From positions 1-28,256 of the forward strand of contig CAYMTU010000001.1 in NCBI GenBank assembly GCA_964393455.1: a stretch of 28,256 nucleotides of DNA, written 5' to 3'. Under the pieces are notes generated by a model that saw only the letters and a list, made by a program, of their open reading frames with translations, was not told the origin of the DNA and searched no databases. Shown piece by piece: positions 1 to 28,256 of the stretch. The position numbers were made by a program, and so were the translations under genes. The DNA comes from an uncultured Candidatus Saccharibacteria bacterium (GTDB lineage: Bacteria > Patescibacteriota > Saccharimonadia > Saccharimonadales > AWTP1-31). The stretch's first letter is position 1, and each line of letters opens with the position of its first letter.

Positions 1-280
1 TGATGCCACTTTCGGTGCGTTTCTGATTTGTTGAGCCCAATAGTCCACTCACACTAACATTCGTAGCGTATGCCAATACCCCTTGACTACTAGCTTTATC
101 GCCATCGATCTTTTTAGCAGCACTGCCACTTGAAGGATATACACTTAATAAAATACTGGCAATAACCAGAAGTACCATTGGTAAGTAAGGGGTATATACC
201 TTTAAAAATTTATTCGAACGTTTCTGATGTTGGCCATGTCGCTGCCTATGAGCATGCGGTTTTTGCTTTTCTGTTCGCAT
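1..280 (-). CDS. N-terminal part of a secreted/membrane-anchored protein, probably CAP (SCP/cysteine-rich secretory) domain; runs off the window start
   Basis: Not in the ORF track; translated by hand from ATG at 280: MRTEKQKPHAHRQRHGQHQKRSNKFLKVYTPYLPMVLLVIASILLSVYPSSGSAAKKIDGDKASSQGVLAYATNVSVSGLLGSTNQKRTESGI. It is open to base 1, with a basic N-terminus and a hydrophobic segment. VLAYATNVS..LL..TN..R resembles the start of CAP domains in CPR proteins. TATACT lies 9 nt upstream. Confidence 0.65.
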   Translation of the reverse strand, partial: MRTEKQKPHAHRQRHGQHQKRSNKFLKVYTPYLPMVLLVIASILLSVYPSSGSAAKKIDGDKASSQGVLAYATNVSVSGLLGSTNQKRTESGI

Positions 281-325
281 ATTACATACAGTATATGCTA
301 TTGCTTATAACAAAACACGCGCTGC

Positions 326-820
326 CTACGCAAATCTAATATGGTACAGAGCAATTGCCGCTGCTTGGACTACGTTAAATGATTCCTTTTTGCCAAACAT
401 AGGTATTACGATAGTTTCATCACAAAGTGCAATCAGTTCGTCATCAATACCTTCTACCTCACGACCAAGTAATAGTGCAACCTTTGATGGGGGTATATAA
501 TCTGGCAATTGAATTGCATTGCTAGTCTGTTCTAAGCCACATAGTACATACCCTTTACCTTTAAGGTTCGTTATAAGTTTCGTAACACTTTCGTAGTGCT
601 TCCAAGTAAGCATTTTGTCCGATCCTAGAGCAGTCTTATCAAGACTTTTTTGAATTTTTTCAGAAATATGAGGCAAACGTCTATCATCCGGTGTTTTAGG
701 GTATGGTGAATATCCGGTGATGTAAAGTGTATCTACCCCCATGCCCTCACAGGTCCTCATTAATGAACCGATGTTATGGATGCTTCTTATATCATGAGCA
801 ATTACAGCAATGTTACGCAT
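326..820 (-). CDS. TrmH/SpoU-family (SPOUT) RNA methyltransferase
   Basis: SPOUT motifs: DIRSIHNIGSLMRT, LLLGREVEGI and IPMFGKKESFNVVQAAAI. Confidence 0.92.
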   Translation of the reverse strand: MRNIAVIAHDIRSIHNIGSLMRTCEGMGVDTLYITGYSPYPKTPDDRRLPHISEKIQKSLDKTALGSDKMLTWKHYESVTKLITNLKGKGYVLCGLEQTSNAIQLPDYIPPSKVALLLGREVEGIDDELIALCDETIVIPMFGKKESFNVVQAAAIALYHIRFA

Positions 821-1002
821 AGTGGAAATAGTAACACAATAAACTAAAAAGGATTGGGGACATAACTTAAGAGATGCAACTTTTAATCATGTTAGCCAAA
901 TACAAAATACTACAAACTATATTCTCGCAATTTGAGTCTAAAGCACCGTAATGCAACTCGTGTCTTCTCCTTATAACCAGCTTATGGTTAAATATATACA
1001 AC

Positions 1003-2607
1003 ATGGCACAAGATATACGTATTACTGATGAATTGTCGACAGAAAAACGAGCTTCAATTCTCGGTCTATCCTACACCGATACTACTAAAATAGCCGAGAA
1101 AGTACTTTACAAGGAGCTCTTAACGAACGAGGAGCTGTATGCATTACGAGTAATTCCTTTGCAGTACTCTAAGAATGGAATCGTATTTGGTATTACAACA
1201 ACTACCTCACAGCAAACTATGTCGAAGCTAACACAGCGTTTTCTTGATCATCGTGTAAGCTATACATTAATCTCTGAATCTGGGTATAACGAATACATGA
1301 AGTTGTACGATCCGCCAAAAAAAATTGTATACAACGATATTAAAATAGCCGGCTCAACATCTGAAAGTCTTATTGCGCAAGTTTCTTCTACGCTCGACCA
1401 GGTTCGCGCTGATGATATGCTCGCCTACCTCACCGACCAAGCGCATAAACTATCCGCGTCCGACATTCATATCGAAAATCAACAAAATTATGTACGTATT
1501 AGAATTCGCATAGACGGCGTACTCCATCCTATAGCAAAAATAAGTCAAGAACGTTGTCGAATGTTAATTTCAGCGATAGCAAGTGCCGCCAATGTCTCTA
1601 CTTCAGCAAATACTGCTCAGCAAGGTCACATAACGCAGCGCGTAAAAATGGCCGATAAATCTATTATTGATGTCAATTTACGCGTCGAAACAGTGCCAGC
1701 GATTAATGGTATGGACATCGTTATGCGCCTATTCAATATGGAAGCGAGCATGTATACCCTCGATAGGCTCGGTTTAAACACCATGGAGCGTAATGTTGTA
1801 GATGACATTATTAGAAAGCCAAATGGTCTGGTACTTGCAGTAGGACCAACTGGTTCTGGAAAAACTACTACGCTCTATTCGATGCTCAATACATTAAATA
1901 TTGATACTCGTAAAATTATTACCATTGAAGACCCAGTTGAGTATCAATTTGAGGGTATTACGCAAATTTCTGTAACGAGTGAAACGGGAGATGAAACTAA
2001 GTTTGCAGATAAACTACGAGCAGTACTCCGACTTGACCCCGATGTTGTAATGGTAGGAGAGATAAGAGACAACGATACGGCAAAAACATCACTACAGGCG
2101 TCCTTGACTGGACATTTGGTGTTATCAACGTTTCATGCTGGATCGTCTTCTGCCGCACTAACAAGAATGGTCGATATTATAGGACAAAATCCACTATTTA
2201 CGTCAGCGATAAGACTCATTATGGCGCAGCGCCTTATAAGACGTCTCGATGACACAACTAAGATAGCGTATAAGCCCGATCAACAAATAGTAAATAAATT
2301 GCAAAACATCGTAGATAGTCTGCCGGATATATACAAAAAACCCGACCTTAGTAACCTAACACTTTACAAGCCTGGCTCTTCCGCGGACAACCCGTTTGGC
2401 TATAAGGGTCAGATCGCAATTCGCGAACAGATGGTTATGACTGACGCGCTTCGAGCTCTTTTACAAAAACCAAGTGCAGAAATATCAACACAGCTGATTG
2501 AAAAAACTGCGGTAAACGCTGGGATGCTCACGATGCTTCATAATGCGCTATTTAAACTCATTTCTGGTGAAACGACAGTTGAAGAAGTGTTTAGAGTTCT
2601 TGGCTAA
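1003..2607 (+). CDS. GspE/PulE/PilB-family type IV pilus / type II secretion assembly ATPase
   Basis: ASDIHIE, RIRIDGVL, Walker A GPTGSGKTTT, Asp box TIEDPVEY, Walker B LRLDPDVVMVGEIRD, His box GHLVLSTFH, AQRLIRRL, C-terminal GETTVEEVFRV. Confidence 0.93.
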   Translation: MAQDIRITDELSTEKRASILGLSYTDTTKIAEKVLYKELLTNEELYALRVIPLQYSKNGIVFGITTTTSQQTMSKLTQRFLDHRVSYTLISESGYNEYMKLYDPPKKIVYNDIKIAGSTSESLIAQVSSTLDQVRADDMLAYLTDQAHKLSASDIHIENQQNYVRIRIRIDGVLHPIAKISQERCRMLISAIASAANVSTSANTAQQGHITQRVKMADKSIIDVNLRVETVPAINGMDIVMRLFNMEASMYTLDRLGLNTMERNVVDDIIRKPNGLVLAVGPTGSGKTTTLYSMLNTLNIDTRKIITIEDPVEYQFEGITQISVTSETGDETKFADKLRAVLRLDPDVVMVGEIRDNDTAKTSLQASLTGHLVLSTFHAGSSSAALTRMVDIIGQNPLFTSAIRLIMAQRLIRRLDDTTKIAYKPDQQIVNKLQNIVDSLPDIYKKPDLSNLTLYKPGSSADNPFGYKGQIAIREQMVMTDALRALLQKPSAEISTQLIEKTAVNAGMLTMLHNALFKLISGETTVEEVFRVLG

Positions 2608-2620
2608 TCTACTAGGAAAC

Positions 2621-3754
2621 TTACACAATAACGCGTGCAATGGACGGAACAAGTCGGGGGTCCAATGCGCTCGGAATAATATGCTCTCTATCAGGGTTAT
2701 CAACAAGATTAGCAATCACTTCAGCTGCTGCAAGCTTATGTTCATCAGTAATATTTGAAACTTTATTATCTAAAGCACCTCTGAATATGCCTGGAAAGGC
2801 GAGTGAATTATTTACCTGATTAGGAAAATCACTTCGACCAGTTGCCATAATTGCCACTCCAGCCTGTAACGCTATGTCCGGCATAATTTCTGGCGTTGGA
2901 TTTGCCATGCCAAACACGATTGGATCTTTCGCCATAGTCTTAATCATTTCCGGAGTTAGCAATCCTGCGCTCGATACGCCAATAAAAATGTCAGCACCCT
3001 GCAGCGCTTCAGCGAGTGAGCCTGAAATACTATTTTTATTAGTAAATGTAAGTAGCGATTTTTTATCACTATTTAAATCGTCTCTGTCGAGACTGATTAT
3101 TCCTTTACTATCAACCGCTAGGATCTCTGGATTAGCGTATTTATTCAACAGTTTCATAATTGCTGTACCCGCTGCTCCGGCTCCAACACATACGACTCTG
3201 CAATCATGGAGGGACCTACCAGTTACTTTCATGGCATTGATTAGTCCCGCCAATACAACAATCGCCGTCCCATGCTGATCATCATGAAAAACAGGAATAG
3301 GTAACATTTCTTTCAATCTATCTTCAACCTCAAAGCAGATAGGTGCTGCAATATCTTCGAGGTTAATGCCGCCAAAGCTCGGTGCAATCGCACTTACAGC
3401 CGCAACAATTTCGTCTGCACTATGCACATTCAATATTATGGGTACAGCATCGATATCGGCAAAGTGCTTAAAGAGCATAGCTTTTCCTTCCATAACCGGC
3501 AGTGCACCGTATGGTCCAATATTTCCAAGACCAAGAACTGCTGATCCGTCACTAATTACAGCAACCGAGTTATTGAGCCATGTATAATCTCTTGTCTCAT
3601 CAGGATGTTCAGCAACATACCGACTTACCGCAGCAACTCCAGGAGTGTAATAGGTACTTAGCTTTTCCTGAGAATCTAGTACGTCCTTTAATGCAATGCC
3701 TATTTTACCTTTTAGTTCTTTGTGTTTCTTTAGAGCAATATCGTTATAATCCAT
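2621..3754 (-). CDS. NAD(P)-dependent malic enzyme (short form, no PTA domain)
   Basis: YTPGVA, DGSAVLGLGNIGP, PVMEGKAMLFK, GGINLEDIAAP, PVFHDDQHGTAIV, GAGAAG, MANPTPEI, ATGRSDFPNQVNN. Confidence 0.95.
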   Translation of the reverse strand: MDYNDIALKKHKELKGKIGIALKDVLDSQEKLSTYYTPGVAAVSRYVAEHPDETRDYTWLNNSVAVISDGSAVLGLGNIGPYGALPVMEGKAMLFKHFADIDAVPIILNVHSADEIVAAVSAIAPSFGGINLEDIAAPICFEVEDRLKEMLPIPVFHDDQHGTAIVVLAGLINAMKVTGRSLHDCRVVCVGAGAAGTAIMKLLNKYANPEILAVDSKGIISLDRDDLNSDKKSLLTFTNKNSISGSLAEALQGADIFIGVSSAGLLTPEMIKTMAKDPIVFGMANPTPEIMPDIALQAGVAIMATGRSDFPNQVNNSLAFPGIFRGALDNKVSNITDEHKLAAAEVIANLVDNPDREHIIPSALDPRLVPSIARVIV

Positions 3755-3838
3755 ACGCTCAAGTATACATTAGTGTGAGGCGGTAATAGTCTAAAATATG
3801 GCAAATTCTTTCAGAGTGATATTTTATGAGCTTTACCC

Positions 3839-3867
3839 TTGAATAAATGGCTTGAATAGTGTAATAT
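3839..3867 (+). promoter_or_regulatory. sigma70-type promoter of rplS
   Basis: TTGAAT (3839-3844), 17-nt spacer, TAATAT (3862-3867). Confidence 0.6.
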
Positions 3868-3876
3868 TTAATGATT

Positions 3877-4395
3877 ATGCCATCTGTTACTAAACAAATC
3901 GAAGAAAAATATAAGAAACATGCGGTCGTTGATGTACGACCAGGTGATAGCGTGCGCGTTCACCAAAAAATCCGTGAAGGCAACAAAGAACGTATCCAGA
4001 TATTCGAAGGACTCGTTATTAGAGTTTCCAAAAAGAATAGCCTTAGCTCTACTATTGTAGTTCGTCGTGTGACTGGTGGGCTAGGTGTAGAGAAGTCGTA
4101 TCTTCTTCATTCTCCGTTTGTTACCAAAATTGAAGTTACAAAACGAAGTAAAGTTCGCCGTAACTACCTTACCTACATGCGTGCTCGAACTGGAAAAGCA
4201 GCTCGACTAACCGGTGTGGCTTTTGATAAAGACGTTAATGAGCTTCCAGAAGATCCTGCAATTGCAGCAGCCGAACTAAAACTTAAAGAAGAAGCCGCTG
4301 CAGCACACAAGGCTGAAGCCGAAGCAAAAGCCGCAGAAGAGGCCGCTACAGAAGCTAAGGTAGCGGAAGCGGTTGCAAAACACGACGAAGCCTAA
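3877..4395 (+). CDS. rplS: 50S ribosomal protein L19 with Ala/Glu/Lys-rich C-terminal tail
   Basis: VRPGDSVRVHQKIREGNKERIQIFEGLVI, GVEKSYLLHSP, KVRRNYLTYMRARTGKAAR. Start set at ATG 3877 because ATG 3871 lies only 3 nt after the predicted -10 box. Confidence 0.97.
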   Translation: MPSVTKQIEEKYKKHAVVDVRPGDSVRVHQKIREGNKERIQIFEGLVIRVSKKNSLSSTIVVRRVTGGLGVEKSYLLHSPFVTKIEVTKRSKVRRNYLTYMRARTGKAARLTGVAFDKDVNELPEDPAIAAAELKLKEEAAAAHKAEAEAKAAEEAATEAKVAEAVAKHDEA

Positions 4396-4417
4396 ACTTT
4401 TATCTTAGATCATTATT

Positions 4418-4441
4418 AACCACTCATTGGAGTGGTTTTTT
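4418..4441 (+). terminator. Intrinsic terminator after rplS
   Basis: AACCACTC-attg-GAGTGGTT perfect 8-bp stem running into a T tract. Confidence 0.8.
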
Positions 4442-4455
4442 GATATTATGAATCC

Positions 4456-5034
4456 ATGGAAGTTGTAGTTGGGATAGATGAGGTAGGGCGAGGATGCTGG
4501 GCTGGACCACTACTCGCTGCTGCCGTAATCCTTAACCCTAAACAACTAGATTTCAATGGCAACAAATGGAAGCTACTGGATTCTAAAAAAATGAGTAAGT
4601 TACAGCGTGCGGTGGCTGATGTTCAGATTCGCAAAGCAGCCCTTTCCTATGGTATAGGCTGGGTAACTCCTAGCGAAATAGACCAGCTTGGTCTCACAAA
4701 GGCTACACAGCTTGCCATGCGACGTGCGATAGATAAAGTCGATATACCGTATGACCGCATTATTATTGATGGAAACTATAACTATCTCTCAGACATCCCA
4801 ATGACCGAGACCCTTATTCAGGCTGACAATACAATACCAGCGGTCAGCGCCGCAAGTATCATCGCTAAAGTAGCACGCGATACATTTATGACCGAGCAAG
4901 CTGCTCTGTACCCAGAATATGGCTTCGATAACCATGTCGGTTACGGCACTAAACGACATATTGAGGCACTACTACTGTACGGAGTAACACCCATCCATCG
5001 AAAATCGTACAAACCAATAAAGGTTTTTCTATGA
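4456..5034 (+). CDS. rnhB: Ribonuclease HII
   Basis: GIDEVGRGCWAGP, LDSKK, IIDGN, ADNTIPAVSAASIIAKVARD, YGFDNHVGYGT, HRKSY. Confidence 0.97.
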   Translation: MEVVVGIDEVGRGCWAGPLLAAAVILNPKQLDFNGNKWKLLDSKKMSKLQRAVADVQIRKAALSYGIGWVTPSEIDQLGLTKATQLAMRRAIDKVDIPYDRIIIDGNYNYLSDIPMTETLIQADNTIPAVSAASIIAKVARDTFMTEQAALYPEYGFDNHVGYGTKRHIEALLLYGVTPIHRKSYKPIKVFL

Positions 5035-5372
5035 CTAACTTATCGCATGGCTTAGAAGCAGAAGCGGTGGCAGCAAAGTATTTAGTAAAAAATGGTTTTT
5101 CGATAGTTAATCGTAACTGGAAAACAAAGTGGTGCGAAATCGATATCGTTGCGAGTAAAAACAATACGATATATTTTACTGAAGTTAAGTATCGTTTATG
5201 CGATAAGTATGGTGCTGGATTGGATTATATTACTCCAGCAAAACTAAAGCAGATGGCACGAGCCGCTGAAGGCTGGGTTCAAACTAATAATTGGCAAGGC
5301 GAATACCAATTAGCCGCAATTGAAGTAACTGACATAGAATACCTTGTTACTGACTTTATAACTGACATATAG
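5031..5372 (+). CDS. yraN: YraN/UPF0102 family putative endonuclease
   Basis: GLEAEAVAAKYL..NGF.I..RNW, EIDIVA, FTEVKYR. ATGA overlap with the rnhB stop; canonical rplS-rnhB-yraN order. Confidence 0.9.
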   Translation: MTNLSHGLEAEAVAAKYLVKNGFSIVNRNWKTKWCEIDIVASKNNTIYFTEVKYRLCDKYGAGLDYITPAKLKQMARAAEGWVQTNNWQGEYQLAAIEVTDIEYLVTDFITDI

Positions 5373-5484
5373 TTCTTAAAAACCGTATATTTTACGCTGT
5401 TGAGCATAATACTAACACTGATACGTCCTTAGAATACCTACATAGCGGTTTATGCAGTATGGCTCTCCTCTTGGATCCAGGATA

Positions 5485-8100
5485 TTAAACTGATTTGAAA
5501 AAGGCGCGAACCAGCTTGAGGTCGCGCTTCTTCCAGGCAGATTGCCACTGAATCATTTCGATACCTTGGTTGTATGACCTGTCAAAAGCAGGCGATAGTA
5601 CTTTACCGAAGAACTTTTTATACGTAGCCAAGAACGCATCATCACTATACCCGCGCGCCGCATATATCGGCATGCGGTAGAAAGACAGATCATTACCCAT
5701 ATTCTTTTCTAGCCAATCCCAATGTGTGGTCATCCAATCCCATGTTTTAGCCCGAGCAAAGCGATTACTAAAACTGTACGCAAGCCAGTAAGCCACATCC
5801 TGCAGTCGCACCGCATCCGTATCGATGAGTGCAAGCGCTCTATCGATTAACTCTGGTTGCTTGAAACCACATATTGCAGCACAGAGGTTTAGGCGTTCTT
5901 CACTAAAACTAGAATTATTATGCATTGCCAATAGCTTGTTAAATTCCGCCTCGCCGCCAGTGCGAGCTGCGGTTCCATAGACAACTCCACGAAGGTCTGG
6001 GTCTAGTAATCCATTACGTGAGTTTGTCCTTGGTCCAGTAGTACGTAAGTCTACCGAGACATCTTCGGGCACATGCATTTCAGCAAATTTTGAAAGCGCA
6101 AAATCCACAACCGATTTTTCATCACTGGCTGCCGCCATGCCAAGTATTGTTGGTCGTAGCAACCTATCAAAGTGCGATTCGTTTGGTTTTGATTTCCAAC
6201 CAAGCCGTTTTAACTCTTTTGCAACGAGCTTGCAAACAAAGGGCTTCATATTTTCGCGCACCTCTTCATCGTCCATAATCACACGAATACTACCCAGTAA
6301 ACCCGCAATAATATCCCATACCGCATTATCATCTTCATCTTTGAAACTCTTTAATAAATGCAGTACCTCAGAAGCATCAGTTTTACCTGCTTTTGCTGCT
6401 TCTGTCATATCGGCAAGTATGCCAAGCCGATCGAGCGGGTCTAGTTGACCTTTTTTAATCTTTGTAGCAAGATGTTGTAAATGAGTCGCATTATACGTTG
6501 TTCGATAAAAACCACTACCGCCAACATTTAATTTCGAGGAATCACTCTGAATGTCGTAATACTTTTCTGAAGATGTCTCTAGTGTATCTGGCAGCGCATC
6601 CAGATCTGACAGTAATGGAACTGGCCAAACGTTTTTATCAACATGCTTAGATAATGGATTTAAATAAAACCGTTCTTGGGTAATCGATAGCGACGATTCT
6701 TTTGCCTCGACATGAACAATCGGGTATCCACTCTGTGTAGTCCAGGCATGCATAAATGATCGAACAGGTTTTTCAGATGCCTCTTCAAGTGCATCCCATA
6801 AATCATGTGTGGTCGTATTTTTGTAGGAGTGCTTCTTTAGGTAGTAACGAAGACCGGTCTGGAAATCTTTAGCACCCAAGTAATGGTAGAGCATATGTAT
6901 AACACTCGCACCCTTGCTGTAGCTTATGGAGTCAAATATTGTGCGGATCTCGTCTGGGTGATTGACGGTAACTTGCACTGGATGTGTGTGCTCCAAAGCA
7001 TCAAGTTTTAAAGCTTGCTGCTGTTCATCGACAGCAAATTGAGTCCACATTTTCCACTTTGGATATATATGATCAACTGCTAAGTACTCAAACCAAGTAG
7101 CAAAACCTTCGTTGAGCCATAGATCTGTCCACCATTGCATAGTTACTAAATTACCGAACCATTGATGAGTTAACTCATGAGCAACGACCATGGCCACGTA
7201 TTGCTTCGTTGAAAGACTAGTGTTGTCTGGGTCTACTAGCAAGGCTTGTTCACGGTAGGTAATTGCACCCCAATTTTCCATAGCCCCGCTGGCGAAATCG
7301 GGCAAAGCAATCATGTCACATTTATCGAGTGGATAATCAATTCCGAAATACTCACTATAGTAATCCAGGCATTTTACAGCTGTATCGAGAGCAAACTTGG
7401 TAAAGCTAACATTATCTGGAGTTGCATACGTACGAACAACCACGCCCTTTTTAGTTTTAGCTTCAAGAAAGTTCATCTCACCATAAATAAAAGCAAGTAG
7501 GTACGTACTCATATGCGGAGTACGTTCAAAATGTGTAACCATGTGAGAAGCATCACTTTTAAGCACTTCCTGAGATTTTACAGGAGTATTTGAGATGACT
7601 GTTTCATTCTTTTGCGTAGTAAGACTAAGATCAAAAGTTGCTTTCGCCTCTGGCTCATCAATACATGGAAAAACTTCTCGAGCGTGATGACTTTCAAACT
7701 GAGTGGCGATCAACTGTTTATTGATATCATTATGTGTAAAGTCACAGGGATACATCCCATTCATTGCTCTCGTGATTACACCAGAAAATTCTAACGTAAC
7801 TACATAGTCGCCTGGATACAGTAGCTTATCTGCGTGCAACCTTACCTCGTCAAATGCCTTGTGAGTATTAATTCTATCAATTGCAATAGCTTCTTTACCG
7901 TTCTTTCCATGGTAGACGACTTTTGCTTCCGTAATTGTTAGCTCTTTTTGATGAAACGTAAGTCGTTGGCTTGGACGACCCGTTTTATGCCCAGATATAA
8001 CCACTCTTCCGGTAAACGTCATATTTTGCTTATCGGGCGCTAGGTCTATCAGATAGTTGGTTGGTCTAAATTGATCGAATAGTCGTTTTACTTTTTTCAT
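5485..8100 (-). CDS. pepN: M1-family zinc aminopeptidase (PepN/ERAP1-like C-terminal domain)
   Basis: TQFESHHAREVFPCIDEP, GAMENWG, HELTHQWFGNLVTM..W..LWLNEGFA, SYSKGASVIHML. Start moved to ATG 8100 (MKKVKRLF), 7 nt after TG-G-TACACT. Confidence 0.95.
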   Translation of the reverse strand: MKKVKRLFDQFRPTNYLIDLAPDKQNMTFTGRVVISGHKTGRPSQRLTFHQKELTITEAKVVYHGKNGKEAIAIDRINTHKAFDEVRLHADKLLYPGDYVVTLEFSGVITRAMNGMYPCDFTHNDINKQLIATQFESHHAREVFPCIDEPEAKATFDLSLTTQKNETVISNTPVKSQEVLKSDASHMVTHFERTPHMSTYLLAFIYGEMNFLEAKTKKGVVVRTYATPDNVSFTKFALDTAVKCLDYYSEYFGIDYPLDKCDMIALPDFASGAMENWGAITYREQALLVDPDNTSLSTKQYVAMVVAHELTHQWFGNLVTMQWWTDLWLNEGFATWFEYLAVDHIYPKWKMWTQFAVDEQQQALKLDALEHTHPVQVTVNHPDEIRTIFDSISYSKGASVIHMLYHYLGAKDFQTGLRYYLKKHSYKNTTTHDLWDALEEASEKPVRSFMHAWTTQSGYPIVHVEAKESSLSITQERFYLNPLSKHVDKNVWPVPLLSDLDALPDTLETSSEKYYDIQSDSSKLNVGGSGFYRTTYNATHLQHLATKIKKGQLDPLDRLGILADMTEAAKAGKTDASEVLHLLKSFKDEDDNAVWDIIAGLLGSIRVIMDDEEVRENMKPFVCKLVAKELKRLGWKSKPNESHFDRLLRPTILGMAAASDEKSVVDFALSKFAEMHVPEDVSVDLRTTGPRTNSRNGLLDPDLRGVVYGTAARTGGEAEFNKLLAMHNNSSFSEERLNLCAAICGFKQPELIDRALALIDTDAVRLQDVAYWLAYSFSNRFARAKTWDWMTTHWDWLEKNMGNDLSFYRMPIYAARGYSDDAFLATYKKFFGKVLSPAFDRSYNQGIEMIQWQSAWKKRDLKLVRAFFKSV

Positions 8101-8174
8101 TCTTACAAGTGTACCATTGACGTTGACTACCAATAAAACCAAAAGTTATATTTTACATTATTAAACGCAGCTAC

Positions 8175-8203
8175 TTTATTAATATGTAACAATGCGTTAT
8201 ACT
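8175..8203 (+). promoter_or_regulatory. Putative nusA promoter
   Basis: TATACT at 8198-8203 with a weak -35 (TTTATT, 8175-8180) at 17-nt spacing. Confidence 0.5.
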
Positions 8204-8214
8204 ATATCTAGTTC

Positions 8215-8240
8215 ATCCGGCCACCTTGGTCGGATTTTTT
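8215..8240 (+). terminator. Terminator-like hairpin in the nusA 5' leader (candidate attenuator)
   Basis: ATCCGGCCA-cct-TGGTCGGAT 9-bp stem (one G-U) followed by TTTTT. The only neighbouring gene (pepN) is transcribed away from it. Confidence 0.65.
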
Positions 8241-8279
8241 CATATAGAACACTGAACATTTAATAAACAAGAAAGGAGA

Positions 8280-8442
8280 GACTTTTCTGTGCTAGCTTAG
8301 AGCAAGGAAGAGGCGAGGAGTGAAATGAATCGTACTGTCGGTACGAAGAGTGAACACTGGAGCATCTGACGCAGCAACAAGCAGCAAGCATTTACAGTGT
8401 TGCCGACGAAGTCGGGAAGCAGGTAAATGCGCCAGACAAGTC
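8280..8442 (+). other. 163-nt self-closing structured insert (MITE-like or structured leader RNA) between the SD and the nusA start
   Basis: Terminal inverted repeat GACTTTTCTG (8280-8289) / CAGACAAGTC (8433-8442), 9/10 paired. Internal stems: TGCT(A)GCTT/AAGCAGCA, CGTAC/GTACG, GCATTTAC/GTAAATGC and CCGAC-gaa-GTCGG. Confidence 0.6.
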
Positions 8443-8451
8443 GAAATTATT

Positions 8452-9621
8452 ATGGAATTAGACATGAAAGGTTTAGCAGTCGCGGTTAAAACAATAGCCG
8501 AAGAGAAAAACTTACCCCTAGAAACTGTACAAGAAATTGTCGAACAAGCACTAGCAGCAGCATACCGTCGTGATTATGGAGATCGTGAACAAGAAGTACG
8601 CGTCACGATGAACTTAAATAACGGAGATGTTGATGCGTATATCAGTAAAGAAGTGGTTGAACTCGTAGGCGATGATCGTTTTGAGATTAGCCTCGTTAAA
8701 GCCCAAACCATGAAAAAAGACGCTAAAATCGGCGATATGGTAGAAATTCATGAAAAAGTAGAAGATTTTGGTCGTGTTGCCGCTCAAACTGCTAAGCAAG
8801 TTATACTGCAGCGACTTCGTGAAGCTGAGCGAGAAATTGTTATGGCAGAATATGATGATAAAATCGGAACCGTAATCAACGGTCTTGTTTCGCGCGTCGA
8901 AGGAATGATCGTGAGAGTCGACTTAGGAAAAGCACAAGGTATCATGCCAAAAAGTGAGCAAATTTTAGGCGAACGGTACTACCCAGGCCAAAGAATTAAA
9001 GTATTTCTTAAAGATGTTGAGCGCGGATATCGTGGGCCACAATTGGTTGTTAGTAGAGGAAATGCTGCATTCGTAGAACATTTATTCCGCAATGAAGTTC
9101 CAGAAATGGAAAGTGGTTCAGTTGATATTAAGACAATTGCCCGGGAAGCTGGTGCTAGAAGCAAAATTGCCGTTACTAGCAGTGTTCCAGGCGTTGATCC
9201 AGTGGGAACGTTTGTAGGTGGACATGGTACGCGCGTCAATGCTGTTATGAGCGAGATTGGGGAACAAGAAAAAATTGATATTGTAGTGTGGAGCGAAGAC
9301 CCAAAAACCTTCATCATTAACGCAATGAGCCCAACAAAAATTACAAAAGTTGAGATTTTTGAAGATGCAAAAAAAGCAATCGTCACGGTTCCTGAAGATC
9401 AGCTCAGTATAGCTATCGGTAAAAGCGGACAGAACGTTCGACTGGCTAGCAAACTAACTGGGTATGACCTGGATATTACATCCGATCAACCAAAGCCCGA
9501 ACCGAAGCCAGAACCAGCTACCCCAGCTAAGCCTGCAGAACCTAAACCGATGCCACGCCTCAAGCGCAAAGACCAGCTCGAAAGTAGCTTACTCGATGCA
9601 ATTGAAGAACACGGCGAGTAG
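8452..9621 (+). CDS. nusA: Transcription termination/antitermination factor NusA, with Pro-rich C-terminal tail
   Basis: FGRVAAQTAKQVILQRLREAER, S1 domain, LVVSR, IAREAGARSKIAV, DPVGTFVG..GTRV, EKIDIV, LSIAIGKSGQNVRLASKLTG. Start at ATG 8452 (MELDMKGL); the upstream GTG extension runs through the structured insert. Confidence 0.97.
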   Translation: MELDMKGLAVAVKTIAEEKNLPLETVQEIVEQALAAAYRRDYGDREQEVRVTMNLNNGDVDAYISKEVVELVGDDRFEISLVKAQTMKKDAKIGDMVEIHEKVEDFGRVAAQTAKQVILQRLREAEREIVMAEYDDKIGTVINGLVSRVEGMIVRVDLGKAQGIMPKSEQILGERYYPGQRIKVFLKDVERGYRGPQLVVSRGNAAFVEHLFRNEVPEMESGSVDIKTIAREAGARSKIAVTSSVPGVDPVGTFVGGHGTRVNAVMSEIGEQEKIDIVVWSEDPKTFIINAMSPTKITKVEIFEDAKKAIVTVPEDQLSIAIGKSGQNVRLASKLTGYDLDITSDQPKPEPKPEPATPAKPAEPKPMPRLKRKDQLESSLLDAIEEHGE

Positions 9622-9648
9622 TTAACATTAATCGCTTATTGTAGATAA

Positions 9649-9675
9649 TTAGCACTCTTGTATTGGGAGTGCTAA
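9649..9675 (+). promoter_or_regulatory. CIRCE operator (HrcA binding site) upstream of clpC
   Basis: Perfect consensus TTAGCACTC-N9(ttgtattgg)-GAGTGCTAA. Confidence 0.92.
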
Positions 9676-9686
9676 TTTGTTACTAT
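9658..9686 (+). promoter_or_regulatory. clpC promoter overlapped by CIRCE
   Basis: TTGTAT (9658-9663), 17 nt, TG-T-TACTAT (-10 at 9681-9686). SD-like AAGGGGGT lies 8 nt before ATG 9729. Confidence 0.7.
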
Positions 9687-9728
9687 ATTTTTAGCATATA
9701 AAAAATTGCACCAAGGGGGTACACAAGT

Positions 9729-12203
9729 ATGCAAGATACACCAGAATTTCATGAGTTTTTGAATCACCTAACTGATAATGCACTGCAAAGCTTAAAGCAT
9801 GCTGATGCTATTGCACGCAGTTTTGGTAGTGCGTACATTGGAACCGAGCATCTACTTCTTGGTGTGCTCGCACAAGATAATAGCATGGGAGCAAAGCTCC
9901 TTGAGGGAGCAGGAGTAACATTAGATAGAGCAAGATTGGCACTTAATCTAACGCCTAAAACAGTGGCCATCAACATGGGTGCGAAAGGATTAAGCGAAAC
10001 AGCAAAACTTACGCTGCGCATGGCATATGACGTTGCACAAGACTTTACCCAAGAATATTGCGGAACCGAACACATTTTATACAGTATTTTGAGTCAAAAA
10101 AATGCTCGTGCCACTATCTTATTACGTGACATGAATATTAATGTCGATGGGCTCAGTAACGAACTTGAAACTTTTTTGAGTCGACAACAAAGCGACGATA
10201 CAAGTTCAGCTTCGAAACGTAAACGAAGTAAGAAAGCCCGTAAAACTGCGCTAGATTTTTTTGGTACTGATCTTACATCACAAGCTCGTGAAAAGAAACT
10301 CGATCCAGTCGTTGGTAGAGAAAAGCAAATACGAAGAGTAATAACAATACTTAATCGCCGTACTAAAAATAACCCTGTTCTTATTGGCGAACCTGGAGTA
10401 GGTAAAACTGCCATCGTTGAAGGACTTGCGCAACGAATCGTCAATGAAGATGTTCCCGATAGTTTAATAGATAAACGTATTGTATTGCTCGATCTCGCGG
10501 GCATGATTGCTGGTACAAAATATAGAGGTGAATTCGAAGAACGTCTAAAAAAAGTTATGGCAGAACTTGAGGATGATAAAAATACCATTGTATTTATTGA
10601 TGAACTTCATTTAATCGTTGGTGCTGGTGCTGCTGAAGGAGCAATGGATGCTGGAAATATACTAAAACCAGCTCTGGCGCGCGGGAAAATTCAAATGATT
10701 GGGGCGACTACCACAACAGAATACACGAAACATATCGAAAAAGATGCGGCGCTAGAGCGTAGATTCCAGCCTGTGCAGGTACCTGAGACCACAGTCCCGG
10801 AGACTCTTGCGATTCTTAAAGGACTTCGAAAACACTACGAGGCCTTCCATGATGTTTCAGTTGACGATGAAGTTCTATCTGATACGGTAAATTTTGCAGA
10901 TCGATACATTAACGATAGATTCATGCCCGATAAAGCAATTGACTTACTCGATGAAACATCAGCTCATTTACGCGTAGACAAAGGCAAAACGCCTCCAGAA
11001 GTAAGAAAGCTAATGAAAGAGCTTAAGCTCGTTAACATGCGCATCGATGAAGCTGTTGAAGCTGAAGATTATGAAAAAGCAGCACGAGCAAAAACCAGAG
11101 CCAGCCAAATAGAAGAATCATTAAAAGCACTACAAACATCAGGCAAATCAAGCAACAAGATTGTCATGAAAAGTGATGATGTGGCCGACGTTGTAGCAAG
11201 AATAACTGGTGTCCCCGTGCAACGTGTTATTCGGTCGGAAGCAAAATACTTGCTCAATCTCGAGAAAACCTTATCAAAACACGTCATTGGACAGCAAGAA
11301 GCTGTAGAGGCGGTTTCTAGAGCAGTTAGACGCAGTCGTTCCGGTGTTTCGAGCGCGCAGAGACCAATTGGTTCATTTATTTTTCTTGGCCCAACTGGTG
11401 TAGGAAAAACAGAACTTGCCCGTGTTCTTGCCGATGAATTCTTTGGTACACGAGAGGCTTTAGTTAAGATTGATATGAGCGAATTTGGCGAACGACATAC
11501 TGCATCTCGACTGGTTGGAGCACCGGCAGGCTATGTTGGGTACGATGAGGGCGGTCAATTGACCGACAAGATACGAAGGCAACCATACAGCTTAGTGCTT
11601 TTTGATGAGATAGAGAAAGCACACCCCGAAGTATTTAACATGCTTCTGCAAATCCTTGAAGATGGAGTTCTCGCTGATGCGAAAGGACGTAAAATTGATT
11701 TTACCAATACTATAATCATAATGACAAGCAATATTGGAGCCGATAAGCTACAGAAAGAAGCTAGTCTTGGCTTTCAAATTAGCTCTAAGGAAGATAAAAA
11801 AGATCTTGATTCGCTTCACGAGAAGAATAAAGATAAGGTTCATACCGAACTTAAAAAATTGCTACGACCGGAACTACTGAACAGAATAGATAAGATAGTC
11901 GTGTTTCATGCGCTCACCAAAAAAGATGCTTTCAGTATAATGGATCTTCAGCTCAACGAGCTTCAAAAACGTCTTGTGAAACACGGACTTGGACTTAGCG
12001 TAGCTCAATCAGCAAAAAAGGAACTCCTACTGAAAGGTTACGATGCATTAAACGGCGTTAGGCCAATGAGAAGACTTATTCAAGATACAATAGAAGACGA
12101 AATTGCGAGTGGACTTTTAGATAATACCTATACAAAAGGTGATATTGTCCACGTTGCAGCAAAAAATAAAGTACTCGTGTATTCTGCAAAAAGAGAACAG
12201 TAA
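9729..12203 (+). CDS. clpC: ATP-dependent Clp protease ATPase subunit ClpC
   Basis: Clp-N repeats ([15 protein letters not shown]), NBD1 GEPGVGKT / VFIDELH / ALERRFQ, UVR coil (EAEDYEKAA), NBD2 GPTGVGKT / [10 protein letters not shown], ClpP-docking LGF loop (ASLGF). Confidence 0.95.
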
Positions 12204-12253
12204 ATACAGTTTTGTAATGTTGTTTATGTAAAATATCCACTATACTGTTAGTA

Positions 12254-13240
12254 ATGAATCCACCCAAACAATCAAAAATTGGACAAATACTTTTTTCGAT
12301 TATTCTTCTACTTATCGCTGGTGGTGTTATATTCAAACAGCAAGAAATCCTCGATTGGTGGACGCTGAGAAATTACCAAGTACCCGTGGCTGTGAGCAAC
12401 ATTGCCAACGATACAACTATGAGTAGCTACGGTCGTAAACTGTTTTACGTCAATAAACCTCAGCTACAAAACAAAGCAGCGTTTTATAAGAGTTGTGAAG
12501 AAGGAGAAACAACAGTAGTACTAGGATGCTATAAGCCAAAACAAGGAATATTTATTCTTGATGTAGATGATGAGAGACTTGACGGCATAGAACAGGTAAC
12601 GGCAGCTCATGAAATGCTACATGTTGCATATGACCGACTTGACAGTACCGAAAAACAAGAAATTGGAAGCAAACTGACAAGTTTTTACGCAACACTAAAC
12701 GACGAACAACTACAGAGTAAGATCAAAATATATGAAAAAAGTGGTGCGGATATCGCAAATGAATTGCACTCAATACTTGGAACGGAGCAACAGACATTAA
12801 ATCCTGAGCTCGAGTTGTACTACAAACAATTTTTTAATGACAGAAAATCAGTGGTAGCATTCTCGCAAAAATATCAGGCGGTGTTTAATGAAAGAAAAAA
12901 CAAACTAAAACAGCTTGATGCTCAGTTGGCAGAAATCGAAGAAAAAGTAAAAGCGAACAACGTAGAGCTTGATAGACAGCAGGCAACTATAAACGCTGAA
13001 GCAAGAAGACTGGATCTTTTACTGCAGCAGAATAAGATTGACGAATATAACAGTGGTGTCATTGCATACAATAAAACTATAGCGCCCTTCAAGGCACTTG
13101 TAGCAGAAACAAAACAACTTATTGCAGAGTACAAAACAATTCTTGAAGAAAGAAATCGTGTAGCCGCCGAAGCACAAGAACTAAATAAAGCCCTCGATAG
13201 CCGAATCATAGAGCAACCAGAAACAAATACTACGCTATAG
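12254..13240 (+). CDS. Membrane-anchored/secreted putative zincin metalloprotease with C-terminal coiled coil
   Basis: N-terminal TM segment (ILFSIILLLIAGGVIF), Cys pair (SCEEGETTVVLGCY), VTAAHEMLHVAY (HExxH), later NELHSILGTE, and a long heptad-rich C-terminal third. Confidence 0.7.
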   Translation: MNPPKQSKIGQILFSIILLLIAGGVIFKQQEILDWWTLRNYQVPVAVSNIANDTTMSSYGRKLFYVNKPQLQNKAAFYKSCEEGETTVVLGCYKPKQGIFILDVDDERLDGIEQVTAAHEMLHVAYDRLDSTEKQEIGSKLTSFYATLNDEQLQSKIKIYEKSGADIANELHSILGTEQQTLNPELELYYKQFFNDRKSVVAFSQKYQAVFNERKNKLKQLDAQLAEIEEKVKANNVELDRQQATINAEARRLDLLLQQNKIDEYNSGVIAYNKTIAPFKALVAETKQLIAEYKTILEERNRVAAEAQELNKALDSRIIEQPETNTTL

Positions 13241-13290
13241 TAACAAACTTGCTGTATATTTTTTGTAATCAACCCTATACTGTATAAGAT

Positions 13291-14640
13291 ATGGCTAAGA
13301 AGAACATTCGATTTGAGTGCAGTAATTGTGGTACTATCGCAGCCACTTGGTCTGGTCGGTGTCATAGTTGTGGAGAGTGGAATACAATGCAAGAGCAATT
13401 ACTTGTTGATTCTGTCGGTACTGCTACTAAATCAGGAGTTACACTTACACCGAGCACCATCTCAAAAATAGCAAAATCGACAAAAGAGCCCCGTATCCCA
13501 TCAGGAATGAATGAAGTAGATGCGGTTTTAGGTGGTGGTTTTGTTGCTGGCAGTGTCAACCTTATCGCAGGTCAACCAGGTATTGGTAAAAGTACACTAT
13601 TACTACAACTCGCTAGTGAAATTGCTAAAAACGTACCTGTCTTATATGTCAGCGGGGAAGAGTCGGTGCATCAGGTTGGGATCCGTGCCGAAAGACTTAA
13701 TGCTAAAGGAACTAAGCTCCAGCTCGCAGCAAGTGCTAGTGCTGATGATATTGCAAAAACAATTTCTACTGCTGACTTTAAACTCGTAGTCGTCGACTCT
13801 ATCCAAACAATAACTGCAAACGATATTAGTTCGGCTCCGGGCAGTGTCAGTCAAATAACTAATAGTACTCATCTACTTAGTGTTGTAGCTAAACAAACGA
13901 ACACTGCGCTTATTCTCGTGGGACATGTCACCAAAGAAGGTTCAATTGCAGGACCAAAAGTACTTGAGCATGTCGTAGATGTCGTTCTTCAGCTTGAAGG
14001 TGATAGATATGGAGGATTTAAATTACTCCGTAGTATAAAAAATAGATATGGTTCTACTAATGAGGCTGGAATTTTTGAAATGCTAGATTCAGGATTACAT
14101 CCTGTGCAGAATCCATCTGCTTCATTATTGGCAGAACGCCAAATTAGTGATGGATCAGTAGTTCTGGCGACTATAGAGGGTTCCCGCCCGCTATTAGTTG
14201 AAGTACAAGCATTGGTCAATAAAACCAGCTATGGCTATCCTAAACGGGCTGCAAGCGGCATTGACCTGAATCGAGTAAACTTGCTTGTCGCAATGCTCGA
14301 ACGCCGCACAAAGCTCAGTCTTGCCGATCAAGATATATATGTAAATATTGTGGGTGGGATTAAAATAGCCGAACCAGCAGCTGATCTCGCAGTCGCTATG
14401 GCAATAGCTAGCGCTAGTAAGGGTATGCAACTCAAAAAGAACGCTGTTGTTTTTGGAGAACTTGGACTGAGTGGTGAGATTCGTCACGTACCTTTTATAG
14501 ATAAACGAGTCGCTGAAGCAAAGAAACTCGGATTTGATGGAGCAATAGGACCAATTGTCCGAACCGGAAAAGCCCCCAATTTACTTATGGGTGTCGCAAA
14601 CATTCGAGATGCACTTAATCAATTCTTACAAAAAGATTAA
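13291..14640 (+). CDS. radA: DNA repair protein RadA/Sms
   Basis: Zn finger CSNCG..W.GRCHSC, Walker A GQPGIGKSTL, VVDSIQT, KNRYG, Lon-like C-terminus (EVQALV, PAADLAVA, FGELGLSGEIR). Confidence 0.97.
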   Translation: MAKKNIRFECSNCGTIAATWSGRCHSCGEWNTMQEQLLVDSVGTATKSGVTLTPSTISKIAKSTKEPRIPSGMNEVDAVLGGGFVAGSVNLIAGQPGIGKSTLLLQLASEIAKNVPVLYVSGEESVHQVGIRAERLNAKGTKLQLAASASADDIAKTISTADFKLVVVDSIQTITANDISSAPGSVSQITNSTHLLSVVAKQTNTALILVGHVTKEGSIAGPKVLEHVVDVVLQLEGDRYGGFKLLRSIKNRYGSTNEAGIFEMLDSGLHPVQNPSASLLAERQISDGSVVLATIEGSRPLLVEVQALVNKTSYGYPKRAASGIDLNRVNLLVAMLERRTKLSLADQDIYVNIVGGIKIAEPAADLAVAMAIASASKGMQLKKNAVVFGELGLSGEIRHVPFIDKRVAEAKKLGFDGAIGPIVRTGKAPNLLMGVANIRDALNQFLQKD

Positions 14641-14650
14641 TTAAGTATAT

Positions 14651-17635
14651 CTATAATCCCGAGACTAATACGCGAGTTCCATTACTATCTTCAGCGTACG
14701 GATCAGGACCAGGAGCCGCGTAAGTTCCAGGACATTGGCTGCCAGCGCTTGAACAAATAAGATCACCATTTTTCCTATAAACTGACACGCTACCTACTGC
14801 GCCAGACCAACTATACTTATAGTTGCTTCCCACTTTACTTGCTACGACGCTAAATGATGAGCTGCCACTACTTGCAGTTATTGTGCCAGACTGACTACTA
14901 CCATCGTACAGTACGCTATCAATCACCTGAGCGCTAATGCTCTTTGACCCACTAAAATCAGGAGTATAGGTAAAGGCAGCCAATCCAGAACCGGGTCCAT
15001 TAATCTCAAATGATCGAACTATTTGACCATCGATAATGTAATTTACTACGCCTTTAAATTTACTGCTAGATATAGGGTGGGTACCTTGTGCTACATTCAC
15101 CGAAAGATTATAGCTTGGACCGCTACCTCCGATTGACAGACTGATACTTGGCGGGGTGTCGCCACATTTATGAACATCGTCTTTTTCACCGGTTGTTGCA
15201 GATGCGGCTCCACCAGCAACGAATTTGTCAGCCGAGAACTGATTTGCAGCAGCATTGGTAACTTTTTCTTTAGCTCGCTCCGGTGTACATTCGGTAGCTA
15301 ATTTACCGCTTACTTTGTCGGTAATTTGTGCCTCGGTACTAGTTTTACTTGGTGGTTTATACCAAGAAGGATACAGATCGGTTGCAGGACTTGGTTCCAC
15401 AGAGCCTAGACCAACTTTACTTCGTATAACGTATGCTGGTAATGTCTGAACTCCAGCCGGTTTTTCACGATCAAACGCCGGAATATTATCGTGGGCTTTA
15501 TTCATCCAGCCCTGCCAAATAGGTTGCGTCATAGACTCCATAGTGCCTCTCATTTCAACTTGACGCGTATGGTGTCCGACCCACACACCAGCTGAATACT
15601 GCGGAGAGTAGCCCATCATCCAACCATCCTTATTATCATTGGTTGTTCCTGTCTTCATGGAGAATTTCCAACCTTCAAATCGATGAGGCTTACGACCAGC
15701 AGGGAAGTAACTCGCATTAGGGTCGCTAAGCATATCGGAAATAATGTACGCAGTATCTGGTCGTACAGCTTGTGTACCTTTACTTGGCTTCCATTCTTCG
15801 ACAGTTTTACCAGAAGCGTTTGATATCTTTAGAATATACGTCTGAGGAATATTTACACCATTTCGCGAGAGACTACCATACGCATGGACGTGTTCGTCGA
15901 GGTGCAAGAATGCTCCGTCTCCAATAGAAGATGACGCATAGCATGGTCCTTCTTTTGTATTTTCCTCGTCTTCATAGCAGTTATATCCACTTGATAATCC
16001 AAGCTTTTCTGCGGTGCCAATTGTTTTATCAATGCCGGCTGTAAGCATAGCTTTAACTGCTGGAACATTTCGTGAGCCTCCAAGCGCATACCGTAGTGTT
16101 ACTGGACCAGGATACCTGAAGTCGTAATCCCATAGACAATTAGCTTTATCATCTTGTTTGGGATTGGTTTTTACCGTACATGGATAACCAGGGATAGGTC
16201 CTTGCGTATCATACAGCACAGATCCTGCACCAGTATTGGTGGTGTTCTCCATCATTGCTGCATAGTCATATGGCTTAAAGCTAGATCCTGGGGGAAGTCG
16301 TCTGTTCGCATAGTTAAACTGACCGAATTCGGGGTTAGTAAAGTCCACGCCTCCAACCAGGGCCACCATTTGACCTGTTTTCACGTCTTCTGCAGCGAAT
16401 GCAGCAGTATCACCACCTTGTCGCTTAATTTGTGCAAGACCTTTAGCAACTTGCTCTTCCGCAATTGCTTGTTTTTCCATGTCTAGCGTTGTAATAACCG
16501 ACCAGCCACCAATCTTGGCTGTTTCAGGACGAGTAGTCTCGATTTGTTTCTTTGCAGCCAAAACAAACCATGGAGCTTTAATACCCGCATACTTTGCTTG
16601 TGGTTCTTTTACTTTAGCTAGGGTATCTACCTTTTTTGCTTCATCACGCTCTTTTTCGGTAATCATTCCTTGCTCGGCCATAAGTTTCAAAACATAGTGC
16701 TGCCTTCCAATAAGTGCTGGTTTTGATTCTTCAGGGTACGTTTTGTAGTATGCGCCGTAAGGGGAGTAAAAAGATGGAGATTTTGGAATTGCCGCCAAAA
16801 ATGCTGCTTCATCAAGTGTCAAATCTTTTGCTGCTTTTTGGAAATAATCACGAGTCGCAGCCTCTACTCCATACTGCACATTACCGTACGGTGCTGTATT
16901 TAAATAACCTGTTAATATTTCTTGTTTTGTATAGCTTCTCTCAAGCTCAACGGATAAAATGAGCTCTTTTGCCTTACGTGTGTAGCTTCTGTCTTTCGTC
17001 CAGTTTTGAGTTAATTTAACTAATTGTTGCGTAATCGTAGAGCCACCTTGCTGACTGCTGCCACCTGCAACATTATTTATACCAGCTCGCATTATTCCAC
17101 GAACATCAAATCCTCCGTGCTTGAAAAAATCTTTGTCCTCAACAGCAACTGTCGCATCACGAACGTACTTATTAATCTCCGTTTCTTTTACGGGAATTCT
17201 CTTGACGGCATCGTAATCTTCCCACAGTAACGTAGCACCTGTACGGTCGTAGTATCTAATACTACCACCAATATTGTTGCCACTAATGTCACGAAGATTC
17301 GGCAGATCTTTTCTAAAATATGCAAAAAGGCCAACAAGCAGCAAGAAACCAACAATGAGACCAATACCCATAATCTTAAGGGCCATGATTGCGCCGTCTC
17401 GACTAAACCAATATTTGTACATTCGCTTTGGCTGAAAATGATACAAAAATCTCTTCACTCGTCCCTTAGGAAGTTCAGCTAACCTAGCTGCTTTACGGGC
17501 AGCTTTTGCATTCTTACTTGCTCCAACTTTCTGACCTAAACTTTGATTAACCTTAAAAGAGTTTCCACTCTTAGTAACATGCTGGTTCTTAGATACTCGG
17601 CTTGATTTTCTTCGGCCATTGTTTGAGGCGTTCAT
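14651..17635 (-). CDS. Class A penicillin-binding protein (transglycosylase-transpeptidase) with Ser/Gly-rich C-terminal extension
   Basis: TM anchor; GT51 motifs VEDKDFFKHGG, GGSTITQQLVK, RKAKE, GYLN; transpeptidase SxxK (GSSFKP), SxN (SRN) and KTGT. Confidence 0.93.
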   Translation of the reverse strand: MNASNNGRRKSSRVSKNQHVTKSGNSFKVNQSLGQKVGASKNAKAARKAARLAELPKGRVKRFLYHFQPKRMYKYWFSRDGAIMALKIMGIGLIVGFLLLVGLFAYFRKDLPNLRDISGNNIGGSIRYYDRTGATLLWEDYDAVKRIPVKETEINKYVRDATVAVEDKDFFKHGGFDVRGIMRAGINNVAGGSSQQGGSTITQQLVKLTQNWTKDRSYTRKAKELILSVELERSYTKQEILTGYLNTAPYGNVQYGVEAATRDYFQKAAKDLTLDEAAFLAAIPKSPSFYSPYGAYYKTYPEESKPALIGRQHYVLKLMAEQGMITEKERDEAKKVDTLAKVKEPQAKYAGIKAPWFVLAAKKQIETTRPETAKIGGWSVITTLDMEKQAIAEEQVAKGLAQIKRQGGDTAAFAAEDVKTGQMVALVGGVDFTNPEFGQFNYANRRLPPGSSFKPYDYAAMMENTTNTGAGSVLYDTQGPIPGYPCTVKTNPKQDDKANCLWDYDFRYPGPVTLRYALGGSRNVPAVKAMLTAGIDKTIGTAEKLGLSSGYNCYEDEENTKEGPCYASSSIGDGAFLHLDEHVHAYGSLSRNGVNIPQTYILKISNASGKTVEEWKPSKGTQAVRPDTAYIISDMLSDPNASYFPAGRKPHRFEGWKFSMKTGTTNDNKDGWMMGYSPQYSAGVWVGHHTRQVEMRGTMESMTQPIWQGWMNKAHDNIPAFDREKPAGVQTLPAYVIRSKVGLGSVEPSPATDLYPSWYKPPSKTSTEAQITDKVSGKLATECTPERAKEKVTNAAANQFSADKFVAGGAASATTGEKDDVHKCGDTPPSISLSIGGSGPSYNLSVNVAQGTHPISSSKFKGVVNYIIDGQIVRSFEINGPGSGLAAFTYTPDFSGSKSISAQVIDSVLYDGSSQSGTITASSGSSSFSVVASKVGSNYKYSWSGAVGSVSVYRKNGDLICSSAGSQCPGTYAAPGPDPYAEDSNGTRVLVSGL

Positions 17636-17668
17636 TATTTTTAGTACTTCAACTCCTTAGTTGTAAAT

Positions 17669-17677
17669 ATTATAGCA
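17669..17677 (-). promoter_or_regulatory. Extended -10 promoter of the PBP gene
   Basis: TG-C-TATAAT on the minus strand, about 33 nt before ATG 17635. The leader contains AAGGAG within a CAACT-aagg-AGTTG hairpin. Confidence 0.55.
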
Positions 17678-17866
17678 AATATCTTTTAAAATACATTAAT
17701 TAATCATAACCCAAATTATCTGAATTTTTACTGAGTAGATTTATAAATCACCCCTGTTACTAGCTACCCTAGCGTATAACTAAACTGGTGCTGATATATC
17801 AATTCTTGTATACTGGCCACTGTATTATTTTTAAAACGTAATAAAAATCAAGAAAGCGAATCATAA

Positions 17867-18631
17867 ATGCCTAAATCTACTAAAAAAGCTGATCAATATA
17901 ATGACCCAACGCATAATTATCTAAAGTACTGGGACGGTCGTGACTATGAAAATGAATCTGAAAGAATAGCCCTAAGGCGACTACTAAAAAACAAGCATTT
18001 CGCCCATGCGGCAGATATTGGTGGTGGCTACGGTAGATTATGCGTATTTTTAAAAGATTATGCCGATAAAGTAACATTGGCTGAGCCAAGTCAACAACAA
18101 TTAGATATTGGGAAAAAATTTCTAAAGAATCAAAAAGATATCGACATGGTCCTGACACAAGCCGATGATCTAAAATTCAAAGATGAATCACTCGATCTTA
18201 TAACAATGATTAGGGTAATGCACCATCTACCAGATCCGTCTGCTGAGTTTTCTGAAATTAAGCGAGTGCTTACATCTGATGGATATTTTGTACTAGAGAT
18301 TGCTAATTATTCACACGCAGTTAATCGAGTTAAGCACCTCGTTAAAGGCAAGAAGATGCCGTTAGAACCAGTAGATATTAGGTCCGAGAAAAACAAAAAA
18401 GATAGTGAAATAGCTTTCGTAAACCACAACCCTAAGACTGTCATTAAGCAGCTTGCTCATGCTGGGCTCAAAGTAGAAAAGATACTCTCTGTGTCTAACC
18501 TACGAAGTCCAGGTCTTAAAAAAGTAATTCCAAGAAGTGTAATGCTTAATTTAGAGAATATTATGCAACCTACACTCGCAAAAACTTTTTTTGGTCCAAG
18601 TACTTTTCTTCTCATCAAAAAAGCCTCCTAA
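17867..18631 (+). CDS. Class I SAM-dependent methyltransferase
   Basis: Motif I ADIGGGYGRL, motif II region TLAEPS, LKFKDESLDLITMIRVMHHL, RVLTSDGYFVLE. Confidence 0.88.
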   Translation: MPKSTKKADQYNDPTHNYLKYWDGRDYENESERIALRRLLKNKHFAHAADIGGGYGRLCVFLKDYADKVTLAEPSQQQLDIGKKFLKNQKDIDMVLTQADDLKFKDESLDLITMIRVMHHLPDPSAEFSEIKRVLTSDGYFVLEIANYSHAVNRVKHLVKGKKMPLEPVDIRSEKNKKDSEIAFVNHNPKTVIKQLAHAGLKVEKILSVSNLRSPGLKKVIPRSVMLNLENIMQPTLAKTFFGPSTFLLIKKAS

Positions 18632-18681
18632 ATTATTCTTCATAGTGGTCATGGGGTGGCTAAGGTTGCTATCATACTACA

Positions 18682-20721
18682 ATGACCAGTGAAGACTCTG
18701 TGACGACAATTAAAGGAATTGGTGACTCTACGGCTAAGCTATTTGCATTAGTTGGAATTCATACTATATCTGACCTCATTAATTACTATCCACGTGCATA
18801 TAACGATTACTCAAACATTCAAAAAATTGTCGATATCAAACCGGGACAAGTGTCTATAAAGGCAACCATCCAACAAACATCTGGAAGATACGTTCGTCGT
18901 GGTATGCATATTACTGAAGCGGTGGCTCAAGACGATAGTGGCAGTATTCGTCTAGTTTGGTTCAATCAGCCCTACAGAAGCCAGAGCATTCAAGCAGGTA
19001 GTTCTTACTATATATCTGGCAATTTTGAACTCAGTCATCAAAAATTTGCAATTATGAACCCTGCTTGTGAAAAAGAATCTGATTTTCCAATTAACACTGC
19101 TCGCATCCTACCTATATACCGAGAAACGAAGGGGCTAAAATCTTCACACATACGTAAAGTATTGAAACAAATAGCACCGTTATTGATTAATACTCCAGAG
19201 ACTCTTCCAATGTGGATTCTTGATGACCATAGGTTACTTACTAGAAATGAGGCTGTGTATGCTATACATTTTCCAGAAAATGCCGAGCAGCTTGAAAAAG
19301 CAAAACGCCGTCTTGGATTCGAAGAAGTTTTTGAGCTAACACTTGCGGCATTGATGAACAAGGCCGCCCATGCATCAGAGCATGCGCTTCAGATTCCTTT
19401 CGACAGACAACTAGCTCAGAAATTTGTAAATAATCTCCCATTTCAGCTAACCGACGATCAGAAAAGAGTTATCTGGCAAATATATCAAGATATTGAAAAG
19501 CAGCAACCTATGAATAGACTCATTGAAGGAGACGTTGGTTCGGGAAAAACGGTCGTTGCAACCATGTCTGCATTGATGGCCTTAAAGCATGGCTTTCAGG
19601 TGGCTTTTATGGCACCCACGGAGCTTTTAGCGCGTCAACATGCAGATACAATTTATAACCTAGTAAAACCATTAGGATACGAGAGTATGGTAGGTCTTTT
19701 GGTTGGTGGATTGAAGAGCCAGCAAAAGAGCTCAATTCACACTCAAATAAAGAGCGGTGAAATTCGTTTTATAGTAGGAACACACGCCCTAATCCAAGAA
19801 CATGTTGATATGCACAGATTAGGGTTCGTAATCATAGATGAACAGCACCGCTTTGGAGTTGAACAGCGTAAAAAATTACAGGCCAAAGCAGGGCACATGC
19901 CTCACGTGTTGTCTATGACCGCTACGCCAATTCCGCGTAGTCTGGCGCTGACTCTCTATGGTGAGCTAGATATTTCAATAATATCGAGTAAACCAGCCGA
20001 TAGACTACCCATAATCACTCGTATAGCATCTCCAAACTCAATTAAAGCCTTATACGAATCAGTAGATGCACAAATAGAAACCGGTAGGCAGATGTTTGTA
20101 GTCTGTCCGCTTGTGGTTGAATCTACGCATACAGAGGGTCTTAAGTCGGCTGAAGAAACATTCAAGTATTTATCGCACGGCCCGTTCAAACATAGACGAG
20201 TCGCATTACTTCATGGAAAGATGAAACCTGCCGATAAAAGTAAAGTTATGGAAGATTTCGTTGCCCATAGATACGATATTCTGGTTTCGACCACTGTTAT
20301 AGAAGTTGGGGTTGATGTCCCAAATGCAACTGTAATGATTATCCAAAATGCGGACAGGTTTGGTTTGGCGCAACTACATCAACTTCGAGGTAGAGTTGGT
20401 CGGAGCAGTCATCAAGGGTATTGCTACGGCGTCTTATCAGATTCAAAAGCCGTCAGTCGTCGACTCCAAGCATTTGAGCAATCCAATAATGGCTTTACAT
20501 TGGCCGAACTTGATCTAGAGCTTCGAGGACCAGGGGCTATATATGGTACCTACCAGCACGGTCAGCTCGATCTAAGAGTAGCTAAACTAACAGATACAAA
20601 ACTTATAGCAAATGCCAGAAGTTCAGCTCAAGCATTTATCGATAAGAATGAAAGCCTGGTACAATATACTCATCTTGCAAACCGAGTAAATGAGCTCCAA
20701 GCAGTAACCAACTTAAACTAA
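18682..20721 (+). CDS. recG: ATP-dependent DNA helicase RecG
   Basis: N-terminal wedge/OB region (WFNQPY), RLIEGDVGSGKT, MAPTELLARQH, IIDEQHRFGV, MTATPIPRSL, RFGLAQLHQLRGRVGR, DLELRGPG. Confidence 0.97.
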   Translation: MTSEDSVTTIKGIGDSTAKLFALVGIHTISDLINYYPRAYNDYSNIQKIVDIKPGQVSIKATIQQTSGRYVRRGMHITEAVAQDDSGSIRLVWFNQPYRSQSIQAGSSYYISGNFELSHQKFAIMNPACEKESDFPINTARILPIYRETKGLKSSHIRKVLKQIAPLLINTPETLPMWILDDHRLLTRNEAVYAIHFPENAEQLEKAKRRLGFEEVFELTLAALMNKAAHASEHALQIPFDRQLAQKFVNNLPFQLTDDQKRVIWQIYQDIEKQQPMNRLIEGDVGSGKTVVATMSALMALKHGFQVAFMAPTELLARQHADTIYNLVKPLGYESMVGLLVGGLKSQQKSSIHTQIKSGEIRFIVGTHALIQEHVDMHRLGFVIIDEQHRFGVEQRKKLQAKAGHMPHVLSMTATPIPRSLALTLYGELDISIISSKPADRLPIITRIASPNSIKALYESVDAQIETGRQMFVVCPLVVESTHTEGLKSAEETFKYLSHGPFKHRRVALLHGKMKPADKSKVMEDFVAHRYDILVSTTVIEVGVDVPNATVMIIQNADRFGLAQLHQLRGRVGRSSHQGYCYGVLSDSKAVSRRLQAFEQSNNGFTLAELDLELRGPGAIYGTYQHGQLDLRVAKLTDTKLIANARSSAQAFIDKNESLVQYTHLANRVNELQAVTNLN

Positions 20722-20725
20722 CATG

Positions 20726-20761
<36 letters not shown>

Positions 20762-20782
20762 CCAAGCGAAGCGAGGACTTAG

Positions 20783-21604
20783 ATGTACGCCGGTACTACT
20801 TTAACCAATAAATCTGGAAGTATCATGGGTACTCATCAAAAAATTGATAGAGTTGCTCGCAAAAACATCAGTAAACTGGTAGTTGATGATACGCTTTTTC
20901 CTAGTAGCAAGAAAATAATTCATTTTGAAGGTAAAAATGGTCCAGATGGTATAAAACGGAAGAGTCCATCAGTGAATGAGCCCTGGCATTTTTTCAATCC
21001 GTTTAATGATAGTGACAAAACGCTTGTACACCAAATCCAAGCACATTACGATTTACTCGTAAAAGAATTACAAAGTGGCAATCAAGAAAGAGTTGCTTTT
21101 GAAGCTGCCTGGCTTTCGCACGCTATAGTAGACGGACTTACACCAGCTCACCATTATCCGTACGAAGAAAAACTGAGTGAATTACGTGGTGGCGAAGGAA
21201 ATGAAACCCGAAGTAGCATTAAGCAAAAAGTACTCATTCCTGGTAGCACGCGCAGAGAGCTAGTAAAGAACAACTGGAAAATGTGGGGGCACAAAGGCTT
21301 GATCAGTACGCACGGGATGTTTGAGATGGGCGTTGCCGCTATAATTGCTCCCCTGGGATTCGCAGACAGTTTACCGACACATGAAGAAATAGATAAAGTG
21401 CTCGAAATCGGGATATCAGAATGGTTTACCCGGACAGCGAGAGAAATTGCGATCCTAGATATGTATACTCGATACTATAAGCGTGGTTGGACGACCAAAC
21501 TAACACTTGATGTACGCAATAAATTACTTCCTCAAATTATTAAAACCGTCACGCTAGCATGGTACGGAGCGTTAATTGAATCGAAAGTCATTCGAAATCT
21601 ATGA
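20783..21604 (+). CDS. Hypothetical protein with a phospholipase C / S1-P1 nuclease-like zinc-ligand pattern
   Basis: Ordered candidate ligands: HQKID, DGIK, WHF, WLSHAIVDGLTPAHH (HxxxD-x-PxH) and THGMFE (HxxxE). The spacing parallels the trinuclear-Zn PLC/P1 fold. Fold assignment is inferred. Confidence 0.55.
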   Translation: MYAGTTLTNKSGSIMGTHQKIDRVARKNISKLVVDDTLFPSSKKIIHFEGKNGPDGIKRKSPSVNEPWHFFNPFNDSDKTLVHQIQAHYDLLVKELQSGNQERVAFEAAWLSHAIVDGLTPAHHYPYEEKLSELRGGEGNETRSSIKQKVLIPGSTRRELVKNNWKMWGHKGLISTHGMFEMGVAAIIAPLGFADSLPTHEEIDKVLEIGISEWFTRTAREIAILDMYTRYYKRGWTTKLTLDVRNKLLPQIIKTVTLAWYGALIESKVIRNL

Positions 21605-22137
21605 GAATTATATCCGGTGAACTACGGGGTCGACAGTTTAATTCACCCAAAGGTCATCGCACTCATCCGATGGGTGACCGCGTACGTACAGCACTATTTA
21701 ATACACTGGGTGATATTTCGGGACTTACGATATTAGACGCTTTTGCTGGCAGTGGAGCTTTAACGTTTGAAGCTATTAGCCGTGGTGCTAGAAACGCTGT
21801 TACACTCGAGATCGACCACGATGCATATGAAGTTATCCAGCAAAACGCCAACGATTTGGGAATTGCAGATAAAATCAATGTCCAGCATATTAACGCACGC
21901 TCATGGTCATATCGCAATAACACTGAACGTTTTGATATTGTATTCTGCGATCCGCCGTACAATCAACTCCAGGAAACAATCCTTGAAAAACTAGCTAAAC
22001 ACGCACAAATTGGAGGTATTCTAGTCTATTCTATGCCACCACATGGAGATATACGCTTACCTATGGAAAAGTACGAACTCATAACTACCAAGACGTATGG
22101 CGACGCAATGCTCGCTTTTTACCGCAAATTAGCATGA
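21601..22137 (+). CDS. rsmD: RsmD-family 16S rRNA m2G966-type methyltransferase
   Basis: MRIISGELRGR, P..DRVRTALFN.L, LDAFAGSGAL.FEAISRGA, DIVFCDPPY. ATGA overlap with the upstream gene. Confidence 0.92.
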   Translation: MRIISGELRGRQFNSPKGHRTHPMGDRVRTALFNTLGDISGLTILDAFAGSGALTFEAISRGARNAVTLEIDHDAYEVIQQNANDLGIADKINVQHINARSWSYRNNTERFDIVFCDPPYNQLQETILEKLAKHAQIGGILVYSMPPHGDIRLPMEKYELITTKTYGDAMLAFYRKLA

Positions 22138-22162
22138 CAAAAACAGATAGAAGTGCTAGAAT
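22134..22162 (+). promoter_or_regulatory. Promoter for the tRNA-Leu locus, overlapping the rsmD stop
   Basis: ATGACA (22134-22139), 17 nt, TG-C-TAGAAT (-10 at 22157-22162). A second TATAAT lies at 22238-22243. Confidence 0.55.
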
Positions 22163-22210
22163 TTGACTTGTCTTCACCAATTATGTGGCTAAATGATCAC
22201 ATACAAATGC

Positions 22211-22258
22211 GCGCGAGTGGTGGTCTGCGTGAACGCATATAATCGTAGACACGCAAGC
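22211..22258 (+). repeat. Interrupted duplicate of the tRNA-Leu 5' half
   Basis: GCGCGAGTGGTGG (13/13 identical to 22311-22323), a 21-nt replacement of the D-loop AATTG, then GTAGACACGCaAGC (13/14 identical to 22329-22342). Confidence 0.8.
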
Positions 22259-22310
22259 GTGTTGTCCGAAAAGACACTAATCTAAATACAATTTGTTTGT
22301 TTAACATTAC

Positions 22311-22395
22311 GCGCGAGTGGTGGAATTGGTAGACACGCTAGCCTTAGGAGCTAGTGCCGCAAGGCGTGAAGGTTCAAGTCCTTTCTCGCGCACCA
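22311..22395 (+). tRNA. tRNA-Leu (anticodon TAG), CCA encoded
   Basis: Acceptor GCGCGAG/CTCGCGC plus ACCA, D-loop TGGAATTGGTAGAC, anticodon arm CTAGC-ctTAGga-GCTAG, long variable arm GCC-GCAA-GGC, T-arm GAAGG-TTCAAGT-CCTTT. Confidence 0.97.
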
Positions 22396-22434
22396 AATAA
22401 AATAGTCCTGTTTCATGCAGGGCTCTTTTATTTT
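22395..22434. terminator. Bidirectional-type intrinsic terminator after tRNA-Leu
   Basis: AAATAAAA..AGTCCTG-tttcatg-CAGGGCT..TTTTATTTT. Confidence 0.65.
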
Positions 22435-22445
22435 ATGACGAACAA

Positions 22446-22581
22446 GATTTGAACCTTCACGGCAGATTGCCATGGGCAATATGCGAGCGTGATTGGTCGC
22501 GTATCGAATCGTATCACAGGAGTTTACTCCGAGAAACGATGAGAGGAGGAGGCGAAGCCGATAGTCCTTCCTCGCGTACCA
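22446..22581 (+). other. tRNA-derived structured element: antisense T-arm copy, internal hairpins and a duplicated tRNA 3' end
   Basis: GATTTGAACCTTCACG is the reverse complement of tRNA 22365-22380 (15/16). AGTCCTTCCTCGCGTACCA (22563-22581) matches tRNA 22377-22395 (17/19). Internal stems: GCA-ATTGCC/GGCAAT-TGC, ATCGT/ACGAT, GGAG/CTCC and GGC-gaa-GCC. Confidence 0.8.
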
Positions 22582-22710
22582 GACGACGGAGAGTACGTTA
22601 TTATTAATTCATAGGTTCAAGAACAAATTTCGAGCGACACGGTTTTTCTACTACTAGACTAGTATTTGTAACTTGGTTTTGTAAATATCTTTAATTGCTA
22701 TACTTACTGC

Positions 22711-23394
22711 ATGACAGATAATCCTAATAATGAATTTCTCAATAATTTACCAGAACTTGATATTAGAGATGCATTGGATGAATTTGAAACAGAATTAGAA
22801 AGCATTCTACCAATACTTCCAGATTCTTTTGAAATCACTATAAGCTACATCAATTCCGATAAACCAGCTCTAGTTGATGACGGCGATATTTGGTACCACG
22901 CAATTGGTGGAAGTGCCATCACTAATGAGCACATAGATCTAACAGTCGACCAACGAATCGATTTGACTAAAACTAACCTATTAAAGCAAATAAGAGAGAC
23001 CTATTTTCATGAGAGATTTCATATTGCTAGAGGTTATAGCTTCGAAAGTAAAGGATTAACATTACTTGATGTTGCAATTGAAGAGGGTTTAGCGGTTAAA
23101 TTTGAAACAATCCATGCTGAAGCAAATCCATGGTATGGAGAATACGGTAGCAGAAAAGCAATGAAAACAACACTTAGAGAAGTTACTGAAGCAGATAATC
23201 AACAACACACCATCGACTGGGATAAATGGAAATTTTACGACCCTGAAACCGATAGACATTGGATCCTATACAGGTTGGGTACATTTATAGCAGACGAAGT
23301 CTTAATAAATAACCCTGAACTACAAATTCAAGATCTAGTTACTCTTGACCGCGATACAATTCTTAGAAAATCTAAATTACTAGAATCTACTTAA
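22711..23394 (+). CDS. DUF2268-like putative Zn-dependent protease
   Basis: TYFHERFHIARG (HExxH), then LLDVAIEEGLAVKF (EG motif) and a late YRLG. TG-C-TATACT lies 6 nt before the ATG. Confidence 0.7.
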   Translation: MTDNPNNEFLNNLPELDIRDALDEFETELESILPILPDSFEITISYINSDKPALVDDGDIWYHAIGGSAITNEHIDLTVDQRIDLTKTNLLKQIRETYFHERFHIARGYSFESKGLTLLDVAIEEGLAVKFETIHAEANPWYGEYGSRKAMKTTLREVTEADNQQHTIDWDKWKFYDPETDRHWILYRLGTFIADEVLINNPELQIQDLVTLDRDTILRKSKLLEST

Positions 23395-24055
23395 GCTTCT
23401 TCAACTCTTCATATCTAAATGCTGGAGCTACCGAATAGCAGACTGCCAGAATTGCAGATGTAATACTGCCAACAAAACCAAACACTGATATGAATGAGAT
23501 AAGTACACTTACGCCTATGACTGCCCAGACGGCACCCGAATATGGCTTTGTCAGATCAGCACTTTGTTTCATTGATTCAAAGATACCAAGCTTTTTGTCG
23601 GCCATTACATATGGGGAAAATACGTATCTTCGTATAAAGATTAATCCAGGAACAATAAATGCAATTAATCCCAAAACAACTACCGCACTTACAACTATCC
23701 CGAGGCCAATCATTTTGAAAGTATTATCTCGAGCAAATTCCCACAGAGCATTCATCGTTGGTTTATTGCCCCTAGCAACACTAAGCTGTAACTTAATTGA
23801 CATCGTGTATAAGACTATTGATACGATAAGTGCAACGGTAAATATTCCAGCACCCTGAGAACTGATAGTCGGAAAGCCTGTCGCTTCTTCAGGTACTTTT
23901 ATCTGCAAACTCAGAATAAGTTGAGCAACCAGACCAAATCCACCAACAACAATAAAAAGAAAAAGATTCTGCACTATAGCGTTATAGCTTTTAGGAAATA
24001 ACGAAAAAGCGCTAACAGGAGTATTTTTTTTAATTATCTTGTTCTTTGCTGTCAT
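23387..24055 (-). CDS. Multi-pass membrane protein of unknown function
   Basis: Four to five hydrophobic segments and a G...IFESMKQSADLTK loop typical of DUF975/GPDPase-membrane-domain-like proteins. Start uncertain (24055 or 24106). Overlaps the convergent gene's end by 8 nt. Confidence 0.7.
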   Translation of the reverse strand: MTAKNKIIKKNTPVSAFSLFPKSYNAIVQNLFLFIVVGGFGLVAQLILSLQIKVPEEATGFPTISSQGAGIFTVALIVSIVLYTMSIKLQLSVARGNKPTMNALWEFARDNTFKMIGLGIVVSAVVVLGLIAFIVPGLIFIRRYVFSPYVMADKKLGIFESMKQSADLTKPYSGAVWAVIGVSVLISFISVFGFVGSITSAILAVCYSVAPAFRYEELKKLK

Positions 24056-24134
24056 ACTATACTTATCTAGTTCCCTTAAGTCTGTATTATGAATTAGTTC
24101 TAACATTTCAGCAATAAGCTATACTAAAAGACAT

Positions 24135-25442
24135 ATGACACTTTCAACCCAACCATACAAAGGCGCCCGAGACTTCTACCCAGAAGACAAGCGCATTCAA
24201 AAATATATGTTTAACACACTTCGCCGTGTAGTAGAGCGCTACGGTTACGAAGAATACGATGCGCCCATACTAGAAAGTATCGAACTTTACCGAGCCAAAT
24301 CAGGTGAAGAGATTGTCAACGAGCAAACGTACTCTTTTAGCGACCGTGGTGGTCGTGAGGTGGTTATTCGTCCAGAAATGACACCGACTGTTAGTCGGAT
24401 GGTTGCAGCGAGACGTCAGGAACTGGGCTACCCGCTGCGATGGTATAGTATTCCAAACTTATGGCGATACGAACGTCCTCAAAAAGGTAGGCTTCGTGAG
24501 CACTGGCAGCTGAATGTAGATATATTTGGCATGAAAGATATCTCTGCTGAACATGAATTAATACTGATTACTGATTCAATCATGCGCGAATTTAATGCGA
24601 CTCGAGAGATGTACGATATCAAGCTGAATAGCCGTAAGCTCATGGATTACATAATGAAAGACTACTTAGGTCTGGACGAAGTACAAACACACACATTATC
24701 AAAACTTATTGACCGTATGCATAAAATAGAACGCTCAGCTTTTGTTGCAGGATGCGATGCGTTACTTCGTCCTTCACAGAGAGACACAGGACTCAGTCAA
24801 AAACTACTCGATATACTAGCTGTTAAGAGCATAAACGAACTACCATCGCCAGTACTTAAATCAGGTATCAGCAACGACCTAGCATCACTTATTGAATTAC
24901 TCAAAGACAGTGGAGTAACAAATGTTTCCTTTGATATTAGTATCATGAGAGGGTTTGATTACTATACAGATATCGTATTTGAAATGAACGATACAGACCC
25001 TGAAAACAATCGTGCCATGATGGGCGGTGGAAGGTACGATGGACTCGTCGGATTATTTGGTGTCGAGCCTGTACCAACAGTAGGTTTTGGATGGGGTGAT
25101 GTCACGTTACTTAATTTCTTAAAAGCGCATAACCTGCTAGAAAACTCTGTTTCAGAAACAGAAATATACGCCATCATGGTTGGCGATGTATACCCCCGCG
25201 CCCAAAAGCTTTTATCTTCACTTCGAAATGAAGGTGTTACTGTAGCCGTAGATAATACCGGTAAAAAATTAGCTAACGTCATCAAGAATGCGAGCAAAAA
25301 AAATATTCGCTACGCATTGTTCATAGGAGAAAAAGAGCTAGAAGAAGAACGATACAACTTAAAAGACCTGCAAACAAGTACCGAGGAAACGCTCAGCCCT
25401 GAACGAATTATCAGTAAAGTTCTCGATAATAGAAACAATTAA
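24135..25442 (+). CDS. hisS: Histidine--tRNA ligase
   Basis: KGARDFYPE, RPEMTPTVSR, WRYERPQKGRLREHWQLNVD, RGFDYYT, GGGRYDGL, VGFGWG, C-terminal anticodon-binding domain. Confidence 0.97.
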   Translation: MTLSTQPYKGARDFYPEDKRIQKYMFNTLRRVVERYGYEEYDAPILESIELYRAKSGEEIVNEQTYSFSDRGGREVVIRPEMTPTVSRMVAARRQELGYPLRWYSIPNLWRYERPQKGRLREHWQLNVDIFGMKDISAEHELILITDSIMREFNATREMYDIKLNSRKLMDYIMKDYLGLDEVQTHTLSKLIDRMHKIERSAFVAGCDALLRPSQRDTGLSQKLLDILAVKSINELPSPVLKSGISNDLASLIELLKDSGVTNVSFDISIMRGFDYYTDIVFEMNDTDPENNRAMMGGGRYDGLVGLFGVEPVPTVGFGWGDVTLLNFLKAHNLLENSVSETEIYAIMVGDVYPRAQKLLSSLRNEGVTVAVDNTGKKLANVIKNASKKNIRYALFIGEKELEEERYNLKDLQTSTEETLSPERIISKVLDNRNN

Positions 25443-25492
25443 CAGATAATAAGTCTCGTAAAATACGCTCATTTCTTGTATACTACTTTTCT

Positions 25493-26776
25493 ATGCAAAT
25501 AAAACTCATCCACAATACCGATACAAATGTAACCTTAAGCATCGTAGCCGACGAAGAAACGTTGGCAAAAATCAAAGATAGTACACTGCGAAAATTCAAT
25601 ACAAGCAACCTTAAGATTGCTGGTTTTCGTGCTGGAAAAGCACCTCTGGAAATTGTCGAAAAGCACGTCGATCAACAAGCATTACAGTCCGAATTTATCG
25701 ATACGGTACTTAACCATTACTACGTTCAAGCAATGACCAAAGAAAATCTCCGCGTCGTCAGTCAACCAACAGTCAACCTAAAGAAATTCGTGCCATTTTC
25801 TACATTTGAATTCGACGTGACTGTCGATGTACTTGGTGACGTAACGCTACCTGACTATACGAAAATCAAAAAAACTAAAAAGGTTGCGAGCGTATCGGCA
25901 GAACAAGTAAAAGACGTTATCGAATCGCTCCGAAAACGTCTTGCTGAAAAGAAAGATGTATCGCGAGCAGCAAAAGAAGGCGACGAAGTAACCATTGACT
26001 TTAAGGGTGTTGACGCCAAAGGGAAAGCTGTTGATGGTGCCGAAGGCAAGAGCTATCCACTACTACTGGGGAGTAATACGTTCATTCCCGGTTTTGAGCC
26101 AAAAGTTGTAGGTATAAAAAAGGGCGAAGAGAAAACGTTTACGATTCCATTTCCAAAAGATTACGCTGTCGCAGCGCTTCAAGGTAAAAAAGTAACCTTC
26201 ACCATAACTGCTCAAAATATCCAAGAATTAACTCTACCCAAAGCCGATGACGAATTTGCTTCTAAAGCCGGTCCGTTCAATACGCTTAAAGACCTAAAAG
26301 AAGATATTAAGAAGCAATTAACGCTTGAGCAGCAAAATGAACTTGACCGTGAATTCGAGACAGAAATTTTGCGAGAAATTGCCAAGAAAGCAAAAGTAGC
26401 CATTCCTGACAGTGTTATTGACGAGCAGGTTTTGCGTTCAGAAGAAGATGAAAAACGTAATCTCACCTATCGTGGTATAACGTGGAAAGAGCATCTGGAA
26501 TCGGAAGGTGTAACTGAAGAAGAACATCGTAAGCGCAATCGTCCAGACGCTGAAGAGCAGGTAAAAATAGGTATTATACTTGGAGCAATTGGCGATAAAG
26601 AAAATATCACCGTAACTCCTGAGGAGCTAGAAATTAGAATGCAGTTACTGAAGGGTCAGTACACAGACCCTGCAATGCAATCCGAACTCGACAAGCCTGA
26701 GGGACGTCAAGATATTGCTGCGAGGTTACGTAGTGAAAAAATTATTGCTAAACTCACTAGTTTCGCTTCATCGTAG
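25493..26776 (+). CDS. tig: Trigger factor
   Basis: Ribosome-binding signature IAGFRAGKAP, FKBP domain (GDEVTIDFKG, LGSNTFIPGFE..VVG), C-terminal chaperone domain. Confidence 0.95.
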   Translation: MQIKLIHNTDTNVTLSIVADEETLAKIKDSTLRKFNTSNLKIAGFRAGKAPLEIVEKHVDQQALQSEFIDTVLNHYYVQAMTKENLRVVSQPTVNLKKFVPFSTFEFDVTVDVLGDVTLPDYTKIKKTKKVASVSAEQVKDVIESLRKRLAEKKDVSRAAKEGDEVTIDFKGVDAKGKAVDGAEGKSYPLLLGSNTFIPGFEPKVVGIKKGEEKTFTIPFPKDYAVAALQGKKVTFTITAQNIQELTLPKADDEFASKAGPFNTLKDLKEDIKKQLTLEQQNELDREFETEILREIAKKAKVAIPDSVIDEQVLRSEEDEKRNLTYRGITWKEHLESEGVTEEEHRKRNRPDAEEQVKIGIILGAIGDKENITVTPEELEIRMQLLKGQYTDPAMQSELDKPEGRQDIAARLRSEKIIAKLTSFASS

Positions 26777-26793
26777 ATCGATACATACTATAT

Positions 26794-27090
26794 ATGAAAC
26801 AACACCCAGAAATTGAAGATTGCTTGATTATTGACCTCGTCGACAAGGATGTTATTCGAAACGCGCTAACTGAAGCGGCAGAAGTAATAGAAATACATCG
26901 CTGTAGCTATGAAGAGTTAATTCATGTGCTCAACGATAAACCTGAAACAGATTTCCCTATTCAAATGAAGGGCATAGATGCCAAGTATATTCTTGGAGCA
27001 TTAATGAATAGTTCAGAGAACAATGGTAACGATAGTCCGGCGGGTTTACTAATCGAGGAATTCAAAATAGACGGTCCCTGCCGACATTAA
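26794..27090 (+). CDS. Hypothetical acidic 98-aa protein
   Basis: Fills the tig-clpP gap on the same strand with no competing ORF. No recognisable motif. Confidence 0.6.
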   Translation: MKQHPEIEDCLIIDLVDKDVIRNALTEAAEVIEIHRCSYEELIHVLNDKPETDFPIQMKGIDAKYILGALMNSSENNGNDSPAGLLIEEFKIDGPCRH

Positions 27091-27093
27091 TAG

Positions 27094-27131
27094 TTAGCAC
27101 TCTTGACTTTAGAGTGCCAGTTTTCTACAAT
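27094..27131 (+). promoter_or_regulatory. CIRCE operator overlapping the clpP promoter
   Basis: TTAGCACTC-N9(ttgacttta)-GAGTGCCAG (27094-27120). -35 TTGACT (27103-27108), 17 nt, -10 TACAAT (27126-27131). Confidence 0.88.
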
Positions 27132-27138
27132 TAATCGT

Positions 27139-27741
27139 ATGAACAAAATAACCAACTCCACACTCATCCCCACCGTCATTGAATCGGATGGCCGAATTGA
27201 ACGTGCCTATGATATCTATAGTCGACTCTTAAAAGATCGCATTATTTTCTTAGGGGATGCTGTGAACGAGCACACTGCCAATTTAGTTGTTGCACAGCTT
27301 TTATTTCTTCATGCAGAAGATCCGAAAAAAGATATCAACTTCTATATCAACAGTCCGGGTGGAAGTGTTTATGATGCACTGGCCATTTACGACACCATGC
27401 AGTACATTGCCAATGACATTCAAACGGTTGGAATCGGCATCCAAGCATCAGCTGCAGCATTTCTACTTAGCTCTGGAACCAAAGGTAAGCGCGTTATTTT
27501 ACCTAACTCAACAGTCATGGTTCACCAACCGAGCAGCGGTACACGCGGAAAGGTCACCGATATGGAAATCGACCTAAAAGAGTCATTACGCATAAAGCAA
27601 CAGCTCAACGAGATAATGGCAAAGAATACTGGACAAACAGTCAAACAAATCCAAAACGACATGGAGCGAGATTACTGGATGACTGCCCAAGAAGCTAAAA
27701 AGTACGGCATCGTCGATAAAATCATAGCTAGTCTCAAATAA
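27139..27741 (+). CDS. clpP: ATP-dependent Clp protease proteolytic subunit
   Basis: [25 protein letters not shown], catalytic S (QASAAAFLL), H (VMVHQP) and D (MERDYWM). Start at ATG 27139; the TTG 27103 start in the ORF track is the -35 box. Confidence 0.97.
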
Positions 27742-28000
27742 AAGGGGCTGGAAATATAAAGGGGCTAACCTCTTTACGACGCAACGAAAATGAAGTACAT
27801 TTTCTTTGGTCTATTCCCGCTAAAGGCGGTGCTGGGCACCGCTAAAGCTTAAAGCGAGTCTATAATAACTATGTAACCATACAACTATAAAACTAGATTG
27901 CTATCACCCTAAAGAGCGCTGCTACGCAACTCTTACTACAAAATCCAAATAAAGTGCTTGCTTCTTAATTTTATATTCTGTATTCTTGTATTAAGAAGTA
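27741..28000. other. Non-coding cluster of hairpins and short direct repeats after clpP
   Basis: AAAGGGGCT x2; TAAAGGGG/CCTCTTTA; GAAAATG/CATTTTC; CCGCTAAAG x2; GCGGTGC-tgg-GCACCGC; CTTCTTAAT/ATTAAGAAG. Confidence 0.5.
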
Positions 28001-28196
28001 GAGTAAGTCGGGCACTGCTGTGGTATCAAAACAATACTATCAATCAGTCACTCGTCCTTAGATAATCTTCGCGCGAAACCAAATTAAACAAATATAAAAC
28101 GTCATTATCAAATCACGTGGTCTACTATCTATATGTCGTTTGTTGAGCGAGTATAGAAACGAGCATCACAAGTAATAAGCGGAGTACAAACAGCGT

Positions 28197-28256
28197 ATGG
28201 CAAAGTCTACACCCGTGTCGAAAGACAACAAGCGTGTTTATTATACAAAAACTAAT
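28197..28256 (+). CDS. Possible start of the next gene (MAKSTPVSKDNKRVYYTKTN...), truncated by the window end
   Basis: ATG 28197 is open to the window end, with GGAG about 12 nt upstream. Only 20 codons are visible. Confidence 0.3.
   Translation, partial: MAKSTPVSKDNKRVYYTKTN

Follow-up and report, generated by a model that had tools for sequence, protein, structure and literature searches.

In Escherichia coli the tRNA genes at tyrT-tyrV are trailed by the 178-bp repeats of the RtT RNA (rttR; RF00391), and the parts of these repeats follow the tRNA in the same order as in the cassette described here. Read directly from K-12, each unit has first inverted copies of the T-stem 3' strand and acceptor and of the T-stem 5' strand; the latter strand then recurs in forward orientation and runs into the first bases of the T-loop. 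A hairpin-rich insert, a hairpin of the GCGAAGC type and the tRNA tail with CCA, copied over 19 nt, complete the unit, and units are also found in tandem. To our knowledge the RtT repeats have been without an explanation since the 1970s. In the window, by which we mean the whole 28,256-nt stretch of Saccharibacteria DNA that was analysed, a tRNA-Leu gene is followed by this same layout, i.e., inverted and forward T-arm pieces and a terminal copy of the last ~19 nt of the tRNA. RtT units differ from the cassette in that no intrinsic terminator follows the tRNA and in that their inner folds are unlike. With E allowed up to 10, the RF00391 covariance model (gathering cut-off 45 bits) matched neither the window region nor any other part of the genome, and the covariance model R1, built from cassettes (see below), gave no match on the E. 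coli tyrT locus. Mini-hairpins of the GCGAAGC type are located directly before the tail copy both in Saccharibacteria cassettes (22551-22559 in the window) and in RtT (locus L069). GCGAAGC is an unusually stable DNA hairpin, and this stability would hint that the fold may act as single-stranded DNA.

Several other classes of repeated or mobile DNA resemble the cassette in part. Integration in tRNA genes reportedly takes place at T-loop and 3'-end sublocations, and the attL/attR repeats found in tRNA genes share with the cassette an intact tRNA and a displaced direct copy of its tail from the T-loop onwards. Unlike such repeats, the cassette has ~190 bp between the two tails, no recombinase, a conserved fold present in multiple copies, and an inverted copy of the T-arm. 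CIMEs and MITE-like elements are also non-autonomous, short, multi-copy and site-restricted, and accrete in tandem, but CIMEs are kb-sized and flanked by the att sites of a known partner element; no such partner could be shown for the cassette, and the MITE hallmarks of terminal inverted repeats and a short target-site duplication were not found at the window unit, where the duplicated stretch is the 19-21 nt tail of the tRNA. REP/BIME/REPIN sequences with their RAYT are similar in being short, extragenic and rich in hairpins, in their location at gene ends, in numbering dozens per small genome and in their stable GNA-loop mini-hairpins, whereas the cassettes are tied to tRNA tails, carry copies of the host tRNA and are unrelated to the RAYT palindromes of their own genome. 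The large serine recombinase elements of Patescibacteria have the tRNA 3' end as target and the host genomes in common with the cassettes. They differ in encoding a recombinase of 550-620 aa, in being 3.5-8 kb long, in having their tRNA junction at the final 6-10 nt and in having the cassettes outside. No description of RtT-like or tRNA-trailing elements was found in the literature on Patescibacteria. On balance, we take positions 22434-22581, together with the terminator preceding them, to be a non-autonomous duplicating insertion cassette of "type D" within a tRNA-trailing family of Saccharimonadales.

The tRNA-Leu(TAG) locus and its cassette

The window encodes, in this order, RecG, a conserved hypothetical protein and RsmD (21601-22137) and, after a gap of 573 nt, a DUF2268-like protein (22711-23394), a membrane protein, HisRS, trigger factor and ClpP. 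The gap contains an intact tRNA-Leu gene with anticodon TAG (22311-22395; ARAGORN; Rfam tRNA 58.7 bits), which lies on the forward strand, as do the promoter-like site, the terminator, the parts of the cassette and the upstream tRNA copy described below, and which has a 100% identical counterpart in several relatives. A promoter-like site (ATGACA, 17 nt, TAGAAT with TG) past the rsmD stop codon, at 22134-22162, was called from a consensus scan alone (10/12 matches). The tRNA is followed by an intrinsic terminator of A-tract, hairpin and T-tract (22395-22433), whose terminator-like hairpin (22404-22424) lies inside a longer inverted repeat and about whose loop a near-palindrome of 97 nt (22365-22461) is centred. 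The gene order hyp273-rsmD-tRNA-Leu(TAG) is conserved in relatives, in which the tRNA is usually found 12-55 nt past rsmD. When the gap was compared with 60 relatives, alignment was confined to the tRNA itself, and in several of these genomes pieces of tRNA-Leu flank the tRNA-Leu gene. No recombinase gene or fragment was found among the window genes from 17867 to 27741 (ORFs, Pfam). The absence of an integrase noted in the first-pass annotation holds for the window; it does not hold for the genome, which has three large serine recombinase genes at other tRNAs.

The tRNA-Leu repeats listed in that annotation were all recovered at their coordinates by a repeat search, and in a 745-nt stretch the single tRNA copies had BLAST E-values of 0.001, 0.001, 0.001 and 0.016. 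Contigs from a DNA run of a separate study (X8) are identical to the window over 21961-22340, 22368-22569 and 22540-22855; as they show no differences, the arrangement of repeats is not an artefact of assembly. The runs that contain window DNA are from wastewater and activated sludge. Three RNA-labelled runs of low share, compared with 21600-23400, gave contigs that match the tRNA (from many organisms), rsmD and the downstream gene; the cassette was matched by none of them. A contig from an activated-sludge RNA library equals 22951-23203, inside the DUF2268-like gene, with zero differences, and may represent carried-over DNA.

The cassette starts with an inverted copy of the 3' part of the tRNA (22434-22461). 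The acceptor/T-stem part of this copy (22434-22445) is worn, while the T-loop and T-stem 5' strand (22446-22461) is complementary to the tRNA (22365-22380) at 15/16 nt (94%); in other genomes this inverted T-arm is located 46-54 nt past the end of the tRNA. Next is an apical hairpin (22462-22486; ATTGCC at 22466-22471, loop ATG, GGCAAT at 22475-22480), which in the folds separates the inverted from the forward T-stem strands and which has the same position in sister copies. It is followed by GCGTGATTGGTCG at 22487-22499, a worn forward copy that covers the T-stem 5' strand and the first T-loop bases, where the tRNA has GCGTGAAGGTTCA. This forward copy (T-stem plus GGTTCG) is recognisable by position and partial identity only, and predicted folds pair the stretch with 22457-22461. 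The conserved folded core (22500-22545; match to model R1, pattern match at 22514-22535) is part of a match that begins 89 nt past the tRNA-Leu end. Helix P1 (22508-22512 with 22536-22540), the TC/GA pairs (22514-22515 with 22533-22534) and helix P2 (GGAG at 22519-22522 with CTCC at 22527-22530, loop TTTA) are intact, and the invariant motifs TCACA and GAGAA are retained. With the outer helix P0 half lost and the forward T-stem strand degenerate, the window copy is nevertheless a worn one. The mini-hairpin GGCGAAGCC (22551-22559) stands directly 5' of the tail copy, likewise in sister copies, and the cassette ends with a forward copy of the tRNA tail (22563-22581), comprising the last T-loop bases, the T-stem 3' strand, the acceptor 3' strand and ACCA. 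This tail copy agrees with 22377-22395 of the tRNA at 17/19 positions, ACCA included. An extra 9-nt forward piece of the T-loop (AGGTTCAAG) at 22613-22621, 32 nt past the tail copy, may be what is left of a further tandem unit that has eroded.

The insert of sister copies is found between GGTTCG and (A/G)TCC, i.e., inside the T-loop of the copied T-arm; in type D the core, with its three stacked helices, occupies the place of this T-loop. In the family layout the forward T-stem 5' strand precedes the core, and its equivalent in the window is the worn 22487-22499. The pairing of GGAGG (22545-22549) with CCTTC (22566-22570), previously read as a T-stem kept by compensatory changes, is possible, but GGAGG is part of a purine-rich linker. 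As the linkers of sister copies do not follow the T-stem of their tRNA, the changes cannot be called compensatory on this evidence.

A multi-copy family behind tRNA genes of Saccharimonadales

Far from being unique to this locus, the arrangement belongs to a family with many copies in Saccharimonadales. The pattern of a T-loop, 55-80 nt and an inverted T-loop was found at well over 150 places, spread over 113 genomes out of 401 from the order, compared to 1 place in the reversed control. The count takes in one unpublished genome (G320), which enters no other result given here. A convergent tRNA gene was rejected as the source of the inverted T-arm, since ARAGORN reported a single tRNA at 27 of 30 loci, none at 3 and a convergent pair at no locus. 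In the 27 fetched loci that were read, the layout recurs behind tRNA-Leu (five anticodons), tRNA-Pro and tRNA-Lys. After the tRNA come a terminator and an inverted copy of its 3' part that is worn in places. A forward T-stem 5' strand leads into a structured insert, of which there are several types, and the unit closes with the tail of the same tRNA in forward orientation, often with a second terminator behind it.

Inserts with a core of the window type are present behind five tRNAs of the window's own genome, and the order shared by such cores is stem, TCRCA, 4-bp hairpin with YTTR loop, GAGAA, stem. A search pattern that constrained the unpaired motifs only, and left the pairs free, found the core at 97 places in 60/251 genomes of the order, with 3 matches in the control. 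Among the matches in fetched loci, 22/31 are located 58-119 nt past a tRNA on the same strand, behind 14 tRNA species, and these 22 cassettes mostly end in an exact copy of 8-19 nt of the host tRNA tail. When the tail copies of 22 sister cassettes were compared with their own tRNA, a median of 12.5/16 nt was exact, against 5 (maximum 8) for other tRNAs. The flanking copies hence follow each host tRNA, a co-variation for which the first-pass annotation had proposed a test.

The covariance model R1 was made by aligning 26 copies taken from other genomes, excluding the window. It gave one match only in the window, at 22484-22564 (41.9 bits, E 1.2e-8), and 21 matches in the 0.89-Mb genome to which the window belongs. 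Seven of these lie 55-89 nt past a complete tRNA, one is a tandem second copy 240 nt past tRNA-Val(TAC), and another 12 are no more than 280 nt away from the end of a contig, in some cases (on contigs C27, C5 and C9) beside cut tRNA tails. A single genome of this small size accordingly holds no fewer than 21 copies of one covarying fold, which is tied to tRNA tails and has no name in the databases. Three helices are supported by the alignment: 86% of the cells are paired, compared to 32-45% with slid partners, changes on both sides are seen in 84 cells, compared to 7-26, and compensatory change is found at 12 of the 15 core pairs. This strong covariation implies selection on the fold, which is compatible with a useful RNA as well. 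On its own the cassette folds modestly better than shuffled sequences (z -2.1 as RNA, -3.4 as DNA). Among the features by which type D is recognised, the window copy has the core fold at a distance of 55-120 nt from a same-strand tRNA with a terminator in between, the inverted T-arm and the tail copy, its forward T-stem strand being traceable by position and partial identity, and it is a member of the family.

Searches of Rfam, with E limits of 10 for the window region and 1 for 14 sister loci, returned tRNAs and chance matches only. In agreement with the suggestion of an uncharacterised, non-autonomous element that targets tRNAs, the unit recurs behind many tRNAs, has a covarying inner fold and is matched by no described RNA family. 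With R1 the type D core was not found in 144 genomes from other orders of the phylum, a search in which stricter filters may have lost weak matches. The cassettes are also of practical concern: they break assemblies at tRNA genes, resemble integration scars to programs that find islands, and contain pseudo-tRNA pieces that can mislead annotation.

Turnover and candidate mobilising enzymes

The distribution of the cassettes is patchy and changes fast. At the orthologous tRNA-Leu(TAG), R1 gave no match in 19 relatives, the same genus included, and a genome of the same genus has only an inverted/forward T-stem remnant there. A tail copy is present at just 4 of 36 further rsmD-tRNA-Leu sites, and the type of insert at tRNA-Leu(TAG) varies between genomes. 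In G001, of the same genus, the DNA 3' of the tRNA is unlike that of the window, so that the genus offers no empty-site comparison for the window. At tRNA-Lys in one genus, two genomes carry type D and a third carries two tandem type B units; in this comparison the upstream flank is 94% identical and homology stops exactly at CCA. A pair of filled and empty sites with both flanks conserved was not found, and the boundaries of insertion are for this reason putative. Tandem arrays of cassettes occur, as do gene-sized pieces between two cassettes, and such arrays, together with the contig breaks at copies, fit with repeated, unstable DNA. Behind tRNA-Lys in G011 (L073, 1390-2100) ~350 nt are found between two near-identical cassettes, like bracketed cargo, and the start of this piece is similar to the start of the DUF2268-like gene of the window.

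No enzyme was found to be linked to the cassettes. The genome has one XerC/D-like tyrosine recombinase, and its three large serine recombinase genes have 3' ends that abut tRNA-Pro(GGG), tRNA-Leu(TAA) (contig C22) and tRNA-Glu(TTC) (contig C56). Homologues of the large serine recombinases were found in 119/251 genomes, and 14 of the 20 loci examined abut a tRNA. The gene at tRNA-Pro(GGG) (L111, 325-2049; positions 2461-4185 of contig C20 in G000) encodes a recombinase of 556 aa and is part of a 3.5-kb element whose far end is at 5860-6045 of C20. Its frame, on the opposite strand, reaches the tRNA tail and, according to the protein match, extends slightly into it. Beyond this element a type B cassette lies beside a 21-nt tail copy, and at this and four other elements a short remnant of the tail and a hairpin/terminator come before a complete cassette, which argues that the recombinase elements entered tRNAs that already carried cassettes. 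Large serine recombinases were rejected as mobiliser of the cassettes, as the cassettes beyond the element ends look like earlier residents. A transposase of the RAYT/HUH kind was also considered. The sole Y1 transposase-like gene of the genome, a RAYT-like frame of 207 aa between ruvA-side genes and ruvC (L108; positions 2200-3000 of contig C74 in G000), was rejected since it has its own, different palindromes. It is flanked by palindrome copies of the form TTCCAAGGTGSCACCTTGGAA, with which it likely makes up a REP/RAYT pair unrelated to the tRNA cassettes.

Origin of the cassette and the upstream tRNA-Leu copy

In the reading that we prefer, the cassette either is an insertion element of the non-autonomous kind or arose through an insertion process that duplicates sequence; it would have entered the tRNA-Leu gene at the T-loop or at the 3' end. 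The insertion would have supplied a fresh tail and terminator, by which tRNA-Leu would have stayed whole, and the older tail would be the one left at 22563-22581, having gained two transitions since. A simple cut-and-paste element could not transfer host-specific pieces between tRNAs, and the host-specific inverted and forward T-arm pieces consequently favour a copying mechanism. One conceivable route is synthesis on single-stranded DNA or RNA that is primed by a hairpin or switches template. It is tempting to speculate further, although we put this forward as a tentative possibility, that the cassettes represent undescribed elements without protein that colonise tRNA loops and duplicate the tRNA both ways, or alternatively an RNA with a CCA end that mimics the top half of a tRNA and has a role in the cell. 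Colonisation would concern the T-loop and, among some relatives, the D-loop as well, and the RtT of E. coli would be a remote case of the phenomenon. The cassettes imply either an unknown movement of DNA without genes or an unknown class of tRNA-linked small RNA in the ultra-small Saccharibacteria, and the layout that they have in common with RtT provides a comparative handle on the RtT puzzle.

The main rival is an RNA of the RtT kind that is useful to the host; it would be a selected small RNA, serving as a regulator, decoy or processing aid, and would not be spread by insertion. It would be transcribed with the tRNA or alone, form a CCA-ended rod with an outer end resembling an acceptor/T-arm minihelix, and be cut out by the enzymes that process tRNA. 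The covariation of the core would be accounted for in this way, as would the ACCA of the tail copy, its pairing with the inverted copy in folds and the match in part order with the units at tyrT/tyrV. However, a strong terminator separates the tRNA from the cassette, the cassettes are patchy within a genus and their types are swapped at one and the same tRNA, many copies are worn or truncated, and neither sequence nor structure matches RF00391 in either direction, all of which makes a host-selected RNA unlikely. Less likely again is a leftover of site-specific integration, either as the attR-type scar of a lost tRNA-Leu element or as att-like sites retained for recombinases. Integration in tRNA genes classically leaves a direct repeat of the tail that runs from the T-loop to CCA, the three recombinase genes of the genome and 14 of 20 related loci abut tRNA, and cassettes are found at the far side of the recombinase elements. 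On the other hand, what lies between the two tails is a fold conserved across 14 tRNA species and not random debris, the distal junctions of the recombinases keep ~6-10 nt of the tail and are followed by an independent, complete cassette, and the window is without a recombinase gene or fragment. We also agree with the earlier argument that a plain attR duplication leaves the antisense arm unexplained.

The first-pass annotation had in addition suggested a switch in tRNA maturation, in which the antisense arm of a read-through transcript would sequester the T-arm and the distal tail would pair with the 5' acceptor, giving an enlarged RNA with a CCA end. The minimum-energy fold of 22311-22581 (-110.3 kcal/mol, z -6.4) does contain exactly these pairings, but this is a trivial outcome, because the repeats directly dictate them. 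The terminator precedes the antisense arm, the inverted piece of several subtypes is a fixed cassette sequence that mismatches the host acceptor, and in most relatives the same tRNA functions without a cassette, so a predicted switch of this kind appears very improbable.

Upstream of the tRNA the repeat search revealed a decayed tRNA-Leu copy with a loop insert (22211-22277). Positions 1-13 of the tRNA correspond to 22211-22223 (14/14 matches over 22210-22223) and positions 19-32 to 22245-22258 (13/14), and what follows is left over from an eroded T-arm. A 21-nt insert (22224-22244) that contains TATAAT and can form a small hairpin takes the place of the D-loop, a deletion between two CGC repeats has removed the anticodon arm, and the 3' acceptor strand is absent. 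On the preferred reading the copy is debris from an earlier, similar event, i.e., a second tRNA-Leu copy that carried a loop insert and decayed. Upstream copies are rare, being present at 2 of 36 further rsmD-tRNA-Leu sites, and comparable ones were found in the loci L023, L062 and L019 of relatives; in L019 an old tRNA-Leu (positions 1-25 and 33-85, with a different acceptor) encloses a complete new tRNA. In L187 (1490-1860) a whole copy of tRNA-Leu(TAG) carries a ~115-nt insert in the D-loop and a ~86-nt type B insert in the T-loop, both structured, and is followed by an inverted T piece and then the intact tRNA. Inserts can thus occupy both elbow loops, and the two inserts of L187 begin with an identical hairpin-plus-GCAAG motif. 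A single contig from a sludge metagenome fuses 22164 to 22311, with 30 nt on its shorter side, and thereby omits the 146 nt with the upstream copy; it possibly derives from a co-occurring strain that lacks these 146 nt and has the ancestral arrangement.
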